The notes: generated from the letters alone by a model not told the origin. A DNA stretch of 64,000 nt from a candidate division BRC1 bacterium ADurb.Bin183 (GCA_002070185.1 MWCT01000008.1:57625-121624); one strand, 5' to 3'. Shown: positions 1-64,000, counted from the first letter of the stretch. Translations and numbers: made by a program.

Positions 1-872
1 TCGCTTCGAGATGGCAGCACAAAAATTTTTACGCATTCTAAAAACGATGGGACGTCGGCGCAAAAGCCGGGGAAATAAACCTGCCCCCCCATTTCCTCCT
101 TTGCGTAATCAAATATTTCATTCATGAATCTTGGATCTGCGGTATCAGTGTCTCCCGCTATAACGCCTTTAACATGGGGGAATTCTTGGCTTACGATTTT
201 CAATGCTTTCAAAAAAACATCTATTCCTTTTCTGCGGCTTAAAAATGACACGCTCGCTATGATAATATCATCAGATTGATAGTCGCACTTTTTCCTGAAA
301 TCAACATCCGGTTTTAATTGAGCGGGGTCATAAATCATGACGCCGTTGGGGATGAATCTTCCAGATTTGTGTTTCAATACATTATCGAAATATTCCATAT
401 CAGCGGGGGCATCAAAAATTATCAGATTGGAAAAATGCGCCACCACCCATCGTCGAAACCGATTATACATGTTATCCTGCAAATATTCATAAATATGCCA
501 GATGACGCGTTTATTAAGAGCGAAAAGCGCCATACCCGCGTAAAATGATGCCGCGGAACTTAAGTAAATCAGGTCATAATCGCCGCGTTTTATCGTTCTT
601 CTGATATTCAAAATAAATCGGATTCTTTTAAATATGAGGGCAATTTGTGAAAAGATGGATTTGACTTCTTTGATGCCGCTTTGGGGGTTATCAATAATAA
701 TGACTCGAAATCCTTTTTCAGCTGCAATGTCGGACATCCCGCCTTTTTCTGGATAACAAAAGTCCACCTCATACCTATCGGGTGAAAGCGCAAGGGCGGC
801 ATTTAATTGAACACGCGGCGCGCCCGACAACTCCGATGAATGCGAAATCATTAATATTTTTATTTTGCGCAT
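1..872 (-). CDS. Glycosyltransferase, GT4-like (partial; C-terminus runs off the left edge)
   Basis: Absent from the ORF track because it is edge-truncated. My minus-strand translation from the ATG at 870-872 gives MRKIKILMISHSSELSGAPRVQLNAALALS...IIIASVSFLSRRKGIDVFLKALKIV...VYFPGF and stays open to position 1. This is typical of the N-terminal half of a GT-B/GT4 enzyme. Confidence 0.7.
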   Translation of the reverse strand, partial: MRKIKILMISHSSELSGAPRVQLNAALALSPDRYEVDFCYPEKGGMSDIAAEKGFRVIIIDNPQSGIKEVKSIFSQIALIFKRIRFILNIRRTIKRGDYDLIYLSSAASFYAGMALFALNKRVIWHIYEYLQDNMYNRFRRWVVAHFSNLIIFDAPADMEYFDNVLKHKSGRFIPNGVMIYDPAQLKPDVDFRKKCDYQSDDIIIASVSFLSRRKGIDVFLKALKIVSQEFPHVKGVIAGDTDTADPRFMNEIFDYAKEEMGGQVYFPGFCADVPSFLECVKIFVLPSRS

Positions 873-886
873 TTTTGTTATCCACT

Positions 887-895
887 TGCTATAAT
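887..895 (+). promoter_or_regulatory. Candidate extended -10 promoter element (TGcTATAAT) in the divergent GT4/copA intergenic region
   Basis: The sequence tgctataat is read directly. No good -35 is present and the leader to copA would be about 200 nt. Confidence 0.25.
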
Positions 896-1103
896 GTCCC
901 TACGCCAATACATTGTCCATTTTCAATAACTGATTTTTTCATACATTGAATATTTTTATATTTTATTTTCATTGACTCACGCATCGCGCATTTAAAAAAC
1001 TTCTTATGTTTTGTTCGCAAACAACCGATGGAAATAACACCGACAGCCAACAAAGAAACAAATAATTTTTTTAAAGTTTTTTTACGGAGATAAACGAATA
1101 AAA

Positions 1104-3278
1104 TTGGAAAAGAATTGTCCTTATTGTCAAATAGGCGGAGAAACGAAAGTTTCGTGGAACCCAACCAAAAAATATTTTTGCCCCATGTGCGAAGGCATAG
1201 AAAGCGACAAACCCGGCTCTTGTTCCCGCTGCGGAATGGCACTGGAACGGCTTCCTGATTTGACGGGCGAACCTGAAGAGGATACGGGACAGAGCGACCT
1301 TCTCCTTCGTTTCCGCATTGGGCTTGTATTTGCAGTCCCTGTGTTTGTGATTGCCATGTCGGAGCATATCCCCGGAAATCCCCTTATGGGCATATTGTCT
1401 CGTCGAGTGAATTACTGGCTGCAGATGATATTATCAGCGCCGGTTGTTTTCTGGTCTGGGTTACCGATATTTCTTCGAGCATGGACAGCGTTGCGGCATC
1501 GCGCAACGAACATGTTCACCTTGATATCGTTGGGAACCGGCGCCGCGTTTTTAATAAGTGTTTTAGCTGTGTTGGCTCCCGATGTTTTTCCCCAATCAGC
1601 AAAGATGGACGGTCACGCGCAGGTTTATTTCGAAAGTTCTGCGGTGATAATTCTCCTTGTCCTCCTTGGTCAAGTTCTGGAACATAGAGCCCGAAACAAA
1701 ACAGGCAGCGCTATTCGAGCGCTGCTTGGGTTGACGCCTCGAACTGCCAGCGTTATTCGGGATGGTGTGGAAACGGAAACGCCGATAGAAAAAGTTAAAG
1801 TTGGGGATAGGCTTCGGGTGCGTCCGGGCGAAAAAATACCTGTGGATGGTATTTTAATCGAAGGAAATAGTTCCATTGATGAATCCATGTTAACAGGCGA
1901 ACCGATTCCCAATGGAAAACAGCCCGGTGACGTTTTGCTCAGCGGGACAATCAACCAAACTGGCGGGTTTATCATGGAGGCAAGGCATGTTGGAAGCGAT
2001 ACATTGCTTGCGCAGATAGTAAGCCTTGTATCCGAAGCCCAGCGGACAAAACCGCCAATCCAAAGACTTGCCGACCGCGCCGCCTCGTATTTTGTCCCAG
2101 CAGTTGTGGCTGTGTCGGTTATCACTTTTCTCTTATGGATTTTAATTGGTGGCGCTGCCCACTTTTCACATGCCCTCCTGAACGCAGTATCTGTTCTCAT
2201 CATTGCTTGCCCTTGCGCGTTGGGACTTGCCACGCCTATGTCTATTATGGTGGGAATGGGAACAGGCGCCCGAATGGGAATTTTATTCCGAAGCGCAGAG
2301 TCTTTGGAAACGCTTTCCCAAATCAAAGCCCTCGTTTTTGATAAAACAGGAACCCTGACGGAAGGGCGCCCGTCGCTAACAGATGTTTTCGCCGTAGAAC
2401 CCTTTAACGAGGAAAAATTGATTCAATTAGCCGCTTCCATCGAGCAGGCGAGCGAACACCCGATAGCAAAAGCGATTCTTCAAGGCGCTCAAGAGCGGGG
2501 AGTTGCTCTTTTACCTGTGACGGATTTCAAATCCGAAACAGGACGCGGCATCGTGGGACGAGTGGAAGACAGCAAAGTCATCGCGGGGATTCCATCGCTT
2601 CTTGATGATTATGGCATTGATGTGAATCTCAAAGATGAGCGGATTGAAATATGGCGCAAAGAGGGCAAAAGCGTTATATTTATTGGCGCGCGCGGGCTTT
2701 GGGCGGGAGTCATAGCCATCTCCGATCCGATAAAATCAGGAACTTTCGCAGCAATCGGCGAACTCAGAAAACAAGGCATACAGCTAAAAATGGCAACCGG
2801 CGATAACAAAATCACAGCGCAATTCGTTGCCCGGCAATTAGGCATCACAGACGTTGCATCAGAGATAGACCCGCGCCGTAAAAACGAGATTGTCAAAGAA
2901 ATGCAAAAGAATGGATTGAAGGTTGCCATGGCGGGCGACGGCATTAATGACAGTCCTGCGTTGGCGCAAGCGGATGTTGGTATTGCCATGGGGACAGGCA
3001 CAGACATCGCCATGAAGAGCTCAGATGTAACGCTGGTCAAAGGAGACCTGCGCGGAATCGTCAACGCGATAACACTAAGCCATGCTGTAGTTAAGAATAT
3101 CAAACAAAATTTGTTTCTCGCCTTTGTTTACAATACAGTTGCCATTCCCATCGCAGCGGGTTTGCTATACCCATTCTTTGGACTGCTTATGAGCCCCGTC
3201 ATTGCCAGCGCGGCTATGACTTGCAGCTCGCTCTCTGTTATTACCAACGCCCTTCGATTGAAAAATGTGTTTCGATAA
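1104..3278 (+). CDS. copA: Copper/heavy-metal translocating P1B-type ATPase
   Basis: Motifs CPC ([13 protein letters not shown]), [17 protein letters not shown] and TGEP. The N-terminus is a Cys-rich ribbon (CPYC...[23 protein letters not shown]) rather than a classical GMTCxxC HMA domain. The TTG start at 1104 is uncertain. Confidence 0.9.
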
Positions 3279-3321
3279 AACGTCCCGCATATTTTTCATA
3301 ATTTTATTCTTGCCAGAAGAG

Positions 3322-3352
3322 AAGCAAGTTGGAAACAGATTGCTTGTTTTTT
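3322..3352 (+). terminator. Weak intrinsic terminator candidate after copA
   Basis: A 6-bp stem aagcaa/ttgctt with a 12-nt loop is followed by gTTTTTT. The stem is short and AT-rich. Confidence 0.3.
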
Positions 3353-3374
3353 GATTCTGCACAGGAGAAGTTGG

Positions 3375-3926
3375 ATGAAAATTTTCGACCATCTGGACAA
3401 AATGTATGAGGATATTTGCGAGAGCGATTGGGATGATGTGGAAACTAAATATCGCGAATTGACCTTAAAATTGGCGGGAACAAAAATCGTCAGGGAAATT
3501 GATGCGATAGATATTGATGATTATGAAAAATCCATCATGCAAACTCTCTACGAAGCCGTCGAGACGGCGGAGAAGGCTTCTGCCGGCGCTATTTACTTTG
3601 AATATGATATGGACAACAACTGGCAGGGATGCTTCTATATCTGCCCTGCATACTATCGCGAAGAGGAAGAAGACGAAGACTGGGCGACTGATTATGATGA
3701 AGAAATTGAAGGCCCAGACCTTCCCGCTTATGCCGATATTTACAATGAATATGGAGGGGCTGGCGGGAACAAGGCTGAAATCGGAACCACATTATATTTG
3801 ATCGCCCGAACCGTTTGCGCCTTTTGGCGATGTGTTGAGCAATTGCCATCCACCCCCGCGCTGGCTATCTGCATTGGATATCATGGACAAGATTATATCT
3901 GGCGAATTAGAGAAATGGAAGAATAA
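3375..3926 (+). CDS. Hypothetical acidic protein
   Basis: The ORF is in the track. I prefer the ATG at 3375, preceded by aggagaag. The protein is very Asp/Glu-rich (YYREEEEDEDWATDYDEEIEG) and I recognise no family. Confidence 0.5.
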   Translation: MKIFDHLDKMYEDICESDWDDVETKYRELTLKLAGTKIVREIDAIDIDDYEKSIMQTLYEAVETAEKASAGAIYFEYDMDNNWQGCFYICPAYYREEEEDEDWATDYDEEIEGPDLPAYADIYNEYGGAGGNKAEIGTTLYLIARTVCAFWRCVEQLPSTPALAICIGYHGQDYIWRIREMEE

Positions 3927-3974
3927 TAAACCCGGAAGATGGACAATCAAAAAAACCGGTAACCCCCGAATATT

Positions 3975-4292
3975 ATGGAACAAGAAAACAAAGGATTCCA
4001 GTGCAAACGCTGCGGCGAATGCTGCAGAGGCGAGGGATTTGTCCGAGCGTCCGAAGACGAAATTCGCGCAATGGCGGATTATCTCAAAATGGAACTCGAC
4101 CAATTCAAAAAAGATTACACCCGCCCTTCTCTCTTCGGCGACTATTGGTTAAAGGAAAAAGAAAACGGCGATTGTATATTTCTTGAAGAAAATGGCTGCC
4201 GTATTCACAACGTCAAGCCGCTGCAATGCAAAACATTTCCCATGAACTGGCGCAACCGCGACAGCGCCCAGATTTGTCCCGGCTTAAAATGA
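3975..4292 (+). CDS. YkgJ-family (UPF0153) cysteine-cluster protein
   Basis: N-terminal CKRCGECC cluster plus later Cys residues (DCIFL, GCRIH, LQCKTFP). This pattern is typical of the CxxCxxCC putative Fe-S/zinc family. Confidence 0.65.
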   Translation: MEQENKGFQCKRCGECCRGEGFVRASEDEIRAMADYLKMELDQFKKDYTRPSLFGDYWLKEKENGDCIFLEENGCRIHNVKPLQCKTFPMNWRNRDSAQICPGLK

Positions 4293-4298
4293 GGCGGC

Positions 4299-6506
4299 AT
4301 GATGATTCGAAAGGTGTATAAAGAAAAAAAAATCCAACGCCTCATCTGGTATGGGCTGATTTTGGGGTTCGCCTCGATTCTGGTTTATGCCCCATCGCTT
4401 CGCGGAGGATTTATTAACGAGGATGCGGAAAATATTCTGAACAACCCAGCCTTTCATGCCATAAAAAACATCCCCTCTTTATTTCAAAAGCCACACCCGA
4501 GCGCACAACACTGGCAACCTCTGACATCCTTGTCTTTTATGATTGATTATCGTTTATGGGAGGCAAAGCCAATAGGATACCGCCTCACCAATTTAGTATT
4601 GCATATTGTTTGCTCGCTGATTTGTTTTATTGCGCTGGAGCGTCTTACTCAAGCGGGCAATATTGCTTTTTTCGCTTCGCTTCTATTCGCGCTGCATCCG
4701 CTTCATACGGAAAACGTGGCGCGCATTTCGGGACGCGCGGAAATTATCGGTGGAATATTTCTCTTTGCGGCGTTGGTTTCGCATCTTGCGGCAGATGTGA
4801 AAACGAAAGGGATTCCGCTATTTCTATTTAATATTTTCGTCCCAGTATTATTTATATTGGGTCTTCTGTCGCATGAGGGATTAATCATACTGCCTTTTAT
4901 TTTAATGTTTGGAGATTTGGTCTGGAAACGGGAGGAATCAAAATCTAATTTTTTCAAAATTTACACTCCGCTTTTCCTGATCGCGGCTATTTATCTGGTA
5001 TTAAGAATAATAATATTTCGCATATCATTTAACATACCGAATTACATTGTCCGCATTATGGCGCAATTGTTGTATTTATCGTTATTCCCGCTTCGGTTAA
5101 CAGTTTTCTATCCTGTCAAGACGTTGCCGGCAATGGGCATATCGCTCTTTGTCGGTTGCGCCGTTTTGGCGGCATTAATCATTTTACGAAAAAAGAGGCT
5201 TTTTTTTTACGGGCTTGGATTATTTATTCTCGCCTTAACGGGCGTTTTATTTATGTCGCCAGATTTTCAGATGATAGAAGGGAAAGCATATTATGCCACT
5301 ATCGGCATGACCCTTTTTATCAGCGCGGCGCTCATGCATCTTGAAAAATCAGGCGAACGCCATGCAACGTCGCCAAATAGAATTGCCGCTGCCATCATTG
5401 GCTTATCGCTTTTAGGTTTTTATTCTGTTACAACATATATCCGCAGCGAAAAATTCTCCGATGATTTTTCTCTCTGGAATGCAGAATCAAAAATCCACCC
5501 AGATTCTGCGCTGATTTTGAACAACCTTGGGCGGGCGTATTATGGAAAAAGCGGGATGTCCGCAATGGCTGAAAAGAGTTTCCGGCAAGCTATCGCATCA
5601 GAACCGAAATACACACCCTCCTATTTGAACCTTGCGCGATTGCTCATTGATGCCAACCGGATAAAAGAAGCGGAAAAAATTCTTGAACACGCAGCCATCT
5701 CCGGCGGCAGCATTGATGATGAGAATTATGTTGTGCTGGCTATGCTTTATCAGGAAATCGGCAATGATGAACTTGCTGAAAAAATGTATGCAAAATCGGT
5801 TGAGATTCATCCCGGCAATTCCGTTGCTCTATCTGAACTTGGGCGGATTGCCTTTGAGCGCGGCGAGTATGAAAAAAGCATTGAATACATGACTGAATCC
5901 TTAAAAGGAAAACAGACAACGCTTCGGGCGCAGGTGTTTAGCAATCGCGCCTCCGCTTATTACAGACTGGGTAAAATAGAAGAATCCTTGGCAGACGCTC
6001 AAGCGGCGATGGCAGAAAATCCGCAACTTGCAAACCCATATCTTTTAATAGCGGAGATAGAGGCAAAGCGTAAATTTGCGGAAAAATCCGTAGCGGTGCT
6101 CGAAGAATCTTTGCAGAAAGTCCCCAATCCCCCTTTCGAAATATATCTGGCTCTTCACAAACTTTATATTGATTTCAAACAGGTTCAAAAAGCCTTTGAT
6201 ATCCTTTATGAATATCAAAATCGCGTGCCTAACGATATACGAGGGCACATGGCTATCGGAGAATATTGCCTGAATATGTATTTGCTGAGCCCCAAAGAAA
6301 ACAACGTCCAACTGGGCAATGCCGCAAAAAGTTTCAAAAATGCGCTCAAAATCAATCCCAAAGATATTCAGGCGCTAATTCTTTATGGAAAAACAGCGGC
6401 GCTTGCCGGCGCTAATGAACAGGCGCGTAAAATATGGGGACAGGTCCTTAAACTTGAGCCAGATAATCCCGAAGCGCATTCCCTTCTGAAAGAACTGCCC
6501 AGATAA
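4299..6506 (+). CDS. TMTC-like GT-C membrane glycosyltransferase with a C-terminal TPR array
   Basis: The N-terminal half (about 380 aa) is polytopic, with the FINEDAENILNNP...WQPLTSLSFMIDYRLW...YRLTNLVLH signature of TMTC/DUF1736-type proteins. The C-terminal half contains multiple TPR repeats. Confidence 0.7.
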   Translation: MMIRKVYKEKKIQRLIWYGLILGFASILVYAPSLRGGFINEDAENILNNPAFHAIKNIPSLFQKPHPSAQHWQPLTSLSFMIDYRLWEAKPIGYRLTNLVLHIVCSLICFIALERLTQAGNIAFFASLLFALHPLHTENVARISGRAEIIGGIFLFAALVSHLAADVKTKGIPLFLFNIFVPVLFILGLLSHEGLIILPFILMFGDLVWKREESKSNFFKIYTPLFLIAAIYLVLRIIIFRISFNIPNYIVRIMAQLLYLSLFPLRLTVFYPVKTLPAMGISLFVGCAVLAALIILRKKRLFFYGLGLFILALTGVLFMSPDFQMIEGKAYYATIGMTLFISAALMHLEKSGERHATSPNRIAAAIIGLSLLGFYSVTTYIRSEKFSDDFSLWNAESKIHPDSALILNNLGRAYYGKSGMSAMAEKSFRQAIASEPKYTPSYLNLARLLIDANRIKEAEKILEHAAISGGSIDDENYVVLAMLYQEIGNDELAEKMYAKSVEIHPGNSVALSELGRIAFERGEYEKSIEYMTESLKGKQTTLRAQVFSNRASAYYRLGKIEESLADAQAAMAENPQLANPYLLIAEIEAKRKFAEKSVAVLEESLQKVPNPPFEIYLALHKLYIDFKQVQKAFDILYEYQNRVPNDIRGHMAIGEYCLNMYLLSPKENNVQLGNAAKSFKNALKINPKDIQALILYGKTAALAGANEQARKIWGQVLKLEPDNPEAHSLLKELPR

Positions 6507-6516
6507 ACTCGCCCTT

Positions 6517-7404
6517 TTATTTCAACGTTTTTCTGGCGGCTTTGAGCGTGTTAAAAAGAAGCATGGCTATTGTCATGGGTCCAATGCCTCCAGGAACAGG
6601 CGTGATGGCAGAAGCAACCTCTTTGACGTTTTCAAAATCCACATCGCCCACAAGGGCGTAGCCTGTCTTGGTGGAAAAATCTTTGACCCGATTGATACCG
6701 ACATCAATGACCACAGCGCCCGGACTGACCATGTCCGCAGTCACAAAATTTGCCCTGCCTATGGCGGCGATGACAATATCGCCCTGACGTACGATTTCCG
6801 GCAGGTTTTTTGTACGCGAATGGCAAACAGTAACGGTGGCGTCCGCGCCTACGGCTTTTTGCATTAGAATGATGGCTGTGGGTTTGCCAACGATGTTAGA
6901 GCGCCCCACAATAACCACATGGCGTCCCCCTGTTTCAATACCATTACGCATCATAAGCGTCTGGATGCCAAAAGGTGTGCATGGCAAGAAACAATCTTCC
7001 TTTCCGATAACCATCCGCCCCACATTAATCGGATGAAAACCGTCCACATCCTTATCGGTATTAATGGCATTGATGATGGCATTTTCGTCTATATGATGGG
7101 GGAGGGGAAGTTGAACAAGAATTCCATGAATGGCGTTATCCTTGTTTAATTCCTTGATTAAATCCATTATATACTTTTGAGCGGTTTCGGATGGAAGGGC
7201 GAATGTTTTTGAATGGAATCCAACCCTCTCGCAAGCCTTTGCCTTGTTGCGAACATAGACTTGCGAGGCGGGATCGTCGCCGACGAGAATTACCGCAAGA
7301 CCGGGAACGATATTATGTTCTCGTTTTAGCTGTTCAGCGGCGGTTGCAATCTCTGATTGAATTGTTAGCGATAGCACCTTGCCATCCAAAATTCGAGCAG
7401 TCAT
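6517..7404 (-). CDS. folD: Bifunctional methylene-THF dehydrogenase / methenyl-THF cyclohydrolase
   Basis: Full-length FolD-like sequence (PGLAVILVGDDPASQVYVRNKAKAC, VDGFHPINVG, PVPGGIGPMT). Confidence 0.95.
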   Translation of the reverse strand: MTARILDGKVLSLTIQSEIATAAEQLKREHNIVPGLAVILVGDDPASQVYVRNKAKACERVGFHSKTFALPSETAQKYIMDLIKELNKDNAIHGILVQLPLPHHIDENAIINAINTDKDVDGFHPINVGRMVIGKEDCFLPCTPFGIQTLMMRNGIETGGRHVVIVGRSNIVGKPTAIILMQKAVGADATVTVCHSRTKNLPEIVRQGDIVIAAIGRANFVTADMVSPGAVVIDVGINRVKDFSTKTGYALVGDVDFENVKEVASAITPVPGGIGPMTIAMLLFNTLKAARKTLK

Positions 7405-7419
7405 AACAATTGCCCTCCG

Positions 7420-9147
7420 TTAAAATAATCCATGAACAACGCCGTCAGAACCAATATCAACGCGGGTGCCGCCGGGTGTGCTGGGGAGCCCGGGCATGGT
7501 CATGATGTCGCCTAACAGAACATAAAGAAAACCTGCGCCGGCGGAAATCCCAACCTGATTGACGGATATTTCATAGCCTTCAGGACGCCCTTTCAAATTC
7601 GGATTGTGAGAAAGGGAAAGATGGGTTTTTGCCACGCAAATCGGATATTTGCCAAAACCCTGCTCGGTGAATTGCTTAATTTGCCTGTTGGCAAGCGGCT
7701 CATAATAAATCGAACCGGCTCCATATATTTTTCGCGCAATCTGTTCGATTTTCTCCTTGATGCCGATATCGGGTTCATAAAGCGGACGGAATTCGGATTC
7801 GCCTCGAGCGGCATCCGCAATAGCTTCCGCCATGGCAAGGGATCCCTCGCCTCCGCGAGCCCATGCGTCGCTGATAACAACAGCATGCGCCCCCGATTTC
7901 ATGCCAGCCTCTTGGATTGTTTTAATTTCAGAATCGGTATCGGAATCAAAACGGTTAATGGCAACAACAACAGGGATGCCATAAATTTTAATATTCTCAA
8001 TTTGCTTTTCAAGATTGGGCATTCCCAAAAGAAGATGGGGGATATTTTCAATCGTCAAATTTGCATCAAGAGGTTTGCCGGGTTTGACGTCATATTTGCC
8101 GCTATGCATCTTGATGGATCGAACACTGCAAACGAGCAAGGCGGCGGCAGGTATCAACCCGCTGATGCGGCATTTTATGTTGGCGAATTTTTCCGCGCCC
8201 ATATCCGCGCCAAAGCCGGCTTCCGTGATAACAAAATCGGCGCATTTGATAGCAATCCGGTCTGCAAGGACGGAAGAGTTGCCCGGGGCAATATTGGCAA
8301 AAGGACCCGCGTGCACAAAACACGGCGTATGTTCAATTGTTTGCATCAAATTGGGTTTAATGGCATCCTTCATGAGGACAGCCATCGCCCCAGCGCAGCT
8401 CAAATCCTCCGCTGTCACCGCTTGCCCGTCATTGCGGTATGCCAACACAATTCGCCCCAGACGCTGGCGAAGGTCTGCAAGGCTTGTGGCAAGCGAAAGG
8501 ATTGCCATAATCTCGGAGGCAGATGTAATAATAAATCCAGATTCGCGGGGGATTCCATTCGTTCTGCCTCCAAGCCCTATAACAATTTTCCGAAGAGCCC
8601 GATCGGAAATGTCCATGGCGCGTTTCCAGACGATTGAATGGAGATCAATATCCAACAGGTTTTTATGATGCAGCGCATTATCCAAAAAAGCGGCGAGCAG
8701 ATTATGCGCCGCAGTGACGGCGTGTGTGTCGCCGGTAAGATGCAGATTAAAATCCTCCATAGGGATAACCTGCGAGTATCCGCCGCCGGCAGCGCCGCCC
8801 TTGATTCCAAAAGTTGGACCAAGGCTCGGCTGCCTGATACAGCAAACTGCGCTTTTGCCAAGTTTGTTCAGACCCATAGAGAGACCGATGGCATTGACTG
8901 TTTTCCCTTCGCCGAGCGGCGTCGGAGTTATGCTTGTGACGAGGATATATTTCCCATTGGGATTGCCCTTTTTTTGCTCAAGAATATCAAGATTGATTTT
9001 AGCCTTATATTTGCCATAAAGCTCCAAATAGTCATCAGAGATGCCAATCTTTTGTGCAATCTGTCCAATAGGAACAAGCGGAGCCTGACGGGCAATATCT
9101 ATATCGGGGGGGAGAAGACGCCTGATATCCTGCCCAGTCATAAGCAC
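7420..9147 (-). CDS. fhs: Formate--tetrahydrofolate ligase
   Basis: 575 aa with TPTPLGEGKT and overall FTHFS-like sequence, directly upstream of folD. Confidence 0.95.
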   Translation of the reverse strand: MLMTGQDIRRLLPPDIDIARQAPLVPIGQIAQKIGISDDYLELYGKYKAKINLDILEQKKGNPNGKYILVTSITPTPLGEGKTVNAIGLSMGLNKLGKSAVCCIRQPSLGPTFGIKGGAAGGGYSQVIPMEDFNLHLTGDTHAVTAAHNLLAAFLDNALHHKNLLDIDLHSIVWKRAMDISDRALRKIVIGLGGRTNGIPRESGFIITSASEIMAILSLATSLADLRQRLGRIVLAYRNDGQAVTAEDLSCAGAMAVLMKDAIKPNLMQTIEHTPCFVHAGPFANIAPGNSSVLADRIAIKCADFVITEAGFGADMGAEKFANIKCRISGLIPAAALLVCSVRSIKMHSGKYDVKPGKPLDANLTIENIPHLLLGMPNLEKQIENIKIYGIPVVVAINRFDSDTDSEIKTIQEAGMKSGAHAVVISDAWARGGEGSLAMAEAIADAARGESEFRPLYEPDIGIKEKIEQIARKIYGAGSIYYEPLANRQIKQFTEQGFGKYPICVAKTHLSLSHNPNLKGRPEGYEISVNQVGISAGAGFLYVLLGDIMTMPGLPSTPGGTRVDIGSDGVVHGLF

Positions 9148-9153
9148 ATCACC

Positions 9154-9549
9154 TCATGATTCATTTATATTTTTCGAAGGATTATTACGGTCTATGCACA
9201 CCTCAACATAATCAAGAATTCCGCAAAGAGGAACCTGCGGTTTGCGCACCTTGACCTTGATTCTTTCAAGTTGGGGAAAATGCCTTGAGATGCCATCAAC
9301 GATATCATCCGCAAGCGCTTCCAGCAAATTATATTTTTTTTGTTTCGTAATTTCGCTGATGATGTTATAAACCTTTTCGTAATTAACCGTATAACGGATG
9401 TTGTCCGTTTTCCCCGCCTCGCTCAAATCCAGATACATTTCCACATCAAGATAAAAACGCTGCCCGATTTCCTTTTCGGCTTTTGAAGTGCCGTGAAAGG
9501 CGTAAAAGCCCATGTTGGAAAGTTTGATGTAATCAATTTCACTCAGCAT
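9154..9549 (-). CDS. folB: Dihydroneopterin aldolase
   Basis: FYAFHGTSKAEKEIGQRFYLDVEM and DYEKVYNIISE are FolB-like. I use the internal start MLSEIDY (9549), which avoids overlap with the upstream gene. Confidence 0.75.
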   Translation of the reverse strand: MLSEIDYIKLSNMGFYAFHGTSKAEKEIGQRFYLDVEMYLDLSEAGKTDNIRYTVNYEKVYNIISEITKQKKYNLLEALADDIVDGISRHFPQLERIKVKVRKPQVPLCGILDYVEVCIDRNNPSKNINES

Positions 9550-9559
9550 CGTATTCCGC

Positions 9560-9967
9560 CTATTGTTGCTGGGGCTGAATGCCAGCCGCCGCATTTTTGC
9601 GAGCCAGTAGATACTCTTGAATTTGCATTTTTTGCTCTTTCGTGAAATTCTTTAAGATGAGCTCCATGCCATAAACGGGATTATCACGCTCATCCAACGG
9701 ATAAATCCGATTCACCTCCACCATGCAATTCCATGTGTTTTGATCTCCGGGCAAACGGAACGCCATGGGGACATCATCGAATTGCTTCAAATCAGGAAGA
9801 TCCACGTCCATGGGAAGTTCAAGGATGATTCTGTCTTCGGATATCTTTTTCAACATCGCCCTGTTAGTCTTATATTCCTTGCCCAAAACAAAGGCAAAAG
9901 GAGCATTCATGGTGATGAATCCCACGACCACTTCTTCCTGATTCTTTTTTTTGAATCCAAATGCCAT
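9560..9967 (-). CDS. PilZ-like domain protein (c-di-GMP motifs degenerate)
   Basis: Its size and beta-barrel-like pattern resemble PilZ. I cannot find RxxxR or a clean D/NxSxxG motif (only KISEDRI). Confidence 0.35.
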   Translation of the reverse strand: MAFGFKKKNQEEVVVGFITMNAPFAFVLGKEYKTNRAMLKKISEDRIILELPMDVDLPDLKQFDDVPMAFRLPGDQNTWNCMVEVNRIYPLDERDNPVYGMELILKNFTKEQKMQIQEYLLARKNAAAGIQPQQQ

Positions 9968-9983
9968 ATATTTTATCCGCCTT

Positions 9984-10778
9984 TCATAAATGCTTTTTAA
10001 ACCATAACAATGTATCTTCTAATAATTGCGCATCTTCTTGTAAAGGCTTAAATCCATGATCCGATTTTGGAAGGAGTAAAGTCTCGGTTATAAGATGATT
10101 CTGGTTTCGCGCCGCATCATACGCCTCGGTATGTGAGGGCGGCACCACAGTGTCCTGCAAACCATGGCAGAGCAAAACGGGGTTTTTGAATTGGGATAGC
10201 GCATGGACGGGGTCGAGAGATGTTAGCGTTTCAACATATTTTCTGCCGATCTCCCATCCCGCATACTCAACAAATAAATTATCCGCGCCAAAGGCATCAT
10301 CCGGGAAAAAATCCGGACGCCTATCAAAAAAGAGTTTCCAAGGAAAGGCAACGGGCGCCCATAACACAACAGTTTTAATTTCGGCGCATCTATAAGCGGC
10401 ATACGAGGCGACGCATCCGCCAAGACTATACCCCAAAAGCCCTATTTGCCGGGTATCAACAGATGGAAGGTTTTTTGCCGCGTTTATCGCAGCGATTGTA
10501 TCCGCCACATAATCCAGAACAGTATGGTCTCTGAACAAACCCTCGCTCTCGCCGCAGCCGCGGTAATCGAATCGAATCGAGGCTATCCCCTCCTGCGCAA
10601 GGCGTCGCGCCATTCGGACAAAAATGTAACGCTGCTCGATTCGATTTCCAGTATATCCATGGCAGAATATGACAACTGGAACAGGGGTTGTTTCTTTTGA
10701 AGGCGCGTGAGCCGTTGCGGCAATTCTTTCGCCCTCATATTCAAACGAGAACGCTTGTTCTATAAACTCAATGCTCAT
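9984..10778 (-). CDS. Alpha/beta hydrolase
   Basis: Nucleophile elbow GYSLGG, an HG oxyanion motif (IFCHGYTG) and a C-terminal DH (SDHGF). Confidence 0.75.
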   Translation of the reverse strand: MSIEFIEQAFSFEYEGERIAATAHAPSKETTPVPVVIFCHGYTGNRIEQRYIFVRMARRLAQEGIASIRFDYRGCGESEGLFRDHTVLDYVADTIAAINAAKNLPSVDTRQIGLLGYSLGGCVASYAAYRCAEIKTVVLWAPVAFPWKLFFDRRPDFFPDDAFGADNLFVEYAGWEIGRKYVETLTSLDPVHALSQFKNPVLLCHGLQDTVVPPSHTEAYDAARNQNHLITETLLLPKSDHGFKPLQEDAQLLEDTLLWFKKHL

Positions 10779-11458
10779 TTGATGCCATTGACCTCTTCAT
10801 AAAGCCGGTTAAAAAATTTCAGCATATAACGGTGGCGGCTCTCTGCAATACTTCTGGCAGTTGCCGTAAATAATTTATCTTTAATACGCGAAAGTTTCAT
10901 CCGAAATTCGATAATAGGTGTATGTTCTTTGTGATTGGTAATTTTGGAAATGCTTTCAGTATTGGGCGATTCAAGGTCGGCAGGGGAGAAGGAATCATAT
11001 AAGCGCTGTCCATTTTCCCCGCCGTAGGCATAAGCGCGGCAGACGCCTATCGCGCCGATGGCATCAAGCTTGTCCGCATCATAAAGGACTTTTGCCTCTA
11101 AAGTGGCGGGGGGATTATCGCTTCGAAAACGGTGCGTGGCAATGCAATGAAGGACATCGTCTCTTTTTTCCGGCGGAAAACCCGCCTGTTCAAGAATAGG
11201 CGCAGCTTTCAGGCTGCTGAGTTCGGCGTGGCATTGGTTCTGCTCATCAGCCTCTTTGCGGGCAATGTCATGGAGAAGAGCGGCAGCGTAAAGAATTTCG
11301 AGATCTGCGCCTTCGCTGCGTCCGATATGCATACAAAGATTCAAAACACGCTGGGTATGGCTGAAGTCATGGGTCGGTGGGGCATCCGTAAATGCCTCCC
11401 TTGCCGCCTCTTCAATTTGGGGATATGCAATCTCCATAGCCATCCTTCGACTTTTCAA
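10775..11458 (-). CDS. HD-domain metal-dependent phosphohydrolase
   Basis: HDFSH...LLHDIAR...DADKLD motifs. It overlaps the downstream hydrolase gene by 4 nt. Confidence 0.8.
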   Translation of the reverse strand: MKSRRMAMEIAYPQIEEAAREAFTDAPPTHDFSHTQRVLNLCMHIGRSEGADLEILYAAALLHDIARKEADEQNQCHAELSSLKAAPILEQAGFPPEKRDDVLHCIATHRFRSDNPPATLEAKVLYDADKLDAIGAIGVCRAYAYGGENGQRLYDSFSPADLESPNTESISKITNHKEHTPIIEFRMKLSRIKDKLFTATARSIAESRHRYMLKFFNRLYEEVNGIK

Positions 11459-11461
11459 AAA

Positions 11462-12724
11462 TCACAAATCTTGCAAATAGGGCGGGAACTGCTCGCCCTT
11501 GAAAAGGTCATCATAGGTCTCGCGTTTTTTTATAATGTGGAACTCTGCGCCTTTAACAAGAACTTCTGCAGGACGCAAACGGGTGTTGTAGTTGGATGCC
11601 ATAACAAATCCATAAGCCCCCGCATCCATAAGCGCAAGAAGATCCCCCTGCTCAACGGAAGGCAGAGGGCGGTCCTTGGCAAAGAAATCGCCTGATTCAC
11701 AGATGGGACCAACCACGTCCATTTCAATCTTCTTTCTGCGCTTTGGCTCGCGAATGGGAACGATGCGATGATAAGCCTTGTAGAGCGACGGGCGGATCAA
11801 GTCATTCATGCCGGCGTCCACAATAGCAAATTGCTTTTGGTCGCCGACCTTGATATAAGTAATGCGAGTAATGAGCGCGCCGGCGGATGCGACAATATAA
11901 CGTCCGGGCTCCATAATCAGGCGGCAGCCGACCTTTTGCACATGAGGAATAATCTTATCCGCCACGCGCTCCACGTTCATGGGTTTTTCTCTTTCCGTGT
12001 ACCCGATGCCAAAACCTCCGCCCATATTGAGCGTGCGAATCTCGATGCCCTCCTTGCGAAGCGTTTCTATCAGGGCGACCAGCCTCCTGACGCCGCTATT
12101 GTGCGCGGTGAGGTCGAGTATCTGAGAACCGACATGAACATGGAGACCCACGAATTCAATGTTGGGAAGCTTTGCTATGCGGGCGATGAGCGCGGGAGCG
12201 CTTTTATACGAAACGCCGAATTTATTTTCCTTTTTGCCTGTGGTGATGTATTCATGTGTGTGCGCCTCAACATCGGGATTAATCCGCAGCGCTGCTCGAA
12301 CGGTTGTTTTTAACCGGCGTGCGATTTCTGAAAGGAGCACAGCCTCCGGTTCGGATTCAAGATTGATTATCATTACATTTTGCTGAATTGCGTATTCAAG
12401 TTCCTGCTCCGTTTTGCCGATGCCGGAAAAAATTGCCTTGTGCGGGTCGCCGCCGGCGGCAATTACGCGACGCAACTCGCCCGCAGAAACAATATCAAAG
12501 CCGCTGCCCGCGCGCGCCAGTAATCGCAAAATGCTCAAATTGGAGTTCGATTTGACGGAAAAAGCGATCAGAGGCGTTGCCGAGGAAAAGGCGTTGCGAA
12601 TGCGGTTGTAATTTCCCAACAACTGTTTTTGGCTGTAAAGATATAATGGCGTTCCAACTTTTTCTGCGATGGCGGAAACGGCAATGCCCTCGCAGAACAT
12701 CTCCCCATTCTTGTAACCGAGCAT
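11462..12724 (-). CDS. lysA: Diaminopimelate decarboxylase
   Basis: AFSVKSNSN (PLP lysine region), GGGFGIGY and CESGD. I use the start MLGYKNGE at 12724, two nt after the upstream stop. Confidence 0.9.
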   Translation of the reverse strand: MLGYKNGEMFCEGIAVSAIAEKVGTPLYLYSQKQLLGNYNRIRNAFSSATPLIAFSVKSNSNLSILRLLARAGSGFDIVSAGELRRVIAAGGDPHKAIFSGIGKTEQELEYAIQQNVMIINLESEPEAVLLSEIARRLKTTVRAALRINPDVEAHTHEYITTGKKENKFGVSYKSAPALIARIAKLPNIEFVGLHVHVGSQILDLTAHNSGVRRLVALIETLRKEGIEIRTLNMGGGFGIGYTEREKPMNVERVADKIIPHVQKVGCRLIMEPGRYIVASAGALITRITYIKVGDQKQFAIVDAGMNDLIRPSLYKAYHRIVPIREPKRRKKIEMDVVGPICESGDFFAKDRPLPSVEQGDLLALMDAGAYGFVMASNYNTRLRPAEVLVKGAEFHIIKKRETYDDLFKGEQFPPYLQDL

Positions 12725-12726
12725 TT

Positions 12727-13239
12727 CTAATATTCCTTTCTCTTCAGCGACTTTAGCAATCGGCGGTTCGTCTTTCGGATACGCTCGCAAATAATCTTCG
12801 CCATATTCTTCATGACAATATAACCCATTCGCGGATGGCTGGCAAAGATTTCGTGCATCTTTTTTCCATTTATAGAAAGGGCGGTTGTATCCGTTTGAGA
12901 AATAGCGGTGGCAGAACGCGGACCGGCATCAATAATCGAAAACTCCCCGAGAATCTCTCCTGCGCCTATATTTGTCAAAATCACCGATTCGTTAGGCGTG
13001 ATTGCCTCGATTTGGACAGTTACTTGCCCAGAGAGTATAACATAAAGGTCTTCTCCGGGGGAGGTATCCTCGAAAATCATTTCGCTGGCGTAGAAACTGA
13101 CTCGTCTTGCGATGCCGGCAAGAAGGCGCAGCTCTCCTAAATCCAGATTGGCAAAGATTTCCAGTTTCCCCAGAATATCTTCGACATCATCGTCCGGCGC
13201 AATTCCAGCGGAGTTTATAGTGTTTGATTTCGGACACAT
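12727..13239 (-). CDS. Stand-alone cyclic-nucleotide-binding (CAP_ED) domain protein
   Basis: GEILGEFSIIDAGPRSATA matches the cNMP phosphate-binding cassette. There is no output domain. Confidence 0.7.
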   Translation of the reverse strand: MCPKSNTINSAGIAPDDDVEDILGKLEIFANLDLGELRLLAGIARRVSFYASEMIFEDTSPGEDLYVILSGQVTVQIEAITPNESVILTNIGAGEILGEFSIIDAGPRSATAISQTDTTALSINGKKMHEIFASHPRMGYIVMKNMAKIICERIRKTNRRLLKSLKRKEY

Positions 13240-13263
13240 GCATTTCGAATACTGTTGATGGAA

Positions 13264-14265
<1,002 letters not shown>

Positions 14266-14409
14266 CTAATATATTGAGATGCTTTTATAAAGGTCGCTTT
14301 TTCCCCATTGCAACTATAATCTTGAATCAATGGAAATGAGTTCAAAATGAAAGAGGAATTGTTGAAATATTGTATATATATTATTTGTGCGATTTGATGA
14401 TGTTCGATA

Positions 14410-15093
14410 TTATGACATCTTCCGTATCAAGCAGATGGGGGTCAGCTCCTTGCCCTGACCACAAGGATTATCTTTCATGGCAGCCTCAATTGTTTGTTTG
14501 TTAATTCCGCTTGAAAAACCAATCGCCCAAGAACCGCCGATGTCGTTGATGTCCATAATCGCCGCTTCGCAACCGGTGCGCTCCTTAATTTGTTGAGCCA
14601 CTTTTTCTGGGTCGCGCGGACCCAGAATGACGCACTGGTCGTAAGGCGGGACAGGCGATGTGTGGGCGGCGTCAATTGTGGCAGCTTGCATTCCGGCGAT
14701 ACGGTAAAAGTCGCCGCGTCGTCCGCATAATCTGGTTGCGCCGCCAAGCAAAGCCGCGGCAAGAATGCGAAAACTTCCGCATTCATTGATAGCGCATTGC
14801 ATGGTGGCAGGGCTGCGCAACCCAATGCCATAGGGAACCTTTCGAACAAAACGCCAAAGGATGCGCGCAAGGAGACCGATTTTGAGGCTGTCTTCCCTAA
14901 TGGCGCGCCCCTGTGTAATAGCTGTAACCTTTTCGCTGACGGCTATCATATCGCCCTGCTGCCGCGCTTCTTTGGTATAGCGATCAATGACGTCAACTAT
15001 GTTATCCTTCTCGCTGATAATATGTGTTTGAATCAAGATTCTCTGGTAGGTAACGCCGTTCACAGTAATAGTAGGATTCTTCTTATCGCTCAA
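14410..15093 (-). CDS. CofE-like (F420-0:gamma-glutamyl ligase family) protein
   Basis: Its length and the segments GDMIAVSEKVTAITQGR and DINDIGG resemble the CofE/FbiB N-terminal fold. The assignment is from memory only. Confidence 0.5.
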   Translation of the reverse strand: MSDKKNPTITVNGVTYQRILIQTHIISEKDNIVDVIDRYTKEARQQGDMIAVSEKVTAITQGRAIREDSLKIGLLARILWRFVRKVPYGIGLRSPATMQCAINECGSFRILAAALLGGATRLCGRRGDFYRIAGMQAATIDAAHTSPVPPYDQCVILGPRDPEKVAQQIKERTGCEAAIMDINDIGGSWAIGFSSGINKQTIEAAMKDNPCGQGKELTPICLIRKMS

Positions 15094-15309
15094 GACAACA
15101 CCTCCGCAAAAACAAGACCAATAGGAACTTGAACAAAAACTTAATGATAATTGCTATTAAGAAGGTGAATGCGCGTCAATAATTAGTTTGGATGAAATTA
15201 GGTTTTTTCGCTTGCGAACCAAAACAATCTTGACGTGAGAATGAGGTTTATGAATTTTTATTTCCCATTAAAATGAAAAACTCTATTTACTTTGCAAGGC
15301 AATCAACAA

Positions 15310-18156
15310 ATGAAAAGAAAATCCGTTTTCCTGTTGGTTTTGTTTTTTGCGATGGGGAACATGATTATGAATGCCTGTATCGCAGATGAAAAGGAAAGTT
15401 TGCCATCTGCGCCAAGATTGAAATGGACGGACCGCGCCGAAGAGCTTGGACTGGATGCAAAATCGCTTGAGCCTGCATGGGCGGCGCTTGTGAAGGCTGC
15501 AAAAGAAAACAAAGTCGCAGGGTCGGTGGGCGTTATGGGACGAAATGGTTATGCCCTGAAACCCTTTGCGGCGGGGCATGCCGTTCTCCAGCCGGAAAAA
15601 ATCGCGATGAGCCCCGATACGATATTTGACCTTGCATCCATCACAAAGATGGTCGCCACAAACACATCAATCATGATACTTATCGAGGATGGGAAAATCC
15701 GCCTCGATGATTATGTTGTCAAATACCTTCCCGAATTTGCCGCAAAAGGCAAAGATAAGATTACCATTCGCCATCTTTTAACTCACACCAGCGGACTGCC
15801 GCCATTCAAGCAATATTACAAAACACTCAAAGGGCGCAGCGCCTTCTATAAAGCTGTTTGCGATGAGGCGCCGGCAAATGCGCTCGGAACAAACCGCATC
15901 TATAGCGATATCGGCTTTATGACGCTTGGATTTATTGTGGAAAAAGTTTCCGGCAAAGACCTGAACGAGTTCACTCAGGAACGTATATTCAAACCGCTTA
16001 ACATGAAACACACGCGGTTCAATCCCCCCGCCTCATGGAAAAAGCAGATCGCCGCCACGGAATTTTGGTCTCACTGGAACAGGCTTGCTTGGGGCGAGGT
16101 GCATGATGAAAACGCAAATGCCATCGGCGGCATTGCGGGGCATGCCGGTCTCTTCTCAACGGCGGGCGACCTTGCAATTTTCTGCCAGATGCTCCTCAAC
16201 GGCGGCAAATATGGCAACATACGCATCCTGCAACCTCAGACTATCAGACAGTTTTACACCTTGCAGACAAAACCTGAGATTTCCAAACATCAGGGGATGG
16301 GGTGGATTTTGGGCAGCACAGAAACGGACGGCACGGGCGGGCTTGGTCCTGATTCATTTGGTCACAGCGGTTTCACCGGAACGCTTATCTGGATTAATCC
16401 CAAATATCAAACATTCGGAATTCTTTTAACTAATGCCATTCATACCGACCGCAAAAATGCGCAGCGGGCGTATGTGAGAAACCCATTCTTTAAAGCCCTT
16501 CTTCAATCCATGAACGCGACAACAGCATCGCCGGAATCCCTCCAGAAACTACATCCTGTTGACTCATACTGGGTGGAGAGCGTTCTGCGTCGGCTGACGC
16601 TCGATGAAAAAGTCGGACAGATGATTGTCCCCACATATCACAACGACGACACCCTTGCCTTTGAATTGCTCCGACAGATTAAACCGGCTGGATTCATTGC
16701 ATCTCGCGGCGTGACAGTTATGAATCTTGCCGAACGTATTAATAAATTGCAAGCCGCCTCAGACCTGCCTCTTTTGATGACTGCGGATTTTGAGCGGGGC
16801 GTTGGATGCTATTTTGATGGCGCAACAGATTTGCCCAGTAATATGGCATTAGGCGCTTCGAAAAATGCAAGCGACACAAAAGAAGCCGCTCGTATAACAG
16901 CAATTGAAGGACGCGCCATCGGCGTTCATCTGAATTTTGCCCCTGTGCTTGATGTAAATAATAATCCCGATAACCCAATCATCAACACGCGCTCATTCGG
17001 AGAAAATCCAAAAGAGGTGGCGCGTCTGGGCGAAGTCTGGATTCGAACGTCTGAAAAGTATGGACTTCTTTCAACAGGCAAACACTTCCCAGGGCATGGC
17101 AATACATCTGTTGATTCGCATTCATCCATGGGCATGGTTTCCGGCAATGAAGAACAGTTATGGAACATAGAATTGCTGCCTTTCCAAAAAGCAATCAAAA
17201 ACGCAAAAGTTTCCAGCATAATGACCGCGCATCTATGGGTTCCCACCTTTGACGCCAAACCCGTTCCTGCAACGCTATCCAAAAATGTAATGACCGATTT
17301 ATTGCGGAACAAAATGAAATTCGAAGGATTGTTGTTTACCGATGCCATGGATATGAGCGGAGCGGCAAATGGCATCACATTTGAAGAATCCATTATTCGC
17401 GCGGTTGAGGCTGGTTGCGATGTAATCTTAATGCCCGGCGATGCCGTAAAATCATGGGAAGCCATTTTAAAAGCTGTAAAAGACGGTCGAATAAAAGAAG
17501 ACCGGATTGATAATTCGGTTAGGAAAATTTTAGCGGCTAAAACGCGCGTTAATCTGCAAAAGGAGCGGTTTGTAAATCTCGACAACATCAAAAATTATGT
17601 GGGAACAAAAGAGAATTATGATAAGGCAAAACAAATAGCTCAAAACAGTCTGACTTTAATCAGCGATGCCCCCGAGGCTTTGCCGCTTTCGACCAAGAAA
17701 TCCACCGCTGTTATTATGATGGCAAATCAAGCGGACACGATTATGGACTGGAAGGATATCTATACCTTCGGCAAAGAAGCGATAAAACTCAATCCCAACA
17801 CACGTGTTTTATTCATGGTTGATGATATCTCAGAGGAGGATAAAGAAAAAGCGGAGCAACTGGCGCAGGAGTGCGATCAGGTTGTTTTTGCATTATTTCC
17901 GCACATTATTATTGGACGAGGGAATGTTTCCTTAAACGCGGAGCAGCGGGAACTGCTGAATCACCTCATGAGTCTGCGCCTGCCAAGGACAATTATCTCC
18001 TTTGGCAGTCCTTATGTGATTGATGAAACCCCCGGCGCGCCTTCTTATATTTGCGCATATGGCAATGCTGCTGCAGTGCAATCCGCTGCAGCCTATGCCC
18101 TTTTTCATAACATTGAATGGAAAGGCAGTTTACCGGTATCGCTCAAAAAACAATAA
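15310..18156 (+). CDS. Fusion protein: class-C-type serine hydrolase (beta-lactamase/PBP-like) + GH3 beta-N-acetylhexosaminidase-like domain
   Basis: N-terminal signal peptide MKRKSVFLLVLFF. SITK (SxxK), YSD and HSGFTG define the first domain. KHFPGHG and FTDAMDM (GH3/NagZ-like) define the second. Confidence 0.8.
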   Translation: MKRKSVFLLVLFFAMGNMIMNACIADEKESLPSAPRLKWTDRAEELGLDAKSLEPAWAALVKAAKENKVAGSVGVMGRNGYALKPFAAGHAVLQPEKIAMSPDTIFDLASITKMVATNTSIMILIEDGKIRLDDYVVKYLPEFAAKGKDKITIRHLLTHTSGLPPFKQYYKTLKGRSAFYKAVCDEAPANALGTNRIYSDIGFMTLGFIVEKVSGKDLNEFTQERIFKPLNMKHTRFNPPASWKKQIAATEFWSHWNRLAWGEVHDENANAIGGIAGHAGLFSTAGDLAIFCQMLLNGGKYGNIRILQPQTIRQFYTLQTKPEISKHQGMGWILGSTETDGTGGLGPDSFGHSGFTGTLIWINPKYQTFGILLTNAIHTDRKNAQRAYVRNPFFKALLQSMNATTASPESLQKLHPVDSYWVESVLRRLTLDEKVGQMIVPTYHNDDTLAFELLRQIKPAGFIASRGVTVMNLAERINKLQAASDLPLLMTADFERGVGCYFDGATDLPSNMALGASKNASDTKEAARITAIEGRAIGVHLNFAPVLDVNNNPDNPIINTRSFGENPKEVARLGEVWIRTSEKYGLLSTGKHFPGHGNTSVDSHSSMGMVSGNEEQLWNIELLPFQKAIKNAKVSSIMTAHLWVPTFDAKPVPATLSKNVMTDLLRNKMKFEGLLFTDAMDMSGAANGITFEESIIRAVEAGCDVILMPGDAVKSWEAILKAVKDGRIKEDRIDNSVRKILAAKTRVNLQKERFVNLDNIKNYVGTKENYDKAKQIAQNSLTLISDAPEALPLSTKKSTAVIMMANQADTIMDWKDIYTFGKEAIKLNPNTRVLFMVDDISEEDKEKAEQLAQECDQVVFALFPHIIIGRGNVSLNAEQRELLNHLMSLRLPRTIISFGSPYVIDETPGAPSYICAYGNAAAVQSAAAYALFHNIEWKGSLPVSLKKQ

Positions 18157-18181
18157 ATATTTTTATAAAGGAGATTTAGCC

Positions 18182-18577
18182 ATGGCGGTATTAAAACAAT
18201 TCTCAGTTAGGCTTGTGAACAAACCCGGCGCTTTGGCATGTTTGTGCAAACTGCTCAAAGATGCCCAAATTAATATCCTCGCCGTTTCCGTGCATGACAG
18301 CACAGATAGCGGTATCGTCCGCTTTGTTCCTGATAAACCGGATATCCTAGATGACATCCTTGTCAATAATCATTACTGCTACGATGTGAAAGATATTGTG
18401 ATGATAACACTGGAAAATATGCCGGGCGCACTTTGGCGAACAGCGCAAAAATTGGCAAACAACAAAATTAACATTGACTACGTTTACACCGCAAACCACC
18501 CAGAGGTGGAACGAACGGTGCTTGTTATTAGTTCTCCGCAGCCTAAAAAAGTGGATAAAATTTTGAAGAAGAATTAA
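18182..18577 (+). CDS. Tandem ACT-domain protein
   Basis: The ATG at 18182 is preceded by aaggag. There are two ACT-like repeats (VNKPGALACLCKLL..INILAVSV and ENMPGALWRTAQKL..INIDYVY). Confidence 0.6.
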   Translation: MAVLKQFSVRLVNKPGALACLCKLLKDAQINILAVSVHDSTDSGIVRFVPDKPDILDDILVNNHYCYDVKDIVMITLENMPGALWRTAQKLANNKINIDYVYTANHPEVERTVLVISSPQPKKVDKILKKN

Positions 18578-18585
18578 GAGATTGT

Positions 18586-19995
18586 TCAATTGCCAAAATC
18601 AGTCGGGCATTCTTCAACAGGGCGGGCAATTAGCATTGGGCTGGGTTTGTCTCTCAACACTTCATAAAGATGCCGCAACTTATGTTTGTAACCCCAGAAG
18701 TAAAGCCCTGCGCGCACCATCCAATCGCATGTCGTGGAAATCCAAATGCCCGCCAATCCCATCTTGAAATAAATGGCAAGAATATAAGCAAGAAACAGTC
18801 GAGGAATCCAAACGCCGATACTCCCATAAATTATCGGGCGCCGGGTATCGCCTGTGCCTTGAAAAGTTCCTTTTAATATTTGAACAACGGCAATAAAAGG
18901 TTGCTCGGACGAGCCAATCATTAGACATAGGGAAGCAAGTTTGATTAATTCAGTATCATCAGTAAAGATTCGGCATAGTAAACCGGGTATAATAAGGAAT
19001 GAAATCCCAATGGAAGTCATCACAGTGAAAGATACTTTCATAGATTGGCGTACCGCCAATTTGATGCCGCGGGCAGAGCGCTCGCCATATTTTTGACCCA
19101 CAATAGTCGCGCATGCGGTGGAGAAGGCGTGACCCGGTGTAAAAGAAAGCGATTCAACCGCAAGGGCAATCCGATTTGCCGCCATGGCAACGGTTCCCAA
19201 TCCTGCGACGATTTTCGTAAACATAAGAAACCCCGACTGCACAAAAAACGGTTCGGTGGCGGCTGGGATGCTTACCTTTAATAATTCCTTCATATTCTTT
19301 TTTGTCACCATTTTGAATGTTGCCCAGCGCATTCGAATACGGCTCAACGGTGAGAAAAGAAATGCCGTCATAAAAATCGCTTCGATACCTTTGCAGATAC
19401 CGGTTGAAAGCCCCGCGCCCAAAAGCCCAAGGGCGGGAAAACCGCCCTTTCCAAAGATTAGCAAATAATTCCCCAGAACATTCAGCATATTGCAAAATCC
19501 ATTGATAATCATTGGCGTTCGAGTATCCCCCGCCGCCTGAAGAATGCTTGAGGCTATAAGCGACGTATTGGTAAAAATGAAAAAAACGTAAATAATACGG
19601 AGATATCGTCCCGACTCTCTAATAACCTCTGCCTCATCTATGAATAGCCCGCCGATTTTGAAACAGAAAGGAATCACGCAAGCGCTGACAACAACGCTCA
19701 TAAAAATCCCCATAATATATGAAGTCGCCGCAAAAGAAGCCGCCTTCTCCTGATTCTTTTCCCCCCAGCTCCGAGCCACAGTTGCCACAGTTCCAATCGA
19801 AAGCCCCATTGCCACCATCATTATTGTCCAGTTGACCGGACCGGCGATTCCCATGGAAGCAAGAGCCACAGGATTAAGACGCCCCACCATCGCCGTGTCT
19901 ATATTAAACATCAGCATGTGAAGAAAATTTTGAATGATGACAGGCCAAACCAGATGGATGAACTGTTTGCGAATTTCACGAGCGTGGTGATTCAT
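18586..19995 (-). CDS. MATE family efflux transporter
   Basis: 469 aa with 12 TM-like segments and a MATE-type N-terminus (WPVIIQNFLHMLMFNIDTAMVGRL). Confidence 0.85.
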   Translation of the reverse strand: MNHHAREIRKQFIHLVWPVIIQNFLHMLMFNIDTAMVGRLNPVALASMGIAGPVNWTIMMVAMGLSIGTVATVARSWGEKNQEKAASFAATSYIMGIFMSVVVSACVIPFCFKIGGLFIDEAEVIRESGRYLRIIYVFFIFTNTSLIASSILQAAGDTRTPMIINGFCNMLNVLGNYLLIFGKGGFPALGLLGAGLSTGICKGIEAIFMTAFLFSPLSRIRMRWATFKMVTKKNMKELLKVSIPAATEPFFVQSGFLMFTKIVAGLGTVAMAANRIALAVESLSFTPGHAFSTACATIVGQKYGERSARGIKLAVRQSMKVSFTVMTSIGISFLIIPGLLCRIFTDDTELIKLASLCLMIGSSEQPFIAVVQILKGTFQGTGDTRRPIIYGSIGVWIPRLFLAYILAIYFKMGLAGIWISTTCDWMVRAGLYFWGYKHKLRHLYEVLRDKPSPMLIARPVEECPTDFGN

Positions 19996-20113
19996 TATTT
20001 ATAATCGATTCTTTCTTAATTGCCCTAAAAAAACGGTATGAATCATGTTTCATTGAAGCAAGCCGTCAAGAACAAAGGAAATAAAGGCTCAAAAACCTAA
20101 AAAATAAGTTTGC

Positions 20114-21814
20114 TTATTTAGGAGATGATGCATGAGGTTGGACGCCATTTTTTATCCGCGCTTTGCCTTTGCTCCATGTGAAAAGGTTGTAAGAAGTCTG
20201 GGCAATGTTTTTTAGATGGTCGCCGATTTTCTCAAGATAATGCAACGCATCCACAAAGAAAATAGCTGAAGGCAGATGGCACACACCGGCTTTAAGACGC
20301 TCCAAATGCTCCTCATCCAATTTATCCCGCAAAGCATCCACTTCTTTTTCTATGCGAAGCACTTGAAGAGCGGCTTCCGTATCTCCTTCTTTTACAGATT
20401 TCCTCAACGGTTCAAACATACTCATCACAAGGTCGGAAATCATTTGCAACCCTACCAATGCATTGGGGGAAAAACCCAAGTTCTTCACCTGCAAATCTTC
20501 GGCAATACCGCCAAGATTTTCCGCATTATCGCCAACACGTTCAAGGTCGTTAATCGAATGGAGCAAAGTGGGAATCTGCTCCGATTCTTCCTTTGTAAGA
20601 TTTCTTTCCGCAAGCCGAATTAAATAAGCCGTGATAGCCCGTTGATATTCATCTGTTTTATCTTCAAGTTTGTTAGTAAGCGCGGAAGCCGTTGTATCCT
20701 TTTTCAAAATTGCATCCAACCCCTTTTGCAAACACTCGCGGGAAATATCAATCATATTCACCATTTCCTTGCGAACAAGCGTCAGGGCAAAGGCGGGCGT
20801 ATCCAGAAGATTCGGCTCAAGGACAATCGGTTTTTCTATCATCTCCTCTGGTTTTATAGGAACAAGCCAGATGGATATCCGTTCCAAAATTTTAATAGGT
20901 CCAATTAACAGACAGGCGTTGATAATATTGAAAAGCGAGTGGGAGTTGGCAATAAAATGGGCAATATCCGATGGGTTGGTTGGATCGCCCGGTGTTAACA
21001 TGATGACAAATTTTTGAAAGAGTCCTTTATAAACAAACGGTAAAAAAATGCAAACTCCAATAACGTTGAACATGGTATGCGCCATAGCAGCTCGGCGGGC
21101 ATTGCGATTTACGTTAAAAGCCGCTAACTGCGCCGTGATGGTTGTTCCAATATTGTCGCCCAAAACCAGACCCACGGCGCCATTGAAATCAAGCAACCCC
21201 TGTTGCGCCAAAACAATAGCCAAAGCGACGGTGGCGCTGCTCGATTGCAGAATACATGTCATAAGCAACCCTGCCAGAATCGCCTCAAAAGTATTGCGAG
21301 AAAAGTGCTGGAAAAATAACTTTGTGCTTTCACTATGACGCAAAGGACCCACACCTCTGGACATTAATGAAAGCCCCAAAAAAAGAAGCCCCAACCCTAA
21401 AATAGTCTCACCCAAAATACGATGGCGCTTGTTGGAAAGAAAGAGCGTCATAAAAACGCCACATCCAATAAAAATTGGAGCATATTGCAAAACGTTGAAT
21501 GAAATGATTTGCGCAGTGATGGTCGTGCCGATATTTGCCCCCATGATAACGCTGATCGCTTGCGTCAAGGTCATGATGCCCGCGTTGACAAATCCCACAA
21601 CCATGACAGTGACGGCGCTGCTTGATTGAACAACCGCTGTAACCAATGTTCCAACCGCCGCACCCATGAAACGGTTCTTGATCAGATAAGCGAGAATATT
21701 CTTAAGCCGGTCGCCCGCCACACGTTGAAAACCCTCCGACATCAGATTCATGCCGTATAAAAAAACCCCCAACCCGGCAATCAATTGTAAAACGATATTA
21801 ATCCAATCAGTCAT
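20114..21814 (-). CDS. Na/Pi cotransporter family protein with a C-terminal PhoU-like domain
   Basis: Duplicated QSSSA(V/T)T motifs (VVQSSSAVTVM, ILQSSSATVAL), followed by PhoU-like helices containing ERVGD and EKIGD. Confidence 0.85.
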   Translation of the reverse strand: MTDWINIVLQLIAGLGVFLYGMNLMSEGFQRVAGDRLKNILAYLIKNRFMGAAVGTLVTAVVQSSSAVTVMVVGFVNAGIMTLTQAISVIMGANIGTTITAQIISFNVLQYAPIFIGCGVFMTLFLSNKRHRILGETILGLGLLFLGLSLMSRGVGPLRHSESTKLFFQHFSRNTFEAILAGLLMTCILQSSSATVALAIVLAQQGLLDFNGAVGLVLGDNIGTTITAQLAAFNVNRNARRAAMAHTMFNVIGVCIFLPFVYKGLFQKFVIMLTPGDPTNPSDIAHFIANSHSLFNIINACLLIGPIKILERISIWLVPIKPEEMIEKPIVLEPNLLDTPAFALTLVRKEMVNMIDISRECLQKGLDAILKKDTTASALTNKLEDKTDEYQRAITAYLIRLAERNLTKEESEQIPTLLHSINDLERVGDNAENLGGIAEDLQVKNLGFSPNALVGLQMISDLVMSMFEPLRKSVKEGDTEAALQVLRIEKEVDALRDKLDEEHLERLKAGVCHLPSAIFFVDALHYLEKIGDHLKNIAQTSYNLFTWSKGKARIKNGVQPHASSPK

Positions 21815-21855
21815 AAATTGTCCCCCAAATTTACCATAAAAGAAATAGCCGTTTA

Positions 21856-22206
21856 CTATTTAAATGATTCAAGAGCCTCCTCTTCGGTGGCGAATAAAGA
21901 AAAGAGCGGAGTGAATCCCGCCACATTGAACACTTCAATAATTTGTGGTTTTAAAGCGCAAAGGACCGTTTTCCCGCCGGCGGCTGCAGATTTTTTGGCG
22001 CCCATCAAAACAGCCCGTAAACCAGAACTGCTGATATAAACAACCTCGGAAAAATCGAGGATAAAATCCTTTTCGCCCGATTCTAACAAAGCGGAAAACT
22101 TGGCTTCCAAAAGGGGAGAAGTGTTCACATCCAACTTCCAACAAATCTTGAGCACACAAACCTCGCCCTTTTTAATATCCATAATCGCAAGTTCCTTGTT
22201 CTCCAT
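21856..22206 (-). CDS. STAS-domain anti-sigma-factor antagonist
   Basis: The phosphorylatable-Ser motif region is DFSEVVYISSSGLRAVL. Confidence 0.8.
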   Translation of the reverse strand: MENKELAIMDIKKGEVCVLKICWKLDVNTSPLLEAKFSALLESGEKDFILDFSEVVYISSSGLRAVLMGAKKSAAAGGKTVLCALKPQIIEVFNVAGFTPLFSLFATEEEALESFK

Positions 22207-22212
22207 GATTTG

Positions 22213-22665
22213 TTACCCCTTGTCACGAATATTTTTACGGAATGAAAGTATATTGAAATTGTTATAGCGGTTATAACGGATCTCATCAACCAGATGCTTC
22301 ACAAGATAAATACCCATTCCCCCAATGGGTCTTTCCTCCAAAGGAGCGTCCAGACGCGGTTCAGGATTGGCAAGTGGATTAAACGCCTTGCCGTCATCCT
22401 TGATCTCAACGGCAAGTATGCCATTCAACAGATTCATGTTAATAACAATCTCATGTTTCGTATCGTCCTCATAACCGTAATAAATTATATTCGATATGAT
22501 TTCCTCAAAGACAAGATTCATTTTGAAAAGCATTTCCGACGGCAGCTGATGCTCCCCAAAAAACTCCTCCACGATAATGGAAAGCCTGCGGATTTCATCA
22601 ATTCTGTTTTCCAAAATGACGCATTGCTGACCCGCGTTCGAATTTGCCACAAACTCTTTTTCCAT
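22213..22665 (-). CDS. RsbW/SpoIIAB-like anti-sigma factor (HATPase_c serine kinase)
   Basis: N-box-like EEIISNIIYYGY and a G-box-like GGMGIYLV. It lies directly upstream of the STAS gene. Confidence 0.7.
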   Translation of the reverse strand: MEKEFVANSNAGQQCVILENRIDEIRRLSIIVEEFFGEHQLPSEMLFKMNLVFEEIISNIIYYGYEDDTKHEIVINMNLLNGILAVEIKDDGKAFNPLANPEPRLDAPLEERPIGGMGIYLVKHLVDEIRYNRYNNFNILSFRKNIRDKG

Positions 22666-23002
22666 ACAGCGGTTTTTTTATTAATAATAAATCATGTAAT
22701 CCTTTATCTTGACCAAAAAATTTAAATCAAGAAATATGTTGAAGAAAAACGAAGTAACTACCGAAAAACGAATATAATTAAAATTGGCGCAGAACGCTCG
22801 GGATTGACTGTTGATTGATTAAAAAAATCGAATCGGAGGTATAAGAGAAAATTTTCACCTTTAAATGCGCATGATATCAACCTTTTCTTGCGGCGAAAAA
22901 AGCGGCATTTTCCTACCATATGACATAACAATCCTCCTTCGGGTCGTTTTTTACTATCTAATTTCCGATGAGGATTTGTCCAGTTCCGACCGAAACAGAA
23001 CA

Positions 23003-23476
23003 TTATATTAGTCCTATCGTTTTATCCGATACTATGATATCCACATTATTTCTATTAATTTTAACATGAAACCAAGTATCATCTTTAATTGATAATGTTA
23101 AACTCTTTTGAACTCCTGAATAGCAGTTAATTGCAGTAATAGTGAAAGGAGTATTTTTTTTGATTTCAACATCTGGCAGACCAAAGCTAGGCCAATGAGA
23201 TCTATATTCTTCAAGTGGTTCAAAAAAGATCAATAACCCATCAAAAAATACCATTCCGTTGGACTCGTTCGTTATTACTATACCGCATGTAGCATAATTA
23301 TTGAAATCTTCATTATTTTGGGGATGGGTTAACTTTATCGTTGCCCGAGCAATTTTAATATTATTCGAAATTACATTATTTAAATGAGTTATCTTGTTAT
23401 TCAAATAATAAAAATAACTAATACAGAATATGATACCCATAATTAAGGTAAGGAGATAATATTTTTGATATCTCAT
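23003..23476 (-). CDS. Hypothetical membrane-anchored protein in a low-GC patch
   Basis: I prefer the ATG at 23474-23476, preceded by gaaggag. It has one N-terminal TM segment (YYLLTLIMGIIFCISYFYY). It is visibly AT-rich compared with its flanks and I recognise no family. Confidence 0.5.
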   Translation of the reverse strand: MRYQKYYLLTLIMGIIFCISYFYYLNNKITHLNNVISNNIKIARATIKLTHPQNNEDFNNYATCGIVITNESNGMVFFDGLLIFFEPLEEYRSHWPSFGLPDVEIKKNTPFTITAINCYSGVQKSLTLSIKDDTWFHVKINRNNVDIIVSDKTIGLI

Positions 23477-23568
23477 ATGCTTCGGCTCCTTCAAATATTG
23501 GGTCTATATATCATGGACACTTTTTATTTTGGCAAGCATAAGTTCCATCCCATCCGGGGACGCTGATA

Positions 23569-23587
23569 TGCTCCCCATTGGTTAGAC
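23569..23587. repeat. Left arm of a 19-bp inverted repeat (tgctccccattggttagac)
   Basis: Its reverse complement, gtctaaccaatggggagca, matches 24061-24079 (gtctaaccgatggggagca) at 18 of 19 positions. Confidence 0.75.
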
Positions 23588-24108
23588 CAAACCGAGTGCA
23601 AAATAAGGTGGAACACCATGTGGATGTTGGGGGGAACTGGGGGGCAAAGCCCCACTGTCAGTCATAGGTGGTAAAGCAACACGTCCTTCTGACAATACAG
23701 AATTGCCCATTGCCATTCCTTCCCAAACACCAACCATAACCCCACTTGCCAACTCTCCCGGATGGCAACATTTTTCCTTCTTTATCGTGCAAAAATATTT
23801 TTCCGCCGGACATGCGTTCCCCAACCCCTGATGCGGTCGTGCTCCCATCGAAATACTTCATCTGCGTCCGATTCCCCGCCGCATCAAATTGATACTGATA
23901 TTCATACAGCCGCGATGTCAATGCCTGATTCATCTTCCGTTCGCTGATTTTTGGCGTCCATCTTCGCCGCCAACGCACCCAAGACCACACACGAGTAGCA
24001 CTCGCTTTCGCCGATCTTTAATACTCCCATATTTTTACAACTTATTTGAATCCTCTTTTTGTCTAACCGATGGGGAGCAGCCCAGCGAGCCATAAACAAA
24101 CGCCGCAA
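23582..24108 (-). pseudogene. YD-repeat / RHS-family remnant (fragmentary, split over more than one frame)
   Basis: The 23658-23990 ORF contains YEYQYQFDAAGNRTQMKYFDGSTT, a YD-repeat unit (YxYDxxGN-like). Adjacent short overlapping ORFs lie in other frames. No long RHS core is present. Confidence 0.4.
24061..24079. repeat. Right arm of the 19-bp inverted repeat
   Basis: See the left arm at 23569-23587. The arms are about 470 bp apart and bracket the YD-repeat remnant. Confidence 0.75.
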
Positions 24109-24187
24109 GAAAGTCTCATGCTTATTTTATTCTCGATGACATTATGGTTGGCGTGTGTGATTATTCTTGGCGCATCGTGGTCGGAAT

Positions 24188-25726
24188 TCACGGAATAGCA
24201 GGAGAGCATTTGAAAAGAACGCAAGCCTTGGGTCCGATGCGAAGTTGAATCAACGGGACGCATTTCCAGTCAGGTCCCAGCCAGCGATTAGTCCACATAT
24301 CAGATTCATCCCACTTGCCGGGCGCGCCCCAATACTCCACAACAAGCCAAAGACGTTTTCGCCCCTGCAAGACATCCGAGCGTTTGATGACATCTTTCCC
24401 CGCCAAGAGCCGCTCTTGAAGGAGCAGGTTCGGCGTTGATGCAAGATATTGATGATGGCGGGGAAGGTATGCTTTCATGGGGAAGTAAGAAAATTTACTT
24501 GAATGAATGATGGGCTCATCCTGCGCGGCGGAATCTTTTAAAATCCGACATGCATGAAGGCTGACATCTCTTATATCAAGCGATAAATACGAAATTGTTG
24601 GCACAAGCAAGCAAAGAGCGAAATAGATAAGCAATAGTATTTGCATGAGATTTGACGACAGCGCCACAATGCCCCGCGCGATGATGTAGAAAATCAATGA
24701 CAGGTAGATAATAAAAGCTCGAGGATAAAATCTTCCCCGTGCCGCAAGATGGAGAACAAGGAGGATGAAACCTGTCATTAAAACTGATACCATCAAACGA
24801 AAAAGACCTTTTTCAGAACGCATAGCCATAATTCCACGAATGAATACGAGCGTGAAAATACAGGCGAATATCAGCCATCCCCACAAACCAAAAGGCACCC
24901 ACGGCATGACACCGCCAATCGTTTGGGTGAAATACTCAAAAGCCATGCGTGAAAAATGCTCCCAGTGCGACTGGGCATGCTTGCCCGAGAAGGAACCAGA
25001 TATGAGATGTTCGCAAAATGTGCCGAACCATGGGAGATACAGGATAAAGATACATAGCGCGGTTCGCGCCGCATCCATCATGCCCATCTTCCAATTTTTC
25101 AATTCCGTTGCGCGCTCCCAGCCGATAAATACAAGCAAGCCTAAAACATAAATGCCCGCGATGTAATGAGTGTAAATTGCAGCGGTTGCGGATGTGAGAA
25201 AAATGAAAAAGCCGGTTGCATCGGAACGCTCCGCAAAACGCACCGCCGCCCATAGCGTCAAATTCACCAAAAGAAACAGCAGCGCATACATTCGTATTTC
25301 CTGAGAATAGTGGACGGCAACGGGCGATATGGCAAGAAACAATAGGCACAACCGAAGCGCGCACGGAACGGCGCGGCGGCTCATTGCCAGATAGAAAGTA
25401 ATCAGCGCCGCTATCCCTAAAACAACTGAACCCCATCGTAGAAATATTGGAGATTGAGAAATCAATAACTGCGCTTTAAGGAAAATATAAGACAGCGGCG
25501 GGTGGACATCCAAAGCAATAAAATGAAACATCTCCCCGAGAGAGCGCCGAGCAATTGAAATCCCTATCCCTTCGTCGAGCCAGATGCTCATTCTTCCAAT
25601 ATTTAAGACCCTTAAAACAAGCGCCGCCGTAAAAATGCTAATGATGGGGATGTGCTCGGAATATTTGTTTTTCGCGGCGCATGGACATGAAATCTCATTT
25701 TGAGGAAGAAGAGATTCCTTCTGCAT
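24188..25726 (-). CDS. GT39/ArnT-like (PMT_2) GT-C membrane glycosyltransferase
   Basis: Polytopic 512-aa protein with the N-terminal loop WLDEGIGISIARRSLGEMF...DVHPPLSY, typical of ArnT/PMT-type enzymes. Confidence 0.75.
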   Translation of the reverse strand: MQKESLLPQNEISCPCAAKNKYSEHIPIISIFTAALVLRVLNIGRMSIWLDEGIGISIARRSLGEMFHFIALDVHPPLSYIFLKAQLLISQSPIFLRWGSVVLGIAALITFYLAMSRRAVPCALRLCLLFLAISPVAVHYSQEIRMYALLFLLVNLTLWAAVRFAERSDATGFFIFLTSATAAIYTHYIAGIYVLGLLVFIGWERATELKNWKMGMMDAARTALCIFILYLPWFGTFCEHLISGSFSGKHAQSHWEHFSRMAFEYFTQTIGGVMPWVPFGLWGWLIFACIFTLVFIRGIMAMRSEKGLFRLMVSVLMTGFILLVLHLAARGRFYPRAFIIYLSLIFYIIARGIVALSSNLMQILLLIYFALCLLVPTISYLSLDIRDVSLHACRILKDSAAQDEPIIHSSKFSYFPMKAYLPRHHQYLASTPNLLLQERLLAGKDVIKRSDVLQGRKRLWLVVEYWGAPGKWDESDMWTNRWLGPDWKCVPLIQLRIGPKACVLFKCSPAIP

Positions 25727-25728
25727 AA

Positions 25729-26811
25729 TTACATGACCGGTCCAAGGACAATGCTCAGGAAGGTGCGCACAACGCTTTGTTCCTCAGCCTCTTCAAACTG
25801 CGCCTTAATTTGGGTGACAGCCGTATTGGCATTATCAAAAAGGCTGGGGTCATTGACTAATTTGCCGAGTGTGCCATTGCCCTCATTGACCTTTTGAGAA
25901 ATCTTGTTGATGTTGTCCATCGTTTCCTTAATCTGCGGACCAACATCGCCTAATGAGGTGACGAATTTATTTATGGATTCCTTATTCTCGGCGACAACAG
26001 AGTTTATATTATCCGCCGCTTTACGGACGTCGGCAAAGGTTTGTTCCGCTGATTTCATGAGATCATCGGAATAAATCAATTTTGATAGAGTGCCATCGCC
26101 TGTGCGGATATCAACAGTCAGGGAGGTGAACCCATCAGCGGCGTTTGCAAGCTGTTGATAAAGGGTGTTATCGGTGAATAATTTACCAACCGTGCCTTCG
26201 CCTTTTTTGACTTTTTGAATTATTTCATTAATGGAGGGCGCGGCTTCCGCAAGGGCATCTGTGGTCTTTTTGATATTATCACGATTCTCTTCGATGATTG
26301 ATGAAATGTCGTCGGAGAGTTTTTGTTGGTTTTTGTTGAAGTTTGAGGCAAGGTCTTTGATTTCCTTTCCCACATCGCCAACAATCTGGAGCGCCTCGCT
26401 GATGTCCATGGTCTCCTCAGTCTGCAAAAGACCGCCGTGCTGCAAATCGGGGGAGGCTGGATCGCCGTAATCAATGCCGATATAATATTGCCCAAGCAAA
26501 CTCTGCAGACGGATTGTTGCGACTGATTCTTTTTTCAGACGGTAAGGGGAGCGGATAAAGAGTTTGGTTTCCACCAACGCTTCGTCCGCATTAAAGTCCA
26601 TCTCAATAACGTTTCCAATTTCAATGCCGCCAAGAAGCACAGGCGCGCCCAATTCCAATCCTTTGGCATCCTTAAATTTTGCCTCAACGTTTATACCTTC
26701 AGGTTTTTTAAACAAATCTTTTTCCACTCTCAAAGAAAGCCCGAGTAGAAGCAAAACTCCTATAACAATAAATATTCCGACCCTTATGGCGAGGCTGCTT
26801 TTGGATTCCAT
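25729..26811 (-). CDS. mlaD: MlaD/MCE-domain protein
   Basis: An N-terminal TM segment, an MCE domain (GAPVLLGGIEIGNV) and a long helical C-terminus. It sits downstream of mlaE and mlaF. Confidence 0.8.
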   Translation of the reverse strand: MESKSSLAIRVGIFIVIGVLLLLGLSLRVEKDLFKKPEGINVEAKFKDAKGLELGAPVLLGGIEIGNVIEMDFNADEALVETKLFIRSPYRLKKESVATIRLQSLLGQYYIGIDYGDPASPDLQHGGLLQTEETMDISEALQIVGDVGKEIKDLASNFNKNQQKLSDDISSIIEENRDNIKKTTDALAEAAPSINEIIQKVKKGEGTVGKLFTDNTLYQQLANAADGFTSLTVDIRTGDGTLSKLIYSDDLMKSAEQTFADVRKAADNINSVVAENKESINKFVTSLGDVGPQIKETMDNINKISQKVNEGNGTLGKLVNDPSLFDNANTAVTQIKAQFEEAEEQSVVRTFLSIVLGPVM

Positions 26812-26833
26812 GTTAAACCTCCGCTTTAAGCCG

Positions 26834-27586
26834 CTATAAAATCATTACAGCGGCTGAATGATACTCCCTGCGTATAAAACTTTGAACAATCTGGTTTTTT
26901 GAATTTTTAAACTCATCCGGCGACGATGACACGATGATTTCGCCTTCATGGAGCATGTTGACGGTATCCGCCAATTTGAAAACGCTCGTCAAGTCATGCG
27001 TCACCATAACCGTTGTGACTTTAATGTCGCGTGCAAGTTTGAGAATCAGGTCATCAATCGTTTCAGACATCGGCGGGTCAAGCCCCGCAGTCGGTTCGTC
27101 ATAAAGGATGAGTTCGGGATACAGGGTCAACGCGCGCGCGATGCTCACACGTTTGCGCATCCCGCCCGAAAGGTTGCCGGGCATTTCATTTTCCTTGCCT
27201 TCCAATTTGACAAGGGCAAGTTTTTCTTTAACAATTTCAGGGATTTTATCGCGGGGCGCCAATTTATGTTCGATTAATCCCAAAGCAACATTTTCTCCAA
27301 CGGTGAGCGAACCGAGCAATCCGCCCGACTGGAAAATCATGGCAATGCGCTGGCGCAAAGGATAAAGCGACGCCTCCGAAAGATGCGTTATATCCCGTTC
27401 TCCCACAAAGATCTGCCCTGAATCAGGTCTGATGAGCCCCGTCAAATGTTTGAGAAGGACGCTTTTCCCGCTTCCGCTGCCTCCGACAATCACGGATATT
27501 TTCCCTTCGGGGATAGACAAATTCAGATTTTTGAGAACGGCGTTCCCTCTGAAGGATTTGCATAAATTTTTGATTTCAATTCTCAT
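26834..27586 (-). CDS. mlaF: ABC transporter ATP-binding protein (MlaF-like)
   Basis: Walker A GGSGSGKS, signature LSGGMRKRV and Walker B LILYDEP. Confidence 0.9.
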   Translation of the reverse strand: MRIEIKNLCKSFRGNAVLKNLNLSIPEGKISVIVGGSGSGKSVLLKHLTGLIRPDSGQIFVGERDITHLSEASLYPLRQRIAMIFQSGGLLGSLTVGENVALGLIEHKLAPRDKIPEIVKEKLALVKLEGKENEMPGNLSGGMRKRVSIARALTLYPELILYDEPTAGLDPPMSETIDDLILKLARDIKVTTVMVTHDLTSVFKLADTVNMLHEGEIIVSSSPDEFKNSKNQIVQSFIRREYHSAAVMIL

Positions 27587-27604
27587 AATTCGAAAATCTT
27601 TTTA

Positions 27605-28375
27605 CTATCCCAGAAAACGTGTGATAAAATAATCCGCCACAAGAACCAATGAGAGCGAAATAACAACAGCGCGGGTTGTTGAGCGCCCCACTCCCTCAGC
27701 GCCATTGGTGGTTGTCAAGCCGGTATAGCAAGAAACAATAGAAAACAACGCTCCAAAAACTAACGCCTTCCATAAGCATAATCTTAAATCTATCATAGCC
27801 AAAGAATCGAAAAGCCGTTTGTAATACACATGACGCGAGACTCCAAGATAGTTTACAGAAACAAGGGCGCCGCCCCAAATCCCGACAACAATGGAGTAAA
27901 CTGTTAATATCGGTTGCATCGTTATCGCAGCAAGGAAGCGAGGCATGGCAAGAAAACGCACAGGGCGAATCCCCAGCGAACGCAAGGCGTCTATCTCCTC
28001 AGAAACGCTCATCGCGCCCAACTCGGCAGCCCATGAAGCGCCCACCCGCGCCGCCACGATGAAGGCAGTGAAAACAGGTCCCATCTCGCGAACGAGCGAC
28101 AACCCTACGATTGTCCCGACTTGCTGCTGCAATCCAAGATTTTTCAATTCAACGCCTGTCTGAAGCGAGGTAATCATGCCGGTGAAAAGCCCGATCATGG
28201 AAGCAAGCGGCAGCGTGTTCCAGCCCACTTCCATCATTTGACGAATGATTCGGCGAGCATTAGAAGCAAAATATTTCAGTTCAATGATACACTCGCCCAG
28301 CAGCAGAACCATTCCCCCCGCCGTGAGAAAGATATCGCTGAAGACGGCTTCAATGCGTTTAAATAAACTTAACAT
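27605..28375 (-). CDS. mlaE: ABC transporter permease (MlaE-like)
   Basis: 256 aa with MlaE-type conserved segments (VREMGPVFTA, GAELGAM.VSEEIDAL). Confidence 0.9.
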   Translation of the reverse strand: MLSLFKRIEAVFSDIFLTAGGMVLLLGECIIELKYFASNARRIIRQMMEVGWNTLPLASMIGLFTGMITSLQTGVELKNLGLQQQVGTIVGLSLVREMGPVFTAFIVAARVGASWAAELGAMSVSEEIDALRSLGIRPVRFLAMPRFLAAITMQPILTVYSIVVGIWGGALVSVNYLGVSRHVYYKRLFDSLAMIDLRLCLWKALVFGALFSIVSCYTGLTTTNGAEGVGRSTTRAVVISLSLVLVADYFITRFLG

Positions 28376-28394
28376 AAACCGATTCTTGTTACGT

Positions 28395-29747
<1,353 letters not shown>

Positions 29748-29857
29748 TTACGCAATAAAAAAAAAGATATTTAAAAACCGCCGTTCAAAATATCCGTTGA
29801 CTCAGCATCCTAACTATTGGCTAATACATCATCTTATCAACAAATAGGGGAGACACG

Positions 29858-30109
29858 ATGAAAGGCTTGTATTGTTTTTGCGCAATTATCTTGTTTGCTC
29901 TGATTTTAACGGGGTGCGGATACAAGCAGGATCGTTGCTGGGTAGATGATAGCCAGTATCTAAAAGCGAAAAAGATTTACGAAACAACCCGCAATATTGA
30001 TCTCGTCCAGCGGCATCTTGAAGAGCAGCGCACATGGCGCCAATGCGAAATTAATGAAGCGATTTATCGCATCAAAAAGGAATACCATCTTGATGAGGAG
30101 GTTAAATAA
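29858..30109 (+). CDS. Small putative lipoprotein
   Basis: Signal peptide with lipobox LILTGC. The ATG is preceded by ggggag. Confidence 0.55.
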   Translation: MKGLYCFCAIILFALILTGCGYKQDRCWVDDSQYLKAKKIYETTRNIDLVQRHLEEQRTWRQCEINEAIYRIKKEYHLDEEVK

Positions 30110-30150
30110 AAAAAGCTTGGCTAAAGATTAGCCAAGCCTTGCAATTTTTT
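30108..30150. terminator. Bidirectional intrinsic terminator between the lipoprotein gene and the tRNA pair
   Basis: A 10-bp stem gcttggctaa/ttagccaagc (30115-30137) is flanked by an A-run on the left and a T-run (30145-30150) on the right. Confidence 0.65.
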
Positions 30151-30224
30151 GGTGCCCCCAAGGGGATTCGAACCCCTGCTGCCGGCTTGAAGGGCCGGTG
30201 TCCTAACCGCTAAACGATGGGGGC
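30150..30224 (-). tRNA. tRNA-Glu (anticodon UUC)
   Basis: Hand-folded cloverleaf. Acceptor GCCCCCA/TGGGGGC, T-arm AGGGG-TTCGAAT-CCCCT, anticodon arm CCGGC-CCTTCAA-GCCGG, and an encoded CCA. It is close to the E. coli tRNA-Glu sequence as I remember it. Position 33 reads C (see findings). Confidence 0.8.
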
Positions 30225-30232
30225 AGATATTC

Positions 30233-30308
30233 TGGTGAGCGTGGCAGGAATCGAACCTGCGACCAACGGCTTAAAAGGCCGCTGCTCTACCGGCTGAGCT
30301 ACACGCCC
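30233..30308 (-). tRNA. tRNA-Lys (anticodon UUU)
   Basis: Hand-folded cloverleaf. Acceptor GGGCGTG/CACGCTC, D-arm GCTC-AGCCGGTA-GAGC, anticodon loop CTTTTAA, T-arm GCAGG-TTCGATT-CCTGC, and an encoded CCA. Confidence 0.9.
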
Positions 30309-30450
30309 ATTGGGTTGTTGAAATTTTTTGTTTGCTCTTTTGTATCAAACAACAAAAAAATCTTCGGACTCATATTGACCGGTCTGGTGTATGTCAACCC
30401 AAATTTTAATGTTTTTTTACGATTTTTCCACTATATGGAGGTGGCTTTGA

Positions 30451-31167
30451 ATGGCAGCCAAAATAATTCTTCGCTCTCTTGAAGCGGTTCTTTTTACCAA
30501 CCCTTATACCATAGAGAATAAATTGGGGTTTGCCTCTGAATTTGTGAAGAGGAGTTCAAAAATATTTTCACACGATCCCAACATTGTCACCGCGCCTCAA
30601 AATGCCCCTGCTCAGGTGCCCCGTGTTGAAATACGCAGTCCGGATCAATCCTATATTGCGCAATTTGCTAACAATCGCATTTCGCTTAAATATCAGGATA
30701 TGCATAACCTGCGGGCGCCCCTTGGCGTTCAGTTCCCAATGTTTTTGGATAGCCTGACCCATGCGACGCAATCAACAATGGAATTTCTCAATCCCCGCGT
30801 CCTCAGGCTTGGATTTGTTATCGGCTTTCTTGCAGATTTGGGCAGTTCAAGCAACAAATATCTTTCTGAGGAATTTTTTCAAAATAATCCATGCTCCGAT
30901 GCCCACGAAATAAACTTGGGCATACTTTATAAATTATCTCTGGAAAGTTTTTCCGCCAATCGCTGGGTTCGCTATCAAACCCTGCGGGCGCAAAACGACC
31001 CGTCCATTGATTATGCTATGGCGATTGATATTGATATTAACACCCTTGCAGAGGTGATGAATAATTATTCAACTTCGGAAATCATTACATTCTATAAACT
31101 TGCATACGAACATGTGAATACAAGTCTGGGGCAATTCCCATTGTTAAATTTGCTGCAGCAGGAATAA
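30451..31167 (+). CDS. Hypothetical protein
   Basis: 238-aa ORF with a good RBS (ggaggtg, 8 nt upstream). I cannot recognise a family with confidence. Confidence 0.5.
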   Translation: MAAKIILRSLEAVLFTNPYTIENKLGFASEFVKRSSKIFSHDPNIVTAPQNAPAQVPRVEIRSPDQSYIAQFANNRISLKYQDMHNLRAPLGVQFPMFLDSLTHATQSTMEFLNPRVLRLGFVIGFLADLGSSSNKYLSEEFFQNNPCSDAHEINLGILYKLSLESFSANRWVRYQTLRAQNDPSIDYAMAIDIDINTLAEVMNNYSTSEIITFYKLAYEHVNTSLGQFPLLNLLQQE

Positions 31168-31184
31168 ACGAAATAAGATAAACC

Positions 31185-32555
31185 TCAACTTCTTCGTTTT
31201 AATCGGACGGCAAAGAATCCGTCCATGCCGGTTTTTGCTGTGGATATTTTTAGATAACCTTCGGATGTAATCAAATCGCCCGGAGTTTGCGGCAATATTT
31301 TTTCAGGATTACCAATCTCGAAATCAGGATGCATCTTAAGAAATTTTGTTATAACGCCCTCATTTTCATCGCGCATGATTGTGCAGGTGCTGTAAATCAA
31401 CGCCCCGTTTGGAGCGACAAGGGATGCCGCACTTCCCAAAATTGCCGATTGTTCTGCAGGAAGTTTTTTTAAGGCGCGCTCATTTTTTTTCCATTTGAGG
31501 TCAGGATGCCGGCGAAGGATTCCCAATCCGCTGCATGGCGCATCAACAAGAACTATATCGGCTGGATTTTGTTTTAATTCACTCAACAAGCGATGTGTGT
31601 TATCGCCAATATGAACATTTTTTATGCCAAGTCTTTGACAATTCTCCTCAACTAACTTAAGCCGTTCTCGGTTGGCGTCTAAGGCAAAAAGTTCGGCGTT
31701 ATTCTCCACCATTGCGGCGATATGTGTAAGTTTTCCTCCCGGTGCGCTGCAATAATCAACAACCCGCAAACCGGGTTTGGGCGCGGCAAGATAAGCTATC
31801 AATTGAGATGCCTCGTCCTGTATATAAACCCATCCTTGTATGAGAGGCAGCCAATCAATTTTTATTGTTAATCGTTTGATGTTTATTGCCTCGGGACAAT
31901 ATTTCCCTGTCTCAATATCAACTTCAGGATGATGGTCTCGAATCCAGTTTGCGACATCGGCAATGGATGTTTTGAGTGTATTGACTCTCATCGTCAGCGC
32001 TGCGGGTTGATTGCTCGCCGAGAAAAACATTTCCGCATCGCTTTTGCCGCATTGGCTAATTATTTTTTTTACCAACCATAAGGGAAAAGAGTATTTGACC
32101 GATAAATACTGCTCGAAAGATTTTTTTTTATCGGGCAATACAACATCTTCAATTTTTTGCGCGGCGACCTTTCGCAGAATGGCGTTAACAAACCCCGATT
32201 CTTTGCGGCTATAAAGACGTGATATTATCTGCACAGATTCATTCACAGCCGCATGCGGCGGCACACGATCCAAAAATAGGAGCTGATAAATCCCCATTCT
32301 AAGAATTATCTGAATTGATGCCGGCGGATAAGAACGCGTTTTTAATAACGGTTGATACACGTAATCAAGGAAAAGGCGATGTCTTAACACACCGTAAACG
32401 ATTTCCGCCGCAAGAGATCGGTCGCGCTCATCAAGGTTGCTTTTATCGAACAATTCAAACATAATATCTGAAAGCGAAATCTCAGGTTTGGCATCAACAT
32501 CATTCAGAATGTTGAATGCAACTGTCCGTGCATTTATGGGCAGGGGAGACCTCAC
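31185..32555 (-). CDS. rsmB: 16S rRNA (cytosine967-C5)-methyltransferase
   Basis: A NusB-like N-terminal domain, then DYCSAPGGK (SAM motif) and the catalytic Cys motifs VDAPCSGLG and YSTCT. Confidence 0.9.
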   Translation of the reverse strand: MRSPLPINARTVAFNILNDVDAKPEISLSDIMFELFDKSNLDERDRSLAAEIVYGVLRHRLFLDYVYQPLLKTRSYPPASIQIILRMGIYQLLFLDRVPPHAAVNESVQIISRLYSRKESGFVNAILRKVAAQKIEDVVLPDKKKSFEQYLSVKYSFPLWLVKKIISQCGKSDAEMFFSASNQPAALTMRVNTLKTSIADVANWIRDHHPEVDIETGKYCPEAINIKRLTIKIDWLPLIQGWVYIQDEASQLIAYLAAPKPGLRVVDYCSAPGGKLTHIAAMVENNAELFALDANRERLKLVEENCQRLGIKNVHIGDNTHRLLSELKQNPADIVLVDAPCSGLGILRRHPDLKWKKNERALKKLPAEQSAILGSAASLVAPNGALIYSTCTIMRDENEGVITKFLKMHPDFEIGNPEKILPQTPGDLITSEGYLKISTAKTGMDGFFAVRLKRRS

Positions 32556-32570
32556 AACATGAAACCTTTA

Positions 32571-33929
32571 TTAGCGCAGGCAGCCTTCTGATAATTTCAG
32601 AACAAGTCTGATATGATTATGGAGAGCCAAAAATTCCTCTTCCGCCCCCGAACAGCCAGTATGGTCAAAATGGAGTTCTTCAAACCTTTTCCCGATATAT
32701 GGTTTTAGAAAACCATCCAAATCCGCAACGCCTTCAACAAGCGTCAAGGGGGCAATGAAATCAATGCTCAGCAACTCATGATTCGGCGAGACTGTCACAA
32801 GATAAAGATACGGCGGATAATATGTTCCCTCGGAGCGATCCACAAAAAATGTATTCGCCGCATGTTTGTGGTCTTTATATAAGGCATAGTAATGGATGCG
32901 GGTTGAATCCAATTCATCGGCATACTTGCCGCCATCCAAACGCCTGACTTCGAATGAGTCATGAGGAACTTTGATTATATTCAAAGCTCTTTCGTCCGGA
33001 ATTATACCCCCAATTCTTGCAATAGGTTTTTTCATCTGCGTTGTATCTTTTTTTCTCAAAAAAGAAAAAAAGCCTTTTGATTTTTTTTGAATAGGGAACG
33101 ATTGATATTCTATTTTATCAATATTCGCCGCACCATTAATATCAAAGGATAACCGTCCCACAAAATCCTCGCCTGTCTTATGCACAATATAGGTCTGGTT
33201 TATTTTGCGAATAGGTACTTGTGATGATGAGTGGGATTCAATTATAATATTAATTGATGAATACTTTTGTGCGAGAAAATCATTTTCAGCAGGGGAGAGG
33301 TTTGAGAGTAAGATGTTGAAAGTGTTTTCTTTATTATCCAAATAAAAATATGAGATTATTGCCGCTTCGATATCCTCAATTCTAAAAAAAGACATCAAGG
33401 ACGGTGCGGAATATTTGCTGTCAAAGTGTGTTGCGCCGATAATCCTAAGATTACACTTTAAATCTGCCGTAGGAATATCTGCAAATGGACGCCCCAAACG
33501 CTGTCCATTATCAGAGAGCAAAGCCAGTGAAAGGTATATTGGTTTATTCTCGGGGAAAGGACATTCCCACAAAGTAAGACTTTTTGATAAAAACAAATCC
33601 CGAGCCCCAAAATTAATCACATCATATCTGTGTGTTCGAAAATGAGCGATCGCCGGACTCTTCTCGCATCTTTCCGTAACATCCAACCAATTAAAGAAAT
33701 TTCCCGTATCAACAACGATAGATTCAGGATATAACTTAAATATCTGTTTAAGAACAGTATTCAGCTGTGCGATGTTATTTTTCCGAATTTGTTCCGATTC
33801 AATTGAATGGAATAAATCGCCAAGATTTCCGGTAATAATAATAGATACCCTTTGTAATTTAACATGTTTTGAACCCAAGCATAACAATAAAACCGCGATG
33901 AAAAAGAACAAAGTTGTCCGTTTTTTCAT
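32571..33929 (-). CDS. Secreted hypothetical protein, possibly a degenerate calcineurin-like/5'-nucleotidase fold
   Basis: It has a signal peptide. ITGNLGD, VDTGNFF and INFGARD sit where metallophosphatase motifs (DxH, GDxxD, GNHE) would be, but the metal ligands are replaced. Confidence 0.4.
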   Translation of the reverse strand: MKKRTTLFFFIAVLLLCLGSKHVKLQRVSIIITGNLGDLFHSIESEQIRKNNIAQLNTVLKQIFKLYPESIVVDTGNFFNWLDVTERCEKSPAIAHFRTHRYDVINFGARDLFLSKSLTLWECPFPENKPIYLSLALLSDNGQRLGRPFADIPTADLKCNLRIIGATHFDSKYSAPSLMSFFRIEDIEAAIISYFYLDNKENTFNILLSNLSPAENDFLAQKYSSINIIIESHSSSQVPIRKINQTYIVHKTGEDFVGRLSFDINGAANIDKIEYQSFPIQKKSKGFFSFLRKKDTTQMKKPIARIGGIIPDERALNIIKVPHDSFEVRRLDGGKYADELDSTRIHYYALYKDHKHAANTFFVDRSEGTYYPPYLYLVTVSPNHELLSIDFIAPLTLVEGVADLDGFLKPYIGKRFEELHFDHTGCSGAEEEFLALHNHIRLVLKLSEGCLR

Positions 33930-34414
33930 GAAAAAACCACCCTCCGATAATCGTTGTTTGAGACGTCAAGCAGCCCAATGGAAGCCTCGCCAGTCAGCCA
34001 TGCGCACGCCTCACCGGGATTGTAAGATGGAATGCCTTTGATAAAAGCCCTTTCCGGTTTATGCGTGTGCCCGTATAATATTATATCAGGTTGAGGGAAT
34101 TTGTCCAAATCTTTTTCACAAATAGGCGCATGATTCACAAGAAATAATTTGCCGCCTATTGTATATAGATGAGGCGGGTTATGCAATTCCCCAAACGGCG
34201 CCACAGTTTTTATGAGCCCTTCGCGTTCTCCGTCATTATTTCCAAATACTGAATAAAATGGACAGTTCAATCCCTGAAATAGTTTGGCAGCAAAAGGGGC
34301 GACAAAATCTCCGCAATGAATCACCGCCCCAACGCCTTCAGATTTAAACACATCAATAGATTTTCGAATCATAACCATTTGGTCGTGTGTATCGGAAATA
34401 ACGCCGATTATCAT
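33926..34414 (-). CDS. YfcE/MJ0936-family metallophosphoesterase
   Basis: ISDTHD, HCGDF, GNNDGE and GHTH motifs. Confidence 0.85.
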   Translation of the reverse strand: MIIGVISDTHDQMVMIRKSIDVFKSEGVGAVIHCGDFVAPFAAKLFQGLNCPFYSVFGNNDGEREGLIKTVAPFGELHNPPHLYTIGGKLFLVNHAPICEKDLDKFPQPDIILYGHTHKPERAFIKGIPSYNPGEACAWLTGEASIGLLDVSNNDYRRVVFS

Positions 34415-35322
34415 TTAGAAGAACCCCTTTTTTCGCTAAACAGTAAATATCGCCCGATACCTTCTTTAATAGATATCGGGACAATTCCCAAATTTTTTTT
34501 CGCCAACGATGAATCCAAAGACACATCCGGCGGACGATAATAATTTAATTGCGCATCCTTTATGTTTGTGCCGCAAATATTTGAAAGCTCATAACCGCCT
34601 TGCCTCGCAAGTTCAACGCCAAATTCATAACGCGAACAACGGTCAGCCCCGCCAAGGTGCATGACACCGCAGAAATTTGAATCAATAAGCCTCACAAGGG
34701 CGTTTGCCGCATCTTCAACATAAAGCGGCGTTCTGAATTCATCTTTAAAAAGGGTCGCTTTCCCTTTTTCCAAACTCGATTCAATCCACCCAGCAAAGGA
34801 TTGTTTGCGCCCAAGGGCAGGACCATACAGCAAAGCAACGCGAATGATGGCGTGATTTTTTCCCCATGCCTTAACAAGTTCTTCTGCCTCGAATTTTGTC
34901 TTTGCGTAAACCATCAACGGGTTGGGCATATCGGATTCGTTGTAATTGCCCCTCAAACCGTCGAACACGAGATCTGTTGAGACATAGATGAAGCGCGTGG
35001 ATTCGGATGAAAATAATTTGAGCAGCTCTGAAGTCGCATCAACGTTAATACGACGGGCGCGTTCTGGTTCTTTTTCACAAAGCTCTGTCTGGGCAAGCGC
35101 GGCTATATGTAGCACGACATCGGGATAAATGCCTTTTGCGGCTAAGGCGATTGAACCGCTTTCTTCCAAATCGGCATCAACCGCATTAAAATGATGCGTT
35201 TTCGGTAGGGGAGCGGCATGGCGAAGGGCATAAACATCGTAGCCTTTGCCTTGAAGATGATTCAAAACATGCAACCCCAAAAAACTTGATGCGCCTGTAA
35301 TAAATATTTTTAATTGCTTCAT
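34411..35322 (-). CDS. RmlD-like NAD(P)-dependent sugar reductase/epimerase (extended SDR)
   Basis: ITGASSFLG Rossmann motif and the YAKTK catalytic YxxxK. The size fits dTDP-4-dehydrorhamnose reductase. Confidence 0.7.
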   Translation of the reverse strand: MKQLKIFITGASSFLGLHVLNHLQGKGYDVYALRHAAPLPKTHHFNAVDADLEESGSIALAAKGIYPDVVLHIAALAQTELCEKEPERARRINVDATSELLKLFSSESTRFIYVSTDLVFDGLRGNYNESDMPNPLMVYAKTKFEAEELVKAWGKNHAIIRVALLYGPALGRKQSFAGWIESSLEKGKATLFKDEFRTPLYVEDAANALVRLIDSNFCGVMHLGGADRCSRYEFGVELARQGGYELSNICGTNIKDAQLNYYRPPDVSLDSSLAKKNLGIVPISIKEGIGRYLLFSEKRGSSK

Positions 35323-36206
35323 AGATTGTCCAGTTTTTCAACAGCCTGCTTGAGTTTATCGGGATTGGTATGAGTATAAATCTGTGTGCTTGTAATCGAG
35401 GCATGCCCCAGAAGTTTTTGAATTTCAAGAATGTCAACTTCATTCATGTGCAGCAGCGTGGCAAAGGTATGGCGAAGTTTGTGGGGCGATATTTTAGATT
35501 TATTAATCCCCGATTTGAGAACATATTTTTTTACGAGGGTCTCAATCGAACGACCGGAAAGGCGATTCCCAAATCTATTAAGAAAAATTGACGGACATTC
35601 TGAAATAGGGCGGCGATCCAGATAAGCCCTTAGCGAGTTTAATACAATTTTATTTAAAGGGACAAGACGTTCTTTTGAGCCTTTGCCAAATACTTTTAAT
35701 GTGCTGCGCTCAAAATCAATATCAGTCAGATTAGCATTAACAAGCTCTTTTAGGCGTATGCCCGTAAAAGCAAGCAATGTAATTATGGCGGCATCTCTGA
35801 TGCCGGATAGCTCTGTCTGGTCTGGAGTATTTAGCAGTTTTTGAAGCTCGCTTGTAATAAGATAAATAGGGAGTTTTTTGGGAAGTTTCGGATTGCTGAT
35901 AATACCGAGAGGGTTGACTTTGATATGATTTTCTTGAACGCAAAATTTGAAAAAGGTTCGGAGCGACACAATTGTTCTCGCAATGGAGGACGCCCTGTAT
36001 TCGCGTTCCATTTGGAGATGATTCAAATATTGGCGTATAAGCGGGGTTTCGATTTTGGTTATAAGCGGCTCCGACCCTTTGGTGCGGATGAGATATTCCA
36101 CAAATTTGCGCAGTTCTTGACGATATTCTTTTCGCGTGCGCTCCGCTAGATTACGCTCGACGCTTAAAAAGTTATCGAAATCAGAAATTTTATCTGATAT
36201 TTTCAT
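35319..36206 (-). CDS. Xer-type tyrosine recombinase
   Basis: 295 aa with an N-terminal SAM-like core-binding domain. The catalytic residues lie in TGIRLKEL (R), HKLRHTFAT (HxxR) and LGHASITSTQIYTH (H...Y). Confidence 0.85.
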   Translation of the reverse strand: MKISDKISDFDNFLSVERNLAERTRKEYRQELRKFVEYLIRTKGSEPLITKIETPLIRQYLNHLQMEREYRASSIARTIVSLRTFFKFCVQENHIKVNPLGIISNPKLPKKLPIYLITSELQKLLNTPDQTELSGIRDAAIITLLAFTGIRLKELVNANLTDIDFERSTLKVFGKGSKERLVPLNKIVLNSLRAYLDRRPISECPSIFLNRFGNRLSGRSIETLVKKYVLKSGINKSKISPHKLRHTFATLLHMNEVDILEIQKLLGHASITSTQIYTHTNPDKLKQAVEKLDNL

Positions 36207-36342
36207 ATAATATCTCCAACAGATGAATAACCTTCTTTCGGCATTAGATGTTTTTCAAGTCCCAAATTTTCCACAAATGTCGCGCGCGACTCCATTTCGC
36301 CCCTAATCGCCCCCTTCCAAGCCACAAAACGCCAAAATCTAT

Positions 36343-36372
36343 AACTTCGACAAATCGTAATTTGTCGAAGTT
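36343..36372. repeat. Perfect 30-bp palindrome (13-bp arms, 4-nt centre): aacttcgacaaat-cgta-atttgtcgaagtt
   Basis: Read directly. It lies 137 bp upstream of the Xer-like gene start, in a 330-bp non-coding gap. Confidence 0.85.
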
Positions 36373-36536
36373 GTGCGTAATTTAAGCGTTTCCAGCGTTA
36401 AATAACTGCCTTTATTGGTCTTATTGCCTTTTGTTTCAAGTTTTTTATCATGGCGAAACTCCAATTTATATTCCACAAATATTTTTGCTGGTTAATGAAA
36501 ATTTATAAACAAGGCTTTTTTCCTGTTTGTGGTTTT

Positions 36537-37097
36537 TTATTCGATGATGTCTTCGGGGGATTCTTCCGGCAGGTTGTTCAGGAGATATTCATCAATCTCT
36601 TTTTTGGTTGCGGCGATTTTTTCACCATCAAGAGTTTGATCCTGAATTGTTATTTCTTCGCCGGTTATCCTGTTTTCGAAAACAAGCAACGTTCGTTCGG
36701 GGATATTGTTCTCAGGTTCTGCGGGCGCTGCTCTGGTGCCTTTCCAATTAAAGACCTTATACCGCATCAAAAGGTGTGAAATATAAAAAAGCATATAAGC
36801 ATTGCCTTCGCCTTTTTGCGCGTTTAAAAACTCGAACATCCGAAGGAGAAGATTATTGCGCTCTTTTTTCGTCAAACGGCGCGTGTTGTCCGGTTTGATT
36901 CTTTTGGTCAGCCAGTAGGAAAAATAATCTCTATCCTGAATCTTTTCCCAACATGTTGGACAAAAATCCTTTCGAGTGGGTTCTTGTTCAATTTTCGCAA
37001 GAATTGAAGGATGCTTTTCAACTTCAACGAGCGAACATCCGCAAAGCAGGCAGTTTTTTTCAGGTCTTTTAATGTTAAGATATTGTTCTTTTTCCAT
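36537..37097 (-). CDS. Hypothetical protein with an N-terminal zinc ribbon
   Basis: CLLCGC...CPTCW Cys pairs. It is adjacent to the holA-like gene: its ATG (37095-37097) shares position 37097 with that gene's stop codon (37097-37099). Confidence 0.5.
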   Translation of the reverse strand: MEKEQYLNIKRPEKNCLLCGCSLVEVEKHPSILAKIEQEPTRKDFCPTCWEKIQDRDYFSYWLTKRIKPDNTRRLTKKERNNLLLRMFEFLNAQKGEGNAYMLFYISHLLMRYKVFNWKGTRAAPAEPENNIPERTLLVFENRITGEEITIQDQTLDGEKIAATKKEIDEYLLNNLPEESPEDIIE

Positions 37098-38071
37098 TAG
37101 TAACGCTTATTTCCATTCTTTGTTTTCGGCTTTGTCTCGCCTATAAATTCGATAAGAAATTTATCAAAAAGAAGTTGCAAGTCCGGCACATATAAATCCG
37201 TTGTTCTGGGGTAAACATAGCAACCAATCAGCAATAACTTATCCAATCCCGCATTGAGTTCCGCTATAGTATAATTCTTGCTCGCCTCTTCAATGTAGGA
37301 TCTAACTTTGGGGGGCAAACCCAAAATGTTGTATTTGATCTCGGACGGGAAAAACACATGGCGGATCTGCTCGAGAGGCATTCTTTGTTTCCTTTTTGAG
37401 TCAATTACCTTTGCCTGAAGGAGTAATACAATTGACCTCAATAACGAATAGAAAATCTTATTGGACGCGCCATCAGAATCCTTCATATACCATATTTTCC
37501 GGATATTCAATGCAGATTTCAGGTCGCGATCTTTAATCGTGTTTTCCAATTGCCAAGCAAGAGGCATAACAGTGTGTTCAATGATATGCCCGTGTTTGCT
37601 TATCGTTTTGTAAAGAGGGCTTTGTTCTTTGACCCGAAGGTTATTTTCCGCATCTTCCGCGCTTTGAAATATTATGACGTTATTGGTAACGGGAAGCGAT
37701 TTTTCAAGATATTCGATGAGGCGCGCCTCATGGTTTGGTTTGTCGGATTTTCGTGTCTTTTTATCTGAATCTTTTTTTGAGGCGGCGCCCGATGAAGAGC
37801 GCTTGGCGCCATATAATTCATCCAGATTGTAAACGACAACCACTCTGCGGGAGTTCGGGAAAAAAGAAATTGTCCCCAGCTCCATTAAAAGCTCTGGCAG
37901 AATTTCTGAAAGGTTAACCCGCGTTTTTGCGCCTTTGGGATAAAACTCTTTGTAATTTTCCCCCCGTTCCTCTTTAATCAAAAAGGCATCAACAACTTCG
38001 CAGCGGTCGTTGTTGAGGTTGCTCTCATCGTTGCCGTGGAGCAAATATATTTGCTTTTTGGGGAACGTCAT
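37097..38071 (-). CDS. holA: DNA polymerase III delta subunit-like protein
   Basis: The N-terminus IYLLHGNDESNL and the size (324 aa) fit HolA. The sequence is divergent. Confidence 0.55.
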   Translation of the reverse strand: MTFPKKQIYLLHGNDESNLNNDRCEVVDAFLIKEERGENYKEFYPKGAKTRVNLSEILPELLMELGTISFFPNSRRVVVVYNLDELYGAKRSSSGAASKKDSDKKTRKSDKPNHEARLIEYLEKSLPVTNNVIIFQSAEDAENNLRVKEQSPLYKTISKHGHIIEHTVMPLAWQLENTIKDRDLKSALNIRKIWYMKDSDGASNKIFYSLLRSIVLLLQAKVIDSKRKQRMPLEQIRHVFFPSEIKYNILGLPPKVRSYIEEASKNYTIAELNAGLDKLLLIGCYVYPRTTDLYVPDLQLLFDKFLIEFIGETKPKTKNGNKRY

Positions 38072-38607
38072 GATTTGCGCTTTAATTGTTCTTTTAATAC
38101 CTGCCGCATATGATTAAAGAAATCAATCGCCATCTTCTCCCGATAATCCGGATATGTCCACTCCCATGGGGCAAACGTCTTTTCATCGCCCTTATAATGC
38201 AAGGTCACCTCGCCGAAGATTTTTCTGCCAAGATAAAGGCGGTGATTGTAATCTTTCGTGGTGGCAAGGACAACCTTCGATAATCCCAAATATCCAGGGT
38301 CTATATTGACTATCCGCGTCCCGTCAGCCCGCCCGAAATGCCTTTCGAGAATATTCGTTTGAATTTTAACGCTGGGCAATTCGTCGGGAACCGTCAATTC
38401 TTTAATAGAGATAAAGACTCTTGAAAGATTTGCGCCGATTTCTTTTTCATAGTAGGAGGTCTTATCAAACGGGACAACATCGCTCATATTGTCAATATCG
38501 CCATAATCATTGGCAAGCCGTTTGAGAACGGCGTCAAAAATATCTCGCTCAGCAAATATCAGCCCGAAGAAGAGTTTAACCTTTTGAGGCAGCTTTTCCT
38601 CCCCCAT
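38068..38607 (-). CDS. DUF4416-family protein
   Basis: VKLFFGLIF...FDKTSYYEKE(I)G...NIDPGYL...KVVLATTKDYNHR pattern, as I remember this family. Confidence 0.65.
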   Translation of the reverse strand: MGEEKLPQKVKLFFGLIFAERDIFDAVLKRLANDYGDIDNMSDVVPFDKTSYYEKEIGANLSRVFISIKELTVPDELPSVKIQTNILERHFGRADGTRIVNIDPGYLGLSKVVLATTKDYNHRLYLGRKIFGEVTLHYKGDEKTFAPWEWTYPDYREKMAIDFFNHMRQVLKEQLKRKS

Positions 38608-38621
38608 TATTTCCCTCTCCC

Positions 38622-39926
38622 CTATTTGATTTCATCCAAAACTAATTTGATCGGCGGCGCAGGTTTATCGCTTATATTGATTGATTTTGAAAGACGCGCT
38701 GTTGCCTCGCTGAGCGATTTTTCGTTTCGATAATAAACGGTAAAAAGAGACTCGCCAACGCCGACCGCGTCGCCGATTCTTTTATGGCATATTAATCCGA
38801 CGCCATAATCAATAACGTCATCCACCTTTGCCCTGCCGGCGCCCAGAACCATGCAAGCGTTCCCAATCTCCCGCGTATCAAAACTCTGAATATATCCCCT
38901 CTTGGGCGCTGTTAATTCTGTTTTATTCGGCGATAAATCCATGAGTGAATAATCCTCGCATATTGCGGGATTGCCCCCCTGTTCAACCAATATTTCGCGG
39001 AACTTGGCAAGGGCGGCGCCGGAGTATAACCGCTCTTCAAGAATCGAGCGCGCCTCTTCGATTGATGCAGCTCTTTCGCCAAGCAAAAGCATGCGGATGC
39101 CCAATTCAATGCAAAGCTCCGTGAGGTCTGCCGGTCCGCGTCCTTTGAGCGTTTCGATTGTTTCAATTATTTCAAGCGTGTTGCCGATGGCTTTGCCCAA
39201 AGGCTGGTTCATATCGGTGATAAGCGCCAAAGACTTTTTCCCGAGTTCCTTCATGACGCCGATAAGCGAACCTGCCAGCGCGGTCGCCTTTTCCTTGGTG
39301 TCCATGAAAGCGCCCGAACCGCACTTCACATCAAAAACAAAAGCATCCGCGCCCGATGCCGCCTTTTTGCTGACAATACTTCCTGAAATCAGCGGGATGC
39401 TCTCAACCGTTGCCGTCACGTCGCGCAGGGCATAAAGTTTTTTATCCGCCGGAACAAAATTATCCGTCTGCCCAATGATGGCAACGCCGTTTTTTAATAT
39501 TAGTTTGCGGAAGCAAGCCTCGTCCATCCTCGTTTGAAATCCCGGAATGCTATCCAATTTATCCAGCGTCCCGCCCGTGTGCCCCAAGCCGCGACCGGAA
39601 ACCATCGGCACGGGCAAACCCGCCGCAGCCGCCAAAGGAGCAAGAATCAGCGAAACCTTGTCGCCAACGCCGCCTGTGCTATGTTTATCAACCTTTATGC
39701 CCGGAATGGATGAGAGGTCAAAGGTGTCGCCGGAATTCATCATAGAACGCGTCAATGCGCCCGTTTCGGCAAATGTCATCCCCTTGAAATAAACAGCCAT
39801 CAAAAAGGCGGACATCTGATAATCAGGAATATCGCCCTTAACATATCCATCAATCAGAAATTCAATCTCTCCCCTATCAAGCTCTCCCCCATTGCGCTTC
39901 TTGGCAATTAAGTCAACCGCGCGCAT
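38622..39926 (-). CDS. pdp: Pyrimidine-nucleoside (thymidine) phosphorylase
   Basis: DKHSTGGVGDK and SGRGLGHTGGTLDKL motifs. Confidence 0.9.
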   Translation of the reverse strand: MRAVDLIAKKRNGGELDRGEIEFLIDGYVKGDIPDYQMSAFLMAVYFKGMTFAETGALTRSMMNSGDTFDLSSIPGIKVDKHSTGGVGDKVSLILAPLAAAAGLPVPMVSGRGLGHTGGTLDKLDSIPGFQTRMDEACFRKLILKNGVAIIGQTDNFVPADKKLYALRDVTATVESIPLISGSIVSKKAASGADAFVFDVKCGSGAFMDTKEKATALAGSLIGVMKELGKKSLALITDMNQPLGKAIGNTLEIIETIETLKGRGPADLTELCIELGIRMLLLGERAASIEEARSILEERLYSGAALAKFREILVEQGGNPAICEDYSLMDLSPNKTELTAPKRGYIQSFDTREIGNACMVLGAGRAKVDDVIDYGVGLICHKRIGDAVGVGESLFTVYYRNEKSLSEATARLSKSINISDKPAPPIKLVLDEIK

Positions 39927-39944
39927 AATGCGACTCCCTTTTTT

Positions 39945-40784
39945 TTAAGTAATTGAAACAATCTCTTTCACAATACCGGTCATGAGCTTGGAAAATTTCA
40001 CCTCAACCAGTCGGGCATTTGCGAGAACTTCCTCATGCGCCGTCTTGCCGTCCGATGGCAGAACCGCCGAGTTGGAAATAAAGGAAATCCCCAAAACGCG
40101 CATACCCAATTGACGCGCCATAAGCGCTTCGGGCGCGGTGGACATTCCAACCGCATCCGCTCCCAAAAATTTCATGAATTGAATCTCAGCCTTTGTCTCA
40201 TAATTAGGACCGCAAGTCGCAAGATAGATACCCTCTTTAAGCACAATCCCCTCCCGCAGCGCCGCATCTCTGGCGACCTGCTGCAATTGCGCGTCATAGA
40301 TTTGACGCTCCCCTGCAACGCCGCATGGCTTGCCGCCGGCTTGCGCCGCCGCTTGGAAATTTTTGAACATCAAATTGATATGGTCGGCGATAAGCATCAA
40401 ATCCCCAGCCTGCAACAGATTGCTCACACCCCCGGCAGCGTTTGTCAGAATCAAAATTTTAACGCCGAGTTCCGCCATGACATAAACGGAAAAAAGACTT
40501 TGATTAACGCCTGCGCCTTCATAAAGATGCTTGCGCCCCGCCCAGAGCGCCAAAGGACGCCCCTCCAGCAAACCAATAACAAGCGCGCCCTTATGCCCAG
40601 CCACCGTGCTTGCCGGAAAGCAGGGAATATCCGAATAATTCAGACTTATGGAGGCGGACACAGAATTCAAAAACGCGCCAAGTCCCGACCCAATAACAAT
40701 CGCCGTTTGCGGAAAAGAGCCCGCTTTACCGCGAATAAAATCCGCCGCCGCTTTCACCTCTGACAAAAAATTATTATACATCAT
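39945..40784 (-). CDS. punA: Purine nucleoside phosphorylase (trimeric PNP/MTAP family)
   Basis: GRKHLYEG, NAAGG and VGMSTAPE motifs. Confidence 0.9.
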   Translation of the reverse strand: MMYNNFLSEVKAAADFIRGKAGSFPQTAIVIGSGLGAFLNSVSASISLNYSDIPCFPASTVAGHKGALVIGLLEGRPLALWAGRKHLYEGAGVNQSLFSVYVMAELGVKILILTNAAGGVSNLLQAGDLMLIADHINLMFKNFQAAAQAGGKPCGVAGERQIYDAQLQQVARDAALREGIVLKEGIYLATCGPNYETKAEIQFMKFLGADAVGMSTAPEALMARQLGMRVLGISFISNSAVLPSDGKTAHEEVLANARLVEVKFSKLMTGIVKEIVSIT

Positions 40785-41007
40785 AAAACTTTTAATTCAA
40801 AAAGATGAAAGGATGCTTCAAATCTTCCGAAAAAATAGCAAGAAAGAAATTGGTTACAAACCAACTCTAATTGTCTTCACTGCCCCATTTGCCCGCTATC
40901 TTTTTGATGGCAGGCTTTTTTTTACTTGATTGTAAATCAATTTCAAATGATGTATCTAATTGTTGAACGAGATTGATATTTTCAGGAAAATCTGTCTTCT
41001 CTAATTA

Positions 41008-41679
41008 ATGGATTCTTTACTGATGGAAAAGCAGGTTGTCTCAAAAAAAAGAGTCGCTGACCATGGCGAAGTTTACACCGGCAAGCGGGAAGTCAACGCC
41101 ATGCTCGATCTGGTAAAACAGGAAACTGAGCGGATTGACTCCCGTTTTCTGGAGCCTGCCTGCGGCACGGGCAATTTTCTGACGGAAATCTTGGAGCGGA
41201 AACTGCGTGTGGTCATAAAACGCTACGGTAAAAGCCAGTTGGAATATGAGCGTTATGCCGTGCTTGTTGTCTCAAGTCTTTATGGCATAGATATTTTGGA
41301 AGATAACGTTATAGAATGCCGCAAACGGCTCTTTGAAATTTTTAATCAGAAATACACCAGTCTTTTCAAAAAGACGGCAAAAGTAAGTGTTCAAAAAGCA
41401 GTTAGATTTATCCTTGAAAAAAATATCATTTGGGGCGATGCGCTCACTTTGATGACAGTCGGCAAGAATCCGGAGCCGATTGTTTTTTCCGAATGGTCTG
41501 CAGTCAACGGCGATATGCTTAAACGAAGGGATTTTACTTTCCATGGCTTACTTGAGCATGAGGCGATAAAAGAACTGCCGCTGTTTTCTGACCTTGGCGA
41601 AGATGTATTTATCCCCAAACCCATAAAAGAGTATCCTTTGATTCATTTTTTGAGGATTGCCGATGCTGAAAAAGAATAA
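41008..41679 (+). CDS. SAM-methyltransferase-like protein, a paralog of the N-terminal lobe of the downstream MTase, lacking a catalytic (D/N/S)PP(Y/F/W) motif
   Basis: HGEVYTGKREVNAMLDLV (motif X-like), FLEPACGTGNFL (motif I), YGIDILEDN (motif II) and IIWGDALT (motif III). Where NPPY is expected the sequence is GKNPEPIVF (41467-41478). The protein ends at 223 aa without a TRD. Confidence 0.65.
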   Translation: MDSLLMEKQVVSKKRVADHGEVYTGKREVNAMLDLVKQETERIDSRFLEPACGTGNFLTEILERKLRVVIKRYGKSQLEYERYAVLVVSSLYGIDILEDNVIECRKRLFEIFNQKYTSLFKKTAKVSVQKAVRFILEKNIIWGDALTLMTVGKNPEPIVFSEWSAVNGDMLKRRDFTFHGLLEHEAIKELPLFSDLGEDVFIPKPIKEYPLIHFLRIADAEKE

Positions 41680-43192
41680 TTACAATCCTGATGTCCTGAA
41701 CTGTCTTGCCAATCTCTCCAGCGACGAGGTCTTCACCCCGCCGCAACTGGCAAATCAGATATTGGACCTTCTGCCGCAATCTCTTTGGAGTAATCCCGAA
41801 GTTCGATTCCTTGACCCGGCTTGCAAGACCGGCGTTTTCCTGCGCGAGATAGCAAAGCGGCTCGATAAAGGATTAGAGCCGAAAATCCCTGAACGGCAGG
41901 AGCGAATTAATCACATCATGAAAAAGCAGATATTCGGAATTGCAATCACGGAGTTGACCGGACTTCTTTCGCGTCGCTCGCTTTATTGCTCCAAAAATGC
42001 CAATAGCAAATATTCCGTCTGCACTGTATTCAATAACACGCAGGGCAATATCCGCTTCAAGCGCATCGAGCACAATTGGAGGGATGGCAGATGTCTGGAC
42101 TGCGGCGCAAATGAGGAAAATTATAAACGCGGTGAAGAACTGGAGACACACGCCTATCAATTTATCCATGCACATAAACCGGAGGGAATCTTTAATATGA
42201 AATTCGATGTCATTATCAGCAACCCGCCGTATCAGTTGAGCGATGGAGGAGGTACGGGTATGAGTGCGCGCCCAATCTACCAATTTTTTGTTCAGCAAGC
42301 AAAAAAAATCAACCCTCGCTATTTAAGTATGATTATTCCTTCGCGTTGGTTTGCGGGTGGAAAAGGGTTGCAAGAATTTCGAGCTGAAATGCTTAGCGAC
42401 AATAGGATGCGAAAACTTGTTGATTTTGAAAGTGCTTCTGAAGTGTTTCCTGGTGTTGACATTGCTGGAGGAGTTTGTTACTTCCTTTGGGAACGCGATA
42501 CACAGGGGCCTTGTGAAATTACTAGCTTTTATGAAGGGAAACCTGTTATATCTGTTAGGTCACTAAATGAATTCCCAACATTTATAAGAAACAGCCAAGC
42601 TGTACCGATTATCCGTAAAATACTTGCAAAGAATGAGAACAATAATAAGCGCCTTAACGAAAGAGTATCTTCCAGAAAGCCTTTCGGCTTACCATCAAAT
42701 TATGCTCCTAAAAGCAAAGGAGTTCCTTGCTGGTTCACACAAAAAATTGGCTTGAAATTTGCAAGTAGTTCTGATATTTTAGATGAACATGGCTTTTTGA
42801 ATAAATGGAAATTATTGATACCGTTCGCGCCTATCGCAGGTCAAACTGATTTTTCAAAACCAGTCGGGTTTTACTATGATGGAAACGTAAGAGTTGCCAA
42901 GCCGGGCGAGTGCTGTACAGAGTCGTGGCTAGTAGCATGTGCCTTCTCCACAAAAGAGAAAGTTCTTTCATTCAAATCGTATCTTTTTACTAAAACTGTT
43001 CGCTTTCTGTTATTACAAATGGTGATGTCACAAAATGTTACCAGACAGAATTTTTACTTCATTCCAGATTTAGAAGATTACGAAGGTGAATATACCGACG
43101 AACTGCTTCGCAAAAGGTGGGGCGTTTCTGATGAAGAGTGGAATTTTATAGATTCGAAAATTCGCACTATCGGCGAGACCAGCGATGAGTAA
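41663..43192 (+). CDS. Eco57I-like gamma-class N6-adenine DNA methyltransferase with a C-terminal target-recognition region
   Basis: DEVFTPPQLANQILDLL, FLDPACKTGVFL (motif I, from 41813) and FDVIISNPPYQ (NPPY at 42221-42232). I prefer the ATG at 41663, after gagga. It overlaps the upstream gene by 17 nt. Confidence 0.85.
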   Translation: MLKKNNYNPDVLNCLANLSSDEVFTPPQLANQILDLLPQSLWSNPEVRFLDPACKTGVFLREIAKRLDKGLEPKIPERQERINHIMKKQIFGIAITELTGLLSRRSLYCSKNANSKYSVCTVFNNTQGNIRFKRIEHNWRDGRCLDCGANEENYKRGEELETHAYQFIHAHKPEGIFNMKFDVIISNPPYQLSDGGGTGMSARPIYQFFVQQAKKINPRYLSMIIPSRWFAGGKGLQEFRAEMLSDNRMRKLVDFESASEVFPGVDIAGGVCYFLWERDTQGPCEITSFYEGKPVISVRSLNEFPTFIRNSQAVPIIRKILAKNENNNKRLNERVSSRKPFGLPSNYAPKSKGVPCWFTQKIGLKFASSSDILDEHGFLNKWKLLIPFAPIAGQTDFSKPVGFYYDGNVRVAKPGECCTESWLVACAFSTKEKVLSFKSYLFTKTVRFLLLQMVMSQNVTRQNFYFIPDLEDYEGEYTDELLRKRWGVSDEEWNFIDSKIRTIGETSDE

Positions 43193-44366
43193 GCCCAAGA
43201 GCAAAGCCCTTGCGGCAAAACCCCCTGCCCTCTTCGACCGCATCGTTTCAATACTCGAACAGGCGCGGGGCAATGTTGCCCGGGCGGTCAACACAAATAT
43301 GGTGCTGGCGTATTGGCTGATTGGACGGGAGATTGTAGAAGAAATCCAGCGCGGCAAAGGACGGGCGAAGTATGGCGAAAAGGTCATAGAAGAACTTTCA
43401 GCGAGGCTGACCGGGCGGTATGGGAAGGGTTTCTCCAAGCCGGTGTTATGGAATTTCCGACAGTTCTATCTAGCGTATCCCGACAGGGCGGAGATTCTCT
43501 TCCCACTGGGGAGAGAATCGACCGATGTCGAAAAACTCTCCCCAGTGGGTGGGGAATTGGTTTCAACCAAAAGCCACCTACCAGACAGCGAATCTTCGCT
43601 GGGGTTTTCTCCTCAGCTTTCCTGGTCACACTACCGGGCGTTAATGCGCGTAGAGAACCGGAAAGCGCGCGATTTCTATGAGCGCGAGGCGATCGCGGGC
43701 GGTTGGGATAAGCGCACACTGGAACGGCAAATTATCACGCAATACTACGAGCGTTGTCTGCACAGCCAGCAACCAGAAAAAATAATCGCTGAAGGACGGA
43801 ATCTACAGAAAACGGAAGCCTGCGCAGCCGATACGCTCAAAAATCCTTATGTTCTGGAATTTCTGGGCTATCCGAACTTTGCTGAACTACGTGAGTCAGA
43901 CCTGGAAACGGCAATCATCACTCATCTGCAACGCTTCCTTTTGGAGTTGGGAAACGGATTCGCTTTCGTCGCGCGCCAGAAGCATATCCGCATTGAGGAG
44001 GATGACCGCTTTATTGATCTCGTTTTCTATCACTGCCGATTAAAGTTCTATCTGCTGATTGATCTGAAACTGGGAAAGCTGTCGCATGAGGATGTCGGGC
44101 AAATGGACGGCTATGTGCGGATGTTCGACGGTCTTTTTACCGCGCCGGATGATAACCCGACTATCGGCTTAATTCTCTGCACGGAAAAGAGCGACACTGT
44201 TGCCCGCTACTCGGTGCTGAACGACCGCAAACAGATTTTCGCATCCAAGTATCTGCCGAATCTGCCCAGCGAAGAACAATTGCGGTTGGAAATCAACAGG
44301 GAACGCCGGCTGATCGAGGCAGCGCTGGAGGAACGCCGGAAATTGCCGGAAGGGAGACAATCATGA
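43185..44366 (+). CDS. DUF1016/YhcG-family PD-(D/E)XK nuclease-domain protein
   Basis: The N-terminal helical region is NTNMVLAYWLIGREIVEE...YGEKVIEELSARL. The C-terminal nuclease core is GFAFVARQKHI...FIDLVFYH...LLIDLKLGKL (DLK at 44061-44069). There is an 8-nt overlap (ATGAGTAA) with the MTase stop. Confidence 0.85.
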   Translation: MSKPKSKALAAKPPALFDRIVSILEQARGNVARAVNTNMVLAYWLIGREIVEEIQRGKGRAKYGEKVIEELSARLTGRYGKGFSKPVLWNFRQFYLAYPDRAEILFPLGRESTDVEKLSPVGGELVSTKSHLPDSESSLGFSPQLSWSHYRALMRVENRKARDFYEREAIAGGWDKRTLERQIITQYYERCLHSQQPEKIIAEGRNLQKTEACAADTLKNPYVLEFLGYPNFAELRESDLETAIITHLQRFLLELGNGFAFVARQKHIRIEEDDRFIDLVFYHCRLKFYLLIDLKLGKLSHEDVGQMDGYVRMFDGLFTAPDDNPTIGLILCTEKSDTVARYSVLNDRKQIFASKYLPNLPSEEQLRLEINRERRLIEAALEERRKLPEGRQS

Positions 44367-46897
44367 GTAAGGAGTTTTTTCCACAACGCCCGGCATCGCA
44401 GCCCACAATCTACGCTTATGAGGATACTAATCCAATGTATGCCGGCATGCTCAAGGTAGGCTACACTTCAAAGGGGAATGCGCGGGAGCGTGTGGCGGCG
44501 CAGTATCCAACACTCCGACCTGGAGAACCGCCCTATAACATCGTCCTTGAAGAATCTGCAATGCGCCGCGATGGCACAACCTTCACCGACCGCGACGTTC
44601 ACCGCATGCTGCGCATCAATGGAATTAAGAATCCAGCTGGCGAGTGGTTCTGTTGCTCGGTTGAGCAGGTTAAGTCAGCGATCGTTGCTGTGCGGGAGGG
44701 ACAACTGTTTGAAGAACAGAGATCTCTGGATTTCAAAATGCGCCCCGAGCAGATAGAAGCTGTCGAAAAAACGGCGTCATACTTTGCAAGTTGGCTTAAA
44801 GAGGAAGGCAACCAAAATAAATCGCCGCACTTTCTCTGGAATTGCAAGATGCGCTTCGGCAAAACCTTTGCCGCCTACCAACTTGCCAAAAAAATGAATT
44901 GGAAAAAAATCCTCGTTCTGACATTCAAGCCGGCTGTCCAGAGCGCTTGGGAAGAAGACTTATTAAGTCATGTGGATTTCCAAGGCTGGCAGTTTATCAA
45001 GCCCGGCGGTTTGACTTATGAACAAGCCGACAAGAAGAAACCAATAGTCTGCTTCGGGTCTTTTCAGGATTATCTTGGGCGCAACCCCGCCACAGGCGGC
45101 ATTAAAACCAAAAATGAATGGGTGCATACAACCAATTGGGATTGTGTGATTCTGGACGAATACCATTATGGCGCATGGCGTGAAAAAGCCAAAGAACTAT
45201 ACGACGCAGAGGATGAAAATGAGCGGGCGTTCGCCGAAGGTCAAGGCGCAGAATTCTTAAAAAATACAGAAGAAGAAATCGGGGATTTCCTGCCCATCAC
45301 AACGAACCACTATCTTTACCTATCCGGCACGCCGTTCCGCGCTATTGCATCTGGCGAATTTATTGAAGAACAAATTTTCAACTGGACATATTCGGATGAA
45401 CAAAAGGCAAAAGAAGAATGGACAGGACCGGATAATCCTTATGCCGCATTGCCGCGCATGGTGCTGATGACATATCAGTTGCCGGAAGCCATCCGCAAAA
45501 TTGCCCTTATGGGCGAGTTCAACGAATTTGAACTAAACGAATTCTTTCGCGCTGAAGGTATTGGAAAAGATGCCCAATTCAAACATGAAAATGAAGTGCA
45601 AAAGTGGTTGGATCTCATACGCGGCACAACTCGCGAAACGACGTTAGACTATTTAAAAATGGGAGCGCAAAAACCGCCGCTTCCTTTTTCAGATGTAAGG
45701 TTATTGAACGTGCTCTCTCATACATTCTGGTATCTACCGAGTGTTGCTTCCTGCTACGCCATGAGCAATCTAATGGCAAAAAGGCAAAACACATTCTATC
45801 ATGACTATAAGGTGATTGTTGCGGCGGGCAGCGCCGCGGGGACGGGCGTTAAAGCCTTGCCGCCAGTGCTGGATGCTATGAATGAGCCCCTCAAGACGAA
45901 AACCATCACACTTTCCTGTGGCAAATTGACGACCGGTGTTACAGTCCGTCCGTGGGCGGGCATATTCATGCTGCGAAAATTGAGCAGTCCAGAAAGCTAT
46001 TTCCAATCTGCTTTCCGGGTGCAGAATCCGTGGGTTATTAAAAATCCAGATGGAACCGAGCCTAATAAAGAGTTGTTCCTCAAAGACGAATGTTATATTT
46101 TTGATTTTGCTCCCGACCGTGCCCTGCAACAACTGGCGGAGTATGCTTGCCGCCTGAATGTGAACGAGAGCAGTCCGGAAAAAAATATCGAGGAATTCAT
46201 CCGCTTCCTGCCAGTGCTGGCTTATGACGGCAGTTCCATGAAGCAGATTGACGCCGCCGGCATTCTCGACATGGCAATGAGCGTCACAACGGCAACCCTG
46301 CTTGCGCGCCGCTGGGAGAGCGCCCTATTAGTGAATGTGGATAATGAGACACTGCGCCGGCTAATGAATAATGAAGAAGCCATGCAAGCATTGATGAGCA
46401 TTGAGGGATTCCGCCGTCTAAATCAGGAAATTGAGACTATCATCAACAAATCCGAGGCAGTGAAGAAACTCAAGCGTGAAGCCAATGACCGTAAACTTTC
46501 CAAAAATGAGAAGCGTCAGTTGTCGGAAGAGGAAAAAGAATACAAGAGCAAGCGCAAACAAATTCAGGAAAAACTGATTAAATTTGCCACGCGAATCCCA
46601 TTGTTTATGTATCTGACAGATTACCGTGAACGCAAACTGGAAGATGTCATCACCCAGTTAGAACCGGGTCTGTTCAAAAAAGTGACCGGTTTGGCTGTCA
46701 AGGATTTTGAACTTCTTGTAAGCCTTGGATTATTTAATCGAGCTTTGATGAATCAAGCAGTCCTATACTTCAAACGGTATGAAGACCCTAGCTTGGTTTA
46801 TACTGGAATTGATAAACATGAAGAGGAAAAGATAGGGCTTTTTGACACTGTTATAAGCAAAGATGATTTCGATGCAATATTCGTAAACCAAAATTGA
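44363..46897 (+). CDS. T5orf172 (GIY-YIG-like) domain fused to an SF2 (ResIII/DEAH-type) helicase
   Basis: The N-terminus has IYAY...MLKVGYTS...RERV...GEWF. The helicase motifs are RFGKT (44858-44866), ILDEYH (45155-45166), LSGTPFR and QSAFRVQN. A Lys/Glu-rich coiled-coil-like segment lies near aa 690-740. There is a 4-nt ATGA overlap with the upstream gene. Confidence 0.8.
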   Translation: MSKEFFPQRPASQPTIYAYEDTNPMYAGMLKVGYTSKGNARERVAAQYPTLRPGEPPYNIVLEESAMRRDGTTFTDRDVHRMLRINGIKNPAGEWFCCSVEQVKSAIVAVREGQLFEEQRSLDFKMRPEQIEAVEKTASYFASWLKEEGNQNKSPHFLWNCKMRFGKTFAAYQLAKKMNWKKILVLTFKPAVQSAWEEDLLSHVDFQGWQFIKPGGLTYEQADKKKPIVCFGSFQDYLGRNPATGGIKTKNEWVHTTNWDCVILDEYHYGAWREKAKELYDAEDENERAFAEGQGAEFLKNTEEEIGDFLPITTNHYLYLSGTPFRAIASGEFIEEQIFNWTYSDEQKAKEEWTGPDNPYAALPRMVLMTYQLPEAIRKIALMGEFNEFELNEFFRAEGIGKDAQFKHENEVQKWLDLIRGTTRETTLDYLKMGAQKPPLPFSDVRLLNVLSHTFWYLPSVASCYAMSNLMAKRQNTFYHDYKVIVAAGSAAGTGVKALPPVLDAMNEPLKTKTITLSCGKLTTGVTVRPWAGIFMLRKLSSPESYFQSAFRVQNPWVIKNPDGTEPNKELFLKDECYIFDFAPDRALQQLAEYACRLNVNESSPEKNIEEFIRFLPVLAYDGSSMKQIDAAGILDMAMSVTTATLLARRWESALLVNVDNETLRRLMNNEEAMQALMSIEGFRRLNQEIETIINKSEAVKKLKREANDRKLSKNEKRQLSEEEKEYKSKRKQIQEKLIKFATRIPLFMYLTDYRERKLEDVITQLEPGLFKKVTGLAVKDFELLVSLGLFNRALMNQAVLYFKRYEDPSLVYTGIDKHEEEKIGLFDTVISKDDFDAIFVNQN

Positions 46898-47069
46898 TTT
46901 TCCCTCTGCCTATTTAATCGCAAATCATTCTCGCTAATTTTCAAGGCAGAACGCCCTTGACCCGATGGGGGCGTTTGAGGTTACATCTTATTATCATCGC
47001 AATTATTCCGAAAGTTTTCATCAAAATCAAAACACCAACAGCGGCAATCGAATTGTGTGAGGTTTGAAC

Positions 47070-48500
47070 ATGCTTCAAAAACGTCTTGATGATTTCAGGG
47101 TGCTTTTCCCGCGGGAGGGAAATATGCAAACAGACGCCCTTGTTTATATCAGCCGCAATCTTGAGCCAGAACCGGAGGCGCTGCAGCAACTCATCAACGC
47201 CGCATCCATTCCCAATGTGCGCAAGGCGCTCGCGACGCCGGACATCCATACAGGTTTCGGCGTGCCTATCGGCTCTATTGTCGCCATGCCGAACGAAATT
47301 ATTCCCTCCGCGGTGGGTTATGACATCAATTGCGGGATGCGTCTCATGACAACGCCGCTCATGCGTGGGGATGTAGATGTTCGGCGGCTTGCGGATTCCA
47401 TTCATCGAAACATCCCGCTCGGCGAAGGGAAAAAAAATATCAAGGTCTCCAACTCCGAGATGCGCCTTATTGTGGAGCGGGGCGTGCGCAGCATGGGCGA
47501 CTGGGCGCGCGCCAATCCCAAACTGGAAAAGGTCTGGGACGAGGATGAATATCAATCCGACATGGAAAAAATCGAAGAGCGCGGGTCGATGGCGGGGCGA
47601 ATCGAGGCGCTCTCCAACCGCGCCATTGAGCGGGGGCTCGACCAGATAGGAACGCTCGGCGGCGGGAATCACTTCATCGAGATTCAGGAGGTTAAAAGCA
47701 TTGCGGATGAAAAACTCGCCGCCGCTTTCGGCTTAAAAAAAGGGCAGATTGTTGTCATGATTCATTCCGGTTCGCGCGGTTTGGGACATCAAATCGGAGG
47801 CGACTACATGCATCGGGCTGCGGGCGCGGCGGGAAAAAAAGCGCCCGACCGCTCGCTTGGATTTTTCTGCGTGGAAAGCTCTGATGGCAAAGATTATATC
47901 GCCGCCATGCATGCTGCCGCCAATTTTGCCTTTGTCAATCGCCAGACTATGGCGATGCTTGTGCGGAGGGAATTCAGATACCTTTATGGCTCAATGCCGA
48001 TGCCGCTTATTTATGATGTCCCGCACAACATGGCAAAGATGGAAAAACATGGAGGCGAGCATCTTTGGGTTCATCGCAAAGGCGCCACGCGCGCCTTCCC
48101 CAAACATCGAATGCAGGGCAGCCCATATTCCCATTTGGGGCAGCCCGTCATCATTCCCGGTTCTATGGGAACAGCAAGTTACCTTCTCCTTGGCACAGAT
48201 ACCGGCTCCGAAAGTTTATACAGCGTCAATCACGGCGCGGGACGAACCATGTCGCGGACAGCGGCGGCTGGTAAGTCGCGGCGTCGGGATGGAAAGGCGA
48301 TAAAGGCGGGAAGTATCAGCGATGAGCGTTTCGAGGAGACCATGCGCGGCATATATCTCGTGTGCGAGGATCGCCGCACGATTAAAGAAGAAGCGCCGGA
48401 TGCCTATAAAGATATTGACGAAGTGATTAACGTTGTCGTTGGCGCAGGCTTGGCAGCTCTCGTCGCCCGAATGGTTCCGCTTGCTGTTCTGAAGGGATAG
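47070..48500 (+). CDS. rtcB: RtcB-family RNA 3'-phosphate ligase
   Basis: TPDIHTGFGVPIG, GYDINCGMR, GGGNHF, HSGSRGLGH and NHGAGR motifs. It uses a TAG stop. Confidence 0.9.
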   Translation: MLQKRLDDFRVLFPREGNMQTDALVYISRNLEPEPEALQQLINAASIPNVRKALATPDIHTGFGVPIGSIVAMPNEIIPSAVGYDINCGMRLMTTPLMRGDVDVRRLADSIHRNIPLGEGKKNIKVSNSEMRLIVERGVRSMGDWARANPKLEKVWDEDEYQSDMEKIEERGSMAGRIEALSNRAIERGLDQIGTLGGGNHFIEIQEVKSIADEKLAAAFGLKKGQIVVMIHSGSRGLGHQIGGDYMHRAAGAAGKKAPDRSLGFFCVESSDGKDYIAAMHAAANFAFVNRQTMAMLVRREFRYLYGSMPMPLIYDVPHNMAKMEKHGGEHLWVHRKGATRAFPKHRMQGSPYSHLGQPVIIPGSMGTASYLLLGTDTGSESLYSVNHGAGRTMSRTAAAGKSRRRDGKAIKAGSISDERFEETMRGIYLVCEDRRTIKEEAPDAYKDIDEVINVVVGAGLAALVARMVPLAVLKG

Positions 48501-48515
48501 CGCGCGGGAATGCGG

Positions 48516-50234
48516 TTAATGAATCATATACAAATAAGGCTGCGGAAGAAAGGGTCTATAATCGTTTGGAACGCGCTGCTGGGCTTTATCATCAAGCGCT
48601 TTCTCAAAAGGGCGGATGTCGTAAAATAATTCAAGATAGGCATCCGTCCAAGTCAGAATAATGGGAAGCTTTTTATAATTCGGCTGAATAATCCACGACA
48701 TTAAATCATTAATAAACGCCTCCTTTGATTCGGGAACATCCGTCTGGCGTATGGTAATCAGCGGAGAATTGGGCGGGGCGTCCTTAAAATAGGCGGCATA
48801 CCAGCCGCTATGGATGAAATTCGACCCGACGATTGTCAAATCCTCCCTCATGCCAAGCGCCTTTTGCATATACCAGAGAACATATATGTCATTATCGCTT
48901 TGAGTAATCACCAGCGACTGATGCGGCGCCTTGCGGCAAACATTCAGCCCATAATTAAAGGCGTCAAGATGCCTTGATTTATCCTCAAAATGATAAAGGC
49001 TTAAAAGGCTGATGAGCGGCAAAATAAACAACGGATAAATAATAAAATTAACCTTTCTACCGCAGAAGTAAATCTCAAACAAGTGCAAAAGTCCAATCAG
49101 CCCAAAAAGTGCGGAAATGATTATCAAAGGCAAGCAAGCAAGAAAATACGGCTCAATATCAGGAATATTATACAGCAGGCTCATAAGCAGCGAAAAGACG
49201 AACGCCCCTAAAACGGCTGCTCCAACTGATTTCTTATATCTAAAAAGAATACCTGTCCCCCATGCCCATACAACCATCAAAGCGCAAAGGCACACCAGTT
49301 TAAGCGTTTTTGTGAAAAACGGGAACTCATAAAACTCCGACACAATCCATTTTCCAAAAAAATACAGACGTTGCGATACATGCCATTTGAATGTTTCAAC
49401 GGTAAATGGAATGCCCGGCAAAAACGACATAAATTGAAACTTTTTAAATTCGCCGCCGCTTACAACCCAGATAAAATTCTTCAAAGAGAGCGGATTGCCC
49501 CAGTTTAAAGCGGGCGATTGCGCAGCGCGTATTGGCAGATAGATATATGGGGAAAGCCCCGCTGCAAACAACAGACAGCTGATTATTAAAACCTTTGATT
49601 TCCCTTTTTCGGCGATATGGTTTGCAATCGCAATAACAATCAGAGGCGCAAGCGTAAGGCTGAGCATGTGGTTGCTGAATGCAAGCCCCCATAGTCCCAT
49701 CATGCCCATCAAATAACCCTCGCGCCTCTCCGTGATATGTTTTAGGAAAAGCTGGATTATCAAAGCCATAAAAAATATATGGAGCGCATAAACCTCTGTT
49801 GTCGTGGCATGGAACCAAAAAGTCCTTGAAAAGGCAATCAAAAACGCGCCAGCCAGCGCCGCCGCTTGCCTATAATGTTCATGCAAGAAATAATTCGCAG
49901 GAAGCAACTGGAGCGCCAAATTCAGGTTAAGAAAGAAAAAGCCGACAGCCAATGCGCCAAACAAAGCGCACATCAGATTTGTTCCCAACGCCGGATTATG
50001 ATTGAATATCTGGCAGAAAATATGACCGATTAAAGTAAACAGAGGATAACCTGTCGGATGGGCGATTCCAAGAGTGGCGCAGACTGTAGCAAGCTCTATC
50101 CCATCTCCCCAATAGATGCTCGGCGCCAAAGTTGCAAGATACACAGAAAACGATACCACAACCGAACAGATAAAAATAAGAATATTAATTCGATTTTTCT
50201 TCAAGGATGGGCGCATGGCAGAGAAGTCAGTCAC
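48516..50234 (-). CDS. DUF2723 (TMEM260-like) GT-C membrane glycosyltransferase
   Basis: The N-terminus LATLAPSIYWGDGIELATVCATLGIAHPTGYPLF is the DUF2723 signature as I remember it. The protein is polytopic. The start is either GTG 50234 or ATG 50216. Confidence 0.75.
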   Translation of the reverse strand: MTDFSAMRPSLKKNRINILIFICSVVVSFSVYLATLAPSIYWGDGIELATVCATLGIAHPTGYPLFTLIGHIFCQIFNHNPALGTNLMCALFGALAVGFFFLNLNLALQLLPANYFLHEHYRQAAALAGAFLIAFSRTFWFHATTTEVYALHIFFMALIIQLFLKHITERREGYLMGMMGLWGLAFSNHMLSLTLAPLIVIAIANHIAEKGKSKVLIISCLLFAAGLSPYIYLPIRAAQSPALNWGNPLSLKNFIWVVSGGEFKKFQFMSFLPGIPFTVETFKWHVSQRLYFFGKWIVSEFYEFPFFTKTLKLVCLCALMVVWAWGTGILFRYKKSVGAAVLGAFVFSLLMSLLYNIPDIEPYFLACLPLIIISALFGLIGLLHLFEIYFCGRKVNFIIYPLFILPLISLLSLYHFEDKSRHLDAFNYGLNVCRKAPHQSLVITQSDNDIYVLWYMQKALGMREDLTIVGSNFIHSGWYAAYFKDAPPNSPLITIRQTDVPESKEAFINDLMSWIIQPNYKKLPIILTWTDAYLELFYDIRPFEKALDDKAQQRVPNDYRPFLPQPYLYMIH

Positions 50235-50413
50235 CTTTGCAACTGAGTGCGCCAGCCGATATCATATATCTGGCTGCAATTGGGGCATTTAAGTTTCACA
50301 TTGACTTGTTCGGAAAATTTAATCGGCTCCAAAACAACATGAAAACCATTCTTATAACCGCAATGCTCGCATTCGGAAAAAGGGGTCATAATTTTTTTTG
50401 AAATTTCTTCCAT
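50231..50413 (-). CDS. Small zinc-ribbon protein
   Basis: 60 aa with CEHC...CPNC. Its TGA stop overlaps the GTG of the DUF2723 gene (GTGA). Confidence 0.45.
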   Translation of the reverse strand: MEEISKKIMTPFSECEHCGYKNGFHVVLEPIKFSEQVNVKLKCPNCSQIYDIGWRTQLQR

Positions 50414-50558
50414 CTCATTTCCTTATTTGAAATATGATAGATATCTTTTTGAATATAACCATGTCAAATAATATTGATGAAAAGACGGCACAAGATTGCC
50501 GATAATTAAATCAATCCTTTTTCGAAAATGAAAGTTGATAATTTTGTAAATGTCATTA

Positions 50559-50587
50559 TTGACAAGCCACCCGTTTTACATGATATT
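50559..50587 (+). promoter_or_regulatory. Candidate sigma70-type promoter (TTGACA-N17-GATATT)
   Basis: Read directly. It lies about 80 nt upstream of the XRE-like reading frame. Confidence 0.3.
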
Positions 50588-50666
50588 AACTTTATTATTA
50601 ATTAGGAGGAGTCCTGCAAAACAGATATTTTTAACCAACCAAACAATTGAAAGTGTGGTATGAGGC

Positions 50667-51206
50667 GTGGAAAATCTACTTGGAAAAGAAATATATGCAA
50701 ACAGAGTTGCGCAAGGATTAACTTAGGACCAGTTTGGCGTCAAATATCGCATTACAGGTCCCGCGGTTTTCAAATTTGAAAAAGGTTATGTCAAACCTTC
50801 GCTCGAGTTATGGATGCGATTAGCAAAGGATTTTGAAATTCCTGAGACTCGCGCAGTTTTGATGTGGATTCGTTCCCGTCTGCCGGAGGAATATCAACAC
50901 CTTGTACAAATCAAGGATGAACCGTTTCTCCTTGAAGAACAAGCGGAATATGCGCCATCCCGCAAAAAAGACTATGCAAAATTTACCAACCGCGAAGAGA
51001 TGAAAGAGGCTGTCCTCAAAGATGTCAAAATCCCAAAAGAATTGAAGAATTTCCTCAAATCGGATGAGGTCTGGTTGATTTACAAACCAACGGGAACGGA
51101 AATTAATCTCTTGCGGGATCGTTTTGGAGACCTCGGACCCGGCAATGTGGATGCTTGGCGCGAAGCCTTTCGCGTGATACGGATGTTCAAATCGTCGGCA
51201 AAGTAA
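50667..51206 (+). pseudogene. XRE-family HTH protein gene interrupted by an in-frame TAG (50724-50726)
   Basis: In the frame of the 50814-51206 ORF, the upstream sequence reads (GTG)ENLLGKEIYANRVAQGLT*DQFGVKYRITGPAVFKFEKGYVKPSLELWMRLAKDFEIPE. This is a canonical HTH_XRE domain with the stop exactly at the conserved Gln position. Confidence 0.6.
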
Positions 51207-51250
51207 TTTTGCAACGCTTCCCTATCGGCATGCGGGAAGATAGCCGCCCA

Positions 51251-52567
51251 TTAAAAGGTGCGGATTATCTTCTCGCATTTTTCTTTCATCGCGTTGATTG
51301 TTTCTTCAGACGAGCGTCTGCCATTCAAAGCCGCCTCAAAGTAATCAGTGATAACCGTCCTCACGGGTTCCCAAGTCAGAACCCTCGGTTCGAAAATTCC
51401 ATTATCCAAAAGCGCTGCGGCTGAGCTGTAACGCGGATTTTTTTTCAGATAATCCTGCATCATCTCTGTTTGCATAACGGAATAACGAATAGGCAGATAC
51501 CCGGTTCCAACCGACCAGGCCGTTGCGCTTTTTGTATCCGTCAGAAAAGAGATAAATTTCCATGCGGCGACTATTTTTTCGTCGGGATGATTTTTGAATA
51601 TACCAATGTTTGTCCCCTGAAATAGAGTTCGAGCGGATTCTTCTTTCCCATCAGGATATGGGATTGGGGCAATACCCCAATCAAAACGCCCCGCCACCGC
51701 CTTCTCCGTATATGGAAGACTCGCTGTTGAATTCACACACATGGCGATTCGTCCAGCTCCAAAAGGCGTGTCAAGATATCCGGGTTCAACATACACCGAA
51801 CCGTCCTTGACCTTCATATCCACAAGATAATCAAGAGTCATTCGACCGATTTCATCGGCGAAAAGAACCTTTTTGCCATCGGAATCAAGGTATTGCCCGC
51901 CAGCTCTAAAAAGAAAGTATGTGAAACCCTCGATAAAAGGGCGCACGCCGTAGCCATATTGCCTGACCTCCGTCCTTTCGCGTTGGGTCATTTTCAGCGC
52001 GGCATCTCTAAATTCCGACCATGTCACAGGCGGACGCCCCTCCCCTTTTTCATTCACAAATCCAATCTTTTTCAAGGCGTCCTTATTATAAAAAAGCATA
52101 TAGGCGCTTTTATTGAATGGCAATGTAACAAGTTTGCCATTCCATGAGTTATCTTTTATAAAAACTTCGGGGATATCGCTGCGGCTTTCCGGAGAAAGCC
52201 CGCCATAATCTTTTGCCAGATCATCAACGTTCTTCAACAAATCATAATCCAGAAACCGCGTCGTCCAACTTTCATACATCTGAGACATAACCGGATTTGT
52301 GCCTGCTGTGCATGAGGCAGTCAGATTAGTCAAAAGCTGCGTATATCCGCCTTGATAGACGGGATTGACATGGATTTGAGGGTGCTGGCTTTCAAAATCA
52401 GCGATGATTCCATTCAAGATTTTGCTGTGTTGAAGCCCCATAGAATGCCAAAAAGTAATTGTTACTTTCTGCGCCAAGCCATCATCTCGATGATTGGTTT
52501 TGCAAGATGAAAGAAGGATGATAAAAAGAAACACAAGGATATATAAAGCGGGAAAACGTTTTTTCAT
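51251..52567 (-). CDS. ABC transporter extracellular solute-binding protein (family 1, sugar type)
   Basis: Lipoprotein-like signal (LLSSC), then a typical SBP_bac_1 sequence pattern. Confidence 0.8.
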   Translation of the reverse strand: MKKRFPALYILVFLFIILLSSCKTNHRDDGLAQKVTITFWHSMGLQHSKILNGIIADFESQHPQIHVNPVYQGGYTQLLTNLTASCTAGTNPVMSQMYESWTTRFLDYDLLKNVDDLAKDYGGLSPESRSDIPEVFIKDNSWNGKLVTLPFNKSAYMLFYNKDALKKIGFVNEKGEGRPPVTWSEFRDAALKMTQRERTEVRQYGYGVRPFIEGFTYFLFRAGGQYLDSDGKKVLFADEIGRMTLDYLVDMKVKDGSVYVEPGYLDTPFGAGRIAMCVNSTASLPYTEKAVAGRFDWGIAPIPYPDGKEESARTLFQGTNIGIFKNHPDEKIVAAWKFISFLTDTKSATAWSVGTGYLPIRYSVMQTEMMQDYLKKNPRYSSAAALLDNGIFEPRVLTWEPVRTVITDYFEAALNGRRSSEETINAMKEKCEKIIRTF

Positions 52568-52590
52568 TTGGCAATACCCCGAAGAATCAA

Positions 52591-52926
52591 TTAATTAAAA
52601 TCTTTGCATGCCTCATCAACGTTCGGATATATTTTGAAAAGCGAGGTCAAAAAAGTCACATCAAAAATAGTTTTTACAGAATCATTAACCGCGGCGATTC
52701 TCAAATCGCCTTTATTCTTGCGAAATTCCTTAAGTTTTAAAATAATGGCGGCAAGACCGGAGCTATCAATGTAATTCACTGCGCTCATATCAAGAACAAC
52801 ATTAAATCGGGATGTGCTGACCATATCGCCAAGAATTTTTTTGAGTTCAGATACATTATCCGCAATAATATCGGTTTTGATTGAGATTATATGGACATCG
52901 CCTCGATTCTCTTGTATAGAATCCAT
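52591..52926 (-). CDS. STAS-domain anti-sigma-factor antagonist (orphan)
   Basis: DMSAVNYIDSSGLAAIIL motif. I prefer the internal ATG at 52926 (MDSIQEN), which has aaggag upstream. Confidence 0.7.
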   Translation of the reverse strand: MDSIQENRGDVHIISIKTDIIADNVSELKKILGDMVSTSRFNVVLDMSAVNYIDSSGLAAIILKLKEFRKNKGDLRIAAVNDSVKTIFDVTFLTSLFKIYPNVDEACKDFN

Positions 52927-53058
52927 ATATCTTATAACTCCTTTAATCTGGGAAATTAAAAGGATTTTCATTTTTCATTGATGTCTGTGTCAAGTGGGGA
53001 TATGGAAAAAGATAGAAATTCATAAACAATTATCGCCAATTATGTTTTTAATATTAAT

Positions 53059-56000
53059 ATGAAAATCGCAGATTCCCTTTTTAAAATAGCGTCCATTCTT
53101 ATATTTTTGAATCTATCCCATTTAGCCGCCCGCGGGCAATTCACGAAAAATGATTGGGACGCGCTTCATCGCTCTTTAGAACGCTCAACGGCGACTTTTA
53201 CCGTCGGCGAAAATTCCGCCACATCGCGCCCCTTAGAACAACTCTGCGGATTAAAGCCGCCAAAGCAAATCTTGAAAAACGCTCACGTCTTTGAGACTCC
53301 GATAATAACGCGGGGCTTCCCCTCAAAATTTGACTGGAGAGAGGTCGCCGGGTGTCCTCCAATCAAAGACCAGAAAAATTGCGGAGCATGCTGGGCTTTT
53401 GCTACCATTGCGCCGCTTGAATGCAATATCCTTTACAAAGATGGGCGCAATATCAATCTTTCCGAACAATGGTTGATTTCATGCAATAAGGATAGCTGGG
53501 ATTGCCTAGGCGGTTGGTGGGCTTATAAATACTTAATAAACCCAGGCGCCGTCTTAGAGTCTGATTGCCCCTATCGTGGTGGAGTCGCCCCATGCGGAGA
53601 AAATTATTTTTATCCTTATCGAATCAAATCTTGGGATTTTGTCCATACTGAGTATGCCGTTGCGCCGATTGACAAAATCAAACAAGCCGTTATGGATTAT
53701 GGACCTGTTTCAACAGCCATCTATGTGGGAAACGCCTTCCGGGCTTATACGGGCGGCATCTTTAATATCAATGAATCGGGAACTGATTACGTAAATCACG
53801 GGGTCACTATAGTTGGCTGGGATGACAACATCGGAGGAGGATGCTGGATTATACGTAACTCGTGGGGCTCTGACTGGGGTATCGGCGGTTATATGTATAT
53901 CAAATACGGGCTCTCCAATGTCGGTTATTCTGCCAACTACGTCATTTATGAAAGCGGAGCGGATTTTGTTTCTTATACAATTGATGACGATATGAACGGC
54001 ATGAGCTGCGGAAATGGGAACAAACTTCCCGAACCCGGTGAAACAATCGAATTAGGAATTGTATTAAAGAATAACACAGAGAATGTATTAACCGACATCG
54101 AGGCTCGGATTTCATCGGATAGCATGTATCTTGATTATATAACCTCTGATACCGTAACATTTGAGGACATGGCGCCGAATGAGGAAAAGCATTCATTAAA
54201 TAAATATGTCATCACGCTTGCTGACCAGATATCGCAAGGCAAAAAGTTAAAATTCAATTTGGATATTAACAGCCATTCGAGCCAGTTCCACACCCATTTC
54301 ATAATGCCTATCCATGCCGATCCTGCCATGGACATTTCACCCGATTCATTGAACGTTGTCATCGTCCCCAATGATACGGTCGAAAAAATAATCACCGTTG
54401 GAAACACAGGATTCAACCCTCTGAATTTCCGTTGCGGCGCTTTAGATACAACCCTTTTTGGAGCACAAATGAACGCATTGCTTGAAGACTCCGCGCATTT
54501 TGGAGGTCCGGACAATTTCGGTTATTTGTGGATAGACAGCGAAACAAATGACGGCGTAATTTTCAATTGGGTTGAGATAAACCAGATTGGCGCTCCCTTG
54601 ATTTTGGGCGATGATGACCATGCAGAAATCGCGCTCCCATTTTCATTTCCCTTTTACGGCTCTTTGAAAAATAAGATGCTCGTATCTTCAAACGGTTATC
54701 TCACATTCGGAGAAGACGGCGATTCGTATTCTTTCGGCAATATCCCGTTTCCCACCGAGCCCAATGATTTCATAGCGCCCTTTTGGTGCGATTTGAACCC
54801 TGATTCCGGCGCCCATGGAAGCATCTTTTTTTATCATGACATCGCCAATCATCGGATAATTATCGAATGGGACAGCGTTGAGCATAACGATTTTAAAAAC
54901 CCCGAAACTTTTCAAGCCATTCTCATCGAAGACGGGCGTATCATATTTCAATACAAAAAAGTAAACTCAGGGAATAAATGCACGGTCGGAATTGAGAATG
55001 CCGACGGTAATGACGGACTCCAGATAGCCTTTCAAAAAAATTATCTGCGCGATGGACTTGCCGTCCTTATTCAGCGACATGCCTCATGGATAACATTCTC
55101 TCCCCCATCCGGAACAATCAAACCCGATGAAACCATGCAAATCAAAGTTGCGGTTGAAAGCGCCTCATTATCAACCGGAACACATACAGCACGATTGATT
55201 TTCAACTCCAACGATCCGAAAACACCTTGCGCAATACCGCTCAATATTATCAAGGCTGGCAGCAACCCATATATTGAACATACTCCGCACGCCGATACAT
55301 ACAATACCGTTAGTCCATACAAAATTATTGCCGAATTTTTTTCAAATGCTAATCTTGCAGAATCAAAACTTTTTATTTTTTGGAGAACAAACGATGATGA
55401 GGCATTTTCCACCGCCCCCCTTATCCATGTAACCGAAAACAGATACGATGCTATTATTCCCGCGCAACCAATGGGAAGCGTTATCGAATATTATTTATTT
55501 GCCGAAAACATCAACGGTGACGCCGCAACTCTGCCGCAAAATGCGCCCGAGTGCTCATTTAAATTCTCCATCATGAACCGCCCCATCATAAATGTTCATG
55601 CAGAAAATCCAACCGAATTCTCATTCCCGCCCAATGAACGGAATACCGTTTTCAATCTCTTCTCCGTTGGAAATGACGGAACGCTGCCTTTGTTTTATGA
55701 AATAACCCGCCCGCCCCAGACATCGTGGATTGTTATCAATCCACAATCCGGTTTGCTTGAATGCGGCGATAGCCGCGCAATGTCCGTTGCCATTGATACA
55801 AAAGATTTACTGCCGGGTGATTATTATGCGGATCTGCTTATTTCCAGCAACGATCCAATAAATCCGCAAATAGCTCTGTCGGTTAAATTGTCCGTCAACG
55901 AGCAAATACCCAACCGCAAATGGACCTTCATGGTTTATATGGATGGAGACAACGACCTCGAAAAACAAGCCATTAAAGACTTTCTTGAAATCACTAACGC

Positions 56001-58401
56001 CAATCTCAATTCCAGCGTTGCAGTCCTCATCCAGTTTGATCGGGTTAAAGGCTATGATAACCAATTTGGCGATTGGACTATTTGCCATCGCTTTGCCGCT
56101 CAACAAGGGATGACTCCCCTCGAATCTCTTGCAGCGCCTGATTGGGGCGATGGACGAGGCGGACGAGAAGTGAATATGGGCGATCCCAAAACTCTGGCTG
56201 ATTTTATCTCTTGGGGCGCTGAAAATTTCCCATCGCCTCACTACGCCCTTATTCTTTGGGATCATGGCGGCGGATGGCGCAAAGAACCCGCCCCGATTCT
56301 GCGCGACATCTGCAAAGATATCACCAACAATGACATCCTTTCCACAAAAGAAATGGGCAACGCCCTTGAAGCGTTGGCAGATAAATTTGACATCATTGCC
56401 ATGGATGCCTGCAATATGGGAATGCTTGAAGTCGCATTTGAGATACGAAATAAAGGCTCCATAATGATTGCATCGGAAGGGAGTGTTCCTCTTGAAGGTC
56501 TGCCTTATACGGAAATCCTTAATGATTTATGCACAAGCCCGTCCCTTTCTGCCGCTCAATTTTCTAAAAATATTATCGAGCATTATTCTCAAAAATATCG
56601 CGGGGTGTCTTCCCTTTCCGCTTGCGACCTTGAAAAAGTGGAAGCCCTTGTCCATGAAATAAGCTCATTCGCATCAACTGTTATCTCCAATCGGGAGCTC
56701 ATTCCCAGCATTGCTCATGCCCGCCGACAGATTCAATCTCATCACGTCCTTGATGAAACCTGCGATATACTTGATTTTGCAAACACCCTCCATCGAACAT
56801 GCAAAACCCCCGCAATAAAAGAACCTATCGCGTCAATCCAAAACGCGTTGAAAGATTTGGTCATATCATCCTATTCCGCCAACTGCAAACCTGCTAATGG
56901 ATTATCGTTTTATTTTCCAAATCCTTCATCATACAAAAAAATTGACGTTGGCTACTCATGCAAGAATATTCAGTTTGCCTGCGAATCAACTTGGGATGAT
57001 ATGCTTCCGCTGATTCTCGGCTCAGACACAAATCCGCCGCTGATTCAACATTCGCCTCTCAAAGATACGTTGGATACTTCTGGACCCTATCAGATTGAAG
57101 CTGCGATTTCTGGTGTTTCCGCCATAACAAATGTCAACCTTTATTGGAGCAAAGGGCTCAACTCAATTGAAGTCATTCCTATGAACCGCGGCTCCGAACG
57201 CTACTTTGCCTCCTTCGGCAGCGGCGGGGTCATTGGAGAGCAATTCAGTTATCGAATCGAAGCCATAGACATCAACGGAAATACTGGCTATTTTCCCGGA
57301 CCAACCGAAGAACAATTCTGGCGTTTTGATATTGCAGAACCTTTGCAAGGTCTTTGGGAAACTTTCGAAACGGGAAAAATGGATTTAACTAACACCCGAT
57401 TGACATTCATTCCCGACCCATCCAGCCCGCAAAGATACCGTGTTTGCTCTGAAAAAATAACCGATTGGAGTATAAATCCTTATGGCGGGCAGAAGATTCA
57501 TCTGTATGATAATGATTTCAAAGAAATAAATATCGCAGAGCACAGGGTCTTTCTCTACGGAACGCCATATTCCAAGTTTTTTATTGGCTCAAATGGTTAT
57601 ATCACATTTGTCTCAGGCGATTGCGATAACTCTCCCGTCGCGTTGAAACACTTTCAAATCCCGCGTGTTGCTCTTTTTTATGCCAACTTCGCATCTTTTT
57701 CAGAGGGGATGATTACTTGTGAACAGATGCGGGATCGCATTGTAGTTTCCTATATCTGCGTCAACAATAACAATATGCAGGCGGAACTGGGATATGATGG
57801 AATAATTCGCCTTACATGGCTTTCCATGGATTTGCGTAAAGGGATTGTGGGGCTCTCAAATGGACAAGGTGTTCCAATGGGCAAAATGACGGATTTTTCA
57901 AAAATGCAAACATGTTTGCCTCCAACGCCGCCTGAGATTGAGTTTGAAACTCTACCGGATTTTGCAGGCGGATTCTACACCATTGCTTTCACCATCAAAG
58001 ACGAACAATCCAACCCTTGCAACATACTTGCGGAATTTTCCGCTGATGGCGGCGCACACTGGCAAACGCCAATCATTATACAAGAAAAAAATAACGGGAC
58101 TCGTTTTTTGGCCGCACCAACCGGAAAAAGATTCGCCTTAAAATGGAATACTTTACAAGATTTGGGCTCAGGGACTTTTCCGAACATAATATTTAGAATC
58201 ACTGCATATAATATGTTGATAAGCGGATTGCCTGCGGATACGCCAAATTTTTCAATACAAAATCCAAGCCGAATTGAATTATTGGACTATATACTTGCCC
58301 GAAGATTAAACAGCGCCGAAGAAACAACAAAACTTGACGTTAATCACGACGGCATGATAGGCGTCCCCGACATTTTGTTTCTTATCAATAATGGATTATG
58401 A
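53059..58401 (+). CDS. Giant secreted multidomain protein: papain-like C1 peptidase + clostripain-like C11 peptidase + NIDO-like/Ig-like modules + C-terminal dockerin-like repeat
   Basis: It has a signal peptide. The C1 domain shows QKNCGACWAF (Cys codon 53389-53391), VNHGVTIVGWD and IRNSWGSDWG. The C11 domain shows WTFMVYMDGDNDLE (from 55921), LILWDHGGGW (His 56263-56265) and IIAMDACNMG (Cys 56410-56412). There are two SNGY(L/I)TF segments and a C-terminal DVNHDGMIGVPDILFLIN. Confidence 0.85.
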   Translation: MKIADSLFKIASILIFLNLSHLAARGQFTKNDWDALHRSLERSTATFTVGENSATSRPLEQLCGLKPPKQILKNAHVFETPIITRGFPSKFDWREVAGCPPIKDQKNCGACWAFATIAPLECNILYKDGRNINLSEQWLISCNKDSWDCLGGWWAYKYLINPGAVLESDCPYRGGVAPCGENYFYPYRIKSWDFVHTEYAVAPIDKIKQAVMDYGPVSTAIYVGNAFRAYTGGIFNINESGTDYVNHGVTIVGWDDNIGGGCWIIRNSWGSDWGIGGYMYIKYGLSNVGYSANYVIYESGADFVSYTIDDDMNGMSCGNGNKLPEPGETIELGIVLKNNTENVLTDIEARISSDSMYLDYITSDTVTFEDMAPNEEKHSLNKYVITLADQISQGKKLKFNLDINSHSSQFHTHFIMPIHADPAMDISPDSLNVVIVPNDTVEKIITVGNTGFNPLNFRCGALDTTLFGAQMNALLEDSAHFGGPDNFGYLWIDSETNDGVIFNWVEINQIGAPLILGDDDHAEIALPFSFPFYGSLKNKMLVSSNGYLTFGEDGDSYSFGNIPFPTEPNDFIAPFWCDLNPDSGAHGSIFFYHDIANHRIIIEWDSVEHNDFKNPETFQAILIEDGRIIFQYKKVNSGNKCTVGIENADGNDGLQIAFQKNYLRDGLAVLIQRHASWITFSPPSGTIKPDETMQIKVAVESASLSTGTHTARLIFNSNDPKTPCAIPLNIIKAGSNPYIEHTPHADTYNTVSPYKIIAEFFSNANLAESKLFIFWRTNDDEAFSTAPLIHVTENRYDAIIPAQPMGSVIEYYLFAENINGDAATLPQNAPECSFKFSIMNRPIINVHAENPTEFSFPPNERNTVFNLFSVGNDGTLPLFYEITRPPQTSWIVINPQSGLLECGDSRAMSVAIDTKDLLPGDYYADLLISSNDPINPQIALSVKLSVNEQIPNRKWTFMVYMDGDNDLEKQAIKDFLEITNANLNSSVAVLIQFDRVKGYDNQFGDWTICHRFAAQQGMTPLESLAAPDWGDGRGGREVNMGDPKTLADFISWGAENFPSPHYALILWDHGGGWRKEPAPILRDICKDITNNDILSTKEMGNALEALADKFDIIAMDACNMGMLEVAFEIRNKGSIMIASEGSVPLEGLPYTEILNDLCTSPSLSAAQFSKNIIEHYSQKYRGVSSLSACDLEKVEALVHEISSFASTVISNRELIPSIAHARRQIQSHHVLDETCDILDFANTLHRTCKTPAIKEPIASIQNALKDLVISSYSANCKPANGLSFYFPNPSSYKKIDVGYSCKNIQFACESTWDDMLPLILGSDTNPPLIQHSPLKDTLDTSGPYQIEAAISGVSAITNVNLYWSKGLNSIEVIPMNRGSERYFASFGSGGVIGEQFSYRIEAIDINGNTGYFPGPTEEQFWRFDIAEPLQGLWETFETGKMDLTNTRLTFIPDPSSPQRYRVCSEKITDWSINPYGGQKIHLYDNDFKEINIAEHRVFLYGTPYSKFFIGSNGYITFVSGDCDNSPVALKHFQIPRVALFYANFASFSEGMITCEQMRDRIVVSYICVNNNNMQAELGYDGIIRLTWLSMDLRKGIVGLSNGQGVPMGKMTDFSKMQTCLPPTPPEIEFETLPDFAGGFYTIAFTIKDEQSNPCNILAEFSADGGAHWQTPIIIQEKNNGTRFLAAPTGKRFALKWNTLQDLGSGTFPNIIFRITAYNMLISGLPADTPNFSIQNPSRIELLDYILARRLNSAEETTKLDVNHDGMIGVPDILFLINNGL

Positions 58402-58429
58402 AAATCATTTTATTTATCGAGTGTAAAAA

Positions 58430-59395
58430 TTGAATAAACGTTCATACTTGCGGGCGATTGATATTTTAAACCTATCCTATTTGGCAATCATCAGCATTAT
58501 CATTCTTGTCTTTCATAAGAATATGCCGAATTGGCTCCCTCATTTTTTCATGCACATCGCCATCTTTGCGGCTTATTGGGGATTTTGCAGATTGACTGCG
58601 TTCAGCCGCCGAAGAGGAATTCGTTTTTTGCGCGATGCCATCAGCCCCATTCTTCTTATATTTTATTATGAGGAGACCGGCAATCTTAATCATCTGATAT
58701 TCCCTTTTTACTTTGATTCCTTTGTGGCTGGAATCGAAGAAAAAATATTCGGCGGGCAGCCTGCGTTAATTTTTTATCATGCCATGCCATCAAGGCTGTT
58801 CAGCGAATTGATGCATTTTTCATATTTCAGTTATTACCTCTTGATCCCTTGGTTGGGACTTTTCTTTTGGCTAAGGAGACGTCAAAAAGAATATGATTCG
58901 CTCATGTTTTCCGGCATGTTAAACATGTTTTTTTGCTATCTATTTTTCATCGTTTTCCCCTGCGCCGGACCATGGTTTTATTTTGCCGCCAACTCCGCCC
59001 GCTGGGATTTTCCCGGTTATCTTTTCGTCCCAATTATGGAGTACATTTTAAAGCATGGGGAAATCGCCAATGGCGCATTCCCGAGCAGCCACGTGGCTTT
59101 GGCTACGGTCATTCTATGTTATGCCGCCAAATATACGCGAGCGAATTTCTGGGTTATGTTTTTCATTGTTTTAAGCCTTTACGCATCCACAGTCTATACA
59201 CAAGCCCATTATCTGATTGATGTGCCTGCCGGTTTGGCGGTTGGGATTTTCTTCTTTTTGGTCGGCGACAAAGTCAAGAACTGGCTTGAACGGCGTCTGC
59301 CCATACGCGTTTCGGATGATGAATATATCAACGCTGTTTCTCTATCAACATCGGGGAAAAAATATGGCAAATTGTTGAATCTGGAAACTGAATGA
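58430..59395 (+). CDS. PAP2-family membrane phosphatase/transferase
   Basis: Polytopic, with PSSHVALA and TQAHYLIDVPAG (PAP2 motifs C2/C3). The TTG start is uncertain. Confidence 0.75.
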   Translation: MNKRSYLRAIDILNLSYLAIISIIILVFHKNMPNWLPHFFMHIAIFAAYWGFCRLTAFSRRRGIRFLRDAISPILLIFYYEETGNLNHLIFPFYFDSFVAGIEEKIFGGQPALIFYHAMPSRLFSELMHFSYFSYYLLIPWLGLFFWLRRRQKEYDSLMFSGMLNMFFCYLFFIVFPCAGPWFYFAANSARWDFPGYLFVPIMEYILKHGEIANGAFPSSHVALATVILCYAAKYTRANFWVMFFIVLSLYASTVYTQAHYLIDVPAGLAVGIFFFLVGDKVKNWLERRLPIRVSDDEYINAVSLSTSGKKYGKLLNLETE

Positions 59396-60570
59396 CGACA
59401 AAAATAAATCAATTAAAACCTCCCAAAAAAATTAAGATAGGGATTGATGCTTCTTGTATCCTTCCCAGAAAAACCGGCGTCGGAAAGTTTTCCCTCTCCC
59501 TCCTCAGAGAAATGTTGTCTCTGGAATCCCCGTTTGAATTCATCCTTTTTCTCAATTCCTTTCGCCATTCCAAAATTGATTTGCCCTTGGCAGGCATGCA
59601 AAACATCAAAATAAAACAATACCGTCTCCCCGGTCCCCTGCTTGTCCAATCATGGCGATACCTGCGCTTTCCTCCCATTGATTTATTGACAGGTTTCGTG
59701 GATGCTTTCCACAGCTTAAGCGGATACATTCCCCCTCAGATTCATGGCAAAAAAATTGTTTCGGTTTATGATTTATTTTTTATGCGCCACACGGAACAAT
59801 GCGACGTATTGGGCGGGCAATACTTTGCCAGCGTTTTCCCAAAACAACTTCCGCAATGCGAGCATATCATCTGCCCGTCAAACTCCACAAAAAAGGATTT
59901 GATAGAATTATTAAAAATCCCAACCGATAGTATTAGCGTCATATACGGCGGTGTGGATCAGAGAAAATTTCACATAATTACGGATTATCCGCTGCTGGAA
60001 ATGATCCGAAAGGAATACTGTCTGCCGCCGCGCTATATTCTTGGCGTCTCCACGCTGGAGATGAGAAAAAATTTGGACGGGCTTTTCATTGCATACAAAC
60101 ATTTGAAAGAAAAACTATATAACCCGCCCAAACTGGTGCTTGTTGGCGGCGAGGGGTGGAAATCAACCGAGATTAAATCCGCCGTAAAACAGCATCGCCT
60201 AATTTCAGATGTCATATTCACAGGTTATATCCCCGAAGAGCATCTTCCCTTAATTTATAATTCCGCCCTTTTCTTCGTTTTTCCATCGCTATGGGAAGGA
60301 TTTGGATTGCCCGTTTTGGAAGCGATGGCATGCGGGGTGCCCTGCCTGATATCCGACATCCCGGCATTGCACGAAATTGCCGAAGAGGCGGCTCTTTTTG
60401 CCGATCCCTATAATTATTACGAAATGGCTGAGCGCATGAAAGACTTGATTACTTCGCACACCTTAAGGGAAACGCTTCAACAAAAAGGACTTGCTCAGGT
60501 TAATAAATTCTCTTGGCGATTAACCGCTCAAAAAACATTGAGAGTTTACGAAAAGATTCTTAAAACATAA
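59392..60570 (+). CDS. Glycosyltransferase family 4 (GT-B)
   Basis: The EGFGLPVLEAMACGVP (E-x7-E) motif. It overlaps the PAP2 gene by 4 nt. Confidence 0.85.
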   Translation: MTTKINQLKPPKKIKIGIDASCILPRKTGVGKFSLSLLREMLSLESPFEFILFLNSFRHSKIDLPLAGMQNIKIKQYRLPGPLLVQSWRYLRFPPIDLLTGFVDAFHSLSGYIPPQIHGKKIVSVYDLFFMRHTEQCDVLGGQYFASVFPKQLPQCEHIICPSNSTKKDLIELLKIPTDSISVIYGGVDQRKFHIITDYPLLEMIRKEYCLPPRYILGVSTLEMRKNLDGLFIAYKHLKEKLYNPPKLVLVGGEGWKSTEIKSAVKQHRLISDVIFTGYIPEEHLPLIYNSALFFVFPSLWEGFGLPVLEAMACGVPCLISDIPALHEIAEEAALFADPYNYYEMAERMKDLITSHTLRETLQQKGLAQVNKFSWRLTAQKTLRVYEKILKT

Positions 60571-60575
60571 CACTT

Positions 60576-61682
60576 TTAATTTTGCGGCTGTTCGGCTGGA
60601 GGACAATAGTCCCCAAGTGTCTTGCGAACAACTATCCTCGAAGGGATCAATTGCCTGATATTTGTAATCTCGTTATTGATGAGACGATGCATGGCAACAA
60701 TGGCTTCCATCCCTTCTTTTTCCAAATCCTGATGAACTGTGGTCAGCCCCAAATCCTGCGAAAAATCCAAATCGTCATGACTAACTAAGGATAAATCTTC
60801 CGGAACCCTTAAACCAAGATCTTTCAAATGATTGATAACTTGAAGCGCAGTAAGGTCGTCCATGGCATAAATCAATGAAATGCCATCCGAGATATATTTT
60901 TGCATTTGCATCGGTTTCATGGACATAAAATCCTTAAGATGTATTAACTTCACATGAGCCGGATTCAGCCCATGTTCTTTCATCGCATTACGCGCGCCTT
61001 TAATTCTAAGATGCGCCGATGAGTTGAGAATGGAATGAACATAAAGGCATTTTTTGTGACCTTTTTGAATCGCCAGCGACATAAGGCTCCGCGCCGATTC
61101 CTCGTTATCTGGCACAACATAATTTTGCGGTTCAAAATTTTCCAACATACTGTCAACACACAAAAACGGGATACGGTTTTCTATGAACAACCGCGCCAGT
61201 TTATGATTTTCGGCAATGCATTTCTCCGCCGGATCATCAAGGGTGAAAATGGGCGAAAAGAAGATGCCTGAAATACCGTGATTAACCAGCTCCTTGATAT
61301 AAGAACGCGCCTTGTCAAAAGAAAAATCCGCGTTGCATAAAATGATTGAGTAACCCATTGAAAAAGCGGTTTCCTCTATGGAACGCACCAGACCATGATA
61401 AATGCCCGCATCAGGCAGACAAGGGATCATGATGGCAAGAAGTTGAGATTCCGAAACCTGCCTTGAAAGGACATACGTCCCTGAGCCGCGGGTTCTTCGG
61501 ACATACCCAGCCATTTGCAATTCCTTGATGGCGCGGTTGACAGTCATGCGCGAAGCTTGAAATTTCGCGGTAAGCTCTGTTTCCGGCGGAATTCGAGAAT
61601 CAGGCGGATAAGTGCCGTTCAGAATCTGGCTTTTTAATGTTTCACATATCAAACGATGTTTTGTCAGTTTCGGGATATCCAT
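60576..61682 (-). CDS. Transcriptional regulator: GntR-type wHTH + LacI-type periplasmic-binding-fold sugar sensor
   Basis: N-terminal IPPETELTAKFQASRMTVNRAIKELQMAGYVRRTRGSGTYV, followed by a Peripla_BP-like C-terminal region of about 270 aa. Confidence 0.8.
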   Translation of the reverse strand: MDIPKLTKHRLICETLKSQILNGTYPPDSRIPPETELTAKFQASRMTVNRAIKELQMAGYVRRTRGSGTYVLSRQVSESQLLAIMIPCLPDAGIYHGLVRSIEETAFSMGYSIILCNADFSFDKARSYIKELVNHGISGIFFSPIFTLDDPAEKCIAENHKLARLFIENRIPFLCVDSMLENFEPQNYVVPDNEESARSLMSLAIQKGHKKCLYVHSILNSSAHLRIKGARNAMKEHGLNPAHVKLIHLKDFMSMKPMQMQKYISDGISLIYAMDDLTALQVINHLKDLGLRVPEDLSLVSHDDLDFSQDLGLTTVHQDLEKEGMEAIVAMHRLINNEITNIRQLIPSRIVVRKTLGDYCPPAEQPQN

Positions 61683-61887
61683 TTTTTTCTCCCATGTGTT
61701 TTCGATTCAACTATAATCAATACGGCAGTTAAATATATACCATTAATGTATTGTCAATAGGATTTTTGTAGTCTTTTGCAATAAATACACAACGCCCGGA
61801 TTTATCGCAGATTGATTAAACAAGCAAACTCTTCGCGCATTTTGAGAAATTAATTACATCTTAAAATCTATACTCGGAATTGCATTA

Positions 61888-62916
61888 TTAAGAAATACGA
61901 AGAACTTTTGCGCCGCGAATGCGCTTTTGTTTCAAATCTAAAAGAGCCGTGTTGGCTTCAACGAAGGGGTATTCTTCAATAATGGGATTGATGAAAATTT
62001 GAGAAGCCAGTTTAAGAAAGTCTGCCACATCCGAACGCGCAACATTTGCCACACTCTTAATTTCCTTCTCCATCCAAAGTTGTGATGAGTAATCCAATTC
62101 TAAAAGCAAATCTTTATCCGCATCCTCCTTGCGAATGGCATTTATGACAAGGCGTCCGCCGGGGGCAAGATTCTTTAACGCCTCAAGGATGGGCAGCCAG
62201 ACCGGCGTCGTATCAATGATAGCATCCAATTTTACGGGCGCAGATTCTTTTATTGAACCCGCCCAAACAGCGCCAAGCTCGCGCGCAAATGTCCGCTCTT
62301 CCTCATTGCGCGCAAAAACATAAATGGAGCTATTAGGATAAAGTTTTTTAGCCATCTTCATTACCAGATGGGCGGAGGCGCCAAATCCCGTCAAACCCAG
62401 ATTCTGCCCATCCTTTAGCCCCGTCAGATGGAGAGAGCGGTAACCAATGGCGCCTGCGCACAAAAGCGGAGCGGCTTGTGCGTCTGAGAAATTTTGAGGA
62501 ATAAGATATGCAAAATCCTCGCCGACCTTCATATATTCCGCATAACCGCCGTTGGCATCGCGTCCAGTCGCCTTGAAATCAGGGCAGAGATTTTCCCGAT
62601 TACTTCTGCAATAATGGCAAACCCCGCATGTCGAAAATATCCATGCCGCCCCGATTCTATCTCCGATTTGAAATCGTCTGACGCTTCTGCCTGCCGCTAT
62701 AACCACACCAACCGCCTGATGTCCGGGCACAACCGGCAAGCTCGGCGGAGGCGTCCGCCCTTCGATTTCATCAAGCTCGGTATGGCATACACCGCAAACA
62801 GAAACTTTAATCAAAATCTCGTTCTCCAGAAGAATCGGCTCCGGAATATCGGATAAAAAAAGCGGATGATTGCACTCTGATAAATTCACTGTTTGTTTCA
62901 TCAGAAAAGCCTTCAT
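61888..62916 (-). CDS. Zinc-dependent alcohol dehydrogenase (MDR family)
   Basis: GVCHTELDEIEG, GHQAVG, a structural zinc Cys cluster (CGVCHYCRSNRENLC) and GLTGFGASA. Confidence 0.85.
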   Translation of the reverse strand: MKAFLMKQTVNLSECNHPLFLSDIPEPILLENEILIKVSVCGVCHTELDEIEGRTPPPSLPVVPGHQAVGVVIAAGRSVRRFQIGDRIGAAWIFSTCGVCHYCRSNRENLCPDFKATGRDANGGYAEYMKVGEDFAYLIPQNFSDAQAAPLLCAGAIGYRSLHLTGLKDGQNLGLTGFGASAHLVMKMAKKLYPNSSIYVFARNEEERTFARELGAVWAGSIKESAPVKLDAIIDTTPVWLPILEALKNLAPGGRLVINAIRKEDADKDLLLELDYSSQLWMEKEIKSVANVARSDVADFLKLASQIFINPIIEEYPFVEANTALLDLKQKRIRGAKVLRIS

Positions 62917-62928
62917 GAATTTCTTGAT

Positions 62929-64000
62929 TCACTCCGTTTTGTGGCTTTCCCAATAATCATCCAAAATCATCTGGGCTTTGGATTGGATGCGGCGGATGGC
63001 AACGTCCATAGCGCGGTCGTCGGATTCATTAAGCTCGCCCGCTTGGGCGGTATTTATAATTTTACCTTTTTCATCCGGGACTTGACGAAGGAGGATTAAT
63101 TGAAGCCCTTCGTTGATAACTTCATCCACCTTGTGCCATGCGGGATGAACAGGCGGGCTTATGGCATCCGGTATAGTATCAACAATATTTTTATAGATAG
63201 AATCATCCTTGAATATATCCTTGTAAGCGATTCGAGAGGGCAGCACGCCCGCCTCTCGATTAATTTCCTGCCCAGCCTCAAGAGTCAGCCATCGCGCAAA
63301 ACGCGCCGCCGCCTCAGTTCGTTCAGGTTCAAGAGGGCGGTTGAAAACCATCAAAGACCCCACTCCGTATGAGCCCATAACCTGCTCGCGCCCCGGCATG
63401 CGGGGATACTGAACCACAGCAATATTGAGCGGCGCAGGAGGCTCATCATTTGGATGCTGTTTAATGAATTCGAGACGGCGTTCATTTTGCACCTTAACGG
63501 CAAAAAGCGACCAAAGCCCCTGACAGCTGATAGCCAAGCGACGCTGTTTGCCTGCAAAAGCCGTCCACGTTGTATCGTCCTGAATTCCTCCCGCTCCGGG
63601 CAGACTGACCTTATATTCAAATTCCATCTCAAGCAGACGGCGTATGCCCTTGCGCGTTTCGGGAGAATCAATCAACATCTTGCGCCCGTCCTCGCTGATA
63701 ACTTTCATCCCCTCCCCTAATATGAAAGGATAAGCCTCCCATTTTTCATTTCCTGTATTAAAACCAACACCGTAATTATCCATCTGCCCGTCGCCATCGC
63801 GATCAAAGGTCAGTTGCTTCATCTTCGCGATGAATTCATCCCACTCCCAGCGTCCGTTTTCCGGCAGTGCAACGCCGCGCTCATTAAATATATCAGTATT
63901 GCAAACCATCACCATCGCCTCTTTATACCATGGAAAAGAATAAGCGGTTCCCTGCCATTGGACAGCGCGAAGGATGGAGGGGTGAATATCCTGACGAAAA
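62929..64000 (-). CDS. ABC transporter solute-binding protein (partial; N-terminus beyond the right edge)
   Basis: The reading frame of the 62929-63915 ORF stays open to the window end (...QWQGTAYSFPWYKEAMVMVCNTDIF...). The sequence is SBP_bac_1-like. Confidence 0.7.
   Translation of the reverse strand, partial: FRQDIHPSILRAVQWQGTAYSFPWYKEAMVMVCNTDIFNERGVALPENGRWEWDEFIAKMKQLTFDRDGDGQMDNYGVGFNTGNEKWEAYPFILGEGMKVISEDGRKMLIDSPETRKGIRRLLEMEFEYKVSLPGAGGIQDDTTWTAFAGKQRRLAISCQGLWSLFAVKVQNERRLEFIKQHPNDEPPAPLNIAVVQYPRMPGREQVMGSYGVGSLMVFNRPLEPERTEAAARFARWLTLEAGQEINREAGVLPSRIAYKDIFKDDSIYKNIVDTIPDAISPPVHPAWHKVDEVINEGLQLILLRQVPDEKGKIINTAQAGELNESDDRAMDVAIRRIQSKAQMILDDYWESHKTE

Follow-up and report, generated by a model that had tools for sequence, protein, structure and literature searches.

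In the window, a stretch of 64,000 nucleotides from the candidate division BRC1 bacterium ADurb.Bin183 (GCA_002070185.1, MWCT01000008.1:57625-121624), we found a locus that is probably a three-gene ATP-dependent restriction-modification (R-M) system, formed by genes A, B and D, with one unrelated passenger gene, C, lodged within it; we place the probability of this reading at roughly 0.6. The A-B-D unit itself is best read as a Type ISP/Type I-like R-M system in split form, armed with a nuclease of the GIY-YIG type. The features of the locus are as follows:

41008-41679, plus strand: gene A, 223 aa (218 aa from the alternative start at 41023); predicted SAM-binding half-methyltransferase with motifs X, I, II and III and without catalytic motif IV
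41657/41663-43192, plus strand: gene B, 509 aa counted from the ATG at 41663; predicted gamma-class N6-adenine DNA methyltransferase of the Eco57I family (41663-43192; Pfam Eco57I 1e-38, NPPY)
42488-43192, plus strand: C-terminal half of B (residues 276-509); putative variable, swappable target-recognition domain
43175-43193, plus strand: junction copy 1, GAGACCAGCGATGAGTAAG; the apparent ancestral B-D junction, now the start of C
43185-44366, plus strand: gene C, 393 aa; DUF1016_N + YhcG_C PD-(D/E)XK protein, putative accessory cargo at the B-D junction
44354-44371, plus strand: junction copy 2, GAGACAATCATGAGTAAG; restores the start of D after the insert
44363-46897, plus strand: gene D, 844 aa
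44363-44707, plus strand: D residues 1-115; predicted T5orf172 (GIY-YIG superfamily) nuclease domain (Pfam T5orf172 2e-09, MUG113 2e-06)
44732-46342, plus strand: D residues ~124-660; predicted SF2 (Res/Snf2-like) ATPase/translocase (Pfam ResIII 5e-07)
46343-46897, plus strand: D residues ~661-844; helical C-terminal region

Arrangement of the locus and its relatives

Reading the junctions directly, we found that A and B overlap by 17 nt (A stop TAA at 41677-79 versus the B ATG at 41663), B and C by 8 nt (ATGAGTAA), and C and D by 4 nt (ATGA); ORF calls, junction reads and translations together confirm the four ORFs, their overlaps and all the motifs quoted in the sequence-only reading. The flanks, with minus-strand nucleoside-salvage genes (pyrimidine-nucleoside phosphorylase and PNP) on one side and RtcB on the other, were likewise as described there. 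A search around the cassette for flanking direct or inverted repeats and integrases returned nothing convincing, which bears out the earlier remark that neither integrases nor direct repeats are present, and no tRNA was found within ~10 kb of the cassette.

Related loci were gathered via D, with 64 loci used for the insert counts and 60 non-redundant full-length ones for the statistics. A, B and D occur in the same order in all 60 full-length loci, which come from many phyla, and the three genes overlap or nearly abut in every related locus with enough upstream DNA; the recurrence of the A-B-D order marks the arrangement as more than chance. The co-occurrence across genomes expected of a four-gene set was, however, not found, with A, B and D present in 60/60 full loci and C in ~13/64. 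In Bacillota, there is a fused form consisting of an A-like gene (A'; 39% identity to A, E 2e-36) and one protein of ~1450-1456 aa with the order nuclease-helicase-methylase; the 1456-aa version matches first D (33%, E 8e-95) and, further along, B (25%, E 8e-27). Single-chain T5orf172-ResIII-Eco57I proteins exist, and the fused forms reside on conjugative plasmids or in ICE-like regions near RadC, ArdC-N, MobL and Toprim genes. The D family comprises >8000 clusters at 90% identity and 4089 at 50% identity, and a close relative is present in at least 304 of 185,579 species genomes; carriers include Sumerlaeota, Bacteroidota, Bacillota and Patescibacteria, as well as plasmids of enterococci, listeriae and lactococci; in all, 81 plasmid records have relatives. 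A phage origin is unlikely, given relatives in only 5 of 50,697 phage records. Large and widely spread as the family is, it has as yet neither a curated NCBIfam name (the NCBIfam search gave no strong match) nor, among all PDB chains, a solved structure with detectable sequence similarity to any of A, B and D, and literature searches for a named system of this architecture found none.

The A, B and D proteins

The translation of B carries FLDPACKTG and NPPYQ, and the Eco57I match together with NPPY supports the earlier prediction that it is an m6A methylase. Among PADLOC models it matches MTase_II (8e-39) and, at model positions 863-1317, REase_MTase_IIG (7e-31); the Pfam MmeI_Mtase match (0.003) falls under its cut-off. 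Motif I lies at residue ~50 and NPPY at residue 188, followed by a variable C-terminal half, along which conservation falls from 0.6-0.75 to 0.14-0.46. The identity of this half to that of the window is bimodal (60-69% in 9 loci, 22-37% in 51 loci), and its correlation with D is low (r = 0.18, versus 0.70 for the N-terminal half of B). For instance, two related loci (L086 and L087) have D proteins that are 99% identical and C-terminal halves of B that are 22% identical. As it is swapped between near-identical systems in this way, the C-terminal half behaves as a target-recognition domain would. Sequence and profile searches of the PDB with B gave nothing usable, the best profile match being the BREX protein PglX/BrxX (E 0.011).

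The A protein, whose translation carries FLEPACGTGNFL, has as its sole Pfam match a sub-threshold one to MmeI_Mtase (22.7 bits versus a cut-off of 27), and is paralogous to the N-terminus of B (32% identity, E 6e-10). Its family numbers >8000 clusters of length ~218-229 aa, in which GEVxT, FLEPACGxGnFL, YGxDiLxDN and GDAL are conserved; the NPEP of the window's A is not. We rejected the idea that A is a pseudogene fragment, because thousands of conserved homologues of this length exist and, of the 120 listed (192-265 aa), none is fused to B. The gene is found in 60/60 full loci, and it likewise precedes the fused forms. From this distribution, A appears to be a core subunit, universally co-inherited in the loci gathered via D. 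Across the 60 loci it covaries with D (r = 0.76) and not with the variable recognition half of B (r = 0.08), a pattern pointing to co-evolution with D rather than with the recognition domain. The proposal that A is a non-catalytic regulatory or specificity partner therefore survives in part: the protein is conserved, methylase-like and predicted to be non-catalytic, but we rejected the role of specificity subunit because of this lack of covariation with the variable half of B. Sequence and profile searches of the PDB with A were without a usable match (best HsdM, E 0.01), and its AlphaFold model is of low confidence (pLDDT 60), with a fold search of the model giving only noise.

The Pfam matches of D and the motifs in its translation (RFGKTF, DEYH and LSGTPF) uphold its reading as a predicted T5orf172 nuclease joined to an SF2 translocase. 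In the nuclease domain Y17, K31 and R43 show no variation down to 30% identity, and G33, H80 and E94 are invariant in the alignment of the fused family, with E94 nearly so in the other alignment. The invariant motor residues are G166/K167, D265/E266/H268, G322/T323, Q548 and R552, with S321 nearly so. The T5orf172 domain is a working nuclease fold in Gp88 of phage ICP1 (PMC8263062), and a published table with references to Makarova 2011 and Doron 2018 lists PF10544 as R-M-associated (PMC7251935). The helical C-terminal region has no nuclease match; its residues 734-803 align to 864-947 of the fused 1456-aa relatives, just before the methylase part (~965), and it is likely to be a docking or coupling element towards the methylase. 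PDB sequence and profile searches with D gave no usable match. The AlphaFold model of D is of low confidence (pLDDT 62.5, pTM 0.44), and Foldseek retrieved generic SF2/Snf2-type motors with it (SauUSI and ZorD on top, TM ~0.3), which supports a dsDNA translocase-like fold and nothing finer.

Relation to known systems and predicted mode of action

Structures of the Type ISP enzymes LlaGI and LlaBIII are in the PDB; single-sequence and profile searches over all PDB chains returned no Type ISP enzyme. The likeness to this type is one of architecture: the fused relatives share with LlaGI and LlaBIII the order nuclease, SF2 motor, gamma-class adenine methylase and recognition domain; in the fused form the gamma-class m6A methylase and then the variable recognition domain come after the SF2 ATPase. 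LlaBIII and LlaGI are >95% identical in their first three domains and have the recognition domain as their fourth (PMC3553950), and a comparable swap of the recognition domain in an otherwise near-identical system is seen here in L086/L087. However, Type ISP enzymes are single polypeptides with an Mrr/PD-(D/E)XK nuclease, whereas the window splits B and D, with B encoded first, has a T5orf172/MUG113 nuclease of the GIY-YIG clan, and possesses the extra conserved subunit A. The PADLOC Type IIG model PDLC03626 is similarly split over two proteins, with D matching positions 147-800 (3.5e-35), B matching 863-1317 (6.6e-31) and positions 1-146 being unmatched. The claim that the cassette fits no canonical architecture was thus overstated, as its fused relatives have the Type ISP order, the Type IIG model matches both D and B, and a like parts list had already been put forward for YeeA/B/C.

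A 2009 study (PMC2731913) put forward YeeA/B/C, the DnmA-YeeB-YeeC set of methylase, helicase and GIY-YIG/T5orf172 protein, as a Type I-like R-M system, and in B. subtilis YeeA/DnmA-YeeB-YeeC methylates DNA without restricting phage or transformation (PMC9973331). In that conserved operon, as in the window's system, a gamma-class m6A methylase carrying its own recognition domain stands beside an SF2 helicase and a T5orf172/GIY-YIG protein; as compared by description only, it differs in having three separate proteins and an MmeI-like methylase, whereas in the window T5orf172 is fused to the helicase, the methylase belongs to the Eco57I family and the half-methylase A is added.

With Type I systems the cassette shares the nuclease-before-motor order of D, which resembles HsdR, and cargo at a core-gene junction, but its methylase is Eco57I-like rather than HsdM and its nuclease fold differs. 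No HsdS-like ORF or Methylase_S match was found in the cassette or its flanks, because the putative recognition domain belongs to the methylase B. Type III systems (Mod/Res) similarly pair a methylase with a ResIII-type ATPase-nuclease, encoded by separate genes in one operon; however, Mod is a beta-class enzyme with an internal recognition domain, while B has motif I before NPPY and a variable C-terminus, and the nuclease of Res is a C-terminal PD-(D/E)XK domain, while that of D is N-terminal and of the GIY-YIG type. The PADLOC matches to PglX and MADS2 were weak and confined to the level of motif I, and no PglZ, Drm or Hma model was matched. We rejected Hma, DISARM, BREX and MADS, as their marker proteins (PglZ, BrxC/L, DrmA/B, HmaA/C and other Mad proteins) have no match and the flanks are housekeeping genes. 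The initial reading of the cassette as R-M-like holds, and the PADLOC and NCBIfam searches agree with its judgement that this is not a canonical Type I, Type III, BREX, DISARM or Hma system.

Under the three-gene reading, and by analogy with Type ISP and Type I enzymes, B would methylate an adenine at a specific site on host DNA, probably an asymmetric one. On encountering an unmethylated site, a B-D complex would switch to ATP-driven dsDNA translocation, and the T5orf172 domain would then cut the unmethylated DNA. A may serve the methylase and motor as a structural or SAM-sensing subunit with no catalysis of its own, much as an inactive paralogue can support an active methyltransferase, and would not set specificity. 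If so, the R-M classification would gain a Type ISP-like branch armed with a GIY-YIG nuclease, many of the Eco57I-type methylases that appear as 'orphans' in methylome data could be accounted for, and the role of a conserved dead half-methylase in an R-M complex could be tested in A-B-D.

Gene C and the alternative explanations

Pfam matches to DUF1016_N (1.7e-41) and YhcG_C (1.7e-53) confirm the assignment of C to the YhcG/DUF1016 PD-(D/E)XK proteins, and PADLOC matches it to the defence candidate PDC-S02 at 3.3e-135. Its GC content is 52.5% (GC3 60%), as against 43% for A and B. A duplicated junction, GAGACnnnnATGAGTAAG, flanks C, which sits exactly at the D start codon: ATGAGTAAG opens both C and D, and GAGAC precedes each. 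In insert-free loci the B-D junction reads ...GGAGACnAAnnnnATGAGTAAAGAATTTTTCCC. Because the junction is duplicated and the GC content differs, we take C to be an insert, and the repeated ATGAGTAAG/GAGAC junction is best explained as a scar that its insertion left behind. A shared prefix of at least 8 nt, indicative of such a duplication, was seen at 4/20 other insert loci versus 7.6% of controls (permutation p ~0.04), which is modest support. Inserts between B and D occur in 25/64 loci, leaving ~60% of loci without one; DUF1016/YhcG genes account for ~13 of the 64 (12 DUF1016 and a Raymondbacteria orthologue), and the remainder include RhuM, KilA-N, Bro-N, Fic, DUF4160/DUF2442 and DUF433/DUF5615, among them toxin-antitoxin genes; PDDEXK_3 is found instead between A and B. 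DUF1016, RhuM and Fic genes have also been reported between Type I core genes (PMC9881135). On this distribution C appears to be an interchangeable cargo gene at the B-D junction and not part of the core; it would have inserted at the D start codon as one of many alternative cargo genes there, as in Type I operons. Annotation pipelines could adopt a rule to stop counting the embedded DUF1016 gene as part of the system.

The sequence-only reading instead made C an integral effector beside D in an obligate four-gene system. The overlapping same-strand genes of the window and the presence of the same four in Raymondbacteria loci speak for it, but C is missing in ~80% of related loci, with other genes at the same junction, and in Kosmotoga, Thermopirellula and most of the 60 others B and D overlap directly by 4 nt; given also the junction duplication and GC difference that mark C as an insert, we find this model scarcely credible and take A-B-D as the unit. 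A looser coupling, in which C would work with the R-M core, for instance by standing in as a latent back-up nuclease when the R-M complex is inhibited, is doubtful but deserves more weight. PrrC, embedded in the EcoprrI Type I operon, is a precedent for such a nuclease. The 8-nt and 4-nt overlaps would give translational coupling on both sides, C borrows the first three codons of D, the Raymondbacteria orthologue lies at the same position with 74% identity, DUF1016 is a defence candidate in PADLOC, and its genes are repeatedly embedded in R-M operons. Against this coupling, the majority of loci lack any insert, unrelated genes occupy the site in about half of the cargo loci, and most DUF1016 inserts appear to be independent acquisitions because they are 27-38% identical to C.

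The remaining alternatives question restriction itself. That the system marks DNA without cleaving it, either as an epigenetic or orphan methylase whose partners are relics or in a BREX-like exclusion that blocks replication, is unlikely: B. subtilis DnmA-YeeB-YeeC does methylate without restriction, and the nearest solved relative of B by profile is PglX/BrxX, but across phyla D keeps 63-80% identity and its nuclease-type and ATPase residues do not vary, which argues for strong selection on both activities, the swapping of recognition domains hints at an arms race, and PglZ, BrxC and BrxL are not present. Still less probable is a service to mobile elements, in which the family would protect or establish incoming plasmid or ICE DNA rather than defend the host. 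The fused forms on conjugative plasmids and in ICE-like regions, along with the plasmid-borne relatives, fit this idea; however, R-M systems are themselves often plasmid-borne, the window and many other loci lie among housekeeping genes without mobile-element genes nearby, and a conserved nuclease domain with recognition-domain swapping would be unexpected for a purely protective methylase.

Beyond the three-gene reading of the window, we tentatively entertain a wider possibility: A-B-D, together with the fused form (A' plus the D-B fusion), may form a class of its own among ATP-dependent R-M enzymes, one that has yet to be named and that obligatorily needs a dead half-methylase, with the SAM-binding pseudo-enzyme allosterically gating the choice of methylation or restriction, or else sensing when phage deplete SAM, and with the B-D junction serving as a dedicated landing site for cargo defence genes captured by duplication of the D start.

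Gene order and the contents of the B|D junction

The sequence-only reading had described four same-strand genes with overlapping ends as a restriction-modification (R-M)-like defence cassette. Their coordinates were confirmed, and direct reading of the junctions together with Pfam searches gave the following layout:

41008-41679, + strand: A, half-methylase; sole Pfam match MmeI_Mtase, below threshold
41663-43192, + strand: B, m6A methylase (Eco57I, 1e-38); starts at ATG 41663, overlapping A by 17 nt
43185-44366, + strand: C, DUF1016/YhcG nuclease (DUF1016_N + YhcG_C); overlaps B by 8 nt, ATGAGTAA
44363-46897, + strand: D, T5orf172 nuclease with SF2 motor (T5orf172 + ResIII); overlaps C by 4 nt, ATGA
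43175-43193, + strand: junction copy 1, before C, GAGACCAGCGATGAGTAAG
44354-44371, + strand: junction copy 2, before D, GAGACAATCATGAGTAAG

All the motifs quoted in that reading were found in the translations, and Pfam matched the domains it had named in B, C and D. The neighbors are genes for a pyrimidine-nucleoside phosphorylase, PNP and RtcB, as it had described, and a search around the cassette recovered no bounding repeats, tRNA or recombinase, in keeping with its report of neither integrase nor flanking repeats. A TTG at 41657 is in frame with B. Two candidate ATG starts are available for A, 41008 (223 aa) and 41023 (218 aa); neither has an obvious Shine-Dalgarno sequence, and both lengths are used in public gene calls for near-identical proteins. 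Downstream of the cassette lies an ORF of 1780 aa (53059-58401, + strand).

More than 8000 clusters are closely related to D; the best 120 of them are 76-80% identical to it, save one 99%-identical protein from a Candidatus Sumerlaeota MAG. Screening a single genome for each species recovered D relatives in at least 304 species, of which 80 (63-80% identity) were kept for comparison; these span many bacterial phyla and include one Heimdallarchaeota-labelled MAG. Across metagenome and genome neighborhoods, every locus with enough upstream DNA carries A, B and D in that order on one strand, as confirmed by tblastn over 89 loci, and all three are full length in 60 non-redundant loci. The conserved unit is A-B-D: the proposed co-occurrence of four genes stands for these three and fails for C, which is an optional insert. 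Some records are anomalous: the 3.3-kb contig with the D relative binned as an Asgard archaeon (L016, 75% identity), and two MAG loci with the implausible titles Helicobacter pylori PMSS1 (L048) and Chitinophaga pinensis (L033), suggest either horizontal transfer or faults in binning and labelling.

C is a cargo gene. In most other loci, among them those of Kosmotoga and Thermopirellula, D follows B directly with a 4-nt overlap, and at least one same-strand gene separates the two in 25 of 64 non-redundant loci. DUF1016/YhcG accounts for 12 of the 40 inserts by Pfam; others are RhuM (2), KilA-N (2), Bro-N (2), Fic (1), DUF4160 + DUF2442, DUF433 + DUF5615 and HARE-HTH, the same repertoire as that reported for Type I R-M operons, where such genes lie between the core genes (PMC9881135). 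At junctions with other genes instead of DUF1016 (e.g., L082:6389-6950, L063:4884-5387 and L086:5488-6963), the families, pooled over loci, are toxin-antitoxin-type small gene pairs, the DUF4160/DUF2442 and DUF433/DUF5615 matches among them, or Fic, RhuM, KilA-N and Bro-N. A|B is a second insertion site, holding a PDDEXK_3-family gene (Pfam; 127-138 aa) in three loci (L034:2796-3209, L057:3851-4264 and L058:1110-1490).

In insert-free loci the B|D junction reads ...CCAATGGAGACnAAnnnnATGAGTAAAGAATTTTTCCC; in the window it is present twice, and C consequently starts with D's own first three codons, the shared start that had been noticed earlier. C has a GC content of 52.5% (GC3 60%) versus 43% for A and B. 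An orthologous C occupies the same position in a Raymondbacteria locus (74% identity), and the remaining DUF1016 inserts are only 27-38% identical to it. Elsewhere, in 4 of 20 insert-bearing loci, the insert and its own D have their first 8 or more nt in common, versus 7.6% of cross-locus controls (p ~0.04), giving modest support for junction duplication at those inserts. Within C, an inverted repeat (43494-43557; 22 nt, 86% complementary, 20-nt spacer, ~codons 104-125) falls where the protein exceeds the DUF1016_N and PDC-S02 models by ~35 residues.

The core proteins

A is a real gene and no fragment, since it has thousands of homologues, the best 120 of which are of similar length (192-265 aa, mostly 216-229) with no A-B fusion among them. 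It is a paralogue of the SAM-binding half of B (32% identity, E 6e-10). Motifs X, I, II and III are kept across its relatives and motif IV is absent from their alignment, bearing out the earlier description of SAM-binding motifs only; the NPEP of the window's A is not conserved. By pairwise identity, A co-evolves with D (r = 0.76) but not with B's recognition domain (r = 0.08, partial r = -0.08), so its suggested role as a specificity partner is not supported.

B residues 1-275, with motif I and NPPY, are conserved, and residues 276-509 are variable. Measured against the window's B, identities of the C-terminal half fall into two separate groups (60-69%, 9 loci; 22-37%, 51 loci) with none between; in the same loci the N-terminal half has 59-82% and D 64-81%. 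Pairwise identities of the C-terminal half correlate with those of D at r = 0.18, versus r = 0.70 for the N-terminal half. For instance, identity between the related loci L086 and L087 is 99% for D, 98% for A and 84% for the N-terminal half of B, but 22% for its C-terminal half. The latter thus behaves as a swappable target-recognition domain. An invariant Cys/His cluster (C109, H137, C144, C147) between the SAM-binding motifs and NPPY might be a zinc-binding insert (residues 109-147); pairwise alignment shows a fused Enterococcus protein to be without this segment.

D is conserved along its whole length. At its GIY-YIG-type positions, Y17, K31 and R43 do not vary, not even in relatives with 30% identity; G33, H80 and E94 show no variation in the fused-family alignment, and E94 is almost invariant in the other one. 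Of the ATPase residues, G166/K167, D265/E266/H268, G322/T323, Q548 and R552 are invariant, and S321 nearly. In Gp88 of phage ICP1 the T5orf172 fold is an active nuclease (PMC8263062), and a low-confidence AlphaFold model of D resembles SauUSI, ZorD and Snf2-type dsDNA motors.

Fused relatives, known systems and a proposed mechanism

On plasmids and chromosomes of Bacillota (Enterococcus, Lactococcus, Listeria, Halobacillus and many more), an A-like gene (230-253 aa; 39% identity, E 2e-36) abuts or overlaps (at most 8 nt) a gene for a 1446-1456-aa protein, whose first part corresponds to D (residues 25-641 and 864-947; 33%, E 8e-95) and second to B (residues 965-1452; 25%, E 8e-27). Single-chain T5orf172-ResIII-Eco57I proteins are other representatives. 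D and B would therefore work as one enzyme, with the C-terminal helices of D adjoining the methylase, and A as the constant partner in split and fused architectures. D and B match PADLOC PDLC03626 ('REase_MTase_IIG', 1359 positions) side by side, and the fused proteins match it about equally well; a third relative is thus already filed as Type IIG. In a fused relative on Lactococcus cremoris plasmid p1196B (L091:2730-7097), an N-terminal DUF4145 match replaces T5orf172, which suggests that the N-terminal module, nuclease or sensor, is exchangeable within the family.

The fused relatives share the nuclease-motor-methylase-recognition domain order of the Type ISP enzymes LlaGI and LlaBIII, which, as outlined in PMC3553950, cleave by translocation and collision and differ mainly in the recognition domain. 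However, the split A-B-D genes, the other nuclease, the extra subunit and the lack of homology to solved structures detectable by sequence led us to reject Type ISP membership. Type III has the wrong methylase class and its nuclease at the wrong end, HsdS of Type I is absent, and YeeABC differs in methylase family and fusions. BREX, DISARM, Hma and MADS were rejected on absent marker proteins, those of BREX and DISARM being missing, as first noted, by PADLOC, NCBIfam and flanking genes. NCBIfam (June 2026) holds no family for C or D, and our literature search found no named system with the A-B-D architecture; a methylase, helicase and GIY-YIG nuclease as an R-M system is a concept from 2009 (PMC2731913), and a list of R-M-associated domains includes PF10544 (PMC7251935). 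A-B-D looks like a widespread, uncharacterised variant of ATP-dependent R-M, its newest points being the conserved dead half-methylase A and the cargo-capturing B|D junction.

The domain content, conservation, recognition-domain swapping and fusion are direct observations, and they favor the original R-M-like reading, to which we give a probability of about 0.6. The main caution is the analogous Bacillus subtilis YeeA-YeeB-YeeC locus, with methylation but no restriction (PMC9973331); another study, as relayed there, found Vibrio crassostreae more sensitive to some phage subclades upon deletion of dnmA and yeeB homologues. Given the Type ISP-like domain order, we propose that B would methylate a specific site on host DNA, that an unmethylated site would allow D to translocate, driven by ATP, and that the T5orf172 domain would cut; A may be a non-catalytic SAM-binding partner supporting or gating methylation, translocation or cutting.

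Some related loci have other defence-type genes as neighbors: in Kosmotoga the gene immediately upstream of A encodes a TIR_2 protein (L001:1140-2258; also L002-L004), the fused system of Listeria is flanked by a gene for an NB-ARC protein of 873 aa (L093:10345-12966), and HipA_C and HIRAN proteins are encoded near the Halobacillus locus (L095:9871-11477).
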